Below, one piece after another: positions 1 to 64,000 of a DNA stretch of 64,000 nt. Location: the NCBI RefSeq assembly GCF_000142905.1, contig NW_013657662.1, forward strand, positions 124,001 to 188,000, written 5' to 3'. How positions within the stretch are numbered: position 1 is the first letter of the stretch; the number at the start of each line of letters is the position of its first letter. The notes beneath the pieces were generated by a model. It did not search any database. It was not told where the DNA came from and worked only from the letters and a program-made list of their open reading frames with translations. Source of the stretch: Thecamonas trahens ATCC 50062 (lineage: Eukaryota; Protista; Apusomonadida). The translations under genes were made by a program, and so were the position numbers.

Positions 1-1
1 C

Positions 2-968
2 GGCCTTGTCGAGCGGCTCAAGATCGAGATCAACGCCGGGTACTGGGTTGGCATCGTCCCGCCGGCCCTCCGCCCACCGCCTGGGCCTTCGGGTAAGCAG
101 GCCGAGCCGCGCAAGCTCCGCCTCCTCTCGCAGCTCACCCGCCAGTTCCTCAAGTTTGTTGTTGCCTCCTCGGACCATTCCATCAGGCTCGAGGCCGCCG
201 CCGATCAGCTGCTCCGGATGGAGGGCTGCGACGAGACCATGGCGCGCGAGCGCCGCAATAAGCTCCGCCGTATGTACGACATTGCCAACGTGCTCGAAGC
301 TCTTGGCCTCGTCAAGAAATCGTTCCGCGGCGGCTCCTCGGCCCGCAAGATGTACACTTGGGCCTCGTTTGAACTCGCCGACATTGGCCCTCCCCTCGAC
401 ATCGACGCCGGCCTGGCCGCGGTCATCGAGGGTGTGGCCGGCGCCGCCCGCATGCCGCCGTCCGCCACCCTCCCCAAGATCTCGCCGGCGCTCCGCGGCG
501 TCACCCCGCGTTCGCGCTCTGCGCGCGAAAACACCTCGTTTGTGCCTATCGGCGGCACTCCGCCGGTCACCTCGCCGTCCTCGCCCTCGCTGCCAGAGGT
601 CGAAACTGGCTCGACCATGTCGTACCATGCCCTGCTCTCGCTCATGGGCTCCAAGTCAGCACCGGCAGCCACCGAGTCGCAACCTCCACAGGCCGGCGGC
701 ATCAACCCCGGCCCCAGCCTCGCGCGTACTCTCGAGTCGGCGCACTACCTCGCCCGCGTCATGCGCGTTATGAACGCCGCCTCGCTCGAGGTTCCCGCCA
801 TGCTTAAGACCTACGTCGACCGAGTCCTCGACGCCCAGACCGAGCTGAACATGGCGTGCGTCGAGCCGTTCTCCGTCCCGGTCCCGGTCCCGAACACGCT
901 GTCCACTGCTGCGCCGACACCTGCGCCTGCGCCTGCACCTGCACCTGCACCTGCACCTGCTGCCGCAT

Positions 969-999
<31 letters not shown>

Positions 1000-1636
1000 T
1001 GTATCTGGTACTCCGCCAGCCTCGCAGCCGACCAAGGTCATCGTTGCAGCTGGCACCCCGGCGGCCCGCCGCCCGGCGGCGCAGGTGGCGGCCTCGTCAT
1101 CCTCGGCCTTTTCTCCGTTTACCAACTCTGCGCCGGAAGCTGCGTCCGCCCCCACAACCGCTCCGCGCCGCGTTGCCCGCTCCTTGGACACCACGCCCGC
1201 CAACGAGCCATCGCCAGCCGTCGCTCCGGCGGTGGCGACCGCGCCCACCTCGCCAGCAGCGACCGCAGTTCCTGCGGCCTCGCCGGCGGCGCGGTCGGCG
1301 TCCGCCACGCCCTCGCGCAAGCGCCCGCGTTCGGCCCAGGCGACAGTCGCCAGCGAAGGCGCCGGCTCGCCGCACGACCTGCTCCCCGGCTCGCCGCATA
1401 CACCACCCAACAAGCGCCAGCGGATGCTCGAGGCGCCTGCATTTACCAGCAGCCCCTCATCGTACGAGGCCGGCACTGGCCCACAGGCCTTCCGCTCACC
1501 CACCGCCGCCGGATCGACCACCCCGCGGAGCCTCTCCTTCTCGCGCGTCGACGTCCTCACCACCACACCTGTCAAGCCGCACGACCCGTCCATCTTTGAC
1601 GAAGTCGAGGTCCTCGAGGTTGCCTTTGATCCGTAG
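2..1636 (+). CDS. Atypical E2F (E2F7/8 / DEL-like) transcription factor, 5'-truncated by the window edge
   Basis: Frame is open from base 2: GLVER...YWVG (end of one E2F DBD), then LSQLTRQFL...RRMYDIANVLEALGLVKK...YTW (a second complete E2F DBD with the RRxYD motif), followed by a long Pro/Ala/Ser low-complexity tail. Confidence 0.85.
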
Positions 1637-1672
1637 CCGCTGCTAAATACCGGCTGTAATCTGCCCCCCGCC

Positions 1673-2377
1673 TCACCGGCCGCCAGCACCGCTCTCCGAG
1701 CCGGCAAAGCCCTTAGCCACCAGGAACATCTCCCTGCTCTCGGACCGTGACGCCTTGGGCTTGACCAGCACCACCTTGGCAAACAACTCGCGCGCCTCGT
1801 CCAGCGCCGCGCGTTCCATCCCGTTGCGGAAGATCTTGGCCACCATGCTGCCGCCACGAACAAGGACCGCATCAGCGAGCGCCAGCGCCGCCTCGAACAG
1901 AGCCTCGGCTCGGGCCCGATCCGTTCCGCGATGCCCGGTTGCCGCCGGCGCCATGTCCGATGCCACCACGTCAAAGACACCCAGCTCGTCCAGCTCGAGC
2001 TCTTCCATCACCATCGAATGATGGACGTGTGCAAGGCCAGAGCTCTGGAGCCACGCCACAACCTGCGGACTCATCGCGCCCGGGTCGACGGTCACCAGCT
2101 CGGCTGCCGGTGAGCCACGGACGAGCGCATCGCCGATCTCGCGAGTCCACGATCCAGGTGCGGCACCGAGCTCCAGCACCCGCTTGACGCCGGGGGTAAC
2201 GATCTTGTGCTTGGCGTCGAGTTCCGACCACTTGAACGCCGCCCGCGAGACCTTGCCTTGTGCCCGGGCCTTGCGCACGTACTGGTCGTCGGCCTGCCGC
2301 CGCCGCCACGACGACGACGACGACGCCCGCGCCAGTCGCACCTGTGCCGCATACAGACAGCGGAGCGCATGAAGCAT
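1673..2377 (-). CDS. FtsJ/RrmJ-family rRNA 2'-O-methyltransferase, probably mitochondrial (MRM2-like)
   Basis: Motifs DQYVRKAR, SRAAFK, VLELGAAPGSW, SDMAP and KPKASRSESREMFLV; Arg/Ser-rich N-terminus resembles a transit peptide. Confidence 0.9.
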   Translation of the reverse strand: MLHALRCLYAAQVRLARASSSSSWRRRQADDQYVRKARAQGKVSRAAFKWSELDAKHKIVTPGVKRVLELGAAPGSWTREIGDALVRGSPAAELVTVDPGAMSPQVVAWLQSSGLAHVHHSMVMEELELDELGVFDVVASDMAPAATGHRGTDRARAEALFEAALALADAVLVRGGSMVAKIFRNGMERAALDEARELFAKVVLVKPKASRSESREMFLVAKGFAGSESGAGGR

Positions 2378-2451
2378 GTGAGGAAAAGTAACGTGCGCGT
2401 GCTACCGGTGTGCGTGTACTCGCTGTACGAGGAGTGTGACTGTAGCCGCAG

Positions 2452-4965
2452 CTACAGCTGCCGACAAAGTCGGGTGAGCGGCGCGTCGTCCGAGTCTGAG
2501 TCCGAGGCGGTGGCTCCGGCCGGCGCGAGAGGCGCTGGCGGATCGACGTCAGACTCGGGATCGAGGTTGATGACGATGGGCGGCGGCGAGGTGAAGACTG
2601 ACGGCGAAAGGTCGGCAAAGAGCTCCGAGTGGCTCCGCCGCGGAGCTGTTGTTGTCGGAGCAGGTGTTGCCCGCGACCGCGCCCTAGCCCGGAGCGGCGA
2701 CGGCGTCGGCGGCAGCGGCGAGCTTAGCAGGTCGCGCTCCTCGGCGAGCTCCAGCTGTGAGCTGATCCGTGCAGCGGTGCTTGCAATCTCGACGGCTGTT
2801 GTGCGCGGGGACGGCAGAATGCGCGGCGAGAGCGGAAGGCGCGGCGGCGGAGTTGGCGCCGCTGGCGTTGGCGGGGGAGTCGGCGACGATCTCACCACTA
2901 CCGGTGAACGCAAACGCCGCATTGGCGCCGGCGGAAGCGGATCTGCCGGAGCCACGGTACTCTCAGCATGGTCAAGACCTGCCACCCTCTCCGCGAGAAT
3001 GTCGACGCCAGGTATACCCTCGCGGGGTACGTTGGTCTCGGCCATCCGCCGCCAGCTCGCCGCCAGGCTCGGTTCGAGACTACCGGCTGCGACGGCGGTG
3101 GCGTTGTACAGCGATGGCAGATGCCATGGAGCCGCACGTCGTGCGAGCGTGAAATGCCGCCGAGCAAGCGACACTTCGCCCCCTCCCCAAGCCACGAGGC
3201 CGAGGTGATTGTGAGCAAGGGCGGCGGCCCAGTTGGTGGCGGCAGCGATGGGGGCATCCGGCCGCGGTCCCCGCCCGGGCGCCGGCGCTTCCTGCAGCAC
3301 TTGCAGCGCCGCGGCAACCGTGGATCGCGCATCGCCTCGCGCCCACGCTTCCGCCATTTGGGCAGGAGCAGAACGGGGCGCGCGTCGAGGGAGCCATGCC
3401 TCGCTCAACGGGCGGATGACGAGCGCATTCGTGCGCCACTCGCTGCCCAAGTGACCGCCGCCATCGCTGTTGGCGTCGGCGGCGCCACTGGGCGAAGCGA
3501 GAGCACGGGCCTCGACCGCGAGTGCTGCGTAGAAACCGACCACATGGGCAAGAGCCGGATCAGCAGCCGCGGCCTTTTGCGCTGCAGCAGCGAGAGTCTG
3601 AAGTGCGGGCGCCAGGAGCGTGGCCTTACGCAAAGTGCGCGGGAGGCGGGCGAGGATACAAAGGATGTTGTGGACAAGCACTGGAGCAAGGAGAATAGAG
3701 TTGTGGCAATCTGCAGCCTCAAGCATGCTCAGTGCGCGCTGGGCTGCATGGAGCGCGGTGTGCGGCCTATCGACCCTCAGCGCGGCTGCCGACGCGTTGG
3801 CGTAGGCCTCGACCATCGCCTGCGCATCGGTGCCAGGGCTGTCGACGGCACGAAGGTACGCACCGAGCGCAGCGTCCCACTCATGGCGAGCGAGCGCAGC
3901 GCGACCTTCGGCGAGCCAGGCCTGCGGGGTGATGAGCACACCAGCCGTCGGCCGCTGGCGCGCCATCGCGGCGACGCGGGCGGCGACCGGCTGCAGCGCA
4001 TCCACCGACGCACTCAACGAGGAGACGTTGCTATGGAGTGCAGCGAGGAGTGCCGTGTCACGGCGTAGGTGACCGAGCAGCGCAAGCGCCTGCGCAGCAA
4101 GCACAAGCGCGGCATCGTCGGTATGGAGCTCACAGTGGCCGGTCCATGCCCCAAGTCCAGCACGCTCGAGAACGACAGCGACAGTCCACTCGAGACTTGC
4201 CTGGTTCGGATCTGGCACAGCACGTAGCGCCGCAATGCGCAATGCTGCCCAGCTGTCGAGTATCTCCAGAGCATCTGCATCGCGTCCGGCTCTAGCCTGG
4301 GATGACGCGGCGGCGTAGACCGCAGCCAGCACCGCGAGCGCCGAGTACGGCGAGCACGCCTTGTCCAGCAGCATTGCGGACCGCAACAGCGAGAGAAGCG
4401 AGTCAAGATCGTGCCGCAGCTCGGCGGCCTTGTCTCCACCGGCGCGGCTAGCGGATAGTCGAACGAGCAGGTCGTAGGCAGCCAGATGGAGGGATCGGGG
4501 GCGCGGCAGCGCGTCCAGAAGCGGCGGGAGCGACGGCAGGGCCGAACACCACTGCGGAGTCAGAGCAATGAGCAGCAGCGCCTCGTGCGCCTCGTCGCCA
4601 TCAAGCAGCTCGGGCAGATACGGCTCCCAGGCAGCAACGCCGAGGTGGTCCGCCAGCAGGGCATCGGCAGATTCACGACCTTTTCCGGACGGCGAGCCGA
4701 CGACCGGCTCGTCCTCGTCCGACTCTGACGCGGGCACAAAGGCACGAGAGGCGGTGCGACAGAGGTCGGGAGGCACACTGCCAAGTCCACTGCTTCCGTG
4801 TCTCGCGGGCGTGACTTGTGCCCGGGCATGCAAGGCGCTGGCCACCACGCCCACCAGAGGCTGGGCCCTCGTCGGAGGCACGACAGCAGTGGTAGCCGCG
4901 AGGGCCGCCAAGAAGCGTGCTGTGGCTGGAGACGATGGTCGCAGCCATGTGCTTACCACCTGCAT
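2452..4965 (-). CDS. Uncharacterised helical-repeat (TPR-like) protein with Pro/Ser-rich C-terminus
   Basis: Long ORF; ATG at 4965 lies just downstream of a (CA)n tract; TPR-like segments AYANASAAALR and ALAHNHLGLVAW...ARRHFTLARRAAP. Confidence 0.6.
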   Translation of the reverse strand: MQVVSTWLRPSSPATARFLAALAATTAVVPPTRAQPLVGVVASALHARAQVTPARHGSSGLGSVPPDLCRTASRAFVPASESDEDEPVVGSPSGKGRESADALLADHLGVAAWEPYLPELLDGDEAHEALLLIALTPQWCSALPSLPPLLDALPRPRSLHLAAYDLLVRLSASRAGGDKAAELRHDLDSLLSLLRSAMLLDKACSPYSALAVLAAVYAAASSQARAGRDADALEILDSWAALRIAALRAVPDPNQASLEWTVAVVLERAGLGAWTGHCELHTDDAALVLAAQALALLGHLRRDTALLAALHSNVSSLSASVDALQPVAARVAAMARQRPTAGVLITPQAWLAEGRAALARHEWDAALGAYLRAVDSPGTDAQAMVEAYANASAAALRVDRPHTALHAAQRALSMLEAADCHNSILLAPVLVHNILCILARLPRTLRKATLLAPALQTLAAAAQKAAAADPALAHVVGFYAALAVEARALASPSGAADANSDGGGHLGSEWRTNALVIRPLSEAWLPRRAPRSAPAQMAEAWARGDARSTVAAALQVLQEAPAPGRGPRPDAPIAAATNWAAALAHNHLGLVAWGGGEVSLARRHFTLARRAAPWHLPSLYNATAVAAGSLEPSLAASWRRMAETNVPREGIPGVDILAERVAGLDHAESTVAPADPLPPAPMRRLRSPVVVRSSPTPPPTPAAPTPPPRLPLSPRILPSPRTTAVEIASTAARISSQLELAEERDLLSSPLPPTPSPLRARARSRATPAPTTTAPRRSHSELFADLSPSVFTSPPPIVINLDPESDVDPPAPLAPAGATASDSDSDDAPLTRLCRQL

Positions 4966-5287
4966 GGTGGAGGGGTGAGGGTCAGATTTGTAGAGTGTGT
5001 GGAGTGTATGTGCGTGTGTGTGTGTGTGTGTGTGTTTGTGGTGGTGGTGGTGGTGTTGGTGGTCGTGCCTGCCTTGGTCTGGGCTCTGGGGAAGGGGGGA
5101 GGGAGGGGCGGGTTCGGATCGGATGGGACCATATGTGGGCAAGGGATTTCCACAAGAATACACATGTGCAGACGTGCTGCGGTCATGATGGGGAAGCGTG
5201 CGATGGCCGTGACCTGTCCGTGCACGCAGTTGGGCACGAGTGAGGACGCCTGGTCACCGTGGCGGCATAGCCACTCCACTCGACGAC

Positions 5288-6040
5288 ATGATGGCAAAGG
5301 CGCAGAGGGGCAAGTGTTCAAGCGTGGTATGCGTGGTACTGGTAATGGTGGCGGCGGTGGCTGTGCTGGTGTGTGATGGTGCGGCCCAGGACGATTCGGG
5401 TTATGTGCTGGAGGCTCCCGAGTGCTCGGCGCCGTTTGCGTTTGGGACGGCGGCAACGACGGCGCCGTTTGTGGTGTCGTCAGGTGCGAGGCAGGCGCCT
5501 GTACACAGGACTGTGGCAAAGGTGTGTCATCTGACCGGCGATGGCTACGCCGGACTGTTCTTCGAGTACACAGCCCAGGACTCGTACATCTACAACCCGT
5601 TTACCGAGTGCGACGATCACCTGTACGAGTACGACGCGGTGGAGGTGTTCATCGCGCCTGGGCTAGGCTACCCGGCGCAGGCGCCGCAGCACTACGTCGA
5701 GATTGAGGTCTCGCCCAAGGGCGTGCTCTTCGAGTCACACATTACCAATCCGGACGACGACTGCGCCGGTATGACTGGGGATCTGATGGCGTGCAACGCG
5801 ACGGCGATCGAGGCGCGGGCGCGGGTGACGCCCGACGGGTGGACGGCGGCGGTGTACGTGCCGTATGTAACCGTGGCGCCAGGAGCTCATCCGCCGCCAT
5901 CAGCGTGGCACCTCAACATGTTCCGCATCGATGTTGTCTCGCCGTCGGCTGGCGAGCAGTTTCTGGCCTGGTCGCCGACGTACAAGTCGCCGCCGTGCTT
6001 CCATGTCCCGTCGGCGTTTGGCAAGGTGGTGCTGGTGTGA
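5288..6040 (+). CDS. Secreted carbohydrate-binding family 9-like (DOMON-fold) protein
   Basis: Hydrophobic signal peptide; motifs LYEYDAVEVFI, YVEIEVSPKG, GWTAAVYVP, WHLNMFRID and WSPT...FHVPSAFG. Confidence 0.75.
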   Translation: MMAKAQRGKCSSVVCVVLVMVAAVAVLVCDGAAQDDSGYVLEAPECSAPFAFGTAATTAPFVVSSGARQAPVHRTVAKVCHLTGDGYAGLFFEYTAQDSYIYNPFTECDDHLYEYDAVEVFIAPGLGYPAQAPQHYVEIEVSPKGVLFESHITNPDDDCAGMTGDLMACNATAIEARARVTPDGWTAAVYVPYVTVAPGAHPPPSAWHLNMFRIDVVSPSAGEQFLAWSPTYKSPPCFHVPSAFGKVVLV

Positions 6041-6048
6041 GGCACTCA

Positions 6049-7488
6049 CTAACCGCGGGCGCGGGTCGACGGCGGGTTGATAAACGGCACCCAGTGAAGG
6101 GCCTCGCGGTCGATGACCGGCGGCATGCGCGGCTTGCCGTTCTTGTACAGGTACTTGTTGATGAGCGACGGTGGGGCGTAGAGCTCGCGGGTCGACGACG
6201 CCGAGATGACCCCGATCAGCTGCAGGGTCTTGACAATGTCCTCGGCCTTGATGCACGTCTCCTTCTCCATGGAGCGGATAGAGATCTTGTCGAGGTCGGT
6301 GTCTTTGAGCAGGACGAGCAGCGACTTGGACCAGTACGAGCGGTATGAGAGGAGGCCGAGGTCCGAGAGCGGTGTCTCGGGCCCACCCGGCTGGTGCTCA
6401 ACCTTGGAGAGCTCGTAGGAAAAGGCGATCATGAGCATGCCGTAGCCCTTGCGCTGGTAGCACGGCAGGGTCATGATGCACGCCACGTTGTTGTTGGTGG
6501 ACGAGATCTTTTCCTTGGAAAAGTAGCCGACCATGTGGTAGCCACGGTCGGAGACCTCGCAGAGGACGTAAAAGAGGAACGGATCGACGTCGTAGAAGAG
6601 AGTCTTGTGGTCGAGAAAAAGCTTGGAGATGAGGCAGAGGTTCTGGCAGTACGCCTTTTCGACGCATCCGTCGACCTCGAAGAAAGCCACCCCGTCCTTG
6701 CGGTAAATCTCCATGCCTGGCGGGTGGCGTAGCGTGCACTTGCGCTGGTGCCGGCGGAGCTGGTGGTGCGACGAGTTGTACTGCAGGCAGAACTCGCAGA
6801 GCCAGATCTTCTTGTCGCGACAGACTTCGGCCGGGTACGGCGAGTAGTACCAGGTCTCGACCTCAAACTTACCGTAAACAATCGTGTTGATGTTCTTGAC
6901 CAGGTTGGCGTGGGTTGTGTCTGCCGATGCCAGCGAGCCGGACACGTGGTGCTTGTCCTCCGAGTCGTCAGCCTTGGAGCCCGAGCCCTTGGCCTTGGTC
7001 TTCTTGCGCGAGGCCTTGGACTTCTTGGTCGACGCGCCCTCGTTGTCGTCCTCCACCTCCATGTCGGTCACGTCGCCGCTGCCGTCGCCGTCGTCCTTGC
7101 TCGACGCGCCGCGGCGGCCGCGCGATGCCGACTTGCGGCCGCCTTTGCCCTTGCGGCTGCCCTTGCCCTTGCTAGCCTTGGACTTGCTCGCCTTGGACTT
7201 GCTCGCCTTGGTGGCCTTCTTGGACGACCCGCCGTGGCCACTACCGCCCTCGGGCTCCGGGTAGGAGATGTTGTCGAGGTCCAGCTCCTTGGCCGTCACC
7301 CATGTATCCAGCCGCTTGTTGTAGTCGATAAAGTGGACGTAGTACTGCCCATTCTCAATCTCCAGCACCTCGGCCAAGACCTGCTGCTGCTCCAGGCCGC
7401 ACCATGCCGGCAGCCGGGCGCCCACACGGACACCGTGCTCGTCCATGGGCGGTGGCGGTGGTGTAGCCTTGCGCTCCTTGCGCGGCAT
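6049..7488 (-). CDS. MYST-family histone acetyltransferase (Tip60/Esa1/MOF-like) with Tudor-knot chromodomain
   Basis: YYVHFIDYNKRLDTWV, TWYYSPYP, C2HC zinc finger CEFC...H...C, GYFSKEK, QRKGYG, GPETPLSDLG. Confidence 0.95.
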   Translation of the reverse strand: MPRKERKATPPPPPMDEHGVRVGARLPAWCGLEQQQVLAEVLEIENGQYYVHFIDYNKRLDTWVTAKELDLDNISYPEPEGGSGHGGSSKKATKASKSKASKSKASKGKGSRKGKGGRKSASRGRRGASSKDDGDGSGDVTDMEVEDDNEGASTKKSKASRKKTKAKGSGSKADDSEDKHHVSGSLASADTTHANLVKNINTIVYGKFEVETWYYSPYPAEVCRDKKIWLCEFCLQYNSSHHQLRRHQRKCTLRHPPGMEIYRKDGVAFFEVDGCVEKAYCQNLCLISKLFLDHKTLFYDVDPFLFYVLCEVSDRGYHMVGYFSKEKISSTNNNVACIMTLPCYQRKGYGMLMIAFSYELSKVEHQPGGPETPLSDLGLLSYRSYWSKSLLVLLKDTDLDKISIRSMEKETCIKAEDIVKTLQLIGVISASSTRELYAPPSLINKYLYKNGKPRMPPVIDREALHWVPFINPPSTRARG

Positions 7489-7507
7489 CTTGCACTCTCA
7501 CTATATA

Positions 7508-7523
7508 CGTGTGTATGTATGTA

Positions 7524-7570
<47 letters not shown>
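7508..7570. repeat. (GT)n/(GTAT)n microsatellite directly upstream of the MYST gene; similar tracts at about 5005-5035, 12505-12550, 21515-21572, 37125-37160 and 41405-41530
   Basis: Direct dinucleotide repeats. Confidence 0.95.
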
Positions 7571-7573
<3 letters not shown>

Positions 7574-8050
7574 GTGTTGTGAGACAGAGCCGGAAGGGGG
7601 AGTGAGGGGGAGTGGTGTGGTTGTGGGCGTGGTTGTGGCTGTCCTCGTAGGTGTTTGCCTCTTGGCGCTTGCGCCACCGAGTCGCCCTCTGCTGCCCCCC
7701 TCCCCCCTCCCCTCCCCCCCCCCCCCCTCCGCTCGTTGCGACGCGCTGCACGATTGGCACGTACTTTGCGCGCCGCCACATGCTTCTCGCTCGCAACACT
7801 GCATCATGATCCTCGTTTCCCTGGCCGATCTTCGTGTGCCTCTCCCTCGACGGCATTCCGAGGAGTCTCCACCACCAGCTCCTGCGCGTGGGACGCCAGG
7901 CCACGACGCCTCGGTTCACGCCTACACCACGCCCACACCACCCATACTCACTCCCCACTCCACCTGCTCCACAACAGGACAAGGGGGCTTCCCACCGCAT
8001 AGACCACGTCGACCGCACACTCGTACTCGTACTCGTCGGACAGCGGAGAA

Positions 8051-9534
8051 ATGGAGGTGGAGCTGGCTGGAGAGACACGCGACTCGACTGCGCTGCTGTC
8101 CGAGAAGGGCAAGGGCAAGGGCAAGGGCAATGGCCGAGGCCCTCAGGAGGATGGCGGTGTGGTGGCTCGAGAGAGCGGCGGCGGATGGATGATGGCCCAC
8201 CGGCGATGGCTGATCGTGGCGGTGGCGGTGGTGCTGGTCCTGGGCGCGAGCGCGGTGGGCGTGGGCGTGGCGGTGGCTCATGCCCGCAACAAGACCAGCT
8301 CGGCCGATCCGGCCGATGGAGGCTCTGGTGAGCATGTGGTCATCCTTGTCTCGCTCGATGGCTTCCGGCCAGACTATTTTACGTCGCAGAGGGTGCCCAC
8401 TCCCGGGCTGGACGCGCTGCGGGCGGATGGCGTGCTTGCTGAAGGCATGATCCCACAGTTCCCCTCGCTCACCTTTCCCAACCACTACTCCGTGGTCACC
8501 GGCCTGCATCCCGAGTCGCACGGCATTCTGGAGAATGACATGTACGATCCGGACCTCAACGCTACCTTTCGCATCTCGAACTACGCGGCCGTCTCCAACG
8601 GCGCATGGTGGGGCGGTGAGCCGATCTGGGTCACGGCCATCAAAGTTGGCTACAGGGCCGGTGTGTACTTCTGGCCCGGCTCCGAGGCGCCCATCCAGGG
8701 CGTCCGCCCGGACTACTACTACCGCTACAACTCGTCGGTTCCCTACCCGGAGCGGGTCGAGACGCTTCTGGGCTGGCTCGCCCAGCCGCCCGCTACCCGC
8801 CCCCGGTTCATGGGCCTCTACATGTCGGCAGTCGACACGGCCGGCCATTACTACGGCCCGGACTCTTCACAGGTTGACGCAGCCATCGTTCGCGTTGACG
8901 CCGCCCTACACCAGCTTCGCGAAGGCGTTGCCCGGCTCGGCCTCCTCTCCAAGGTCAACATCGTTGTCCTCGCCGACCACGGCATGACAGAGGTCTCGTC
9001 GTCGCGCGGCCTCGCGCTCGACAACTACGTCAACGTCATCGACACGCCGGCGCACCCTGTCGACGAGCAGCTGGCGAGCGATGCCGCCGTGCCCACGGTC
9101 CGTGGCCACCTGCTCAACCTCTCACCGGTCCTCCAGTTCTGGCCGGACACACCGGCCGATGGTGACGCCTTTTTTGATGCACTCGTCACCGCCTCGCCGC
9201 ACCTCACCGTCCTCCGCAAGTCGCAGATCCCGCGCTCGTACTTTTCGCCGACAACATCCGCATCCCGCCTATTGTCGCCTTTTCGTCACTCGGCTGGAAG
9301 CTCGTCCGCACAAACGCATCAATCGCCAACATCGGCGGCGGCGCCCACGGCTACGACCCGGCCAACAAGGATATGCACGCCCTGTTCATTGCCTCGGGCC
9401 CGGCCTTTAAGTCCGGCGCCTCGTTCCCCGAGTTTTCCAACATCCACGTCTATCCCCTCCTCTGCAAGGTCCTCGGCCTCACTCCCGCGCCGAACAACGG
9501 CTCGCTTGCGCTTGTCGAGGGCATGCTGGCGTAG
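8051..9534 (+). CDS. Type II membrane ectonucleotide pyrophosphatase/phosphodiesterase (ENPP family); needs a -1 shift at about 9242-9245
   Basis: Signal anchor; VSLDGFR, FPSLTFPNHYS (catalytic Thr), DTAGH, ADHGM. The conserved C-terminus (NIRIPPI...GAHGYDP...MHALFIASGPAFK...NIHVYPLLC...PNNGS, TAG at 9532-9534) is in the -1 frame after TAC TTT TC. Confidence 0.9.
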
Positions 9535-9737
9535 TCGGCTCGTCATGGCAGCCGCAAGGCAGCATATTAAAGTGCTGAGGGAGAGTTGAGGGGAGGAGGG
9601 TTTGTGTCGGCGGTAGACAAGGGGTGTGGGGGCAATGATGGCCAGTGTGAGTGATCGATGGTTTCGCCATGGGTCGGACGTACGGGAACAAGGCTCTCAC
9701 ACGATCTACCCTCGACGATCGTGTGAGCCGCGGTTTG

Positions 9738-12481
9738 TCAGCGCTGCTCGGCAAGCGATTTGATGAGCGCGAGCGCCGACGCAAATTGGGTAAACCAATA
9801 CGTGTCCTGCGTCGACTCGGCAGCCCGCGGCCGGTAGTACGTCTCGATAAACTCGCGATTGAGCTCAAGCCACGGCGTGCCGGAGCGGACGAGAACGTAA
9901 GTAAAGACCGGGAAAAATCGTCCGCACCAGGCACTGATCCGGACGACGCCAGCAGCTCCATCAAAAGCACTGCTGTGTTGCGGATGACGGCAAGCTTGGA
10001 GCGTGGCGACTTGTGGAGATTGAGCGTGCCTATGGCTTCTTGCGCCGCGCTCCACGGGGCCTGATCGAGAAACTCGGGCGCGATCTGGAGCGCTTCGTCA
10101 CTCGGCTCGATGTTACTCAGGCGCTTGAGCCACGCCATCGAGACGTCGACCGTCTTGTTGCCCTTGGCCCACCCGTGTGGCCGTGGGTAGAAGACCACCG
10201 AGTAGATCTGCGACATGACCGCCATTTCGAGCGTTGTTCGCGCGTCGAGCTCCTCGAACAGCTGTGTCGGGAGCTTGGACTCGGTGAGGACTCTGCCCCA
10301 CACGTCGCTGCGCGGCGAGAGCAACGACACCGGGCCGGCGTCGTCGGCCGATGTGCCGGCCGAGCTCGAGCTTGCGCCATCAGCGCTGGCTGCCGACCCT
10401 GCGGCGACGCCCGACTCGGCCAGCCGAGCCTCAAGCAGGTCCATGAGCTTGACCACCGCGTCGGAACGCTCGTCGTTGCGGATGAGCGACGAAAACTTGG
10501 CCTTGAACGTCTCCACCTCGGCCGCGTGCGCGTCAAGCACATGCTGCACTGCTGCCAGCTGCTGGTAGTTGAGCGAGAGCTTGATGGCGTCGTGGACCCG
10601 GTCGATGTCCGCCTCGAGCGCTGCGTACGCGAGGACCAGCTCCTCGTGAACTCCCTCCAGGTAGCTCGAGTACGTCCGCCGCGCCTCCAGGTCGGCAATG
10701 AGCGAGACGAGGACCGGGACGTAGCCAGCGGCGGCATAAGACTCGGGCAGGGCAGCAAGCGACGCTTGCGCCTTGTCGAGGAGAACAACCATGCGCGGTG
10801 AGCGGTGCGCGAGTCGATGCGCCGCCGCCTCAAGCACAGCTGGCACCGAGTCGAGGAGCATGTCGTGCGCCCGGAGTGGCAGCTCGGTAAAGACCGAGCG
10901 GAGCGTGGTTTTGGCGATGGCGAGCGCGGGCGGGTCGGCGGCGGTAGCGGCGGCGACAGCCGGCGCGCTTGCTGCCACTACAGCGTCCTCGGGCTGAATG
11001 GCAACTGCCCACGGCCGGTCGGGCCTCTCGTCCCCGGGCGCCCAGACAGCAGCAGTGGCAGCGTCGTTGAGCGGGAGCAGGTACACGGCGTTGGACGGCG
11101 CGGCAGCCGCAAGCTTCTCTGCGTCGAGCTTCTTGAGGCGAGCGAGAAAGACTGACATCTTCGAGTCGCGGTTGCCGGTCCGTGCGTCGAGAATGGGCGC
11201 GGTCTTGGCCATGCATGCCACCAGCGCCAGGATCTGGGGCATGGAGAGTGTAGCCCACGCGGTGCGCCCAAGGCCAGGCTGGACGGCCGGGATGGCGAGA
11301 GTGAGAGTGGCAAGCGGGAGCGGCGACATGACAGCGGTGACAATGTCGTCGGCGTTGATGGCGGCGAGCCGGTCAACAAGCGGCGCAAGGTACGACTCGC
11401 GGAAGAGCCGCTTCGGTTCGCCGGAGATGGCACCCTGCACGGCTTTGGCGAGAAGAGTGAGGTTGCGGCGGGCAAGCTGCGGAACGACCGTGTCGGCGAG
11501 CACTCCATACGGCTCGGGCGTGATGATGGCAGGGACAATGAGCCGACGGAACAGAATCTCGGTCACCAGCTTGGTCTGGGCTGCCTCGGGGTTATCCAGC
11601 TCGAGCGCCTCGACCGCCGACGCTGCAACCGACGAGAGGACGGCGCGGAACCCGGTCGGCAGCAGCACAATGTGGTTGCGGATGGCATTGAGAACCGAGC
11701 TGACGGCGTCGACCATGCGGTCGAAGCGGCCGGTAAGGACCTTGATCATGTTAGGGTGCGACGGAAGGGTGGCGTCGGCTTTGACATTGGCCAGGTACTG
11801 GCACTGCTTCTCGGATTCAGGCATGCGGGCCAGCAGCAGGGCGGGCACCAGCTCGAGATCGAGCTCCGGATCAGCGAGGAGCGAGACCAATGGCTCACGG
11901 AGAACAGCAACAAGAAACGACTGGAACTCAAACGAGTACGATTTGCAGTAGAGGACAAGCATGCGGACGCCGATGGAGCGCGGGTGGAGAAAGTCGGCGA
12001 GCGATGCGGACATGGCGAGCGTCCGCTTTAGAATGGCCCCGGTCAGCCGGACGAGAGCATACTCTTCGACCGGTCCGTGGTGGTTGTGGAAGAGGCCAAG
12101 GACCACCGCATCGGTCAGCGCGTCCAGCTCGGCCATCGACAGCTCGCGCGAGAGCAGCGCGTCCTCGATGTACTCGGGCGCCGTCCGCAAGAGCGAGACA
12201 AACTCGGTGACGTCGACCTGCTTGGAGCCAAAGACGGCCAGCGAGGTGACCAGCTCGACGGAAGCCGCACTGCCCACCACGTCTGTGATGTGGATCTTGT
12301 TGTTCACCAGCGCCTCCACCCGCTTGCGCAGCACCCTGTCTGTCGCCGTCAGCCGAGCCAGACTCTCGCATCGCCCGGCCATGTCCCTCCGCAGCGCCGC
12401 CAGGGTGGCTTGGGCCGACTTGACCCGCAGGCTTTCCTTGGTCAGTAGCGTGTGTACCCGGACGCATAGCTCTCCAGCCAT
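9738..12481 (-). CDS. RasGAP-like + VPS9 domain protein (GAPVD1/Gapex-5-like); needs a -1 shift at about 9913-9917
   Basis: ILFRRLIVPAIITPEPYG...RRNLTLLAKAVQ (RasGAP); APWSAAQEAI...KSPRSKL...PGADD. The VPS9 end (FFPVFTYVLVR...YWFTQFASAL) is in the -1 frame. Confidence 0.85.
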
Positions 12482-12853
12482 TGGTCTGCGGGGTTGTGGT
12501 AGAGATGTGTGTTTGTCTGTGTGTGTGTGTGTCTGTCTGTGTGTGTGTGGCCTTTGTGCGGAGAGTTCTGTCGGTCGCTGGCATGACAGCCGGGGGGGGG
12601 TATTGTGGTGATGATGATGGTGATGGGGACGATGGTGGTGAGGATGGTGGGGATGGGGGTGGAAATGGCTGAGATGGTGGTTATGGCAAAGGGTATGCGA
12701 TGATTATGGCCATGATGACCTGACCCTGTGGCTTATCCATGTCAATGACGATGCCCCTGTTCCTGCCGTTGCGCACACCACCAACGGTCTCTCCCCTCAG
12801 GCCACCGCCACCACCACTGCCCCCCACACTCGACTAGGGACACGGCGACTGCC

Positions 12854-14687
12854 ATGGCCAAAGTTGTCATCAATGAACCAGTCCATAGGTACGTACCAAC
12901 CGCCATGATGATGGCATACTTGGCGAGGGGGGGGGGGGAGGGAGGGAGGGGGTGTCCACTGCGCGCGCTCTCCACGCTCTGCCCCCCCCTCCCCCTCCAG
13001 CCGAGCCAACCGCCACCAGTCAGCCACTTGGAGCAAAGCAAGGAGGAGCAGGCAGCCGGCCAGGCCACCCGCTAGCCACCACCGGGCACTTGCCACTTGT
13101 CAAGTCATGGAACTTCAATGGAAGCAAGGACTCACATCGGTTGGATTGTTCTTCACATCGGTTGCCTCGGCTTCGTCTGTGATGTGATGGCTTCGGGACG
13201 CACATCGGGGGTGGGCGGCGGACAGGGTGGCGCCAGAGCCCGTCTCGTCAGGCATCTCGTTCCGAAAGCTGCCGAGGGCGAGCCTGATTGAGCTTGGGCG
13301 AGTGTGTGATCACTACGAGGCCAAGGGCGCAGGGACGTATGGGCGCGGATCCAAGGCAACGCGGTATGTGTACGACATGGCCAAGGAGGTACGGCAGATC
13401 ATCCGCGGGCTGGAGGAGGAGGAGCGCGCTGCCTCGCTCCACACCCAGCACCTGGAGCGCATCGTGGGTGAGTGGCATGATGTCTTTGGCCGCCTCGGCT
13501 CGCCCGAGCTGGCTGAGCACTTTCCGGCAGGCACCAAGTTGACGCCGGCGTCGCTCTACGCCAAGCTGCGAGAGTATGCCGAGCGTATCCGTAGCCTCGA
13601 GTCGACGCTTCAGCGGCTGTCGGCAGCTACGGGCGACCGTGACGCCAAGTATGAGGTCGCGCTGGCCGAGGCCGAAGCGCTGGCGGCTGCCCGCCTCGAC
13701 GCGGCGCTAGCCGAGCAGGCGCGCGAGGCCAAGGCCGCAGCAGACAAGGCGGCGCGCGATGCGGATGCCCGAATTGCCGCTGCCGAGGCCCGTTATGTCG
13801 AGGCCTGCCGCGATGTGTTTGAGTACAAGTCTGCTGAGGGCAACGCCCGGGTTCGCGAGCTCGCCACGCAGCTCGAGCGCGAGCGCGCAGCCAACATTGA
13901 GCTTGGCAAGGAGAACGAGTTGCTGCTGCACACGCTCCAAGGCCAGCTCGAGGTTCAGTACGCAGCGTCCGAGGCGCGGTGGCAGAATCTGCTGGCCACC
14001 TCCGAGGCGGCGCACGCGTCGGAGCTCGAGGCACAGGCACAGTACTACGAGAGCATCATTGACGCGCTTGAAGCCGGCCTTCCGGCAACGGCGTCGGCGG
14101 CCGACAAGCGGCTCGGCCAGCTGCTGACCCAGCTGACGCGGGCGCGCGAGGACCGCGCCATGCGCGCTGCCGGCGGCGGCTCTGCAGCCGCACAGATGCC
14201 GCTGCCGCGGCTGCGGCCCGACAATCCGGAGCAGTGGGAGGACAACACCGTGTCGTGGCGGTCGATGTACGAGGCCAAGCGCAAGGAACTGGCCTTTCAG
14301 CTGGCTGCCAACGCAGCGCTGGTCAAGGAGCTTGCTCACCTCCAGACGCGTGGCGAGACGCCGGCCGCCGCTGCCGCCCTCGGCCCGAAGCTGGAGGACG
14401 CCCGCCAGAACGAGGCCATGCTCCAGGCCCGGATTGAGCAGCTGATGGATATGATCCAGGCCATGGAGCACGAACGCAACAACGCCGAGCTCATGGCTGC
14501 GCGCACCGCCGTCTCGGACCTGCGCGTGCCGTGGGCGCTTCCCTACGTCTCCTCGCTCCGCAAGCAGCGCCGCAACGAGCCATACGCACCCGCCTTTGTC
14601 GGCACCGGCATCGCCGAAGCTGCTGCACAAGCCGAGGCCCACAACCATGATCAGGCCCTTGACCAGCTCCGTGTCGTCCACCACTAG
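12854..14687 (+). CDS. Coiled-coil protein of unknown function; exons 12854-12888 and 13226-14687
   Basis: MAKVVINEPVH AG|GTACGT donor and GACAG|G acceptor are phase-compatible with the 13227 ORF; long Ala/Glu-rich heptad-like sequence. Confidence 0.65.
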
Positions 14688-14811
14688 ATGCTTAAACGCA
14701 GGCCACAGTTTACCCCTCCTCATCGCAGCACCGTTCCACCCCAAACACAAGCCCGATGCAGCGAGAGGAGAGGCCGGGCGGGAGGCCAGGTCACTCGTCG
14801 CTCGTTCGCCA

Positions 14812-15891
14812 ATGGTTGCCACTCGCCGTTCGCGGCGCCGCCAGCCGAGCGCCAGCCCTGTGGCCAAGCCGAGCCCTGCAAAGACACGACGGAGCCGCCG
14901 GAGCAAAGCACCTTCCCCAGCAGCACCACCTTCACCCTCACCGTCACCCTCATCGTCACCCCCACCACCTCGCCGCACCCGCGCCCGCCGCGCCGCCACC
15001 CACACCGCCGCCGAGGATGACAGCCAGGATGATGGCGAGTTCGACTCGGGCACCGAGCCCGCCCCCGAGTCGGGCACGGACTCGGACTCGGCTGTGGAGA
15101 GCATGGACGCAGAGGAAGCATCCGACTCTGCCGCTGGCCCCCTGTCGGATGCTGCTTCCGATGCCGGCACCGACGACGCCAGCGAAGAGGATGCCGAGGA
15201 CGAGGCTGAGGACGGCGACGACGGCGCCGCCGAGGTCAGCGACGGTGAAGAGGCCGTGTCGCCCGCCACACACACAGACGCTGCACGCTCAACTGGCCCA
15301 CTGCTCTCGCTGGACGTGCTCGAAGCGCTGGAGGAGGTCGATGCGGCGACAGAGGCAACATCGTCGGGCGCTGGGAGGAGTAAGGCGAAGCGGAAGCGCA
15401 AGCTGACCGGTGACGAGGCTGTGGCCTTTGCCCTCGCCGAGGCTCGGCGAGCCAAGCGCGCCAAGCGTGAGCAGCGCGTGTCGTCGGCTCACACCGGGTT
15501 CCGCGTCGAGACGCTCGACTCGATCAGCCTCGAGGCGACCGGCCACGCCCGCGCGGCGGCCGCCAACGCATTTGTCCGCCGCACTAAGAAGCGAGTCGCC
15601 CGCTCTCGGGATGTCTTCCTCAAGCGCGGCCTCGACAAGCGCAAGACCAAGGCCAAGCTCTCCCGGACCGACAAGGCCATGCAAGCTGCACTCGCCTCGG
15701 TCGGCGTCGCCCTCACCGACAAGCAGATCCTGGCCACCACCGGCAACAAGTCTATGTCCAAGTACAAGCGCCGCAAGCTCAAGAACCGCCGCCGCGATGC
15801 CCGCGATCGCATGGTCAAGGCCCGCCATCCCTCGCAGCTCCTCGACAGCATCTTTGCCGAGGTCAACGGCAAGCGATCGCAGAAGCAATGA
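14812..15891 (+). CDS. Low-complexity acidic/basic protein, possibly nucleolar
   Basis: MVATRRSRRR start, acidic D/E tract, Lys/Arg-rich C-terminal half; AATAAA follows the stop at about 15907. Confidence 0.55.
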   Translation: MVATRRSRRRQPSASPVAKPSPAKTRRSRRSKAPSPAAPPSPSPSPSSSPPPPRRTRARRAATHTAAEDDSQDDGEFDSGTEPAPESGTDSDSAVESMDAEEASDSAAGPLSDAASDAGTDDASEEDAEDEAEDGDDGAAEVSDGEEAVSPATHTDAARSTGPLLSLDVLEALEEVDAATEATSSGAGRSKAKRKRKLTGDEAVAFALAEARRAKRAKREQRVSSAHTGFRVETLDSISLEATGHARAAAANAFVRRTKKRVARSRDVFLKRGLDKRKTKAKLSRTDKAMQAALASVGVALTDKQILATTGNKSMSKYKRRKLKNRRRDARDRMVKARHPSQLLDSIFAEVNGKRSQKQ

Positions 15892-15962
15892 CATCATTTG
15901 GGTTGCAATAAACAATTCGTTTGGCTTTGTTGAGGGAGAATAGTAAAGTAGCAAGGCGCCGC

Positions 15963-18506
15963 TCACTGCGACAGTGCAGCAAGCGCGTCATCAAAGGCCG
16001 CGATGACACGTTCGCAGTCGGCTTCTGTCACGCACACCGGCGGCTTGACCTTGAGCACGTTGTGGCCCGGACCGTCGGGCGAGACAAAGATGTGCCACTT
16101 GTGCCGAATGTGCTCCACGACCTTGCGCGCAGCTTCGCCGTCAGCCTCGAAGCTCTCGCGGTCGGTCACCAGCTCGACGCCGATGAAGAGGCCGATGCCG
16201 CGGACGTCGCCCACCATGGGGTACTTGTCCTTGAGCGCAGCGAGGCCGGTCATGAGCTGGTCGCCGCGCACAACGGCGTTGGCCTGAAGGCCCTCGGCCT
16301 CGATCGTCTCGAGCACCGCCAGGCCGACCGCCATCGACACCGGGTTACCGCCGTAGGTGTTGAAGTAGTCCATGCCGTTGTTAAAGGCGTCGGCGACGGC
16401 CCGGGTGGTGACGACGCCGGCCACTGGGTGGCCGTTGCCCATCGGCTTGCCGATCGTCACAATGTCCGGCACCACGCCCTGCGTCTCGAACGCCCAAAAG
16501 TGCGAGCCGACGCGGCCAAACCCGGTCTGCACCTCGTCGGCAATCGTCACGCCGCCGGCGCCGCGGATCGCATCGTACATCCCGGCGAGGTACCCGTCCG
16601 GCAGCACAATCTGCCCACCACATCCGATGATCGACTCGCAGTAAAAGGCGTTGATCTTCTGACCGGCCGCCTTGACGTCGGCCACAATCTTGGCTCCGAC
16701 CGCGGCGCCGTCACACGCTGCTGGGTCGCGGTACTTGTGCGGCAGCGGCGCCACGTGGACGTGCTGCGGCTTGCCCACACCACCGGGCGCATCAAACTTG
16801 TACGGCGAGAGCTCGATGAGCGAGCTGAGGTGGCCATGGTATGCGCCCTCCATCACCACCGACGCGTTGCCGCCAGTCGCCACCCGTGCCAGCCGCAGCG
16901 CGAGGTCGTTGGCCTCTGAGCCTGAGTTGACAAAGAACACCACGCAGAGCTCTTCAGGGAACTTGGCGAGCAGCTTCTCGCCGTAGTTGATGAGGTTGCT
17001 GTGCAAGTAGCGGGAGTTGGTGTTGAGGACCGCCATCTGCGCGGCGCCGGCCGCCACCACCCGCGGGTGGCAGTGCCCGACGTGACACACATTGTTGACG
17101 CAGTCGAGGTACTGCGTCCCATCAGCGGCGTACAGGTACTGCCCCTCGCCGCGGACAATGTGCAGCGGCTTGTCAAAGAGCAGCGTAAAGTTGGGCGCAA
17201 GAACAGCCTCTCGCCGTGCCACCATCGCGTCCTCCTCGGCCCGGCTCGACGACGCCGACGACGCTGACGCCTCGCTCGACGCCTCGTTCTCATTCTCGCC
17301 GCCCATCCGGAGCAAAATGTTGCCGTTGGGCGTGAGCGCATCGAACACCCCCGCCGCCTCAGCTGCCATCGGCTCACTGAAGCCCAGCTCGTTGCCACAG
17401 AGATCAAGCGCCAGCTGGAACCAGACCCGACCGGCCTCGGCCGCCTTGCCAATCTCGGTCCCGGCCACAAGGGCAAGGCCGACGTCGAGTCCGGCCGCCG
17501 CACCGGCGTCCAGCCCTGAGTATACCGTGTAGAAGGTGGAAATCTGTGCCTGCGCCGCCACCCGGGCATCAAGCACATCACCGATGGCATGCGCCATGAC
17601 CACCACGTCGCCATCGGCGGTGCTGCCAAGCGCGTGGACGCTGCCGCCGAGCACGGCGCACACGGTCGCACCCGGCACAGTGGTTACCGCCGTGTGGATC
17701 GATGCCTTCCCGCTCGGCCGCAGTGTGGCAGGCGAGCCCACCACCAGCGGCGCAACTGCAAGGTCTGGGTTAGCCAAAGCCGTCTTTAGCAGCGCCGCGC
17801 CGGGAACCGCATCGGCGAGGCCAGCAGCGGCGCGGAGCCGATACCGCGCCCACCGAGGATGGACGGCCGAGAGCGCCGCGAGCGCCTCACCGCTCGCCTT
17901 GGTCCCCTCAGCAAGAGCGGCCTGGGCCACAGCAGCAAGCATGGTGTCAAAGAACAGATCGAGCTCGTGCCCGGCCAGCGGTGCGATGGCGGTGTAGCCG
18001 GCGACGACGGCGGCGGCAGCCTCGATCGGGTCGGCGGCCGAGGCGGCGAGCGCCGCGCACGACTGAGCAAGATGAATCACTCGCAGCTGCGGGAGCATAG
18101 GCAGCTCGCCTGCGGCAAACGAGACCTTCCCGTCCTGAGCAACAGTCACGTTGGTCGGGAGGAGCGGGCCGTGCGCGGCGACGACGAGCGCGCCGCGGCC
18201 AGCCTTGGCTATGAGCTGCGGCGCAGCCTGGAGTGCCCAGCGGCGGAGCGCCTTGCCAATCATGGGTGCAAGGATGTCATCGATAGTGCCGAGGGCGATG
18301 GCGCGTGGCAAGGCAAAGAGGTCCGCGTTGGTGGCAGCAGCAATGGTGTCGTCGTTCTGCGGCAGCGGACCGACAGTCCGTGCCGCCAGCTCGCCAATCT
18401 TGCAAAGGAGTGACGTCGACGTGATAGAGTCGGTGTCGGCAAGCAGGGTACCCGAGGGAAGCACCGTAGTAGGAGATGCAATGGCAGGAACGGTGGACAT
18501 AGGCAT
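15963..18506 (-). CDS. Fusion of degenerate APH/choline-kinase-like remnant + degenerate M23-like segment + class III PLP aminotransferase/phospho-lyase (ETNPPL/PHYKPL-like), copy B
   Basis: [57 protein letters not shown] (PLP lysine), [17 protein letters not shown]. Confidence 0.9.
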
Positions 18507-18657
18507 GGCAAGTTGGAAAGACGAGTGCGGGGGTTGCGGGTGTTGGGGAAAGGTGCGGGTGGTGCGGGGGTGGGGAGGGGTGGCCGACCGCGCCGGGACC
18601 ACGTGGACATTACATTGTTCGAATTCGGGGTACGCGTCACTGCGGCGTCACGCGGTG

Positions 18658-21465
18658 TTATGTGAGGGGCTGGCTCGAACTTGCGACGTCGCCAGCCTCG
18701 ACACGGGTGAGTGCATCGTCGAGGGCGGCGATGACCCGCTCGCAGTCGGCGTGCGAGAGGCAGAGCGGCGGCTTGAGCTTGAGCACGTTGTGCAGCGGGC
18801 CGTCGGTCGAGACAAACGTCCGCCAATGCCTGCGTATGTGCTCAACAACGGCGTCGATCTCCGGAACAGCGGGCTCCTTGGTGGCGGCGTCGCGGACAAG
18901 CTCGACGCCGATGAAGAGGCCCATGCCACGGACATCGCCAATGAGCGGGTGCCGTGCCTGGAGGGCGCGAAAGCCGGCGAGGAGCTGGGCGCCGCGCGCA
19001 GCCGCGTTGGCCATAAGCCCATCGGCGTCGATGGCATCCAGGACGGCGGCGCCGACCGCCATCGACACCGGATTCCCACCAAAGGTCGAGAAGAACTCCA
19101 TGCCGTTGTGAAAGGCGTCGGCAATGGCACGGGTAGTGACAACACCCGCGAGCGGGTGACCGTTGCCCATCGGCTTGCCGAGTGTCACAATGTCCGGTAC
19201 CACGCCCTGGCTCTCAAAGGCCCACATGAACGAGCCGACACGCCCAAAGCCGACCTGGACCTCGTCGGCGACAGTGACGCCACCGGCGGCGCGAACAGCA
19301 GCGTACAGGTCGGCGAGGTAGCCGTCTGGCAGCACAACCTGCCCGCCGCAGCCGAGCACCGACTCGGCGAAGAGCGCGGTGACCTTCTGGCCGGCGGCAG
19401 CGATGGACGCGAGCGCGGCGGCGCCCGCCGCCCCGCCGTCACACGCTTCGGGATGCCGGTACGGATCAGGCATGGGCACAACGTGGACATGGTCACTCTG
19501 GCCGGAGCCGCCCCTGCCGTTGAATTTGTACGGCGAGAGCTCGATAAGCGAGCTGAGGTGGCCGTGGTACGCACCGTCGAGGACAATGCAGGCATCGCCA
19601 CCGGAGGCGGCGCGCGCGAGACGCAGCGCGAGGTCGTTGGCTTCGGAGCCCGAGTTGACGAAAAAGGCGACACAGAGCTCGTCCGGGAACGTGGCCAGCA
19701 GCTTCTCGGCGTAGTCGAGGACGTTGGTGTGCAGGTAGCGCGTATTGGTGTTGAGGACCGCTATCTGCGCGGCGGCGGCAGCGACTACCCGCGGGTGGCA
19801 GTGCCCGACGTGGCACACGTTGTTGACACAGTCGAGGTACTGCGTCCCGTCAGCGGCGTAAAGATACTGACCCTCGCCACGGACAATGTGCAGCGGCTCG
19901 TCAAACGAGAGCGAGAGGTTGGGCGAGAGGACAGCGGTGCGACGAGCGATGAGCGCGTCCTCGACCTCGCGCGATGCAGTGTCACGCTCTCTGTGCGTCT
20001 CGCCCAGCGCTGGGAAGCGGAGGAGGAGGTTTGGATCCGGAGTGAGCGACGCGTACAGCGGAGCGTGACGAAGCTGGGCAACACCCTCAAAGTCGCCGTT
20101 CTTGCCACACATGTGGAGCATGATCTGAAAGTGCAAGTGCGGCGGCCAGCCGCCGTTAACCTCGACGTCACCGAGCGCGCCGACAACGGCACCGGCAGGC
20201 ACATGCATGCCGACCTGAAGGCCGGCAAGCGAGTCGATCGAGAGATGGCCATAGAGGGTGTAGAAAGTGTCAATCCCGGCTGCAGCGCCTCCGCCCGCCG
20301 CCACGTTCAAAGCCGCCACAGAGTGAGCGAGTACAACCGTCGGGCCGTAGTCCTGGAACGCGGCGTTGACCGCAAACGAGTGGACCTGGCCGGGCAGAAG
20401 AGCACAGACCTCGGTTCCGGCAGGCGCGAAAACGTCAACGCCGAGATGCATCGACCGGCGGGGAAGGGACTGAGGCCCGTCGGCGCGTCGTGGGGCATCG
20501 CCTGGCGCCGCCGGCGCCGGAAGAGGCGCGTACGCGTCGGTGCCGTAAATCGAACGGTCTTCGAGGTACTGGCCGAGGCCAAACTCGGCTCCGGCGGCCG
20601 CCAGCGCGGCATCAACAGCCGCAGTAAACATGGCCGGATCGGCGACATCGGTAGCGGTGACGTGCGGCGAGTTGGCCGACAAGTCCAGGACAAGGAAAGA
20701 GTCCTGAGCGGCGGCGCGGCGAGCGACGGCCGGGTCAGCAAAGAGCGACGGAAGCGTACGCGCAGGATCGCCGAGGGCTGCAACAAGCTGTGCAGTGCCG
20801 GGAACCGGGTCAGGGAGGCCCATCGCGGCGCGGAGGCGAAAGTGGACCCAGTCACGCGAGAGCGACGATAGGCTCGAAAGTAGATACGCCGCGCTCGAGG
20901 TTGCGGCCGGGTCGGCGATAACAGCCGTGAGCAGCGAGGCGAGGACTGCGTCAAACGCCACCTCGAGTTCGAGGTCAGTGAGCGGCGCGACAGTGGCGTA
21001 GCCGGCGACCACCGCAGCGAGCGCCTCGATCGGGTCCGGGTCGCCTGCGGCGAGCACTCTCGCGAGGCAGGCCAAGTCCTCGATGCGCAAGCAGACTGGG
21101 CGTGGAGCATCCTGCGCGGGCTCCAGTGCCACCGTCTGCGAGCCGCTGACAACGATGTCGTCGTGACCGGTGAGGGCGAGTCCGTGCACGACCGCCTTTG
21201 GCCGCGCGAGTGCATCGGCCGCCAGCATGCGCGAGCGGGTAGCCCAGCTCCGAGCGACGATCTGAGCAAAGGAGACAAAATCCGAGGCAAAGCCCGACAA
21301 GGTACCTTCATCCAGCGCACGCGGGAGGATCATTCTCGGTAGGCCGGTATCTGCGCCAGCAGCGCTTGTCGCCACGTGCGACTCTGCCAGGAGCCGGCCG
21401 GCCGAGCACAGCACATCGCGATGAAGCGGGAGCGGGAGAGTGGAGGCTCGAGCGGAGGTGGCCAT
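18658..21465 (-). CDS. Fusion of degenerate APH-like remnant + intact-looking peptidase M23 domain + class III PLP aminotransferase/phospho-lyase, copy A
   Basis: M23 motifs HLGVD (HxxxD), YTLYGHL and PPHLHFQI (HxH); same aminotransferase motifs as the adjacent copy (TLGKPMGNG). Confidence 0.9.
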   Translation of the reverse strand: MATSARASTLPLPLHRDVLCSAGRLLAESHVATSAAGADTGLPRMILPRALDEGTLSGFASDFVSFAQIVARSWATRSRMLAADALARPKAVVHGLALTGHDDIVVSGSQTVALEPAQDAPRPVCLRIEDLACLARVLAAGDPDPIEALAAVVAGYATVAPLTDLELEVAFDAVLASLLTAVIADPAATSSAAYLLSSLSSLSRDWVHFRLRAAMGLPDPVPGTAQLVAALGDPARTLPSLFADPAVARRAAAQDSFLVLDLSANSPHVTATDVADPAMFTAAVDAALAAAGAEFGLGQYLEDRSIYGTDAYAPLPAPAAPGDAPRRADGPQSLPRRSMHLGVDVFAPAGTEVCALLPGQVHSFAVNAAFQDYGPTVVLAHSVAALNVAAGGGAAAGIDTFYTLYGHLSIDSLAGLQVGMHVPAGAVVGALGDVEVNGGWPPHLHFQIMLHMCGKNGDFEGVAQLRHAPLYASLTPDPNLLLRFPALGETHRERDTASREVEDALIARRTAVLSPNLSLSFDEPLHIVRGEGQYLYAADGTQYLDCVNNVCHVGHCHPRVVAAAAAQIAVLNTNTRYLHTNVLDYAEKLLATFPDELCVAFFVNSGSEANDLALRLARAASGGDACIVLDGAYHGHLSSLIELSPYKFNGRGGSGQSDHVHVVPMPDPYRHPEACDGGAAGAAALASIAAAGQKVTALFAESVLGCGGQVVLPDGYLADLYAAVRAAGGVTVADEVQVGFGRVGSFMWAFESQGVVPDIVTLGKPMGNGHPLAGVVTTRAIADAFHNGMEFFSTFGGNPVSMAVGAAVLDAIDADGLMANAAARGAQLLAGFRALQARHPLIGDVRGMGLFIGVELVRDAATKEPAVPEIDAVVEHIRRHWRTFVSTDGPLHNVLKLKPPLCLSHADCERVIAALDDALTRVEAGDVASSSQPLT

Positions 21466-21515
21466 GGCTCAGGGTGTGCGGGGTGTGTGCGGGGTGTGGT
21501 GTGCGTACGTGAGTG

Positions 21516-21568
<53 letters not shown>

Positions 21569-21721
21569 TGTGCGACTCGGTTGCTGACAGCAACAGGTGT
21601 GATGTGGCGTGTGGCGTGTGGCGTGTGGCGTGTGGCGTGTGGCCATTCGAGGCCACTCCGGCTTGTTTGGTCAGACGCAAACCAGCAGTGCAACACCCGT
21701 CTCCAGTTTAGCCAGGCCAGG

Positions 21722-21835
21722 ATGGCGACTGCTGACAGCGTGTACTCGGAGATCATCAGCTCGTTGATGGAAGAGGTCCAGGATGACTTTGCTGCCCAGG
21801 GAGTGGATGCTAGCTTTGTTGCCCAGATGGGCATG
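21722..21835 (+). CDS. Exon 1 of TFIIA large (alpha/beta) subunit; the rest of the gene is lost in the assembly gap
   Basis: MATADSVYSEIISSLMEEVQDDFAAQGVDASFVAQM matches the TFIIA-L N-terminal pattern (LYxxVIxxVIxxVRxxFxxxGVDxxV); GTACGT donor at 21836. Confidence 0.65.
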
Positions 21836-21924
21836 GTACGTGTGTGTGTGTGTGTGTGTAGGGAGGGGGTGGTGGGTGGTGGTGTTGGGTGGGTGCGGTG
21901 GTGGCGAGTCGGGAGGAGGGGGTC

Positions 21925-22024
21925 NNNNNNNNNNNNNNNNNNNNNNNNNNNNNNNNNNNNNNNNNNNNNNNNNNNNNNNNNNNNNNNNNNNNNNNNNNNN
22001 NNNNNNNNNNNNNNNNNNNNNNNN
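21925..22024. other. Assembly gap (100 N, true size unknown)
   Basis: Run of N; the flanking genes are incomplete on both sides. Confidence 1.
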
Positions 22025-23795
22025 CCGCAGATTTGCTGGCGATGACGCCGTGCGCGCCGCGGAGGTGCGGGCGCCGGTGGATGACGCCGTCGAGGATGCC
22101 GCCGAGGCCGCGACCGGCGGCGAGCGGCCGAGCAAGAAGAAGCGCAAGTCGCTCGATGGCGCAGCCGCGGCGCGGACAAAGGCTGCGGCGCGGGCGATGG
22201 ACACGTACGTCGAGTGGCTCGGCGATCGGTTCGAGGAGTACCAGGCGCTGCTGGCCGAGCTGGTAGTCAAGGCCAACGCATGCCTCAAGATCCCGGCACT
22301 GGACATGCTGTTCAAGCACCTCCGACGCGCGCTCAGGACGCGGCTGCCGTCTCTGTTTGCGCGCACAAGCGTGGCGCACAGCGTCGTCCCGCGGGACCTC
22401 CTCGCCCGGGTCATCAACGCCATCATTGGCGCGGTTGGCGCTCCGCCGGTCCTCGCCGATGCTGACGTCGACGCCTTTGCCTACGCCGCGCTCCTCGGCC
22501 CGCGGCTCGCACAGCCGTTTGACGAGTTCCTGCTCGGCTCCGCCGATGACCTCCGCGCCTTTGTGCTGCAGACGCTAGCCGAGCTCCCGGACGCGCTGCT
22601 GGCGTCCGAGCCCGCCGTAGGCTTTGTCATTGACCGGCTGCAAGCCGTCGCCGGCCTCATTCCGGCCACCAACGACGACATGCAGGAGTTCATCCTCCCG
22701 GCCGTGGCGCATGGCGGCGAGCCGGGTAAGGCTGCTGCCGGCAAGCGCAAGCGCAAGCGGTCGTCATCGGAAGCCAAGCCGTTGCGCGGCTCGGCTGTCA
22801 CCGCCAAGGACGTGCGCAAGGCGTACGAGCGGGCCTGGCGCAAAGCGGTCTCGGCGCAGGCTCTCACGCCTGCTCTCTACAAGGCCATCCTCGAGACGTT
22901 CCCAGAGACCATCCTTGCCAACGTGCTCAAGCCGCTGACCTGGCTCGACTTTCTGGCCCACGCCTACGAGCAGCCCGGCATCGTCGCCGTCCTCGCCCTC
23001 TCGGGCATGCACGAGCTCATCACCAAGTACAACCTCGAGTACCCGCAGTTCTACGCCAAGCTCTACTCGCTCCTCACGCCAGCCGTCTTGTATGCCAAGT
23101 ACCGCGCCCGCTTCTTCAAGCTGGTGCACAAGTTCATGCGCTCTACTTACCTCCCGCACTACCTCGTCGCCGCCTTTATCAAGCGTCTGGCTCGCCTGGC
23201 GCTCTCGGCGCCGCCGCAGGGTGCGCTCCTCGCCATCCAGCTCATCTTCAACATGATGACGAACAACCCGGCGACTGTCGCCCTCGTCCATCGCCCCGAG
23301 TTTGTGGCCCGCGTCGCAGGCTCCGGCCCGCTCGGGCCCGACTCGGCCGGTGCCGACCCGTTCGACGAGTCCGAAAACGATCCCGCCAAGACCAACGCCC
23401 AGGCCTCGTCTCTGTGGGAGCTGCAGGCTCTCGAGCATCACTACTCGCCCACCGTCGCACGTTCCGCGCGCGTCTTCCGCACCCTCGAAGAAGAGAAAGC
23501 CTACAAGGTCCGCAAGCGCAACCACGCCGCGCGCCAAACCGCAGCCCTCGACTCGGCGCTCAACACCTCGTACGCCACTCTCATCGCTGTTGAGCTCAAG
23601 CATCGCCCGCGCGTCAAGGTCAAGGGCACAAAGAAGAAGGCGCACGTCGCCGTCGCGCTCTCCCACATCCGCCCGAGAACCCTCTTCTCCGATCGCGAGC
23701 GCTCCGCCGTCTTTGCGCCCTTTGTCCTCGCCGCCCCTGCCTCGCTCGAGCCGATTGCCGCCGCCGCCGGAAGCGATGTCGAGCCCGAGCCGTAA
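22025..23795 (+). CDS. NOC4: Nucleolar complex protein 4 (CBF/Mak21 family), 5' end in the gap
   Basis: NLEYPQFYAKLYSLL, YRARFFKL...STYLPHYLVAAFIKRLARLAL, DPF...DPAKTNAQASSLWEL...HHYSPTVA. Confidence 0.9.
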
Positions 23796-24089
23796 TAGAC
23801 CAGTGCCGTGTGACACTGCTGCCAACCTTGTCGTCGCTGCCCTCCCCCCCCCCCCCCCCCCCCCCCCCCCCAAAACCGGGGGGCACCTGCACGCCAATTT
23901 CCGTTTCCATGCTTTCCGCCACTTCCAACAACCACTTGGCGACACGCCCTTCCACACCACTTCCTCGTCGCTCTCTTCCGTGGCAGCTCCGTCAGCCCTC
24001 CCCCCCCCCCTCCCCTCCTCCTCCTCCTCCTCCCCTCCCTTCGTCACCACCACCATCACTGCATTCCTTCCATACACCTGCCCATCCTC

Positions 24090-27082
24090 ATGGACACCAG
24101 GGCCACCGTCGCTCTCGTGGCGGACAACCTCTCGCCGGCCGAGGCGAATGCAGCACTGCGGCAGCAATTGGCCGTTCTGCAGACGGAACGGACCGTGTTC
24201 CAAGAGCAAGTTGCTGTGACGCTTGCCTCTGTTTTATCCGAGCGCCACAGCTTGGAGGCGAGCGCAGCCGCGGCTGCTGAACGCGGACAGGTCCTCCGTC
24301 GCTATGTTGAGCTTGTCACCGAGCGCCGCATCATGGCCGCCAATGTCGCAGCCAAGTTGACCGAGCTGGAACAGGTCAATGTCGCGCTCGGCGAAACTGT
24401 CGAGCTGCTCGAGGGTAACGCCGCGCTCCGCGCCTCGCTCGATGGCATCCACTCGCATACTCGGACCTTGCGCTCTCTGGCAAAGCGGGGCAGAACTCGA
24501 CGACATCAGCGCCGCCACCGCTGCCGCCGGCGCACGTGGCTGCCTCGTCGCATCGCTCGTCGTCGTCGTCGGGCTCGGGCTCGTGCTCGTCCTCGGCAGT
24601 CATTTCGGCATCGCTTCGTGAGGCCTCCGAGCTGCACGCCTCGCTGGTGGCTGCCCGCGTCGCCCATCGCGACATCCAGATGAAGCGCGACGCACTCGCG
24701 GTCACGGCCGCCGAGCTCACCGCCGACGCAGGTGTTCTGCGGGCCAAGCTCGACGCGTTGCGCGAGGCACGAGCGCAACTTTGCTCGGCCCGCACCGAGA
24801 ACGTGCTTCTTCGCCAGAGCCGAGACAAGCTCGCGCGACAAGTTCAGCTGGCCAAGGCCCAGCTGCGCGACGCCGCCGCTGACGCCGGCACACCCGACGC
24901 TGCCGCCGAGAGCTTGGAGCTCCGCCGCCAGCATCGCGTCCATCTCGCCACCTCGTTCCAGCTCACCGAAGCCATTGCCGCCGTCAAGACCGACGCTGCT
25001 GCCGCCGATGACACCGCGGCGGCGCTGCAAGCCGAGCTTGCCGAAGCCATCGCCTCCCACACCAAGCACACCATGACTGTCCGCCGGCTCAAGCGTGCCA
25101 CCTCTGGTCTACAGGCCCGCAAGTACGCGCTGCAGTCCGAGGTCATCGCCGGCGTTGGCGAGAAGAACGAACTCATCCTCACCCTGGAGGAGCTTGCTGC
25201 TGCCGCCGCCGACTTGCACAACGCGGAGGAAGACCACGACGCGCTGCGCGCCGAGTGCGTTGCTGAGCTCGCTCGTAACCGCGAACTCGATGCTGCGGTA
25301 GGCGCCAAGCTTGCCGCTCGCAACGCTGCAGCTGCAGACTCTCCGTCGCCGCTTTCGCCGCTCGCCAGCGCGCCGGAGACCAGCCAGCCCGTTCCGCCAC
25401 AGCAAGCCAAGCGTCGCTCATTTGTCGGGCCCGAGATCGAGGCCAAGCTTCGCGAGCTCATTGCTCCCGAACCCGTGCCGCTCGCCGACGGCCCTGCTCC
25501 TCGCCCGCACCCAGACGTGACGAAGGTTTCGGCGCAGTCGCTCTTTGACGCCGCCGCTGCTGTCGCGGCGTCGGAGACATCAGAGGCACCGCTTCACCGG
25601 ATGTTGTGGGACGGCGGGGTGGAGGAGCTGACGGGAGCGTCGTCGATGTCTTCTGAGTCGCCCGAGACCTCGCACGCCGCCGTCACCGCCAACTCGCTCT
25701 CGGCAGGCTCTGCGCACGGCGTCTGCTCGGCGTCTTCGGGCTCGGGCTCGTCGTCGAACGCGCTCTCGGCCTCGCTCGAGCAGCGCATCAAGCATGCGAC
25801 CGTGCCACAGCTTGTCGAAATGATGACCCACCCGCGGCACGCGTACCTCGACCTTGTACAGGCCTTCCTCCTCACCTTTCGCGAGTTTTGCTCTCCGCTC
25901 GAGTTCCTCGAACTCCTCATCATGCGGTTCTGCGTCACGCCACCGCTCCGGTCTGACGCGGCGCGGTTCACCACTCGCGTCCTCACACCCATCCGGCTGC
26001 GGGTCTTCAACTTGCTCAAGATGTGGCTCACAAGGTTCCCGGCCGATTTTGGCCACGTGGCCGCGCCAGAGCTCACTGCTATGCTCAACGACTTTGTCAC
26101 TCGAGTCATGCCTGCTACCGGCATGGAGGTCGCGTCGCGCAAGCTTGCAGACCTGCTCGACGCCGCTGTGGCCACCGAGGCCTCGGCGTCGATTACCTCG
26201 ATCAGAGTGGCCGAGGACTCGTGCCCGGCCGTGCGCGGCGCGCTCGCAGCGCTCGCAGCGCCTGACGCCGGCGTGCGGACCGAGGCTGACGGCTCGGATG
26301 TCATCGACCTCGGCGCCGCACCCAAGAAGCGCATCCGCGAGCTGGCCTATGCGCTCTCCATGATGGAGGAAGTGCTCTTCCGCTCGATTCCCGAGACCGA
26401 GTTTGTCAACCTCGCGTGGTCATCGGCTGACAAGGAGCGCCGCGCACCGCACCTCCTCCGCATGATCCGGTTCTCCGGCCGGGTCACACGCGGCGTCCAG
26501 TTCCTGGTCCTCCGCGCTGCTGGTGTCCGCGCCCGCGCCAAGGCTCTTCGAAAAGCCATTCTCCTTCTTGACGCACTCATGGGCGTCAACAACTTTAACG
26601 GCGCCATGGAGGTCATGGCCGCACTCAACTCGGCCGCGCTCCGCTCACGCTCGCTCAAGCGGGTGTGGGCCAAGCTTCCGTCGTCGGCGACGTCGCTCTT
26701 TGACGACCACGCCGCCACTCTCTCGCACCAGGGCTCATACAAGGAACTCCGCTCGGCGCTTGCCGCAGCCGACCCGCCGCTTATTCCCTTTGTCGGCATG
26801 TTCCTCACCGACCTCACCTTTATCGCTGGCTCTCGCTCTCCGCTCCCGCCGCCGGCCGCCGGCATCGACGCCCACGTCAACATGGCCAAGTGGTACAAGT
26901 ACGCCAAGTCCATCGGACTCATCACCCGCCTCCAGGCCATGGGCTACTCCTCGGATCGCAGCGCCAAACTCCCATCCGAGCGCGCTGTCTGGGAGTGGGC
27001 CGCCGCCATCTCTCACACCGATCGTACCCTCTCCACCGACACCGAGCTCTTTGCCCTCGCCGATGCCCGTGCCGATGCGTGA
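24090..27082 (+). CDS. RasGEF (N-terminal coiled coil + REM + CDC25); frame change between about 24415 and 24530
   Basis: AFLLTFREFCSPLEFLELLIMRF, RLRVFNLLKMWL, NNFNGAMEVMAALNSA, PPLIPFVGMFLTDLTFI. The 5' ORF joins by a possible 71-nt intron (24415-24485) or a -1 shift. Confidence 0.85.
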
Positions 27083-27346
27083 TGACCCTCTGCATCACCG
27101 TCCATTTGTTTGCGACGTGATCCAGAGCCCATCCCCGCCCGCCGCCCATCCGCCTATCTCAATGAACTGTGCTTCCTTTCCGCATCGCCCAGACCTGCCA
27201 GCGGCGTCGAGCGGCAATGCGGCGTGCGCGTGACTCTTAACCGCAAACCGACCTCACCCCACTCCCTCCCCTCCCACCTCCTTCCCCACCCACCCCACCC
27301 TTCCCCGCACCACCCCACTCCATCCCATTCCACTCCACGCCACTAC

Positions 27347-29380
27347 ATGTCGTCGGTCCCGCGGTCGGCGGGCCCAGACTCCGGGCCAACCGCGGCCAGC
27401 CCAGGCCTCTCGCCGGGCACGGTGTGGACACGCGACGGGCAAGCGACGACAACAGCCACGTACATCCCGCCACAAGACCACATCGTCTCGTCGCTCCCGC
27501 GGCAGCAGGTCACCGTCCACATCTCGCCGCGGCGCAAGCGCATCATCTCGGCCAACGCCCCGGCTGCCCCACAAGCCGGAGGCCCCGAGTCGAGCCACCC
27601 ACATCGCCGCCCACGCTCCCACCGCCGCCAGCAGCCGCAGCAAGGCCAACCGCTGCTCCAGCCGCACGGCACGGTCGTGCTCGGCCTCTCACCAAACTCG
27701 ATGGGGGGCGGGCCCGGCCCGTCGCTCATGCCGAGCTACGGGAGTGGTCCGGGCGCCGCGGCGGTGGCAGCTGCAGCAGGCTCGCCCATGTGGGCGGGAG
27801 GCCGCGGTGGCGCGCAGGTCGATCCGCGGACCTCGCGCACGTCGCTCTCGGCGGTCTCGGACATCTCGGCGGCACACGGTGGCGGGTACCGCAACCCTCT
27901 GCAGCTACCTCCTGAGCCACAGCTCTACACCGCTGACGACGATATCTACGCTATCCCGCTGAGCGAGGCGTGGGCTGACCACGTCAACGTCGACCTAGGT
28001 GCGGTCTTTGTTCTCCTCGCATCGCTCGCTCTGGCGTGCCTGGTGTACGGGCTTGCGAGCGAGTGGTACGCGCTCAAGGAGCGCGGTGACGTGCCATCGG
28101 CGTCGGACAACACCATTCACATGGTCTACTCTTGGTTTGCGGTGACGACTCGCGTCTGGGTCTCGACCGGATCGCGCGCCCTCTTTCCCTATCCGGCCGT
28201 CCGCACCCTGCTCCGTCAAGTCATGGCCCTTGTTCTCACTGCTGGTGTCATGGCACTTGTCGTTCTTTTCACTGGCGGCATCTCGTTCTGCGCCCGGCTC
28301 TCGCTCCGTCGGTCGCGGGCGCGGTCGGCGGCGGTCGCCTCGGCACTGGCCGCCACGCTCTGTGTTGCCGCCGCCATTGCGGCCATCCTTCTCTTTCGCG
28401 CCGAGTTTGCGTCTGCGGCGTCGTCGGACAACATGTGCGGCCCGACAGTTCCCGATGTGTCGCAGACGTACTGCGGGGCGTTCTCGGGCTCGAGCGAGTC
28501 TGCGGCAGCTCGCCGGGCATGGGGGCCCGGCGCTGGTTTTGGTGCCGCTGCTCTCGGCGCCGCGCTTGTCTTTGGCTCAATGATTCTCGGGCTGTGGTGG
28601 GATGAGCCGCGTGGTGCCCTCGCGGCCACCATCCTCGCCGCTGTTGCCATCGCCACCTTTGCCGTTGCGGTCGCTGACGACTGGATGGTTTACGAGGTCG
28701 AGCTGCACGAGTTGCCTGGAGTGACGCTGCCCGAGTTCCGAGTTAACCAGACCCGGTTCCGTGTCCTCGACGTTCTCCTCACCGAGGAAGTGTACAAGCC
28801 CGACGACCGAGTCAGTCACCTAATGCGGCTGCTGCACTCTGTCTTTGCCCTCGAGCTGGCGGCGGCTGGGTCTGGCGCACTCGCGCTGGCCTGCTGCTGG
28901 CTGGCGTACATCAAGGTGCTTAACCTGAGGACTGGGTGCCTAGGCCTCCACGCCGTCGTATTTGCGCTCTGTGCGCAGGTCATGTGCGTGGCGCTCGGCC
29001 TCGCCGGGTTAGCCTTTTTTGCCATCGAATACCCGTCAGCGGCCGAGGCCGACAACGCGTGCACCCGGCAGCGCTCGCTCGCTGACAAGGCAGTTCTCCC
29101 CGGATGCTCATTCATCGGCTCAGCAGTCCTGGCGCCCGACGCTCAACACGGCACGCGGACACTCTCCTGGGGCGCCGGCGCTGGGTACTGGGTCACGCTC
29201 GCAGGCTGCGTCTTGCAGCTGGCGTCGATGGTGGTTCTCGGCCTCCGCCGCAAGCGCGAGTCAGAGCGCCAGGCCCGCCCGCTCCTCATCGCCTCGCTCG
29301 GCATGTCCGGCAAGGAGGCGCGGCGGCGGACCAAGTCCAAGAGCGCCTCGGGCTACGGCAAGCCACGGCGGTACGTGTAG
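27347..29380 (+). CDS. Polytopic membrane protein with two tandem claudin/PMP22-like 4-TM modules
   Basis: About 8 hydrophobic helices; each module has TM1 followed by W (SEWY / DDWM), a Cys pair in the second loop and a WGxGAG(F/Y) motif before TM4; long disordered N-terminus. Confidence 0.6.
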   Translation: MSSVPRSAGPDSGPTAASPGLSPGTVWTRDGQATTTATYIPPQDHIVSSLPRQQVTVHISPRRKRIISANAPAAPQAGGPESSHPHRRPRSHRRQQPQQGQPLLQPHGTVVLGLSPNSMGGGPGPSLMPSYGSGPGAAAVAAAAGSPMWAGGRGGAQVDPRTSRTSLSAVSDISAAHGGGYRNPLQLPPEPQLYTADDDIYAIPLSEAWADHVNVDLGAVFVLLASLALACLVYGLASEWYALKERGDVPSASDNTIHMVYSWFAVTTRVWVSTGSRALFPYPAVRTLLRQVMALVLTAGVMALVVLFTGGISFCARLSLRRSRARSAAVASALAATLCVAAAIAAILLFRAEFASAASSDNMCGPTVPDVSQTYCGAFSGSSESAAARRAWGPGAGFGAAALGAALVFGSMILGLWWDEPRGALAATILAAVAIATFAVAVADDWMVYEVELHELPGVTLPEFRVNQTRFRVLDVLLTEEVYKPDDRVSHLMRLLHSVFALELAAAGSGALALACCWLAYIKVLNLRTGCLGLHAVVFALCAQVMCVALGLAGLAFFAIEYPSAAEADNACTRQRSLADKAVLPGCSFIGSAVLAPDAQHGTRTLSWGAGAGYWVTLAGCVLQLASMVVLGLRRKRESERQARPLLIASLGMSGKEARRRTKSKSASGYGKPRRYV

Positions 29381-29429
29381 CAGCGCGAGCTCGTTTTACG
29401 CGACACACTAAACATGTTCTCGCTCTGCT

Positions 29430-32400
29430 TCAGTCAGTCTGTGATGTGATAGCCGCCATCCACGTCGCCCGCTCGTCGTCGTCAGCAGCGAAGAACCGGT
29501 ACGTCCGCCGCTGCTCGTGGTAGATCTCAAAGGCACAGTCCTTGCCCCACACAGACTTGTCGACAGCCTGGACCGTGCAGCCGTGCAAAACAACGACGCC
29601 GGCTGGCTTTGAGTCCGACTGCGACTTGTAGTAGTAGAGGTGATCGTCGCGGCACACACACCACCGCTTTTGCCACTTGGAAGTCTTGCCGCCCGACTGC
29701 TTCTTGAGAAAGCCCGAATGCGAGACTCTCGCTGATGACGATGACGCGGGACCTGCGCCATCAGCCGCAGTGCTAACACCGCCGCTGCCGCTTGCGCTTG
29801 CATCGACTGGGTCGTCCTCGGCTCCGCTAGGGGGGTTCTGGCTTGGCGCGGCCGAGATGAGATACGCTTGCGAGGCGCGGTCGTGGTGCGCGCCAGCGAG
29901 GCGAATGATGGCGGCGTCAGGAGCGATCGGTGACAGCGCTTCGTGCGAGGTTGGCTCCTGGTCGGGAGCAGCAGGGGCGGCCGGGTTCCGGAGGGCGTGA
30001 ACGGCGGCAAGATCGGCGAGTTGCATGCGGATGGTCGAGACGACCGACGAGAGCGAAGATATGTCCGACTCGAGGTGCTTGTTGGCTGACTCGAGCGAGG
30101 CCACCTTGCGATTAAGGGCCCTGACGGTCTCCTTGAGCTTGACGTTTTCGTCGGCGATCTGGTTGATGTCGGGCGCCGGGCGGGTCCGCGGCTCAACAGC
30201 GAGCGAGCGGCGGTAGGCCTCCTCCTCGTCGAGCGCCGATTTGAGTTGACCCGAGATAAAGTCCTGGACAAGCTCGACCGGAACCAGCTGGTATCGCATA
30301 AGTTGGAACTGGCGGACGTCGCCCAGAACCTTGGCAATGAGGTCGTACTTGGCAAAGTTGATGAGGCCCTCGTCAGTTGTGTCTGGGTTCCCGTCTTCGA
30401 GAAATGTGAGGTCAGTGAGCCACATGCCGAGATACGGCACCGCCGGTGGGTCGACCTTGTTGAGCATCTTGCGGTACGCCTTGTAGTTGCCCTCGTTGGA
30501 GATGAGCGCCTCCAGGTTGGCGCGGATGCGAACGTTGCGCTTAGTCGCCTCCACCAACGCCCATGTCTGTTTGAGCCTGTGGATGGGAGTCGCCGAGAGC
30601 GAAGCAATGATGGCAAGCGTTGACGAGACGTTGTTGAGCTTGGCGCAGCCTTCGGCGACGCGAAGCGCAAACTCGATGGCCTGGGCGCGCGTGCCAACGT
30701 CGGCCTCGGACACGATGGCGTCGCGGAAGAGGCACGAGATGCCGTTGAAGAGCTCGATGGCCGAGAGCACGTTGGGCGAGTTGTCCTCGCGACCGGCCTT
30801 CGACCAGGCACAGCCCATGAGCTCGGTGAGCCGGATGCGGCAATACGCTGAGTGCTCCATGAGTGTCAGCTGGCGGGCAACCTCGAGCGGGTCGAGGTCA
30901 AAGAGCGAGCGGACGACAGCAAAGTCGGCTGGAAGCAGCGGCGGCGGCGGCGAGTCTTCACGGTGATGACCAGACGTAAAGTAGGCTTCGGCATCTGCAG
31001 ACGGACCCGAGAACCGGTCTGCGGTCTTCTCGTACGCGGTAGAGACAGCGATGGCAAGTTTGACGAGCGGCTCGTCAGAGTCGTCGGCGGCAATCGACTT
31101 GAGAAAGCCAAAGAGCGCGTCGCGGAGCGAGAGGTCGTCGAAAAAGTCAACGTAGCCCGAGGTGACCCAGAGCTTCAAGGCGTTAAGGACCCGAAACTTG
31201 ATCATGACCGAATCTTCGGGCTCCTCGTACTCAAGCGAGCCGCCAGTCTGAAAGCGCTCGATAAGGGCGGTTAGGAGCTCGTGCGACGACGCATATGACT
31301 TGTAGGTCAAAATAATGGCGTGGAGGAGGTCAATGTCAGGCGCCTTGGCGTAGGTAATCCTCTCGACGAGCTTGGTCAGGGTGGCGGCAATGACCGGCGG
31401 AACGTCATGGCCGGGCGCGAGCTTGCCGAACCGGATGTGCGTCGAGTCGCGGAGCTCTTGCGGGAGAAAGTGATCGCGATCAACCTCATCCACAAAGACC
31501 AGCCGCGAGGCATGCATGTTGCGCTCGGCCTCAGCCATGGCTGGCGAGAGCGGGGGAGGACGGACTTGGAAAACGCAGACACTAGAAAGTACGGATTGAC
31601 CGAGTACAGCGCGGTTGGGTCAAACACGAGCCGCGATGCCGCCGGATTGAACTGGTGCGGGCGGGTGAGAACCTCATTAGCCCCGTTGACCACCGGCGAG
31701 ATGTAGCCGACCCGAAGGAAGAGGTCGAGCTCGGTGGTCGCGGCGTCGCGGTCGTCTTTGAACGAGAGCACCTCGGAAGAGAGGAAGGAGACCGCGTCCG
31801 AGCCACGGAACGGGGCGTCAGAGCCAGCCACCGAGTTGAGCGACGAGACAAGCCGCTTGAGAATTGACAGGCGCTCGATTGAGGTCAGCTCGTGATCCTC
31901 GTGGATGGTGATGGCAACAGTGACCAGCGAGCCGCGGTTGGACGCCGGGCGCGGGAGGAACTTGAGCCGGCGACTTTGCAAATGCCGAGGTACGTCATGG
32001 AGATCGCCGAGTGTGCACACCACCTCGCCGATAACGTCTTGCTTTTCCAGCTCGTGCGAGTGGACATCAATGTCGTAGACCACAAACCGCATCTTGCGCT
32101 GCGGCATGTACGGAACCAGAAAGGTGGTGCGGAACTTGGGATGCAGTGAGTCGCGGATCTCCTCGGTCCGGCCGAGCTCCAGCCACTCTGCCGACTCTGC
32201 CGACCAGATGTACAGCACACACACTACATGGGTGCCGCGGAAACGAGGATGTGGTGATCATGCGATGAGTGTAGAGTGAGTGTGGGGAGGAGGTGTGCGG
32301 GGAAGAAGGCGAGCAGCTGGGGTCACTTACTTGGGTCCGACAGAGAGAACCTGTCGAGGTTGATGAGCTCGTGGGCCTGGACGTAGATCTCTAAGAGAGT

Positions 32401-32539
32401 GTGCTATGCGGTGGGTGGTGGGGGTGAGTGGGTGCATAGGGGGGAGGGGGGGGGGGGGGGGGGGGGAGGAGGGGGTGTTCGTGCTGTGTACCTGTGCAAC
32501 GGCGTCAGTGATGGTCGACATCTCCTCCGAGTCGTCCAT
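29430..32539 (-). CDS. Multidomain RasGEF: copine-type C2 + DEP-like + REM + CDC25 + coiled coil + PH; exons 32539-32492, 32403-32331, 32223-29430; needs a -1 shift at about 31570-31573
   Basis: Spliced LEIYVQAHELINLDRFSLSDPMCVLY...ELGRTEEIRDSLHPKF (copine C2A); FRGSDAVSFL (DEP-like); DPLEVARQLTLME and PAVPYLGMWLTDLTFLEDGNPD (CDC25); SGFLKKQSG...WQKRWC...WMAAI (PH). Both introns are GT-AG and phase-consistent. Confidence 0.85.
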
Positions 32540-32729
32540 GGCGACTGTACGACGGGTGTGCGTGAGAAAGCGTGAGGACTGAGTGTATGTATGTGGTATG
32601 TATGGGAATAGAGGGGGGAGGGAGGAGGGGAGGAGGGATGAGTGTCTGATACTGTTAGTGGTGGGGTGGTGGAGGTGGACCTCTGTCCGTAACGCCAATC
32701 TGTTCAGTTGGAAGGCCAACACACATGTA

Positions 32730-33010
32730 ACACACATGGCAGGCAGAGTAGGCATGACAGACAGAGTACGCATGGTACACATCGCAGACAGACTGCACAT
32801 GGTACACATCGCAGACAGACTGCACATGGTACACATCGCAGGTAGACTGCAAATGGTATACATCGCAGACTGCACATGGCAGACAGAGTACGCATCGCAC
32901 ACATACAACACATCGAACGCATCGTACACATACCACACATACCACATATACCACACATACCACACATACCACATATACCACACATACCACACGTACCACA
33001 CATCATACAG
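32730..33010. repeat. Compound minisatellite: about 4 x 27-bp (CATGGTACACATCGCAGACAGACTGCA) then about 8 x 9-bp (ATACCACAC/ATACCACAT)
   Basis: Direct tandem repeats visible at 32771-32880 and about 32925-33005; markedly lower GC than the flanking genes. Confidence 0.9.
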
Positions 33011-33183
33011 ACGCCCTCTCCCCCCTCCCCCTCCCCCCCCCCCCCCCCGCGACGATCGGATTCTCGCGCCTCTGCCAAGCCACAACCACAGGAGCAGACT
33101 AAGCCACCAACCACCCGCCACTAGAGCAGAGTCGGGCGTACGCTTACGCTTCTCTACGCATGCGTAGACGTAGACGTGCTTCC

Positions 33184-34890
33184 ATGGCCGTCGAAAAGGT
33201 GCCTTGCCTGCGGACGGTGTTGGCTCTGACTCTGCTGGTTGCTGCTGGCGTTGCGGTGGTGGTGGCGGCTGGCGAGGCGAGCGAGGTCGATGCCGAGGCG
33301 CGCAAAGCTCTGGCGAAGCGGTTCCCGCTACCGTGGAAGGTCTCGCGATCTGTGACGGTCTTCTACGGCGACTTTCGTGACGGAGGCTTGTGGGACTCCG
33401 AGGCTGCTGGATGCAAGGCGGCGGGCGCGGCGCCAGAGGACCACCCGCTGATGTTGCGCGTGTGCGCGGAAGGTGACGGCAAGAGCGAGGAACAGTCCGG
33501 GCAGGCCCGACGGATGAAGATGCGGTCGAACGGCTGGCTGGTCTTGCAGATCCTGAAGGAGCGTGGACTGAGTATGCGGATGGCGAGCCCGTGGGGCCGG
33601 CTCTTCTGGGTGAGGGTCGGCCTGCCCGGCGTGCCGACCGGCGACTGGCCACTGCTCGGGTATGGCGAGCTCGGTCCGCACCAGCTTGTCAACCGGATTC
33701 CTGGCATGTCAACTCTGCTGAACAAGAAGGATGCGTTCGCGCGGTCAGTGGCTGCAAAGCGGGCGGCGTTTCCGGACGGCGGCTTTGACTTTCACCCGGT
33801 CTCGTACGTGCTGCCAGCCGACTCGGCAGCGCTGGCGAAGGCGGCGGCAGCGGTGGTGGCGTCCGGCGGAGACCAGCGGTTTATCATCAAGCCAGTGTGT
33901 GGTGGGCGCGGGCAGGACATCTCGGTGGTAGCGGCTGAAGACGTGGTGGCGGCTGCGCCGGCAAACGGCGAGTGGCTCGTCCAGGACTACATCGGCAATC
34001 CACTGCTTGTCGACGGCCACAAGTTCTCCATCCGGCTTTACTTGCTGGTGACGTCGGTCAATCCACTGCGGGTCTTTGTCGCCCGCGAGGGCATTGTCAA
34101 GTTTGCCGGCATTCCGTGGTCGGCCTCGCGCGCTGCCAACGCCCTGGATCCGGCCAACATCAACATCCACATCACCAACAACGCCGCCAACGCCCACACG
34201 CCCGGCTTTGAGAGCTCGGACTCGCCCGAGGTCGACGACGTCGGGCTGCGGCGGTCGATCTCGGCCATCCGCCGCCAACTGGCGGATGCCGGTCACGACG
34301 ACGCCGCCATCTTTGCCGCCATCGACGACGTCCTCCTCAAGGCCGTGCTCGCAGTCGAGGACGAGGTCTCGGGGCTCATCGACGCGTATGTGCCGTATCC
34401 CAACAACACCTTTCAGCTGCTGGGTGTCGACGTTGACCTCGACGCCAACCTCAAGCCGTGGGTCATCGAGCTCAATGTCAACCCATCGCTCGGCTCGCAT
34501 GCTGCCTTTGAGACGCCGCACAAGAAGGAGCTCCTGCACACAGTACTGGATATGGCCGGCGCCACGCCGTTTGATGCCGCTGCCTTCAAGGCGGAGGTCA
34601 TCGCTCCGCGCGTCCACGCCGCCTCGTGCTCCGGCCAGCCCGAGCCCGGCCTCCCGCAGCAGACCTGGTGCGACGAGCGAGTTTTTGCCGCAGTCGTCGA
34701 CTTCGAGTACGAGCTCGCCATGGCCCGCGGCTTTGACCCGCTCTTCCCGCGTGCCCACAACGGGCGGACCATGGCCGGTTACATGACCACGCTCAAGGAC
34801 GCCGATGCGGCGCTTCTCGACTACGTCCTCTTCAAGTCGGCACGCCCGCCGCCGCCGAGCCCCCCGTTCCATCTCCACACTGAGCTGTAA
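33184..34890 (+). CDS. Tubulin-tyrosine ligase (TTL/TTLL) family ATP-grasp ligase with N-terminal signal peptide and C-terminal HTEL
   Basis: VNRIPG...KKD, FHPVSYVLP, FIIKP...GRGQDI, VQDYIGNPLLVDGHKFSIRLYLLVTS, HITN, FQLLGVDVDLD...PWVIELNVNPSL; N-terminus VLALTLLVAAGVAVVVAAG; ends ...FHLHTEL*. Confidence 0.9.
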   Translation: MAVEKVPCLRTVLALTLLVAAGVAVVVAAGEASEVDAEARKALAKRFPLPWKVSRSVTVFYGDFRDGGLWDSEAAGCKAAGAAPEDHPLMLRVCAEGDGKSEEQSGQARRMKMRSNGWLVLQILKERGLSMRMASPWGRLFWVRVGLPGVPTGDWPLLGYGELGPHQLVNRIPGMSTLLNKKDAFARSVAAKRAAFPDGGFDFHPVSYVLPADSAALAKAAAAVVASGGDQRFIIKPVCGGRGQDISVVAAEDVVAAAPANGEWLVQDYIGNPLLVDGHKFSIRLYLLVTSVNPLRVFVAREGIVKFAGIPWSASRAANALDPANINIHITNNAANAHTPGFESSDSPEVDDVGLRRSISAIRRQLADAGHDDAAIFAAIDDVLLKAVLAVEDEVSGLIDAYVPYPNNTFQLLGVDVDLDANLKPWVIELNVNPSLGSHAAFETPHKKELLHTVLDMAGATPFDAAAFKAEVIAPRVHAASCSGQPEPGLPQQTWCDERVFAAVVDFEYELAMARGFDPLFPRAHNGRTMAGYMTTLKDADAALLDYVLFKSARPPPPSPPFHLHTEL

Positions 34891-34895
34891 AATAT

Positions 34896-35750
34896 TCACC
34901 CATCGAGAAATGCGCGGAACGCGTTGAGCTCCGAGAGCGCCGCCGCCACCGACGAGCTCCCGGCCTCACCCGGCCCGCGGCTTGGCTCGCCACGGATGAT
35001 CGCCGGCGGCAGGTAGTCGACCTGCCGGCGGGCAGCAGCAATGCGAGCGCGCGCCGCCTCGCGCTCGCGCGACTCGACCTCGGCCTGGGCGAGCATGGCA
35101 GCGAGCGCGGCGTCGTCTGACGAGGCGCGCCAGCGCGCCGCCTTGGGTGCCTGTGTCACGGCCTGCGGGCGCGATGGCGACGAGCTCGTGCCCAGCACAG
35201 CGCCGAGTCTGCGAGTAAGCTCATCAATCTCTGCGTCTTTGGCGGCAACAGTGGCTTCTGCGGCAGCAGCACGCGCCTCAGCAGCGGCCTTCTCCTGCCT
35301 CAGTACCTGCGCCTGGGCGCGAACAGCGCGCAGCTCTGCCGCGAGCTGGGCCACCTGCGCCGCGGCCGAGTGCGCCGCAGCCTCAGACGAGCGAACGAGG
35401 CCGTCGACTGAAGCATGTGCCATGGCCCCCGCTGCCGCCGCCGTACTCCCCTGCGCCAGCGCCGCACTCGCCGCCATAGTCTGCGCCGACGCCGTGGCGG
35501 CCTCCGCCTCCAGCACCGTTGTCCGCGCCCTGTCCAACTCGCCCGCCACCGACTTCCATGCCCTCTCCACCGCATGCGCCAGGTCAATCACCTCGCCCAG
35601 CTCTGCATTCTGCATGTTGCTCATGGCCACCGCCGCGTCCGCAGCCGCAGACATCATGCCCGTTCTCACGGGTGCGGTGTGACCAGGCCAGAGCCAGCCG
35701 TGGCCGTCAGTGTCGCCGTGGCGAAAGGCCGCGCGATCAAAGGCGGGCAT
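34896..35750 (-). CDS. Ala-rich coiled-coil protein of unknown function
   Basis: ORF with a heptad-like region; start codon uncertain (35750 or the downstream MMSAA). Confidence 0.5.
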   Translation of the reverse strand: MPAFDRAAFRHGDTDGHGWLWPGHTAPVRTGMMSAAADAAVAMSNMQNAELGEVIDLAHAVERAWKSVAGELDRARTTVLEAEAATASAQTMAASAALAQGSTAAAAGAMAHASVDGLVRSSEAAAHSAAAQVAQLAAELRAVRAQAQVLRQEKAAAEARAAAAEATVAAKDAEIDELTRRLGAVLGTSSSPSRPQAVTQAPKAARWRASSDDAALAAMLAQAEVESREREAARARIAAARRQVDYLPPAIIRGEPSRGPGEAGSSSVAAALSELNAFRAFLDG

Positions 35751-35892
35751 GGCGTGATCGATCGGGAAGCTGATGCGGGCAGGCACAGGCACGGAGGGCC
35801 GAGGGACCCTCACTCCACCCACACTCGCACACTCGCACCACTCACATATATACACGCACAAGCACACACTCACGCGCACATACATACACGTG

Positions 35893-36927
35893 ATGAGTGC
35901 CGCCTCATGCACCAGCCTGGGGCTCAGCACCGAGCCGCGGGTGGTCCGACTCAAAGCCTCGCCCGCACCGCTGCTGAACAACCTCTCCACCAATGGCTTG
36001 CACTACGCCTACGTCTCCAAGCGGAGGGTCCACATGGTACCAGTCATGGCGGCTTCTGAGCCCGACGGCACGCTGCACACTCGTGTTCCCTACAGCCCGA
36101 CCGGAGCCATCATGGCCTCGGGCTGGGACCGGGCCGACGGCCGCGCCCTCCTCCGGCTGGCCTCTACCGATGCCGTCACCCTGCTCGACGCCACAGGTAC
36201 GCAGACCGTGGTCAAGCACGCACTCGATGCCGACGATGTCTCGCTCTTCTTCTCTGCCGCTGCCGTTGTCCCGTCGTGGAAGGGCTCGGCCGGCGCTGTC
36301 CTCCTCGCCGGCATGTCCACCGGCGCTATCCGCGTCGTTGACATCCTCTCTGGCCAGCCGCTGGCTCAGTTGGACGCTTCGGATAGCGAGGGCGATGGCG
36401 ATGCTGATCCTACAGGCTTGGCCCATGACTCGTGCATCACCGCCCTCGTGGCGATCGCGCCCGACGACGCCAACGCTACCACCGCTCCGGGCGCCACTCT
36501 CTTTGTCTCGGCCGACGACTCGGGCTCGGTCATTGTCTGGGATGCCGCGTCGGGTGCGCCCGTCCGGAGCATCCATTCTGGCGACGGCATTCCCGTCACC
36601 GCCGTTGTCGCCCATGGCTCGACCGTCGTCGCCGCCTTTGCCAACGGCGTCCTCCGCTTCTTCTCGCTATCAGACCCGGAGCTAATCACCGAGGTCCACG
36701 CCCACGCGCGCGTGCCGACCGGCCTCGCCCTCATGGGCTCGCGCCCCATCGTTGTCTCAGCCAGCCATGATTCGTGCGTCTACGCCTTTGACTTTACAGA
36801 CCTCACCAATGTCACCCAGGTCTTTGCCGCTACCGTTGACGGCGCTCTCCTCCAGGGCGTCGCCGCCACAAGCTCGTCCATCGCTGTTGTCTCCTACGAC
36901 TCGCACAAGCTGCGCATCTTCAAGTAA
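35893..36927 (+). CDS. WD40-repeat protein, WDR54-like
   Basis: LKASPAPLLNNLS N-terminal motif, AHDSCITAL...VSADDSGSVIVWD, EVHAHARVPTGL...SASHDSCVYAF. Confidence 0.7.
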   Translation: MSAASCTSLGLSTEPRVVRLKASPAPLLNNLSTNGLHYAYVSKRRVHMVPVMAASEPDGTLHTRVPYSPTGAIMASGWDRADGRALLRLASTDAVTLLDATGTQTVVKHALDADDVSLFFSAAAVVPSWKGSAGAVLLAGMSTGAIRVVDILSGQPLAQLDASDSEGDGDADPTGLAHDSCITALVAIAPDDANATTAPGATLFVSADDSGSVIVWDAASGAPVRSIHSGDGIPVTAVVAHGSTVVAAFANGVLRFFSLSDPELITEVHAHARVPTGLALMGSRPIVVSASHDSCVYAFDFTDLTNVTQVFAATVDGALLQGVAATSSSIAVVSYDSHKLRIFK

Positions 36928-37164
36928 CAAATCCGCGATCCCCTTCCTCTCCATCGTCCTCCCCCCCCCCCGAGTTTCCGTCGCCCAGAGTCCTGCCGCC
37001 CGACTCCCACCGCCTAGACCGGCGGTGACCTTCCACAGGCCACCCAGCCGCGGTCGCGTCGACCGCCGACTCGACTCAACCCTCAACCCACTCCTCCCCC
37101 GCCCCCCACCCCCCCCACACACACCACCCCACCACCACACACACACACACACACACACACATTC

Positions 37165-38939
37165 ATGCTACGAACAGGGCGCCTGCTGGCGGCAGCTCGT
37201 GGAGTGCTCCCGGCGCTGCCAGCGCTGCCGCTGCCGGCGGCGGCCCGCACCCGCAACCAAGCCCGTGGCGGGCAAGGGCCCGAGCCCAGGATATGGGGCG
37301 CACGGACGGTGTTTGCGGGTGCGGGTGCGTCAGTGTATGCTCGTGGCTGGCTGGCGAGTGATGGTGGCGGCCGCTCGGTCGAAGACGGTCCGGAGAACGA
37401 GCTCGACCACCGCGACGTGCTTACCGAGGCCGAGGCCCTCTCCTCGCTCCTTGTCTCGTCGGCCTCGATCCGCAACGCCGGCCTGCATCCGGTGGCCGTC
37501 CTCGGCAAGCACCGCTGGTTCCGCCGAGATGAGATCGAGGACCTTGCCCGGCACACATGGGGCTCGCTCGACAACATCGAGCGCGTCCGTCGCGAACGTG
37601 CCCACGCTGCCGAGCTCTTCCGTGACGCAGCAGCCGCGGCGGCGTCGGCAACAAACTCCGCGTCGGCGTCTGCTGTCGAGGGCGATGCTCCTCGTCCACA
37701 TCCGCCGCTCCGCCCTCCGCCTTGGGGCATGCAGGGCTTCCCGGGCGGCGGAGGGCGGCGCGAGGATGACGAGGCGAGTGACAGCAGCGGAGCTGCGGCT
37801 GCTGCCGCCGGCGACCCGCGGCTGCTGGAAGACTCACTCCCGTTCTCGGTCCTTCGCAAGGTGGCGCGGCGGCGGAAGCGGCGGCAGGAGAAGAAAGACT
37901 CCACGCTCGCGCTTCCGCTCAAGCCGACCAAGTCGATGTCGTCGTCGAGCACAACCGTGTATGCGGCCATGGCCGGCAACGTGCTGATCATGGCCGGCAA
38001 GGCGGTAGCGTTTGTGCTCTCGGGCTCGGGTGCGATGCTCTCCGAGGCGCTGCACTCTGCGGCCGACGTGGCCAACCAATCGCTGTTGCTGGTCGGCATC
38101 AAGCGGTCGCAGCGCGAGGCCGATCCGTCGCATCCATACGGCTACGCGCGAGAGGCCAACATCTGGGCGCTCATCTCGGGCGTCGGCACGTTTTCCTCGG
38201 CGCCGGTGTTGCCGCCTACCACGGCATTGACACGCTGCTTGACCCGCCGGAGCTCACTGAGCTTCCATTTTCGCTCGCCATGCTCTCGGCAGCCTTTGCC
38301 ATCGAGTCTGCCACCCTCGCCTACGCCGCCCGGGTTGTCGCTGCCGACGCCCGCAAGGCCAATGCGTCGTTCCTCGACTACGTCGTCGACGGCGCCAACC
38401 CGATGGCGGTCGCGGTCCTCGTCGAGGACTCGGCGGCGGTGGCCGGTGTTGTCATTGCCGGCACCGCCATCACTGCCTCGTACCTCACCGGCAACCCGGT
38501 GTACGACTCGGTCGGCACGCTCCTGGTCGGCGCCCTCATGGCCGGTTGTGCCACCTTTATCATCCGTCGCAACATGCGTGACCTAGTCGGCAAAGCCATG
38601 CCCAAGACCTCGCAGGACCAGATCCTCTCGCTGCTTGAGGCCGACAAGGCTGTCGTTGCCGTCCACGAGGTCAAGGCCGTCCTCATGGGCCTCGACGAAA
38701 TCCGCTTCAAGGCCGAGATCGACTTTGACGGCCGCCAGATCGCCAAGCACCTCATCCGCAAGCGCAACATCGACCTTGCCGCCCTCATGGCCATCGAGTC
38801 GGAGAAAGAAATGGAGGCCTTTCTCGTCCAGTACGGCGACGACATCATCGAGCAGCTCGCCGACGAGGTCGACCGCATTGAGCGCGAAATCTCCCGTGTT
38901 GTTCCTGAAGCCCGCTACATTGATCTGGAGGCTCATTGA
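37165..38939 (+). CDS. SLC30A9: Mitochondrial cation-diffusion-facilitator zinc transporter ZnT9-like; needs a -1 shift at about 38191-38194
   Basis: Transit-peptide-like start, XPA-like domain (EDLARHTWGSLD), GSGAMLSEALHSAADVANQ, HPYGY, ISGVG; continuation FLGAG...EDSAAVAG...RFKAEIDFDG...EVDRIE...YIDLE is in the -1 frame. Confidence 0.9.
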
Positions 38940-39686
38940 CCCATCCCGTCCGCCGGCTCTTTGCCGACCACGTTCTCTCCCGCCACTGGCTTATTCGCGC
39001 CCTCATCACACCGCTGCCACGACCTTGCACCGCTAAACGCGTCGTTCATTGCCCGGCACACACCTTTGCGTCGAGGTCGGGAGAAGTCTGACGCCGATTC
39101 CCCGCTTGAATCCTGCCGACACAGGCCAATTCGCCCAACTCGCTCCCACGACTGCCATACTCCACTCTCGAGTACGTACCCAAGCAGCGTGTGCAAGCCA
39201 CCGCATGCAATACCTTTCCCCCTACCCTTTATGCTCAGGCCAATGACGAAAGCATGCCGCCCCCTGGTGTGTCGCGTGGAGCGCCGTCCATGGTTCCCCT
39301 TCCCCCCCTGGCCCCCCCCCCCGTTTGGGGCGTCAATGCTCATTTTGGCAAAGGCTTTGCCAACCACAAAACTGCCCCCCCCCTGTTGCCGGACTGGGAC
39401 CACCCGCACGTGCTCTGGTCTGTACGTGGGACGTGGTGAGGTGGTGTGCGTGGTGTGCGTGGTGCCCACCTTGTTTGCCCCCGACATGCGCGTGCAAGTG
39501 TGGTGGAGCTGGACCGGCGGTCAGCTCGTGGGGCTCTTGCCAAAGCTGCCAACAACACCTCCTGACGCCGGGGGCTTCCGGAGGGTGCTGCGGGACGACG
39601 GAATGGGGTGGACTCACAATGAAGACGGGACTGGATGACTGGATGACTGGCGGCTGTTTGATGGATGTGTATGGGTACAGGCAACA

Positions 39687-40250
39687 ATGACCGAGTACCA
39701 GCTTGTTGTTGTGGGCGCCGGTGGCGTGGGCAAGTCCGCGCTGACGATTCAGCTCATTCAGGGCCACTTTGTGGACGAGTACGATCCGACGATTGAGGAC
39801 TCGTACCGGTCACAGTACGAGATCGACGGCGAGTCTGTCATCCTGGACATTCTGGACACGGCCGGACAGGAGGAGTACTCGGCGATGCGTGACAACTACA
39901 TGCGGACAGGCGGAGGCTTTCTGATTGTGTTTGCCATCACGTCGCGGGCATCGTTTGAGGAAGTCCCTGGCTTCCGCAACCAGGTCCTCCGGGTCAAGGA
40001 CGCGTCCGAGGTCCCGCTGGTCATCTGCGGCAACAAGTGCGATCTCGAGAACGACCGCCAGATCCCCAAAGACGAGGCCGAGTCGCTGGCGCGCTCGTAC
40101 TCGGTGCCGTTTATCGAGGCTTCAGCCAAGTCGGGCCACAACGTCAAGGAGGTTTTCTTTACCCTTGTTCGCGAGATTGAGCGCCTGCCAACCGTCATGC
40201 CGCCGCCGCTCCGCCGCAAGAAGAAGAAGAGCGGCTGTGCTCTTCTGTAA
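39687..40250 (+). CDS. RAS: Ras GTPase (H/K/N-Ras-like) with polybasic tail and CAAX (CALL)
   Basis: [67 protein letters not shown]. Confidence 0.97.
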
Positions 40251-40518
40251 CTGCGCTTCGCACCGGTCCACATTCCTCGGTACCTGCAAGCAAGCTACTC
40301 CTTTGATCTGTTCCACGCTCTCGCCTCCCCCCCCCCCTTTCCCTCTGTTCTCTGATCCACTGCTCTATTGAAACGATGCATTGTCCAACCAGGTGTAGAA
40401 AGCAAAGTGAGTGTTCAATCGAGTCCGGCTTGGCTGAGGAAGTCGCAGGCCGGCTCACGCGTGCTGAACCGCGCGGCCAAGGGGTATCATGGCCCTTTTG
40501 TACGGCACGGCGCCCGCA

Positions 40519-41253
40519 TCAAATGAGACCGTCGTACAGCTGCAGGGCCTGGATGATGGACGGGTCATTCCGCGAGCCTTCCTTGAACTCCTCAAGAGTC
40601 AGGCGCTCGTCGACATCCTTGTCCATCTGGCGGAAGATCTTGTCGACCCGCTTCTCGGCCGTGTCCTCGTCCTCGGGCAGCTTGACCATGTTGCCGACCA
40701 TCTTGTAGATGGCATCGACAATCTTGAGCATCTCGTCGCGGGTGATGTACCCGTCGTTGTCGAGGTCATACAGCTGGAAGGCCCACTCAAGTTTCTGGTC
40801 CAGCGTCCCCCGCGAAGTCACAGAGAGTGCGCAGATGAACTCCTTAAAGTCGATCGACCCGTTGTTGTCGGCGTCAAAGACGTTGAAGACATACTCTGCA
40901 AACGACGATGAGGTGCCGTAGGGGAAAAACTGGCGGTAGATCTTCTGGAACTCCTCCTGGTTCAGCTCGCCCGACGGGCAGTCCTTGCGGAAGCCCTTGT
41001 ACCTGTACAAACCCCTCACCCACACGTGAGTACCTGCCCTGCGCACTCTCTCCCGCCTCGACCCGACCCGACCCTCCCCCACCCACCACCACCACCACCA
41101 CCGCCTCCCCCCCCCCCCCCCCCCTCCCCCCCATCCACCCCTCCCCTTCCCCCTTCCTCCCTTCCTTCCCTCCCCTTCCTCTCACTTACAGTAGGTGTTC
41201 TGTTGGAGCTCGGCCAGGTCTTCGGCACTCAATTTGGACTCGCGTCCACCCAT
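40519..41253 (-). CDS. NCS1: Neuronal calcium sensor-1/frequenin; exon 41253-41190 and last exon 41002-40519, with an internal micro-exon apparently missing
   Basis: [21 protein letters not shown]; [11 protein letters not shown]; [14 protein letters not shown]; [19 protein letters not shown]; ends [10 protein letters not shown]. Confidence 0.92.
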
Positions 41254-41533
41254 GGCACCAGCGAATGAAAAAAGAGATGTGGCTGATGGAACTGTGGTCA
41301 GTGGCCGGTGACTGGTTGGTGACCGGCCACCGGTCGACGGTCGACGGTCGATGGTCAGTGACCAGTCGGCCACTCCCCTCCCAACCCCCCGCACTACCAC
41401 TGCCACAACACACACACACATCCACGCACACACACACACTCTCTCTCTCTCTCTCCCGCCCTCCCCCCCCCCACCCCCCACCACACACACACACCATCTC
41501 CTTTACCTTGCACACACACCCGCCACACACACC

Positions 41534-43291
41534 ATGCCGGCCACAGGTGCCACCGCAGCCACCGCACAGCCGCATGTCGTCGCTCGACGGTCTCCACACC
41601 CACGCCCGCCACATCCGCCGCCGACTCCCTCGCCACCATCCTCGCCGTGGCCTGCCAATGCTTCAGGCTCGCCCCGCCGGGTCAAAGGCCGCACCCTCTC
41701 GCCTATGGCGGCGGCGGCCACAGCCTCGGTCCGCTCGTCTTTCTCCCGCGAGACCCGCGTCCTCACCTGGGTCTCGCTCCGCGAGGCCTCGGACGAGCAG
41801 GCCGCTCACGAGCGCTTTGTCCACCGCGTCCGCAAGGCGCAGGCTGTCGCTGCCGACCGCGATGCCGCTGCTCTACGCGCCACTCGCCGCCAGGCGCTTG
41901 CTAACGAGGAGGCCCGCGCTGCTCAGCGCGCCGCAGACGCCTCCGCCGCCGCAGAGCTCGAGCGTGAGCGGTACAAGCTTCGGGACGCCGTCTTTGCCGC
42001 CGAGCAAGCTGAGCGCGCAGAGCACGAGCTGCACGAGGCGAAGGATGCCGCCCGGCTTGCGCTTGCCGAGATGCGCGATGCCGAGCGCCGCGCCAAAGCT
42101 GCCCGCGTTCGTGCTGCCGAGGACGCGCTCAAGGCCCGCGCCAAGGCTGAGGTCGAGGCCTCGGACGCCACCCACTCGGCCGCACTCGCTGCTGCACACG
42201 CCGAGCGCGACGCTGCACTCAGTCACGCCGAGCGCGCGTACTCTAAGCGCCGCGCCCGCGCCATTCGCACCCGCCGCCGCTACGCCAAGCACCTTGCCCG
42301 CCGCGCCAAGCGGCTTGCCAAGCGCGACGCCGCCGAGCGCGAGCGTGCCGCTGCTGCCCGTGCCGCCAAGGTCGACAAGCTCGACGCCGCGCTCCGGGTC
42401 TCGCAGCAGCGACATGCGGTGGCCCGCGAGCGTGTCGCCGCCGCCCGCGCTGCCAAACTCGCCCGCCACAATGAGCTCATGCTTGCCGAGGCCGAACGCG
42501 AAGCCCGCGCTCGTGCCGCCGAGGCCGAGGCCCGTGAACAGTCCGCCGCTGCCCGCGCTGAGTGGGAGGCGAAGCGAACCGCCATTGTTGCCCGCCGTGA
42601 CGCACACGCCGAGAATATCCGTGCCCGCCGCGCAAGCCGCTGCCGCGCCGCCGCCGACCGCATCGCTGCCGCAGCTGCAGACCGCGCAGACCGCGACGCC
42701 ATGCTCGCCGAGCTCAAGGCCGACGAGTTCCGCTACCGCGAACGACGCAAGCAGCTACTGTGGGACATGAAGGTCTCGCACAAGTACGCCGAGTACGAGG
42801 CCAAGCTCGCCGCCCTCGACTCGGAGTTTGCCCTCAAGTGGGCTGTCGACGACCACGACGCGAGCTACACGCCAGGCCGCATCTCGCGCCCAACCACCGC
42901 GTCGTCGCAGCCCCCGCCGCACATGCAGCCGCCGTCGCCGTCGCAGCCGCGGCCGGCTACCGCCTCGCCGCGCGCTCGCACCGCATCTCCTGCCAATCTT
43001 GCTGCCTCGAACAGCGCGAGGGCGTCGAATCCCGACGTCCGCCGCTCCCGCCCGCGCGCGCGGCTGCCGCAGCGCGCACAGTCTATGCGTTCACCGACCC
43101 AGCCGGCGGCGCAAGCCCCTCACCAGTCGCCGAATGGCGGCTCATCTGCCAACCTCGATGTGCACAACAAGTCAATGGCCCAGCTATCGGCGTCGACGCC
43201 AGTCGCACCCGAGTCAAGTGAGACCAGCGACCCGCCGCCGGCCTCGTCGCTCCCCCACTCGCCCTCTATGCCTGTTCTGCGCGTGTATTAA
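41534..43291 (+). CDS. Ala/Arg/Glu-rich coiled-coil protein of unknown function
   Basis: Long ORF downstream of a (CA)n/poly-C tract; extended charged helical region; Pro/Ser-rich tail. Confidence 0.6.
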   Translation: MPATGATAATAQPHVVARRSPHPRPPHPPPTPSPPSSPWPANASGSPRRVKGRTLSPMAAAATASVRSSFSRETRVLTWVSLREASDEQAAHERFVHRVRKAQAVAADRDAAALRATRRQALANEEARAAQRAADASAAAELERERYKLRDAVFAAEQAERAEHELHEAKDAARLALAEMRDAERRAKAARVRAAEDALKARAKAEVEASDATHSAALAAAHAERDAALSHAERAYSKRRARAIRTRRRYAKHLARRAKRLAKRDAAERERAAAARAAKVDKLDAALRVSQQRHAVARERVAAARAAKLARHNELMLAEAEREARARAAEAEAREQSAAARAEWEAKRTAIVARRDAHAENIRARRASRCRAAADRIAAAAADRADRDAMLAELKADEFRYRERRKQLLWDMKVSHKYAEYEAKLAALDSEFALKWAVDDHDASYTPGRISRPTTASSQPPPHMQPPSPSQPRPATASPRARTASPANLAASNSARASNPDVRRSRPRARLPQRAQSMRSPTQPAAQAPHQSPNGGSSANLDVHNKSMAQLSASTPVAPESSETSDPPPASSLPHSPSMPVLRVY

Positions 43292-43296
43292 CACAC

Positions 43297-45909
43297 CTAG
43301 TTGTTAGCCGGCGGCCACCGGTCAAGGACCGACTTTTTCTGCGGCGCCTTGCCTGCTGTCGATCGAGCCGACGAGGCGGCTGGTGTTGTTGTCTTGGTCT
43401 TGGACGACTGCCACTTGTGGACCCGCGGATTGCCGGTCCCAGAAGAGGCACTCGGCGATGTCGAGCTGGATGAGGCCGTCGTTGGAGGCGCAGGATTGGG
43501 CCGCGACTGCGACCAGGGCGGCGCAGACTTGCCGGAAGCCCTGGTCGAGGCAGGTGCAGCGGCAGAACCGCTGGGGCTTGTGCTGGCGCCGCCAGGAGGC
43601 GGCGGGACCGGCCGGCCGCGGGCCCGCGTGCTGGCGGCCTTGCTCGCCGACGCCTTTGGAATGTTGGCGGATGCTCGTCGCGGATTCGGCGGCGGCGGGT
43701 TATCCCGTCTTGAGCTCGCGCCGACGGTTGACGTCCGGTTCCAGACTCGGCCACTGCCGGTCGAGACTGGCGCCGAGTTACGCTGGGCGCGAGCTGGTGC
43801 TGGTGCCGGAGCAGGCGCAGGTGCTGGCGTTGCGGGCATGGGTCTACTCGACGTCGCACCCGAGGGTGAGGCGGCCTTGGCCTTGGCGGTCGCCACTTTC
43901 GAGACCGAGCGTGTCGGCGCCGGCGGCGGCGGACGATTGCGGATGGCCCCCTTGAGCGATTTGCGCGACGAGGTCGGCGGCGGTGGGGGCATCTTGCCGG
44001 CAGTTGGTGAGCGCGACGGCGAGCGCACCGGCGACCGGGCAGGCGTCGCCGGCGGCGGATTCTTCCTGAGCGAAAGCGTCGGCGTCGACGATGACAAGCC
44101 CGGCCGTGAGTTTGCGAGCGAGCTGTGCGACGTCGGACGCGAGGAAGCAACCGACATAGGCGGGCGCGAGGTGCGGCCCGGCGGCGGCGGCTGGGGCTTT
44201 TTGCGGGCAAATCGGTTGTTGGACAACGGAGCCGACGAGGCGTCCAGCGAGCCGCGGCGGCGGCGGCTGGCGGCGGCGCCAGCCGGCGCCGGCGGTGCGC
44301 CCGAGCCCGGTGGTGGCGGCGGCAGCGCCTTGCCGATGGTGAGCGAGCGGCGCTTGTTGGCGCGCAGCGACTTTTTGGCGGCCTCGTCGAGATCCTCGGT
44401 GTCGTCAATGGCCGCAGAGGTCTTGATGAGGACCGGGCCGGTAATGAGCCCGCCTTGCGCCGAGCACTCGTTGACCAGCCGCGAAACGTCGGCGTACCAC
44501 TGGCGAGTGGTCTCGACCGAGTCGGGCGAACCAAATAGCATTTCCGAGCGCTCCGACATGTTGACGAGCCGGAAACGCCCAAGCGAGTCGCCAGAGTTCT
44601 CGGTGACAAGCAGCGAGGCGAGAGGGAGGAGCGACTTGAGCTGGTACTGCTTCTTGCCAAACGACTTGCGGGCAACAAGAATGAGCTGGTCGGTGAGGAG
44701 AAAGGCGTACCGCTCCTTGGCCTTGGAGCCTTCGACGACGACAACTTCGCCCTCGCGGACCATCGAGCGGAACCGTTGGACGAGGCCGTGCTTCTCGGCG
44801 CCGTCGATGGACTCGATGACGTCTTTCAGCTGCTGAAACGCCTCATCCTTGCGCTTGGCCTCGTTGATCGACGAGAGCACAGCCTCGATGGCCTGTGACG
44901 ACGCATTGAGGTCGGCAAAGTCGGCCGAGTCCTCGTCGGTCTTGCGGATGATTTCGCGGAAGAGCAGCGGGTACTTGCAGATGCGCTGGACCGGCTTGAT
45001 GAGGAATGAGTCGATTGAGAGCCCGTTGGTCTTGGGCTGCGACGCGCAATAGATGAGAAACGTCTCCAGGCGCGAGCCGTCGTAGTTGTACCGCTTGGTG
45101 ACGAGGCCAGACCGCGGGTGGTTGATGCAATACTTGGTGTATGCAGGGCCGAGAGTCTCTGCGTGCTTGATGAACACGTCACCAATGACGTCGACAATCG
45201 GTGACTGCTCTTGCCGCGCCTCCAAGTCCTTCAACAGCGCCTCGTGGAGTGGAATGAGCTCCTCGACGTTGCAGAACATGGTCTGCAGCGCGTCGGCCGG
45301 CACAATCTCTTCGGCCTTGTCCACCCGCTGTCGCATCGGTACCAGGTAGTCGTTGACAATAGTCCGCAAGTCCTCCAGGTACATGCCTTCGGTGACAATA
45401 AACTCAAAGATGGCCTCCTGTCGCTGCATCTCGCGCTTGTCGAGGTGGCTCACATCGAGCGACTTTTCCTCCACAATGTCCTTGAACCGCTTGACCGCAG
45501 CCTTGGGCGCGGACACGATTTTGACCGTGTTCGACGTCTCGCTACCGTCCTGTTCCGACAGCTTGCGGAGCTTGGTCTTGAACGCCCTTTCCTTGACCTT
45601 GACCTCGAGCGGGCCACCAGATTGACCATCGGGAGCATCCTCGCCGGCGCCATCAGTTGCGACTGGTTCGCCGTCACCGACCGTTGCCGGGGCACTGGTG
45701 GTCGACGCGTCGAGCTCGTCGTAGTATCCAATGTACGACGCCGGAACGTAGCCTGTAGTGCCGTCGTCGAGGCCGATGACGACCCAGTCCGGGTCGTCGT
45801 CAAGCGGGTCGACAACCTCGAAGACCTGGTTGTAGGCAATGCTCAGCTCGCCCTCGCCGCGCGCCTCGTAGTCGTACAGCCCGTACGCCCACACCGGATC
45901 AGCAGACAT
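43297..45909 (-). CDS. SH3-DH-PH Rho guanine nucleotide exchange factor with proline-rich C-terminus
   Basis: GLYDYEARGEGELSI...W...GYVPASYI (SH3); RQEAIFEFIVTEGMYLEDL and FLIKPVQRICKYPLL (DH); ERYAFLLTDQLI...W (PH). Confidence 0.92.
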   Translation of the reverse strand: MSADPVWAYGLYDYEARGEGELSIAYNQVFEVVDPLDDDPDWVVIGLDDGTTGYVPASYIGYYDELDASTTSAPATVGDGEPVATDGAGEDAPDGQSGGPLEVKVKERAFKTKLRKLSEQDGSETSNTVKIVSAPKAAVKRFKDIVEEKSLDVSHLDKREMQRQEAIFEFIVTEGMYLEDLRTIVNDYLVPMRQRVDKAEEIVPADALQTMFCNVEELIPLHEALLKDLEARQEQSPIVDVIGDVFIKHAETLGPAYTKYCINHPRSGLVTKRYNYDGSRLETFLIYCASQPKTNGLSIDSFLIKPVQRICKYPLLFREIIRKTDEDSADFADLNASSQAIEAVLSSINEAKRKDEAFQQLKDVIESIDGAEKHGLVQRFRSMVREGEVVVVEGSKAKERYAFLLTDQLILVARKSFGKKQYQLKSLLPLASLLVTENSGDSLGRFRLVNMSERSEMLFGSPDSVETTRQWYADVSRLVNECSAQGGLITGPVLIKTSAAIDDTEDLDEAAKKSLRANKRRSLTIGKALPPPPPGSGAPPAPAGAAASRRRRGSLDASSAPLSNNRFARKKPQPPPPGRTSRPPMSVASSRPTSHSSLANSRPGLSSSTPTLSLRKNPPPATPARSPVRSPSRSPTAGKMPPPPPTSSRKSLKGAIRNRPPPPAPTRSVSKVATAKAKAASPSGATSSRPMPATPAPAPAPAPAPARAQRNSAPVSTGSGRVWNRTSTVGASSRRDNPPPPNPRRASANIPKASASKAASTRARGRPVPPPPGGASTSPSGSAAAPASTRASGKSAPPWSQSRPNPAPPTTASSSSTSPSASSGTGNPRVHKWQSSKTKTTTPAASSARSTAGKAPQKKSVLDRWPPANN

Positions 45910-46319
45910 AGCAGGAGCTCGAGGGGGGGTGCGGGGGGGGGGGGGGGGGGGGGGAGGGGCTTCTGCCTGGCTCGGTCGCGGACCTGCTTGACCCGTTGAA
46001 GGCGGTGGCGGTGCGGGGGTTGGGTCGGCACGTGGGTGGGTGCACGGGGTGTGGTAAAGGCGCGCCGAAGGAGGTCTTCTCTGGGGCGTGCGCGGGGCCG
46101 AGGTTCCTGTGTGGGTGGGGTGGAGAGGTGGAAGTGGACAGGGTGGCCGGAGTAAGGGAGGAGGGGAGGAGGGTGAAGAGGGGCCACTGGCCCTCGCCGC
46201 CGTGCGTTCCGCCCAGCTCCGAACGAACGGAACAACGACGGGCACGTGGCTTGGGCATGCAGGTGCGACTGTGGCGAAAAATATTGAGCTCTGTCCATCG
46301 ACGAGTTCTTTTCAATTCG

Positions 46320-48557
46320 CTACGACTTGGTCTTGCCCTTGGACTTGCCCTTACCCATGGACTTTGACTTGCCCTTGGACTTGGCCTTGGACTTGCCCTT
46401 GCTCTTGCCCTTGTCCTTGCCCTTGGACTTGGCCCGACCCTTGGACTTGCCCTTACCCTTGGCTTGGGGCCTGGACTTGGACTGGGGGCGATCTGGAAGG
46501 ACTGCCTTGGCTTTGCCGGCATCGGTTCTTGAGCGCCGACGGCGGCTTGACTTATGGTCCTTTGTGGCCGTGGTGGCATGGGTGCCGGCGTTGGCGTCGG
46601 CTGTGGCGGCAGCTGCAGTGGTATCCTTGTCCTTGTGTCGGCGTCTGTGCTTCTTTTCTGGCGCAAGTGCCTCGGCATCGGTGGCGGCGGTGGGATCGGC
46701 CGTCGGCGAGGGGGCTGCATCGGTGCCGCCGTTGCGCTCCTTGCGTTTGCGCTTGTGCTTGCGAACCTTCTTCTTCGATAGCGTGGGTGTTGGTACGGCG
46801 GAAGGATCGAGATCGGCTGCAGTCACGGGCTCAGCTTCGGCCCCAGCATCTGCCTTGGGCCCGGAATCGGCTGTAGCCAAAGACTCGGCCTCGGCCCCAG
46901 CATCTGCCTTGGGCCCGGAATCGGCTGTAGCCAAAGACTCGGCCTCGACCCCAGCATCTGCCTTGGGCCCGGAATCGGCTGTAGCCAAAGACTCAGCCTC
47001 GACCCCAGCATCTGCCTTGGGCCCGGAATCGGCTGTAGCCAAAGACTCAGCCTCGGCCCCAGCATCTGCCTTGGGCCCGGAATCGGCTGTAGCCAAAGGC
47101 TCAGTCTCGGCCTGGGGCTTGGCTTCGGTCGTGCGCCCCTTTCGCTTCCGCTTCCGCCTCCGCTTGTGCTGGTACGTCTCCCTCGACACGCCCCCCGAAG
47201 CCTCAACCTGGGCAGCAGGAGCGTCCTGGTGCCTCCGCCTGTGTTTGCTCTTACGAGTCAAAGCCGGGCGCTCCGCCGGTTCTGCCTTGGATCTCGCCAC
47301 TGGCACACCGCGATACAGCGCGTAATGGTCACCACAGTCGGCGAGGGCCAGTGCGTGGCGGACGCGTGCGTGGCGAACTGTAGCCGAGGGAGGCGGTGGG
47401 AGCTCGGCGGAGCGCGAGCGCGCGACCACCGTAAGCGGGAGCGTGATGCGGAGCTTTGGCCCGAGCGCGGCAAAGAATAGATCTGCCACAACCATAACGT
47501 GCGCTGGAAACGTCGACGACTCGGCAACGCCGGCGTCGACAGCCTGGCGCTGGCTGCGGGTGAGCCCAATGAGCTTGCGCTCAAACAGGCCATGGGCATC
47601 CCATGCACCGGTGACAAGCAGGCGCCGACCTTTGGTGCTCGCCTTGTACTCGAGCGGCATCATTCGGCGCGGATCAAGCTCGTGGCCCTTGCCGGCAAAG
47701 AGCCCAACAACCTGGGCCTCTCCCAGCGGGTCGGGCACGCCGGCCTCGAGCTTGAGCGCCAGACGCACTCGCTTGTCCACCCGCCGGCGCAGGTACAGGA
47801 CGCCGTCAACAGCATGCGCTGCCCGCCAACCATCGTCATCTCCTCCGCGCTCCTCGATCCACACCGCAGCGCCCACAACCAGTGCGTCGCCAGAGAGCGC
47901 GTCGCTGGCAGTGCAGACCCGGTACGTCGGCTGCGCGTACGTTATAGCCACGCTGTCAGGTGGCGTGTCTATGCCGTCAGCCGCATAAGGCGAGCGCGAG
48001 CCGGCAAGGGTGCGGGTGAGATCGACGTGATACGAAGAGAGCGCCGACCGGAGCTGGGCCCGCGCCCGCGCCGGCGACACCGCGTGCAGTGCCAGCCCGT
48101 GCGGCAGTGCCAGCGTCCTGCGGAGGACAATTGAGCGCATCTGCGACCACAGCAGCATCGCCATGCCCAGAATCGACCCATCCGGCGTCCAGTGCGGAGC
48201 AACATCAACACCCAGCACGTCCGCGAGTCGCTGCCCTGCCCTCAACCCCGCCCTAAGAGCCGCATCCAGCCCGGCTGAGTGACCGCATCCGCCGTCATCG
48301 TCCCCATCGCCAGCGCTGCCTCTGTCCATCGGCTCGCACCGGGTCGACGTCCGGATCGAGACCAGAGCAGAGCGAGTGAGTGCAGCCAGTGCCTCTGCAA
48401 GCGCGGCAAAGCCCTTCACCAAGCCCGCCGACGGTGGCGGGAGGGCCGGACAGGTGGCAGCGAGGTGGGAAGCCAGCTGCGGCAGCATGGCCCTGCAGTC
48501 AAAGGCTAGTGCGCCCAGGCTCACTGGACACCCGCTTCCCTTCGTGGCGCCTTCCAT
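46320..48557 (-). CDS. Uncharacterised protein with 18-aa tandem repeats and Lys-rich (KGKS) tail
   Basis: Long ORF; repeats ADSGPKADAG(A/V)EAESLAT; basic clusters resembling nuclear localisation signals. Confidence 0.55.
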   Translation of the reverse strand: MEGATKGSGCPVSLGALAFDCRAMLPQLASHLAATCPALPPPSAGLVKGFAALAEALAALTRSALVSIRTSTRCEPMDRGSAGDGDDDGGCGHSAGLDAALRAGLRAGQRLADVLGVDVAPHWTPDGSILGMAMLLWSQMRSIVLRRTLALPHGLALHAVSPARARAQLRSALSSYHVDLTRTLAGSRSPYAADGIDTPPDSVAITYAQPTYRVCTASDALSGDALVVGAAVWIEERGGDDDGWRAAHAVDGVLYLRRRVDKRVRLALKLEAGVPDPLGEAQVVGLFAGKGHELDPRRMMPLEYKASTKGRRLLVTGAWDAHGLFERKLIGLTRSQRQAVDAGVAESSTFPAHVMVVADLFFAALGPKLRITLPLTVVARSRSAELPPPPSATVRHARVRHALALADCGDHYALYRGVPVARSKAEPAERPALTRKSKHRRRHQDAPAAQVEASGGVSRETYQHKRRRKRKRKGRTTEAKPQAETEPLATADSGPKADAGAEAESLATADSGPKADAGVEAESLATADSGPKADAGVEAESLATADSGPKADAGAEAESLATADSGPKADAGAEAEPVTAADLDPSAVPTPTLSKKKVRKHKRKRKERNGGTDAAPSPTADPTAATDAEALAPEKKHRRRHKDKDTTAAAATADANAGTHATTATKDHKSSRRRRSRTDAGKAKAVLPDRPQSKSRPQAKGKGKSKGRAKSKGKDKGKSKGKSKAKSKGKSKSMGKGKSKGKTKS
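46836..47110. repeat. Coding minisatellite, 5 x 54 bp, near-identical
   Basis: CCGGAATCGGCTGTAGCCAAAG recurs at 46861, 46915, 46969, 47023 and 47077. Confidence 0.95.
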
Positions 48558-48700
48558 CCGCAGGTGGGGGGGGGAGAGAGGGGTGGCGCCAGCAGGAGCG
48601 AGAGCGCCAGGGGTACGGCACTCACGGGCCACGCCATGGCACACCCACGAAATACACCACGACCGCGACCACGCCCGCGTACACGCCACTCACCACGCAC

Positions 48701-49657
48701 ATGCTGCGCTTGTCACTCCCACTGCTGCCGCTACACATGCCTGTCCTCTCGCTCGGCCTGCTGGTCTCTGCTGGCTTCCGCGCCCAGAGCAAGTCGGGCG
48801 GAGCTGGCGAGGTGCTTCCAGCCGATGGCCATGCTGGGCTACCGCGCCCACTCCCGCGGCCGCTGCGCTCGCTAAGCGCGGTTCTCCGGGTAGGGGAGGA
48901 CGAGATGGCGCGCATAGCTGCCGCGCACCCGCCGATGCAGTCGAGCTACACCGATGACGAGCCACTGCGCCCGGCGCTCAAGACGCTGACCAAGACGCTC
49001 CCGCCTCTGGCGAGCCTGCTCGCCGCCGACGGATGCGAGGCGGCGTGTGTGGCGGTTGGCAGAATGCTCCGCGCGTATCCACCTCTGCTTGATGCAGCGG
49101 CAGCACCAGAGGCGGCACATGCAGTGGAAAGCAACTACGCCGTCCTCGCGCGGCTGTACAACGAGGTGCTGAGGCGAGAGTCGGCGACACTCGACGCTGA
49201 TCTGCTCGCCAAGCCGCGGGTACTCTTCCTGCCGCCGGACAGGCTGGCATCGACAGCAAGCGCGCTGAGTGCGGTTGTGGCCGATGCCGATGCTGGTGTT
49301 GTGCGCGAGACGCTCGCCCTCCCACGTTCACACTATCGGCCGGTCCACGAGAGTGGCGAGGTGCTGCGAGCGAGCTTTGCGCTCGAGTGGCTCGTCCGCA
49401 AGCGCGGCGGGCTCGGCTACTCTGACTTTGCCACCATCGGTCTGCCCAAGACTCCATCGGCGCTGCGCAAGCACCGTCGGCGGTCGTGGCGCAAGCTGCG
49501 GCTCGATGCGGCTACAGGGCGGGCCGCTGACCCGGCGCGGACCGCGCGTGCGCTCTCGGCCAAGGTTGTCGATTCTGCCGCCCACGCCAACCGCCGAATC
49601 CAGATGCGCAAGCGGAAGCGGAAGAGAAAGACGAAGCGTCTAGACTGCCAAGCATAG
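48701..49657 (+). CDS. Hypothetical protein, possibly organelle-targeted
   Basis: ORF filling the space between flanking genes; MLRLS start; basic C-terminus; no confident family motif. Confidence 0.45.
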   Translation: MLRLSLPLLPLHMPVLSLGLLVSAGFRAQSKSGGAGEVLPADGHAGLPRPLPRPLRSLSAVLRVGEDEMARIAAAHPPMQSSYTDDEPLRPALKTLTKTLPPLASLLAADGCEAACVAVGRMLRAYPPLLDAAAAPEAAHAVESNYAVLARLYNEVLRRESATLDADLLAKPRVLFLPPDRLASTASALSAVVADADAGVVRETLALPRSHYRPVHESGEVLRASFALEWLVRKRGGLGYSDFATIGLPKTPSALRKHRRRSWRKLRLDAATGRAADPARTARALSAKVVDSAAHANRRIQMRKRKRKRKTKRLDCQA

Positions 49658-49678
49658 CAACGTTTAATCAAGGCTCGT

Positions 49679-51009
49679 CTAGCCGTCGGTCCGCGACGAC
49701 TTTGAGCGGCGCTTCTTGCGCGACGAGCGCGACTCGGGCGAGTCGGCCGACGACTCGTTCCGCGACGACTTTTTCCTGCGGCGCGACTTGTCACCGGTCG
49801 GGCCGGTCGGCTTGCTCGACAACGACTTGGAGGCACGGGCACGGGCAGCCTCGGGATCGATGATGGGGTCGATGGGTTTGTCGGGTGAGTGGACGAGGTC
49901 GAGCTCGGCCTTGCCGTGGTAGATGGCATCCTCGGCGTCGCGGGCGGCACGGTCTGTGACGGCACGGAACTGGTCGACATATGCGGCGAGCAGGCGATCG
50001 TATCGGCCCTCGGCACGGGCAGCGGCAGCAGCGGCAGCGATGTCGTCTTCCGAGTCCCACGAGTCATAGTCCTCGTCGAACGAGCGCAGGTCCAGAGGCG
50101 GCAGCGCGTCGGGCTCGTCGTCGATGTGCTCGAGCGCCTTGAGGCGCGCCTTGCGAATATGCTTGGCCTTTTCCTGGTTGACCGAGATGAGCTTGGGGTT
50201 GGAGAGGTAGTAGAAAAAGTCCAACACGCCGCGGAGCTGCGAGTTGATGGTGGCGACGGTCTTGAACTCGTCGAGCGTGATGACGCCATCATGGTCCTCG
50301 TCGGCAGTGGCAAAGACGGCGTCGACCTGCGCAGCGGTGTGCTCGGGCGTGTCGGCCAGGACAGCCATAGACTCGGAGACCGGCATGCACAGCGCGTTGG
50401 CCAGCCGGACCGAGTGCCGCAGCATCTGCGCCACCTCGTCGCGCGAGAGTCGCCCATCGCCGTTCGAATCAAATACCTTGAATGTGGCCTCGATCTTGGC
50501 CTCGCGCGTCCCAGTCGCCACCAGCGCCGTGTACATAGCCAGCTCTTGAAAGTCGATCGAGTTGGAGCCGTCCACGTCAAAGATGCGGAAGAAGAGCTCG
50601 GCCGTGTCGGGTGCGGTGCCCAGGTGCAGGCAATGCTCCACAAACACCTCTTTGGTGATCACCTCTAGGTCGCTAGAGCCACCTGACAGCGCAGCCAGCT
50701 CCTGAAAGTAGAAGAACAGCTTATCCACCTCCTTCTGGTCCACTGTCGCCGTCCAGCCGCCCCATAACCCATGCCCCCCCACCAGTCTGTGAGTCACGCA
50801 GCCAGCCGAGTCCGTCGCTCGGCTCAACTCGCCAACCGCCCCTCCCTGCCCCCCCCCCTCCCCCCCCCCCTCCCCCCCGCCCCCGCCCCCGCCCGCAGCA
50901 GCAACATACGCTTAGTAGCCTTCATCACCTTCTTGGCCATGCTCTTGTCCAGTGGCCCCTCATCCTCAGAGCCAGAGCCGTGCTTCTTGCTGCTGCTCCG
51001 GTTGCCCAT
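49679..51009 (-). CDS. N-myristoylated 4-EF-hand calcium sensor (CBL/NCS-like) with long charged C-terminal extension; exons 51009-50910 and 50742-49679
   Basis: MGNRSS (MGxxxS); phase-1 intron GTATGT...GACTCAC...ACAG gives ATKLDQKEVDKLF; EF loops DVDGSNSIDFQE, DSNGDGRLSRDE, DEDHDGVITLDE; non-canonical EF1. Confidence 0.85.
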
Positions 51010-51461
51010 GGTGTGACCGGCTGAACCGAGAACAGAGAGTGCCGTGTACCGCCCCGACGCCCTGCCCACACCACGCACACATCAGACACACACACCCAGC
51101 TACCCGCTTGGCGACTTGAATTCTTTCAGAATCTCTTGGCAGACACTGCCAAACGGGACAACATACGCTGTCGATAGGGAAGGGGATGCGCGCGTTTCGC
51201 CTTCATCGCCTCTCATGTCTGCCATCGTCACGTCGTGTCGCCATCAACAGGCGCTTCCGCTGCTGGTACCATCATCGCCATCAACGCCTCCTCGATCAAG
51301 GCCCTTGCCTCGGGAAGTGAGAATATTTTTGACAAAACGGGACGATATGCTCTGAAGCGCAGAGTACGCGGATGTCGCCGAGCATGCCGCAGTCCACTGC
51401 CGCCATCTCGTGGGCCGTGGTCACCCCCACCTCACCCCCAACCTCCTCTCAAAGGCCTAGC

Positions 51462-52733
51462 ATGGACCCAGCCGACAGCCGTGCGGTGGCGGCCTTCCAG
51501 AAGTTCCTGCAGACGCGGACAGACCATCCTGCGCCGGACTACGCGGCGGCGGTGGCGTTCCTCGTGGAGTACGCTCACGAGCTGGGCATGCCGGAGCCTC
51601 GGGTGGTCGATGGCCTGGTGGCAGACAAGCCGATGTTCCAAGTTGTAGTGGTTGGGACAGAGAATGAGGCGCCTGCGCTGCTGCTCAACTCGCACATGGA
51701 CGTGGTGACGGCCGATGCTGATGCGTGGGATCATCCGCCGTTTGATGGTGTCATCGCCGACGGCCGCATCTACGCCCGCGGCACACAGGACATGAAGTGC
51801 GTGACCATCCAGCAGATGGAGGCACTCTCGCGTCTGCTAGCTCGTGGCTGGACGCCCGCACGGTCGGTTGTCCTCACGGTTGTGCCCGATGAGGAGATCG
51901 GTGGCGTTGACGGCATGGCCGCCCTCCTCTCGTTCACTGTGGAGGAGGCCGCGGCACGGGCGGCGGGCGAGGCGCCGGGCCCGGTCACCATTGCCGGCCT
52001 GCCCATCGGCTTTGCGCTCGACGAGGGCCTCGCCAATCCGACGCCTGGTCACTACACCGTGTTCAACGGCGAGCGCGCGCCATTTTTTGTCGACGTCACT
52101 GCCACAGGCGCAACCGGCCACGGCTCGCGGTTCATCGAGGACACCGCCATGGAGAAGCTCATCGGCTTTGCCAACAAGGCCCTTGCCTTTCGCGCCGAGC
52201 AGGCGGCCAAGCTCCATGCCTCGGGCTCGTGCGAGGGTAAGAAGCTCGGCGATGTCATCACTGTCAACCTCACCATTCTCCGCGCTGGCAAGCTGCACAA
52301 TGTCATCCCGTCCGAGGCCCGCGCCGGCCTCGACATCCGCGTCCCACCCACTGTGGGCTACGACGAGCTCCGTGCCCTCCTTGACGATTGGACCGCCACC
52401 GATGGCCTCTCGTACACCTTTGCCTACGAGCCGCCGCTCAACTCTCTGACTGAGACCTCGTCCTCGCCGTGGTACGCCGCCTTTGAGCGCGCCGTCCACG
52501 CCGCCCATCCCGACGCGGTCTGTCAGCTCGAGGTCTTCCCCGCCGCCACCGACTCGCGCTACCTCCGTGCGCTCGGCGTCCCCGCCATCGGCTTCTCGCC
52601 ACTCGCCGGCGAGCCAATCCTCCTCCACGATCACAACGAGTCAATCGCTGTCTCCACCTTTATCTCGGGCATTGCCGTCTACGAAGCGCTCCTCACCGAG
52701 CTCACCGCCGTCCCGCTCCCCGCCCCGATGTAG
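51462..52733 (+). CDS. ACY1: Aminoacylase-1 (M20A metallopeptidase)
   Basis: LLNSHMDVV, IYARGTQDMKCV, VPDEEIGG, LDEG, GHGS, FPAATDSRYLR, LLHDHNE. Confidence 0.93.
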   Translation: MDPADSRAVAAFQKFLQTRTDHPAPDYAAAVAFLVEYAHELGMPEPRVVDGLVADKPMFQVVVVGTENEAPALLLNSHMDVVTADADAWDHPPFDGVIADGRIYARGTQDMKCVTIQQMEALSRLLARGWTPARSVVLTVVPDEEIGGVDGMAALLSFTVEEAAARAAGEAPGPVTIAGLPIGFALDEGLANPTPGHYTVFNGERAPFFVDVTATGATGHGSRFIEDTAMEKLIGFANKALAFRAEQAAKLHASGSCEGKKLGDVITVNLTILRAGKLHNVIPSEARAGLDIRVPPTVGYDELRALLDDWTATDGLSYTFAYEPPLNSLTETSSSPWYAAFERAVHAAHPDAVCQLEVFPAATDSRYLRALGVPAIGFSPLAGEPILLHDHNESIAVSTFISGIAVYEALLTELTAVPLPAPM

Positions 52734-52907
52734 TAGTAGTCCTCCCCCTCCCCTCTCTCCCGCTTGCGGCCCACACTTATCCAACCAAACCACCGCCCAC
52801 CATTCATCAGTCACCATTCGTCATTGCGTGGCATTCCAGCTGCCACCGGTTGACACCTCGCTACCACCGCATCCCATTCATTCGTTCGCTTCAGCCGCCT
52901 TTTCGCC

Positions 52908-54687
52908 ATGAAACGGGTCGGCAAGTACGAGCTGGGTACGACGAACGTGCCTGTGGGAGTGTGCCGCGGGGAGGCAGAGCGGGGAAAGTCACAGCAGTGT
53001 GGGCCACCAGTGCCCACCACGTATGCCCTCCCCCTCCCCTTGCCCCCCCCCCCTCCCCCCTCCCCCCCCTCCTCCCCTTTCCATACATCCCCCCTCCTCC
53101 TTCAGTGGACTCACTCTGCGTATGTATGCGGTGGCAAAACGGGTGGCCGAAACGGACGTGCGGGTCGGCTCGGTGGTGGCGCGGGTCGCAGGGCGGACGC
53201 TGGGTGAGGGCACGTTCGGCAAGTACGTACAGAGGAAGTGCATGGGGGGGGGCAGGGAGAGAGACCCGGTGGGTAAGGAGCACGGGTGAACTCACACGGA
53301 GGGCGTGTTGGGGGGCAGGGTCAAGTTTGCTAAGGACACCGAGTCCGGCGAGCACGTGGCTATTAAGATTCTCGAAAAGTCCTCGATTCTCAAGCAGGGC
53401 ATGGCAGAGCAGATCAACAAGGAGATCTCCATCATGAAGATGATCCAGCACGACTATATCGTCAATCTCATCGACGTGCTGGCGTCGGCTACCAAGATTT
53501 ACATGGTGCTGGAGCTGGTGACTGGCGGAGAGCTCTTCTACAAGCTCGCCAACGAGGGCCGTTTTCCCGAAGACACGGCGCGCCACTACTTTCAGCAGCT
53601 CATCAACGGCCTCGCGTACTGCCACTCTATGGGCATCTACCACCGCGACCTCAAGCCGGAAAACATCTTGCTTAACGACCAGGAGGATCAGCTGAAAATC
53701 TCGGATTTTGGTCTCTCTGCACTGCAGGAGAAGGACGGCAACTTGCTGCGGACGACGTGCGGGACGCCCAACTACGTCGCGCCCGAAGTCTTGTCTAACT
53801 CGGGCTACCACGGCTCGACCGCCGACGTCTGGTCGTGCGGTGTCATCCTCTACGTCTTCCTCGCGGGCTTTCTCCCGTTTGAGGACCCGTCGACCGAAGC
53901 GCTGTTCAAGAAGATCACCCGCGCCTCGTTCCGCTTCCCGCCGTGGTTCTCAGACGGCGCAAAGTCGCTCATCGAGCGCATCCTCGTTCCCGATCCGGCC
54001 GAACGCATCACTCTCGAGGAAATCCTTGCCGACCCGTGGTTCCTCGTCGACCTGCCCGACTCGGAGCCGGTTCCGTCGGTCGGCCACGTCGACACCGTCG
54101 ACCAGTCGGACGACTCACTCTCCGTCGTCGACATTGGCGGCGAGGACGTCGAGGTTGTCGAAGACGACGACGAGCCCGGCCCGGCCAAGGACGTCTCCAA
54201 GATCACCAACGCATTTGACCTCATCGGCCGCTCGGGTGTCTTTGACCTCACACGCATGCTCGAGCGCCACCCGCCGGACCAGATCAAGCGGTACACGCGC
54301 TTCTCGTCGTCGACAGACCCGGATGTCATTCTCGAGCTCCTGCAGTCGATCCTTGACACCATGCCGGTCTCGTACCACGTCCAGCCCAAGTCGTACTCGA
54401 TCGACGTCAATGCAGCCTCGTCCAAGGGCATCATCAACTTTACCATCCAGATCTACGAACTCTCGGGCTCGCTCTACCTCGTTGACTTTCAGAAGAACAA
54501 GGGCGACACGCTCGAGTTTACCCGCTACTATCGCACCCTCTACGAGAAGGCCTCCGACGCATCACTGCCGGTCGAGGGCAGCGACGGCGAGTTTGGCGGG
54601 CCGTCGGGCGCCCCGCCGCCGTCAGCCATCCCGCGCAAGTCCAAGGCCAAGGACAAGGCCAAGGCCAAGGCCAAGTCCAAGGCCTAG
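52908..54687 (+). CDS. CBL-interacting protein kinase (CIPK/SnRK3-type) with NAF domain; exons 52908-52935, 53192-53222, 53319-54687
   Basis: Spliced MKRVGKYELGRTLGEGTFGKVKFAK; HRDLKPEN, DFGLSAL, TTCGTPNYVAPEVL; NAF motif TNAFDLI...DL, TRFSS, and C-terminal KGDTLEF. Confidence 0.92.
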
Positions 54688-54964
54688 CTCCTCACACGAT
54701 GGAACGTTGCGTGGTTTGATGAGTTTGATGAGTGGAGCATAGCCGAGTCAGCTGGGCAGGCAAGGAATTCGCGGCTTGCGCCGCGGGCAGCCTGCCCGCT
54801 GCTCGCCTTGCCGTCGAGGATTGGTGAGGGAGGGATGAAAGTTGGAAAAGAATGGAGAGAAAAGAGGAAGAGAGTGAGAAGGTCGAGGTGTGCGGGTCAA
54901 CGATGCGCGGTTCGGCAGTTGCGTCTCGATACCCAGAGCCAGCAAGCGACGGGAGGGGCACGGC

Positions 54965-56212
54965 CTACTCGGGCAGCGAGGTGATGAGCCGCAGCGCGTC
55001 GGACGGGTTCATGACCGACGTCTCGCGGCCTTGAACAACGACGACGCGCGGAGCAGCCGGCCGCGATGCCGGTGACGCCGACGCAATCGGGATCCGCGGC
55101 GAGGTCTGCATGTTTTGCGGGCCCTTGAACAGCTTGGGCGAGCCGATGACGTCGACAAGCATGGGGCCCTTGGGCGGGACAAACGGCTCAAACGGCGGCG
55201 TCCGGAGGAGCTCCACCACAGGCCGCCGAGCGTGCACCGGCGGCTTGGGCGGGTGGAACCGGAGCGTGTTGAGCACCGAGCATCCGTCAATGAACCGCGG
55301 CGAGAGCGCCACTTCGCGAGTCGACGAGATGCCCGGCCCGGTCGGGGCCGCAAAGCGGACCGTCGGAGGAGCCTCGCGCTGCGGCGGCGACTCGCCGGGG
55401 AACGGCGACGTCTGACGCTTGCTCGTCGCTGCCGAGAGCAGCTCCGACGGCGGCATGAGCGTCCGCCGAACAGGCATCTTCTCACCTGCTGCCTGCTTCT
55501 TGCTCTTTGACGGCTTGCCGGCCTTCTTCTTGGCTCCGGACCGGCTCCGCGAGCCGACGCCAGTTGCGGCTAGTGCCTGCCGCTCGGCAAGCGCCGCGGC
55601 TTCCTCGGCCCGCCCGGCGAGGACCGAGGCCACCAGCGTCGCTTGCTCGGCCACAAACGTCGCCAGCGAGGTCGCCGCCGAGCTCGAGGCGTCGGCCTGC
55701 GCCGCTGCCGCCTCGAGCTCGGCGCGGCGGACCGTCGACTGTGCCATGGCCACTGCCATCGGCGTCGGCAGCGACTCGGGTTCAAACTCGCGCAGCGCGT
55801 CTGCGATCTCCTCGGCCGTCAGCGTCTGCCCAGACTCGGTCTTCTTCAGGTGGCAGTTCTTGTAGTGTGTCTTGAGGTTCGCCTTTTGCGAGCACCGGTG
55901 CGCGCACTTCGGATACGTGCAGAGGAACGGCTTTTCGCCAGAGTGCTTGCGGCAGTGGATGATCATGAGCGAGGCAAACCGGCACGAGTACGGGCATCCG
56001 TCGACCGGGCACTTGAGGTTGTTGCCTCCGCCGCCCGAAGACGACGTCGTCTTGCTTCCGCTCGGCTTGAGCGGCCGCGGCCGCTTCGTCTCGCGCTCCT
56101 CGGGCGCTGCCGGCGACAACGACTTGCGCTTGCGGCTCGGCGAGAGCCCGCTCCGGGTCTCCTCCGGCACCGCGGCTGGCGGTGATCCAAACTTGAGCTT
56201 CTTGCGCGGCAT
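54965..56212 (-). CDS. C2H2 zinc-finger transcription factor (two fingers)
   Basis: CPVDGC...H...H, SGEKPF linker, CTYPKC...H...H. Confidence 0.8.
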   Translation of the reverse strand: MPRKKLKFGSPPAAVPEETRSGLSPSRKRKSLSPAAPEERETKRPRPLKPSGSKTTSSSGGGGNNLKCPVDGCPYSCRFASLMIIHCRKHSGEKPFLCTYPKCAHRCSQKANLKTHYKNCHLKKTESGQTLTAEEIADALREFEPESLPTPMAVAMAQSTVRRAELEAAAAQADASSSAATSLATFVAEQATLVASVLAGRAEEAAALAERQALAATGVGSRSRSGAKKKAGKPSKSKKQAAGEKMPVRRTLMPPSELLSAATSKRQTSPFPGESPPQREAPPTVRFAAPTGPGISSTREVALSPRFIDGCSVLNTLRFHPPKPPVHARRPVVELLRTPPFEPFVPPKGPMLVDVIGSPKLFKGPQNMQTSPRIPIASASPASRPAAPRVVVVQGRETSVMNPSDALRLITSLPE

Positions 56213-57114
56213 ACCAAATGACCGCGCTCTCGGTGTGGTGATGAGGCTGGCTGCTGTAGATCAAGGTGTTGCGTGAGTGCCGTGGCGGAAAAAGAAGACT
56301 ACTGGCTGTGGGGGGAATAAAAAAAAGCACCATCACCCGCTGCGGCAAAGAAACCGGAGCGTAGAATCTGCCACAATGGCGCCAAAAGGCTGCCTTCACG
56401 AGCGAAGCTGAAGAAAGCCGCCTACCGCAACCATGACGCCGCGCCTGCAACACCATCGCCAGGAAAATGCCATCCGGGGACGGCCAAGCCCTCCGTGTCT
56501 CCCCACGTAACATATGCTCTGACCACTCTCCCCCCACACTGCCCTTCCCTGTCCACAACCCACATGCCTCCGGCAGCCAGCCGAGGCGCGCGCCAATGGC
56601 CAATAACCGCCCGCCGGCGTCATCCAGGTCTGAGCCAAGCGAGGTGGCGCCCCCTATGTCGACGGAAGGCCTCTGCTCACCACCGCGACCAATCTGCAGG
56701 AGATGGGAAGCATGGAATGCATACGGGACATGTCTAGCTCAGCTCAGTGGCCATCCTTTTCGGTGTGTGTGGCGTAGGCAGCGCTGAGAGCCGGCAGAGG
56801 ACGAGGCCGTTGAAAGAACGGCTTGGAAGGGAACATTCGTTCGCCGTGCCGCGCACATGCGTACCGCCGCCAATATGGACAACTGCGGTACGCAGTGCTG
56901 CTACAGGTGGTCTACATAGGGTTGTGATGGGTGGCTGCCTCCCCTAGCCCGAGATCCCGGTCAGGCCATGCCCTTTAGTCTCGCTATCGTGCGCCACGTA
57001 CTGTTCGAGAACAAACGAAGAATGTACGGTTTGAACAAAGTCAGGTGGCTAAAGGCCACACACACCCGCACTTTCCCCGGCCATCGCCAACCAGTTCCGA
57101 CTTGCCTTTGTTGT

Positions 57115-60100
57115 TCAACGACGCTTCTGACGCTTGTTCGGCGGGCCGCCACTGTTGCGGTCGCCTGGCCGCGACGGACGGTTTTTGCCGCGGTCGCCTC
57201 CGCGGTCGCCTCCGCGGTCACCTCCACGGTCGCCCCCGCGGTCACCTCCGCGGTCGCCTCCGCGGTACCCGCCACGGTCGCCTCCACGGTCGCCTCCGCG
57301 GTCACGGTCGTCGCGGCCGCGCTTGCGGTTGGCCGCGGCGTCTTCGGCCCTCGGTGCCGGTGAGCCGCTGTTGGCACGGCTCGGGGGGCCAGAGCCGCCG
57401 CCGATGCGATCGGCTAGGCGGCCACCGAGGCGGCGGTTGCGATCACTGGCACCACGGTCGCTCCCGCGGTCGCTTCCACGGTCGCTTGCGCGATCGCTCC
57501 CGCGATCGGATGGCCGTCCGCCAGGCCGTCCACCACGGTCGCGGTCGCGGTCGCGGTCGCGGTCGCGGACAGCACGGTCGCGGTCGCGAGCTCCGCGGTC
57601 GCCGCCCCGGTCGCCGCCACGATCGCTTCCGCGATCAGCCGGCCCGTTGCCACCCTTGCGATTGGCCTCGAGCGCGCGCTGCTTCTCACGCATCGCCTCC
57701 ATGGCGGCCTGGCGCTTTGCCTCGAGCTCGAGCTCGTGCTTGGACGGCGCGGCCTTGGCAGGTGCTGCCTTGGACTTGGACTTGGAGCCAGGCTTGCTCG
57801 ACTTGGGCGCCGACTTGGATGACTTGGGCGCCGGTTTGGACGCTGGCTTGGAATTGGACGTCTTCGACTTGGACGTCTTTGACTTGGACGTCTTGACCTT
57901 GGCCGGCGGGTCGGCCTTGGCCGGCGGGTCGACCTTGGCCGGCGGGTCGGCCTTGGCTGGCGGGTCGGCCTTGGCCGGCGGGTCGGCCTTGGCCGGCGGG
58001 TCGGCCTTGGCGGCAGCCGCACGAGTCCGGGAATTGGCCTGGCGCTTGGCCCTGTGGGCTCCAGCCGGCTCGCTGCGGCTGTGGCGCGAGGGCTGCCGGT
58101 CGGGCTCGTGGTCGGAGTTGCGACCGCGCTTGCGGGACGTGCCCGAGGCCGAGGCGACGACATCGACAGGCGCCGGGTTGGCAGCGCCAGCATAGCTGGC
58201 CGCATCAAAGAGGACGCCGCTGGTGGCCTTTTTCTTGAGCGCGTTCTCGTAGCGGAGCGAGAGGAGCTCGAGGTCGGAGCGCGGGGCGCCAGGGTTGGCC
58301 TTGGACTGGGCCTTGCACTTGGCGAGGACCGCCGACGCCGCCTTGAGCAGTGCGGCGTTCGACGAGACGACGACCGGAAAGTGGTCCTCAATTTTGGTGA
58401 GGACGACGAGAGCGTTGCGGACAGCCATGTGCTCTGGCGAGGAGAGGAGGGCAGTAAACTGGTGGCCAAGCGCAAGGTGGCACTTGAGAGCAAAGGCACG
58501 CCAGTTGTGGGCGAGCGTGGCGTCGTTGAGCGACGCAACGGGCACAGGCGGAAGCTCGCCATCGAGCGGCGGGACGGCAAGGACGGCCGACGACGCGTCG
58601 ACGCCGGGCGACTCCTTGTAGCGGGCGAGGAGTGCGAGCGACGACGCGAGCAGCCGCGCCACACGCCCGGCCTCGTTGGTCGACGCAGCAAAGACCCACT
58701 GCTTGACGTTGGCAAAGAGGGCGTGGAGGTAGCGGGCGAGGACAAAGCCCGGCGGCGCGAGCTGGATCAGCGCCTCCACAAAGGTGGCGCAGAACTGGGC
58801 GTCGAGGTGGGAGAATGGAGCGCGCGGGTAGACACAGCGGTGAACAAAGAGCGAGGCGGCGCCGGCAGCCGACTCGGCACTGGCAAACCAGGTCGAGGCC
58901 TCGGTGGCGAGAACCTTGCGGACGTACGCCACGTGGTCCTTCTGCACCCGCATCTCGGCCTTGAGGTCGAGCAGCATCTTGGAGTACCTCAGGAGGTTGC
59001 GCCGCTTCGACCGCGGCAGCCGGTTGTTCCTGGCCGCCTGCTCGGCGGTGAGCGCCGAGATCGAGGCCTCGATCTTGGCCTTTTCGGCTGCGTACTCGAC
59101 CGCCGGCACGCACAGGTCGTACAGCTCGAGCGACCAAAAGGCAGCAAAGAGCGCCGGCGAGAGTTGCGCGGCCTCGCTAGGAGGCAGCAGAGTAGTGGCG
59201 GCGTCGACACGCTGCGCAAGTGTCTTGCTCGCAGCCTCGTCGGTCACAACCTCGAGCGAGGACCAGAACGGCGCGACGGTGGCCTTGGTCTTCTTGTCGG
59301 CCTTTGGGTCGTCGCGCTTGGCGAGCGCGGCGGCGCGGGCGTCGACAACCGACGCCGGGGTGGCAAACGGCGTCGAGCCGAGGCGAGCGAGGAAAAACGC
59401 GGTCGCCACATCCAGCGCGTACTTGGCGACGCCGACGTCCGGCGGCGGCAGCTGCTTGGCGAGAGTGCCGGCCGGGACGTTGACGCGCAGAAACTCAACG
59501 TACTGCACAAAGGTTTCGTGACAAGCGTCAAAGAGGGCGCCGATCGGCTTGAGCGCCGAGAGGCCCGACTCGAAGATGATGGCAGACTTTTGCTGCGCAA
59601 TGAGAATGAGAAAGGGGACAAGTAGGTCCGCCGTGCTCAGCGCACGTTCCAGCCGGTGCGTCGCCCGCTCGGTCAGCTGCGCCGCAGCTACCTGCGCCGC
59701 AGCCTGGGCACCCGGATCGCCGGCCGCAGACGAAAAGGTCGAACCGAGGGCACGGAGCGTCGCCCCACCGGCGAGCGCGCCCAGCTGCGACGCCGTCATC
59801 TCCTCCACAACCTCGATGCCGGTCATGTTCGAGACTAGCTCTTTGAGCACAAGCAGGTCAAACGGCGAGCCGGCTTTGAGCTGGTTGGCAATGTACTGCA
59901 GGAGCGCAGGGAGACAGAGCCGCGAGTACTTGCGCGCCAACAGGCCAGAGAGCTTGGCCATGGCCTGCAGCCAGTCCGAGACCGTCGAGCCGTCGTCCTT
60001 GAGCCGCGATGCGCTCGGGTCGGCAAGCGCACCCACAATGGCGTACGAGGCAACATCAAACGAGAGCGGCGTAAGGTACTTGAGCGCTTCAACAACAGGC

Positions 60101-61979
60101 TCGATCATGTTGTCGTACGTCTTGAGTTGGCCAAACAACGTCTCGACCACAACAAGCGGATTGCCGTGCGAGAGCTTGCCCAGCACCCGCCCGTACTGCT
60201 TGGTGTTCTCGGCGGAGAGCCGGCGCAGCACGCCGCGAGTCTCAAACTCGACCTTGGCCCGCACAAACGTGAGCAGCGGGTGCGCATCGTAGGCATGTGC
60301 CGACCACCGCGCGTAGATCTCAAAGCGACGGGTGTAGCCGAGGTGGCCCAGCATGCCAAAGACGTCGGCGGCAAGGCCCGGATTGGCAGGAAGGAGAGAA
60401 AAGGCAGGGAGGAGGACGCCGCTAATGAGGTCCAGGATCTGGGCGGTAGCATCGTCGCCAATCCCGCCCTTGCTCAGCGCCGCGCCGCAGAGCCGCACCA
60501 TCTTGGCAAAGAGCTTGACGTCGGTGTAAAGGTAGAGGGAGAGCCACTCGAGGGCCTGGACCACGTTAGACTCACTCAGCAGCTCGTCAAGAGTGGTGAT
60601 CGAGGCACTCGCCAGCCGCTCGGCGAGCGACGGGCCGACGCCCGAGTTGTAGATAATGGCCGCGTACGGCGAGGCTGCCGCCGCCACCGAGTGGTAGTAC
60701 GGGTTGATCTGGGGAGTAATGATATTGACCAGCGCAGCAGCAACGCGCGGGTCGGCAACAGGGTTGAGCGCCGCAATCGAGTGCATGTAGCCATTGGCTA
60801 GCGACCAAGGCGCGTTGCGGAGGAGAGCAAGGCAGAGCCCGATCCGCTGGTTCGTCTCCCGTGGCTGAAGCGAGAGGACCGAGGCGGTGAGTTCGGCCCG
60901 CGCAGCAGCAGCCTCTGCAGCGGTGGCCGAGAGCGAGACGACCGACATCTTGGAGGCTGCGGTCCGGATGCGGTCCGAGGCCTCTTCAGCAGCACGTGAG
61001 CCGTCGGAGAGCGACGGCGAGAGATGCGGGTCAAGGGCGCCAAGCGTGATGGTGCCTGCGCGCAGGAGCGTGGCGGCGAGGTCGTAGAGCGAGTCGGGCG
61101 CGACGTCGCCGAGCTCGGTCTTGCCGGCGGCGTAGGTCTGGAACTTGAAACCGAGCACCTGGGCAATGGCACTAGCCTGCGAAGTATCAAGCAGAGCGAG
61201 GGCGTCGGCAGCCTCGTCGGCGGCGCCGATCTCGGCAGCCTCCAAGACGAGGTCCAGCACCCGATTGGGGTCGAGCGAAAAGTAGCCGACGAGCGAGTTG
61301 AGGTGCTTGCGCTTGCCGGCCACGCCGTCCGGGTGCGGCGAGTTGAGCAACGTCACCACCTTGGCGTAGCCCTCAGACTCTTCCCGGAGCAGGTTGTACT
61401 TGCACTGCGTGTAGTACCGGCGCGTCTTGGCCATCACCTCGCGCCTGGCAAAGACACGCGCCGACGGAATGAGCTTGGCCGCCGCCAGCACGTCCTCCGG
61501 CAAGCGGATCTTGAGATCAGACAACTCGGGCGCGCCGTCGTCGGCCGCTGCTAGCGCCGCCACAGTCGCACCCAGCGCAGCCAGGCTCTTGGCCTTGGCC
61601 TCGGCCTCGGCGGAGACCGCCAGCGCCAGCGAGACCATCCACAGAGCGTCGAGCAGGAGCTCGACCGCGCCCGCGGCGAGCACTGCTGCAGCCACCATAG
61701 CTCCGTCGACCTCGCCAGCAGCCACAGCCCATGTCAGGTCGACGACCGCCGGAAGGACGTCGTCGCCGCCGCCGCCTTTGGCCAAGTGCTGGCTCCTGCT
61801 TGCCACCAACTCGCTCGGTCAGTTTTCGGTCGGCGTGACCAGGGAGGGGAGGGGGAGAGGGTCAGGGGGAGGGAGGGGACGGGGAGGGGGAATGGGACAT
61901 ACACTGCGGCCGCACAGTCGTCACACGCCCGCCACGCCTCCAGTGTTGAGGCGTCTAGCGTGGTGTACGTGGGCGTCAT
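57115..61979 (-). CDS. THOC2: THO complex subunit 2; exons 61979-61903 and probably 61795-57115
   Basis: YTQCKYNLLREESEGYAKV, LVGYFSLDPNRVLD, LGFKFQ, YDNMIEPVVEALKYLT, FWSLELYDL; RD/RG-rich C-terminus; GTATGT donor and CTGAC branch motif. Confidence 0.92.
57185..58010. repeat. Coding repeats in the THOC2 tail: 12-bp (GGDR)n at about 57185-57305 and 18-bp (AKADPP)x6 at about 57895-58010
   Basis: Direct tandem repeats CGCGGTC(G/A)CCTC and CCTTGGCCGGCGGGTCGG. Confidence 0.85.
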
Positions 61980-62118
61980 GGTGGTGGGGTGTGGCGTGTT
62001 GGGCTCGGACAACAGGGGGAGGGGGAGGGGGGGGGGGGGGGGGGGGGGGGCATTGGTGTGACACGAGTCGCACTGCGTGTTTGCGGTGCGGTTGTCGGAA
62101 CGACTACCGGTAGGGTTG

Positions 62119-63072
62119 TTAGGAGAACGACGGCTGCGATGTGGCAACGTTGAGGAGGGCGGCGGTGGCGGCCGAGGGGACGGGGAGCGGGCCATCGAAT
62201 GACTCGCGGGCGATGTGCCAGTTGCCGTCGTCATCCTCGCGCCAGTGGACGCGGCGGACGCCGGTGCCGTTCTCGGTCGAGTAAGGACCAGACTGCTGGG
62301 CCTCGCGGCCGACATGCTCAAACTGGGCATCACCAAAGGCAAAGTCTGCAACCTCTGAATCGACGACGCCGGTCCAGAAGGCGCGGATACGGGCGCGGCC
62401 GACGACGATGGGCATGGGCAGGGCGTCAGCGGGCGGCGGGGCGAGGAGGGCCTCGTCGTTGTAGAGGGCAGCGATTTCTGCGGTGTTTCCGGCCTTGAGC
62501 AGAGTAATGAACATGGTGTTGGCCTCCTTGAGGGCAAGGACGGCAGCGTCGGGCGCCTGCGGCTCTGTGGGCTTGGTGCCTGTGGCGGTGGCGGCGGCGT
62601 CTGCGCGGTTGGCGACGGGGGTAATAACGCCACAGGCGATGAGCTGCGAGACGTCGATGTGGAGGATGAGCTTGCACATGAGCGGCAGCTGCTGGGTCGG
62701 ATCAGCAATGGCCGAGTCCGAGTGCAGCTGGATGGGAACGCGGCAGTTTGTGGCGCCGACCTTCATGCGCTCTAGGTCTGCGATGCGGAGGAGGCCGTCG
62801 CCGAGGACAATATCCTTCCGGAGGGTGTTGTGGTCGACGAGCTGAAAGTAGAGGATGTCGTTGCGGCCGACGGTGGCGGAGAAGGCACGGTCATCGCCCT
62901 CGCCCCACACGGGCTGGCGCGAGTTGTTAATCCGCTTGGTCTGGTGGACCTCCTTGGCGTTGACCTTGACCACCACGTACGTGTCGGGCGACTTGACAGC
63001 CACATGCTCGTACGGCGTGGCCGCTTGGATTTCGATAAAGACCTTGGCGGAGACCGCTCGTGTTGCGGCCAT
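62119..63072 (-). CDS. C2 domain + NTF2-like (SnoaL/DUF4440) domain protein
   Basis: SPDTYVVV...TKRINNSRQPVWGE...DHNTLRKDIVLG (C2); IAALYNDEALLAPP...GRARIRAFW...W...GNWHIARE (DUF4440-like). Confidence 0.75.
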   Translation of the reverse strand: MAATRAVSAKVFIEIQAATPYEHVAVKSPDTYVVVKVNAKEVHQTKRINNSRQPVWGEGDDRAFSATVGRNDILYFQLVDHNTLRKDIVLGDGLLRIADLERMKVGATNCRVPIQLHSDSAIADPTQQLPLMCKLILHIDVSQLIACGVITPVANRADAAATATGTKPTEPQAPDAAVLALKEANTMFITLLKAGNTAEIAALYNDEALLAPPPADALPMPIVVGRARIRAFWTGVVDSEVADFAFGDAQFEHVGREAQQSGPYSTENGTGVRRVHWREDDDGNWHIARESFDGPLPVPSAATAALLNVATSQPSFS

Positions 63073-63527
63073 GGTGACGAGTGACGAGGGGTTGAGGGGG
63101 GAGGGTTGAGGGGGAGGGGAGGAAGGGAAGGGGGAGGGGTGGTCGTGGACCAGGCAGCCAGGCAGCCAGGCGGCCAGGCGGCCGGGCGGTGAAGCGGAGA
63201 GGCGGCCGGGCGGCCAGAGTGGACCACGGGGGGGAGATGAAGTATGGATGCGGAGATTACGGGTGGTGGATGGTGGGGGGTGAGGGTGAGGGTGAGGGAG
63301 GATGCGGTCGGTGACGGGATATGGCGGTCGATCTGAGGGGTGGCGGGTGGTTAGAGACGGGGGAGGGGGAGAAGGGGAGGGGGCATGGCTGTCGGGTGGC
63401 GTCCAACGTGGTTCAGTGGCGGTTGGGGGCATCGGCAAGGGCAGGGAGGGGGAACACTCGACTGAGGCAGCACCGGCTGTAGGTGGGCGGCTGTAGGTGG
63501 GTGGCTGCGACAGTGGGAGGGGTTGGT

Positions 63528-64000
63528 ATGGCTGACTACTTCTTTGACGACTACGTGGCGCCCGAGGCGGGCAAGGGGAAGAGCAAGAGCAAGAGCAAGC
63601 GCAAAGGGAAGGGGAGGGGCAAGGACCCGGGCAAGGTCACCGCAGGCGCAAGAGCAGACGCCGACAGTAGTTGGGCCGCCGCAGCAACAGCTGGTAAGGG
63701 TAAGGGTAAGGCCAAGGGTAAGGCCAAGGCCAAGGCGAGCACATCTTCAGAGTCCCGCATCCAGGCGCAGCCGCCATCGCGCAGAGCCAGCTCGCGCGCG
63801 GGGGGCTCACGCGGCAGCTCGCGGGCAGAGTCGCGGCGATCTGCAAAACACGGCTCAAACAAGTCCGGCGGGCGCGACTCGCCGCCGCGCGACGGACGTG
63901 ACTGGCGGCGGGAGAGCCGAGACAGCGCTGAGAGCGAGGAGGCGCCGGCGGCGCGACGGCAGCGCGGTCCGGTCACCTCGGTCTCGCGCGAGTCTGTCGC
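63528..64000 (+). CDS. 5' part of a Lys/Ser/Arg-rich protein running off the window
   Basis: MADYFFDDYVAPEAGKGKSKSK...; no in-frame stop seen up to the window edge. Confidence 0.55.
   Translation, partial: MADYFFDDYVAPEAGKGKSKSKSKRKGKGRGKDPGKVTAGARADADSSWAAAATAGKGKGKAKGKAKAKASTSSESRIQAQPPSRRASSRAGGSRGSSRAESRRSAKHGSNKSGGRDSPPRDGRDWRRESRDSAESEEAPAARRQRGPVTSVSRESV

What the first reader, a model, noticed from the sequence alone, without database searches (positions are those of the whole stretch)
33184..34890. TTL-family ligase with a signal peptide and ER-retrieval HTEL: candidate secretory-pathway peptide ligase
Seen: a complete TTL/TTLL ATP-grasp core (FIIKP, QDYI..PLL..GHKF.IR.Y.LVTS, HITN, GVD...PWVIELNVNPS) preceded by a hydrophobic N-terminal segment (VLALTLLVAAGVAVVVAAG) and ending exactly in HTEL*. 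Established: characterised TTLLs act in the cytosol or cilium on tubulin tails, and HTEL is a functional KDEL-type retrieval signal. Inference: this enzyme resides in the ER lumen, where tubulin is absent. It would then add Glu/Gly/Tyr-like residues to secretory proteins or glycoconjugates, a poorly described lumenal modification. Having both targeting signals together makes coincidence less likely.
Basis: partly seen in the sequence, partly recalled or inferred. Interest (0 to 1): 0.8.

Follow-up and report, generated by a model that had tools for sequence, protein, structure and literature searches.

The report
ER-targeted tubulin-ligase-like enzyme clade
This gene encodes an apparently active member of the tubulin-tyrosine-ligase-like family that, unlike every characterised relative, carries a secretion signal and an ER-retention tail, and it belongs to a small undescribed clade of such enzymes that probably modify proteins inside the secretory pathway, not tubulin.

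Summary
Window 33160/33184..34890 (+) is one intronless ORF of 576/568 aa. It has a full TTL ATP-grasp core (Pfam 1.4e-47; best solved relatives are the TTLL6/7/11 glutamylases), a single N-terminal hydrophobic segment, and a C-terminal HTEL.

The interpretation survives most tests I could run:
- An exhaustive profile search of 1.84 billion proteins found two close relatives and eight more distant ones. Together they form a strongly supported clade of 11.
- Eight of its 10 full-length models have an N-terminal signal sequence, against 1 of 141 other TTLLs.
- The clade has its own active-site signature. The "invariant" Arg241 is Lys and Lys283 is Arg in 11/11 members, while the ATP and Mg residues are intact.
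- The clade is acidic (pI about 5-6.6) where other TTLL cores are basic (median pI 9.0), and it lacks the basic microtubule-binding stretch.
- HTEL, HSEL and RNEL tails occur in three members. The host genome has an ERD2 receptor, and its BiP and PDIs end in HDEL.

ER residence is therefore plausible for this protein but is not a clade-wide feature: one of its two close relatives, and most of the distant ones, lack xxEL. Substrates are unknown. All evidence is computational.

The parts
33160..33216 (+). n-region of the signal sequence. The first ATG is at 33160 (adds MRRRRRAS). The second ATG at 33184 is the start used by the database gene call.
   Evidence: Net charge before the hydrophobic core is +6 for the 576-aa model and +1 for the 568-aa model.
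33217..33273 (+). Hydrophobic core of the signal peptide or signal anchor (residues 20-38). An Ala-Ala-Gly | Glu site fits the -3/-1 rule for cleavage.
   Evidence: KD19 of 2.62, the only such segment in the protein. It has the same Ala/Val/Leu-rich style as the signal peptides of this genome's HDEL-ending PDIs.
33274..33510 (+). Clade-specific N-terminal extension carrying the cysteine pair C85/C102.
   Evidence: Alignments A1 and A3. The Cys pair is shared with P0002, and both cysteines are deleted together in P0003. AF2 confidence is low here.
33511..33675 (+). TTLL N-domain (residues about 118-172).
   Evidence: AF2 pLDDT above 85 from about residue 120. This region aligns to the TTLL6 core in the fold search.
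33676..34554 (+). TTL ATP-grasp catalytic domain (residues 173-465). Key residues: K190, K244, R250, R292, K314, T339, N340, R364, D424, E437, N439, V440, K455.
   Evidence: Pfam 1.4e-47. Residues were mapped onto TTLL6 through the PDB alignment and the TTLL6 structure paper. Positions are and conservation.
34555..34839 (+). C-terminal helical region equivalent to the TTLL6/7 core extension. It keeps the Glu..Arg.Gly.Phe..Leu-Phe-Pro motif (residues 517-530), has the cysteine pair C490/C504, and is not basic.
   Evidence: The Cys pair is shared with P0003 and deleted together in P0002.
34840..34875 (+). Pro-rich, low-confidence linker that presents the tail.
   Evidence: pLDDT below 50 for the last 10 residues. 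Sequence.
34876..34890 (+). C-terminal HTEL (34876-34887) and the stop codon.
   Evidence: P0002 ends in HSEL and P0007 in RNEL.

Best explanation
The ORF encodes a catalytically intact TTL-family ATP-grasp amino-acid ligase. It is translocated into the ER through an N-terminal signal peptide or type II signal anchor, and is kept there by KDEL-receptor retrieval of its C-terminal HTEL. In the lumen it uses ATP to ligate an acidic amino acid, most likely glutamate, through an isopeptide bond onto glutamate side chains of lumenal or secretory proteins, not tubulin. Shown by computation: the fold and catalytic residues; clade membership; clade-wide N-terminal signals; acidic surface charge; loss of the basic microtubule-binding stretch; a remodelled donor pocket; and a working HDEL/ERD2 system in the host genome. 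Inferred: actual translocation and cleavage, recognition of HTEL by this organism's receptor, the donor amino acid, and every substrate.
For: Family and fold: Pfam TTL 1.4e-47; TTLL6/7/11 are the best PDB sequence hits. An AF2 model built from a 93-row alignment has pLDDT 82.4 and pTM 0.85, and its top fold matches are TTLL6 at TMt 0.80-0.85.
Catalytic residues: the ATP, phosphate and Mg ligands K125, K174, R219, T263, N264, D346, E359 and K377 (TTLL6 numbering) are all conserved.
Initiase signature: Arg sits at the Q180 position and Val at the H362 position.
Clade: the profile search of 1.84e9 representatives plus trees (FastTree 100; IQ-TREE mixture SH-aLRT 100) give an 11-member clade.
Targeting: 8 of 10 full-length members have an N-terminal hydrophobic signal against 1 of 141 outside (Fisher p = 7e-11). 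Loci L027 and L028 have signal-peptide first exons, and L031 has a probable missed exon.
Clade synapomorphies: R241K in 11/11 against R in 150/150 others; K283R in 11/11 against K in 144/150; Gly at the C179 position in 10/10.
Charge: domain pI is 4.9-6.6 in 10 of 11 members, against a median of 8.99 elsewhere. The basic TTLL7 microtubule-binding segment has no counterpart.
Cysteines: pairs appear and disappear together.
Retrieval: HTEL, HSEL and RNEL tails; ERD2 is present; BiP-like and two PDI-like proteins end in HDEL and a GRP170-like protein in RDEL. HTEL retains human CES2, and removing it causes secretion (PMC4624787).
Against: There is no experimental or transcript evidence. No trained signal-peptide predictor was available, so targeting rests on hydrophobicity, charge and -3/-1 heuristics. 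Thr at position -3 differs from this organism's own HDEL/RDEL tails. The close relative P0003 and most of the distant clade members lack any xxEL, so ER retention is not a clade property. About ten cytosolic-looking TTLLs end in -IEL by coincidence. The 19-residue hydrophobic core is long for a cleaved signal peptide. Two 'invariant' donor-site residues are swapped, so the donor may not be glutamate. Free glutamate supply in the ER lumen is not established.
Confidence: 0.5

Rival explanations
1. The enzyme enters the secretory pathway, but its working compartment is the Golgi, a post-Golgi organelle or the cell surface. HTEL would then be weak or non-functional in this organism.
For: Most clade members, including the 42%-identical P0003, have signal sequences but no xxEL tail. 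The organism's proven-style ER residents use HDEL/RDEL, not HTEL.
Against: H[ST]EL is conserved between P0001 and P0002 at the end of otherwise unalignable tails, and RNEL appears independently in Cavostelium. HTEL is functional in human CES2. ATP-dependent ligation is easiest to sustain in the ER or Golgi lumen.
Confidence: 0.2
2. The N-terminal segment is a membrane anchor that leaves the catalytic domain in the cytosol, tethering a conventional tubulin or cytosolic-protein glutamylase to the ER or another membrane.
For: The hydrophobic core is 19 residues long, enough to span a bilayer. The enzyme is otherwise a normal-looking TTLL4/5/6/7-type core.
Against: The charge distribution (+1 to +6 before the core, net negative after it) predicts N-in/C-lumen. 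Several relatives have short, classical cleavable signal peptides. A cytosolic C-terminal HTEL would serve no purpose. The clade is acidic and lacks the basic microtubule-binding stretch. Paired cysteines suggest an oxidising compartment.
Confidence: 0.08
3. The enzyme is lumenal, but its chemistry differs from protein glutamylation. It might use another donor such as aspartate or another amine, or a non-protein carboxylate acceptor such as a glycoconjugate or a small molecule.
For: The two donor-contacting residues that are invariant in all other TTLL glutamylases are swapped in 11 of 11 clade members (R241K, K283R), and the loop residue next to the acceptor is Gly (roles). The acidic surface argues against acidic, tubulin-tail-like substrates.
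Against: All three donor-site positions stay basic (K, R, K), as expected for a dicarboxylic amino acid. Glycylases and TTL have non-basic residues there. The nearest families are glutamylases.
Confidence: 0.17
4. The targeting signals are an annotation or chance artefact: a wrong start codon, an unrecognised intron, or a coincidental tail.
For: The genome has some introns (first-reader notes). GC-rich DNA gives long spurious ORFs. xxEL tails occur by chance in other TTLLs.
Against: The open frame closes 19 codons upstream of the first ATG. Both candidate ATGs precede the hydrophobic core. The alignment with P0002 and P0003 starts directly after the core. The same architecture recurs in independent genomes and transcriptomes.
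Confidence: 0.03

Closest known systems
TTLL5 / TTLL4 (glutamylase initiases)
   Same: TTLL5-named proteins are the nearest named sequences outside the clade. Shared features are an Arg at the TTLL6-Q180 position and an aliphatic residue at the H362 position, the initiase signature. TTLL5 also modifies a non-tubulin substrate, RPGR (title and abstract of PMC13052805).
   Different: TTLL4 and TTLL5 have no signal peptide, have basic cores, and act in the cytosol or cilium. They keep R241 and K283, which the clade swaps.
TTLL6 / TTLL7 (solved structures 6vzq-6vzw, 4ylr)
   Same: These are the best sequence and fold matches (5.8e-38; TMt 0.80-0.85 over about 426 columns). The three-domain core plus the C-terminal helical extension and its Gly-Phe..Phe-Pro motif are shared.
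   Different: The basic microtubule-binding segment is replaced by a non-basic loop that contains cysteines. The domain pI is 5.7, against about 9 for other TTLL cores. TTLL6 is an elongase with Q180/H362.
Cavenderia fasciculata DFA_09109 and Heterostelium album PPL_02503 (uncharacterised 'tubulin-tyrosine ligase family' proteins)
   Same: They belong to the same clade and share the K/R swap. DFA_09109 has a signal peptide.
   Different: Identity is about 29%. They have no xxEL tail. DFA_09109 has a C-terminal extension of about 450 aa with no Pfam match. The PPL_02503 gene model shows no signal peptide.
KDEL-type soluble ER residents such as human carboxylesterase 2 (HTEL)
   Same: A signal sequence combined with a C-terminal HTEL. 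Deleting HTEL from CES2 leads to secretion (PMC4624787).
   Different: The fold and chemistry are unrelated. Function of HTEL in this protist is untested, and its own residents end in HDEL or RDEL.
Legionella SidJ glutamylase and vitamin-K-dependent gamma-glutamyl carboxylase
   Same: These are functional analogies only. SidJ glutamylates a non-tubulin protein (abstract of PMC8548325). From my own knowledge, the carboxylase modifies Glu side chains of secretory proteins in the ER lumen.
   Different: Both have different folds and mechanisms from this enzyme, and neither is a TTL-family ATP-grasp.

Membership tests
TTL family (Pfam PF03133, ATP-grasp) | Sequence match above the curated cut-off | tested here: met
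   162.7 bits against a cut-off of 20.1, E = 1.4e-47, profile positions 7-282 of 292.
TTL family (Pfam PF03133, ATP-grasp) | Three-domain TTL/TTLL fold | tested here: met
   AF2 pLDDT 82.4 and pTM 0.85. Foldseek top hits are TTLL6, TTLL11, TTLL7 and TTL, with probability 1.00.
TTL family (Pfam PF03133, ATP-grasp) | ATP, phosphate and Mg ligands (TTLL6 K125, K174, R219, T263, N264, D346, E359) | tested here: met
   All are conserved: K190, K244, R292, T339, N340, D424, E437.
TTLL glutamylases | Invariant R241, K283 and K377 that bind the donor glutamate | tested here: not met
   K377 is kept (K455). R241 is Lys (K314) and K283 is Arg (R364), in all 11 clade members, against 150/150 and 144/150 of the other TTLLs. 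The charge is retained but the identities are swapped.
TTLL glutamylases | Basic microtubule-binding domain and a net basic core | tested here: not met
   Domain pI is 5.73 with net charge -11, against a median pI of 8.99 for 150 other TTLL cores. The basic TTLL7 segment aligns to a non-basic loop.
TTLL initiases (isopeptide-forming) | Arg at the TTLL6-Q180 position and a non-His residue at the H362 position | tested here: met
   R250 and V440. Within the clade the Q180 position varies (R, Q, A, K).
Named TTLL subfamilies (TTLL1-13, 15) | Phylogenetic placement inside a named clade | tested here: not met
   The protein falls in a separate 11-member clade (support 100) outside the TTLL5-named and TTLL6-named groups and outside the genome's nine other TTLLs. 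Only the 150 best hits were sampled. Reference sequences of TTLL1, 2, 3, 8, 9, 10, 12, 14 and 15 were not included.
Soluble ER-resident proteins (KDEL-receptor cargo) | N-terminal signal sequence directing translocation | tested here: inconclusive
   The hydrophobic core, positive n-region and -3/-1 site are present and conserved in the clade. No trained predictor and no experiment were available.
Soluble ER-resident proteins (KDEL-receptor cargo) | C-terminal [KRH]DEL-type tetrapeptide recognised by ERD2 | tested here: inconclusive
   HTEL is at the exact C-terminus. ERD2 is present. The genome's own residents end in HDEL or RDEL. HTEL works in human CES2. Recognition in this organism was not tested.
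Soluble ER-resident proteins (KDEL-receptor cargo) | Demonstrated ER localisation | not testable with these tools
   This needs microscopy or fractionation.

The most novel reading that the evidence does not exclude
Some eukaryotes (several Amoebozoa, this GC-rich flagellate-type protist and uncultured marine relatives) run a previously unknown ATP-dependent amino-acid ligation, a 'glutamylation code', on proteins inside the ER and secretory pathway. It would be written by a dedicated TTLL clade with a remodelled donor pocket. Acidic tails of lumenal chaperones or secreted matrix proteins would be candidate substrates.
Probability: 0.3. Interest if true: 0.9.

Novelty: new variant of a known kind. 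Interest (0 to 1): 0.72.

Why it matters
Every characterised TTL/TTLL enzyme works in the cytosol, nucleus or cilium, and protein glutamylation is treated as a cytoskeletal and cytosolic modification. A TTLL clade that has signal peptides, ER-retrieval tails in some members, an acidic surface and a clade-specific donor pocket would place this chemistry in the secretory pathway and imply a new class of substrates. The clade includes dictyostelids, which are genetically tractable and, from my own knowledge, lack cilia. The idea can therefore be tested directly by knockout, localisation and mass spectrometry. The coupled R241K/K283R swap is also a natural experiment on how TTLLs select their donor amino acid.

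Tried and rejected
1. AF2 with only the three close sequences gave an unusable model (pLDDT 40). It was replaced by the 93-row run.
2. The word-index search with the 11-member alignment re-found only the three close proteins, so it was uninformative.
3. The 'careful' IQ-TREE search did not finish in two 300-s runs. I report the quick mixture-model tree (SH-aLRT) and the FastTree. P0013 and own_L009 were left out of the 58-row tree because of their long branches.
4. I looked for a missed signal-peptide exon upstream of Heterostelium PPL_02503. The AT-rich intergenic ORFs there are not convincing, so this is left open.
5. I checked whether P0003 hides an xxEL tail. A His-Glu-Leu triplet lies in another frame near its stop, but it is not terminal, so I rejected it.
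6. xxEL alone is not evidence: about ten non-clade TTLLs without signal peptides end in -IEL.
7. Five literature searches for secretory, ER or lumenal TTLLs or glutamylation found nothing relevant. A sixth search, for HTEL together with the KDEL receptor and HDEL, also found nothing.
8. None of the genome's nine other TTLLs shows a signal sequence or xxEL tail in its longest open frame. Those gene models are approximate.
9. I did not try to name the organism. The tools hide it, and the argument does not need it.

Full report
**1. What is in the sequence**

One search lists one ORF on the + strand from 33160 to 34890, 576 aa from the first ATG. It gives the 568-aa protein that the public collection also holds (P0001). 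The frame is closed 19 codons upstream of the first ATG: the open frame is 595 aa. The N-terminus therefore cannot extend upstream without an intron.

Upstream lie a CA-rich minisatellite and a poly-C tract. Beyond them is a divergently oriented gene noted by other readers. A script confirmed that the window translates exactly to the protein used throughout.

**2. Family, fold and catalytic residues**

- Pfam TTL matches at 1.4e-47 over residues 173-465.
- The best solved relatives by sequence are TTLL6 (5.8e-38), TTLL7 and TTLL11. The glycylase TTLL3 (1e-17) and TTL (1e-8) are far behind.
- An AlphaFold2 model from three sequences was useless (pLDDT 40). A model from a 93-row alignment reached pLDDT 82.4 and pTM 0.85, with residues 120-555 confident.
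- Foldseek against the PDB ranks the TTLL6 structures first, with TM 0.80-0.85 relative to the target over about 426 columns.

I mapped the residues that the TTLL6 structure paper defines (bioRxiv 10.1101/2020.06.07.139295) through the HMMER alignment and a 161-sequence alignment. The ATP, phosphate and Mg ligands are all present: K190, K244, R292, T339, N340, D424, E437 and N439 (positions). The enzyme looks active.

According to that paper, one position separates elongases (Gln180 in TTLL6) from initiases (Arg) across the whole family. Here it is Arg250. The His362 position is Val440. This is the initiase pattern, meaning an isopeptide bond to the gamma-carboxyl of an internal Glu.

**3. Targeting signals**

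The only strongly hydrophobic window in the protein is residues 20-38, with a Kyte-Doolittle mean of 2.62 over 19 residues. Nothing beyond residue 60 exceeds 1.7.

- It is preceded by net positive charge: +1 from the second ATG, +6 from the first.
- It is followed by an acidic stretch. By the positive-inside rule, this puts the bulk of the protein in the lumen, whether or not the signal is cleaved.
- An Ala-Ala-Gly | Glu site fits the -3/-1 rule.

The protein ends exactly in HTEL, behind a proline-rich, low-confidence linker.

The host genome has the retrieval machinery:
- one ERD2/KDEL-receptor gene;
- a BiP-like HSP70 ending in HDEL and a GRP170-like protein ending in RDEL;
- two PDI-like proteins that end in HDEL and have Ala/Val/Leu-rich signal peptides of the same style and length as the one here.

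HTEL is the retention signal of human carboxylesterase 2, and its removal causes secretion (PMC4624787).

**4. Relatives**

The word-index search found only two close relatives:
- P0002 is 45% identical and comes from a Tara Oceans metagenome contig.
- P0003 is 42% identical and comes from a Logan assembly.

Both begin with a hydrophobic signal, although the sequences of the signals are unrelated. P0002 ends in HSEL. P0003 ends without any xxEL.

Because the claim depends on what the relatives look like, I ran the exhaustive profile search against 1.84 billion representatives. Scores fall from 917 bits (P0003) to 331 bits (P0006), so the tight group has just three members.

Most of the next hits also carry N-terminal signals. 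Source names are:
- P0006, Cavenderia fasciculata DFA_09109;
- P0007, Cavostelium apophysatum, ending in RNEL;
- P0009, unnamed;
- P0010, Pyxidicula operculata;
- P0056, unnamed.

The named organisms are all Amoebozoa (for two of them). P0009 and P0056 come from one very compact genome in a single Logan sample.

**5. A distinct clade**

A FastTree of 161 TTL domains recovers 11 proteins as one group with support 100. So does an IQ-TREE LG+C20 PMSF quick tree of 58 domains. That group is separated from the TTLL5-named sequences, the TTLL6-named sequences (names) and the genome's other TTLLs. The genome has ten TTL loci, and this one is the most divergent.

Signals within the clade:
- 8 of the 10 full-length models have an N-terminal hydrophobic signal, against 1 of 141 outside (Fisher p = 7e-11).
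- The eleventh member is an N-terminal fragment.
- P0017, one of the two exceptions, has a same-strand ORF encoding a classical signal peptide about 70 bp upstream of its called start. This is probably a missed first exon.
- The other exception, the Heterostelium model, could not be resolved.
- A metagenome scan added two intron-bearing loci, L027 and L028, whose first exons encode signal peptides.

The clade also has its own biochemistry. Arg241, which is invariant in 150 of 150 other TTLLs, is Lys in 11 of 11 members. Lys283, which is K in 144 of 150 others, is Arg in 11 of 11. The loop residue before the Q180 position is Gly in 10 of 10. According to the TTLL6 paper, both swapped residues contact the donor glutamate. 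All three donor-site positions remain basic. This fits a dicarboxylic donor but does not prove glutamate.

The clade's catalytic regions are acidic: pI 4.9-6.6 and net charge -2 to -28 in 10 of 11 members. The other 150 cores have a median pI of 8.99, and only 9% lie below 6.5. The basic segment of TTLL7 that follows the core aligns here to a non-basic loop containing cysteines, although the terminal Gly-Phe..Leu-Phe-Pro motif is kept.

The cysteines behave like disulfide partners. C85/C102 are shared with P0002 and both are deleted in P0003. C490/C504 are shared with P0003 and both are deleted in P0002.

**6. Interpretation**

The most economical reading is a TTLL-type ligase that works in the lumen of the secretory pathway. 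This protein and its nearest relative are held in the ER by an H[ST]EL tail. It most likely adds single acidic residues, probably Glu, as branches on Glu side chains of lumenal or secretory proteins.

What is shown is sequence, fold, phylogeny and the co-occurrence of signals. Translocation, retention, the donor and the substrates are inferred.

The main rival is that the enzyme functions further along the pathway. Its strongest support is that xxEL tails are confined to three clade members. A cytosol-facing anchor is disfavoured by the charge distribution, the classical cleavable signals of relatives, the acidic surface and the paired cysteines. An annotation artefact is disfavoured by the closed upstream frame and by recurrence in independent genomes and transcriptomes.

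**7. Novelty**

Six full-text searches found no description of a secretory, ER or lumenal TTLL or of lumenal glutamylation. The library lacks most subscription journals, so this is not proof of absence. The Cavenderia and Heterostelium members are annotated only as hypothetical or 'tubulin-tyrosine ligase family' proteins. The scan's own notes hold nothing on this.

I class the finding as a new variant of a known kind: a known enzyme family in a new compartment, with a new active-site signature.

**8. Limits**

- No trained signal-peptide predictor, transcript data or model coordinates were available.
- The careful tree search did not finish.
- Only the 150 best profile hits were sampled, so weaker clade members and reference TTLL1-3, 8-10, 12, 14 and 15 are absent from the trees.
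- The word search with the clade alignment was unproductive.

Noticed in passing
window 32900-33050: A CA-rich 9/27-bp periodic minisatellite followed by a poly-C tract of about 30 bases lies directly upstream of the TTLL gene, in the divergent intergenic region. Another first-reader note (s1-749035) had already flagged it.
   Followed up: partly
window 33745-34899 (-): A 384-aa ORF runs antisense to the TTLL gene. It is one of many long spurious frames in this DNA of about 65% GC, and I found no evidence that it is a gene.
   Followed up: no
G000:C18:267297-267761 (L013): The genome's only ERD2/KDEL-receptor match lies on the same contig as the window, about 110 kb away from the TTLL gene.
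   Followed up: no
L016, L025, L041, L043 (own genome): A BiP-like protein and two PDI-like proteins end in HDEL, and a GRP170-like protein ends in RDEL. The PDI signal peptides are long and rich in Ala, Val and Leu.
   Followed up: partly
P0080, P0084, P0098, P0114, P0116, P0119, P0122, P0141, P0152: A group of TTLLs of about 1000 aa (MMETSP/JGI sources) with no signal peptide all end in -IEL, mostly -[DE]IEL. This is a conserved C-terminal motif of unknown meaning, and a warning against reading xxEL alone as ER retrieval.
   Followed up: no
L051 and L052 (Logan SRR26424693): Two paralogues of the signal-peptide TTLL clade (P0056, P0009) come from one sample. Their contigs have only 37-40 bp between genes, which points to a very compact eukaryotic genome.
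   Followed up: no
P0013 (JGI/IMG, 884 aa): A protein with an N-terminal hydrophobic segment followed by two TTL/ATP-grasp domains. It lies outside the clade on a long branch, and its origin is unknown.
   Followed up: no
L050 (G000:C16:107933-109183): An HSP90-family match with one in-frame TGA. It could be an intron, a pseudogene or a sequencing error.
   Followed up: no
L011 5700-5730: Near the stop codon of P0003, a different reading frame reads His-Glu-Leu, but this is not terminal. A frameshift or assembly error cannot be excluded, although two independent contigs give the same protein.
   Followed up: partly
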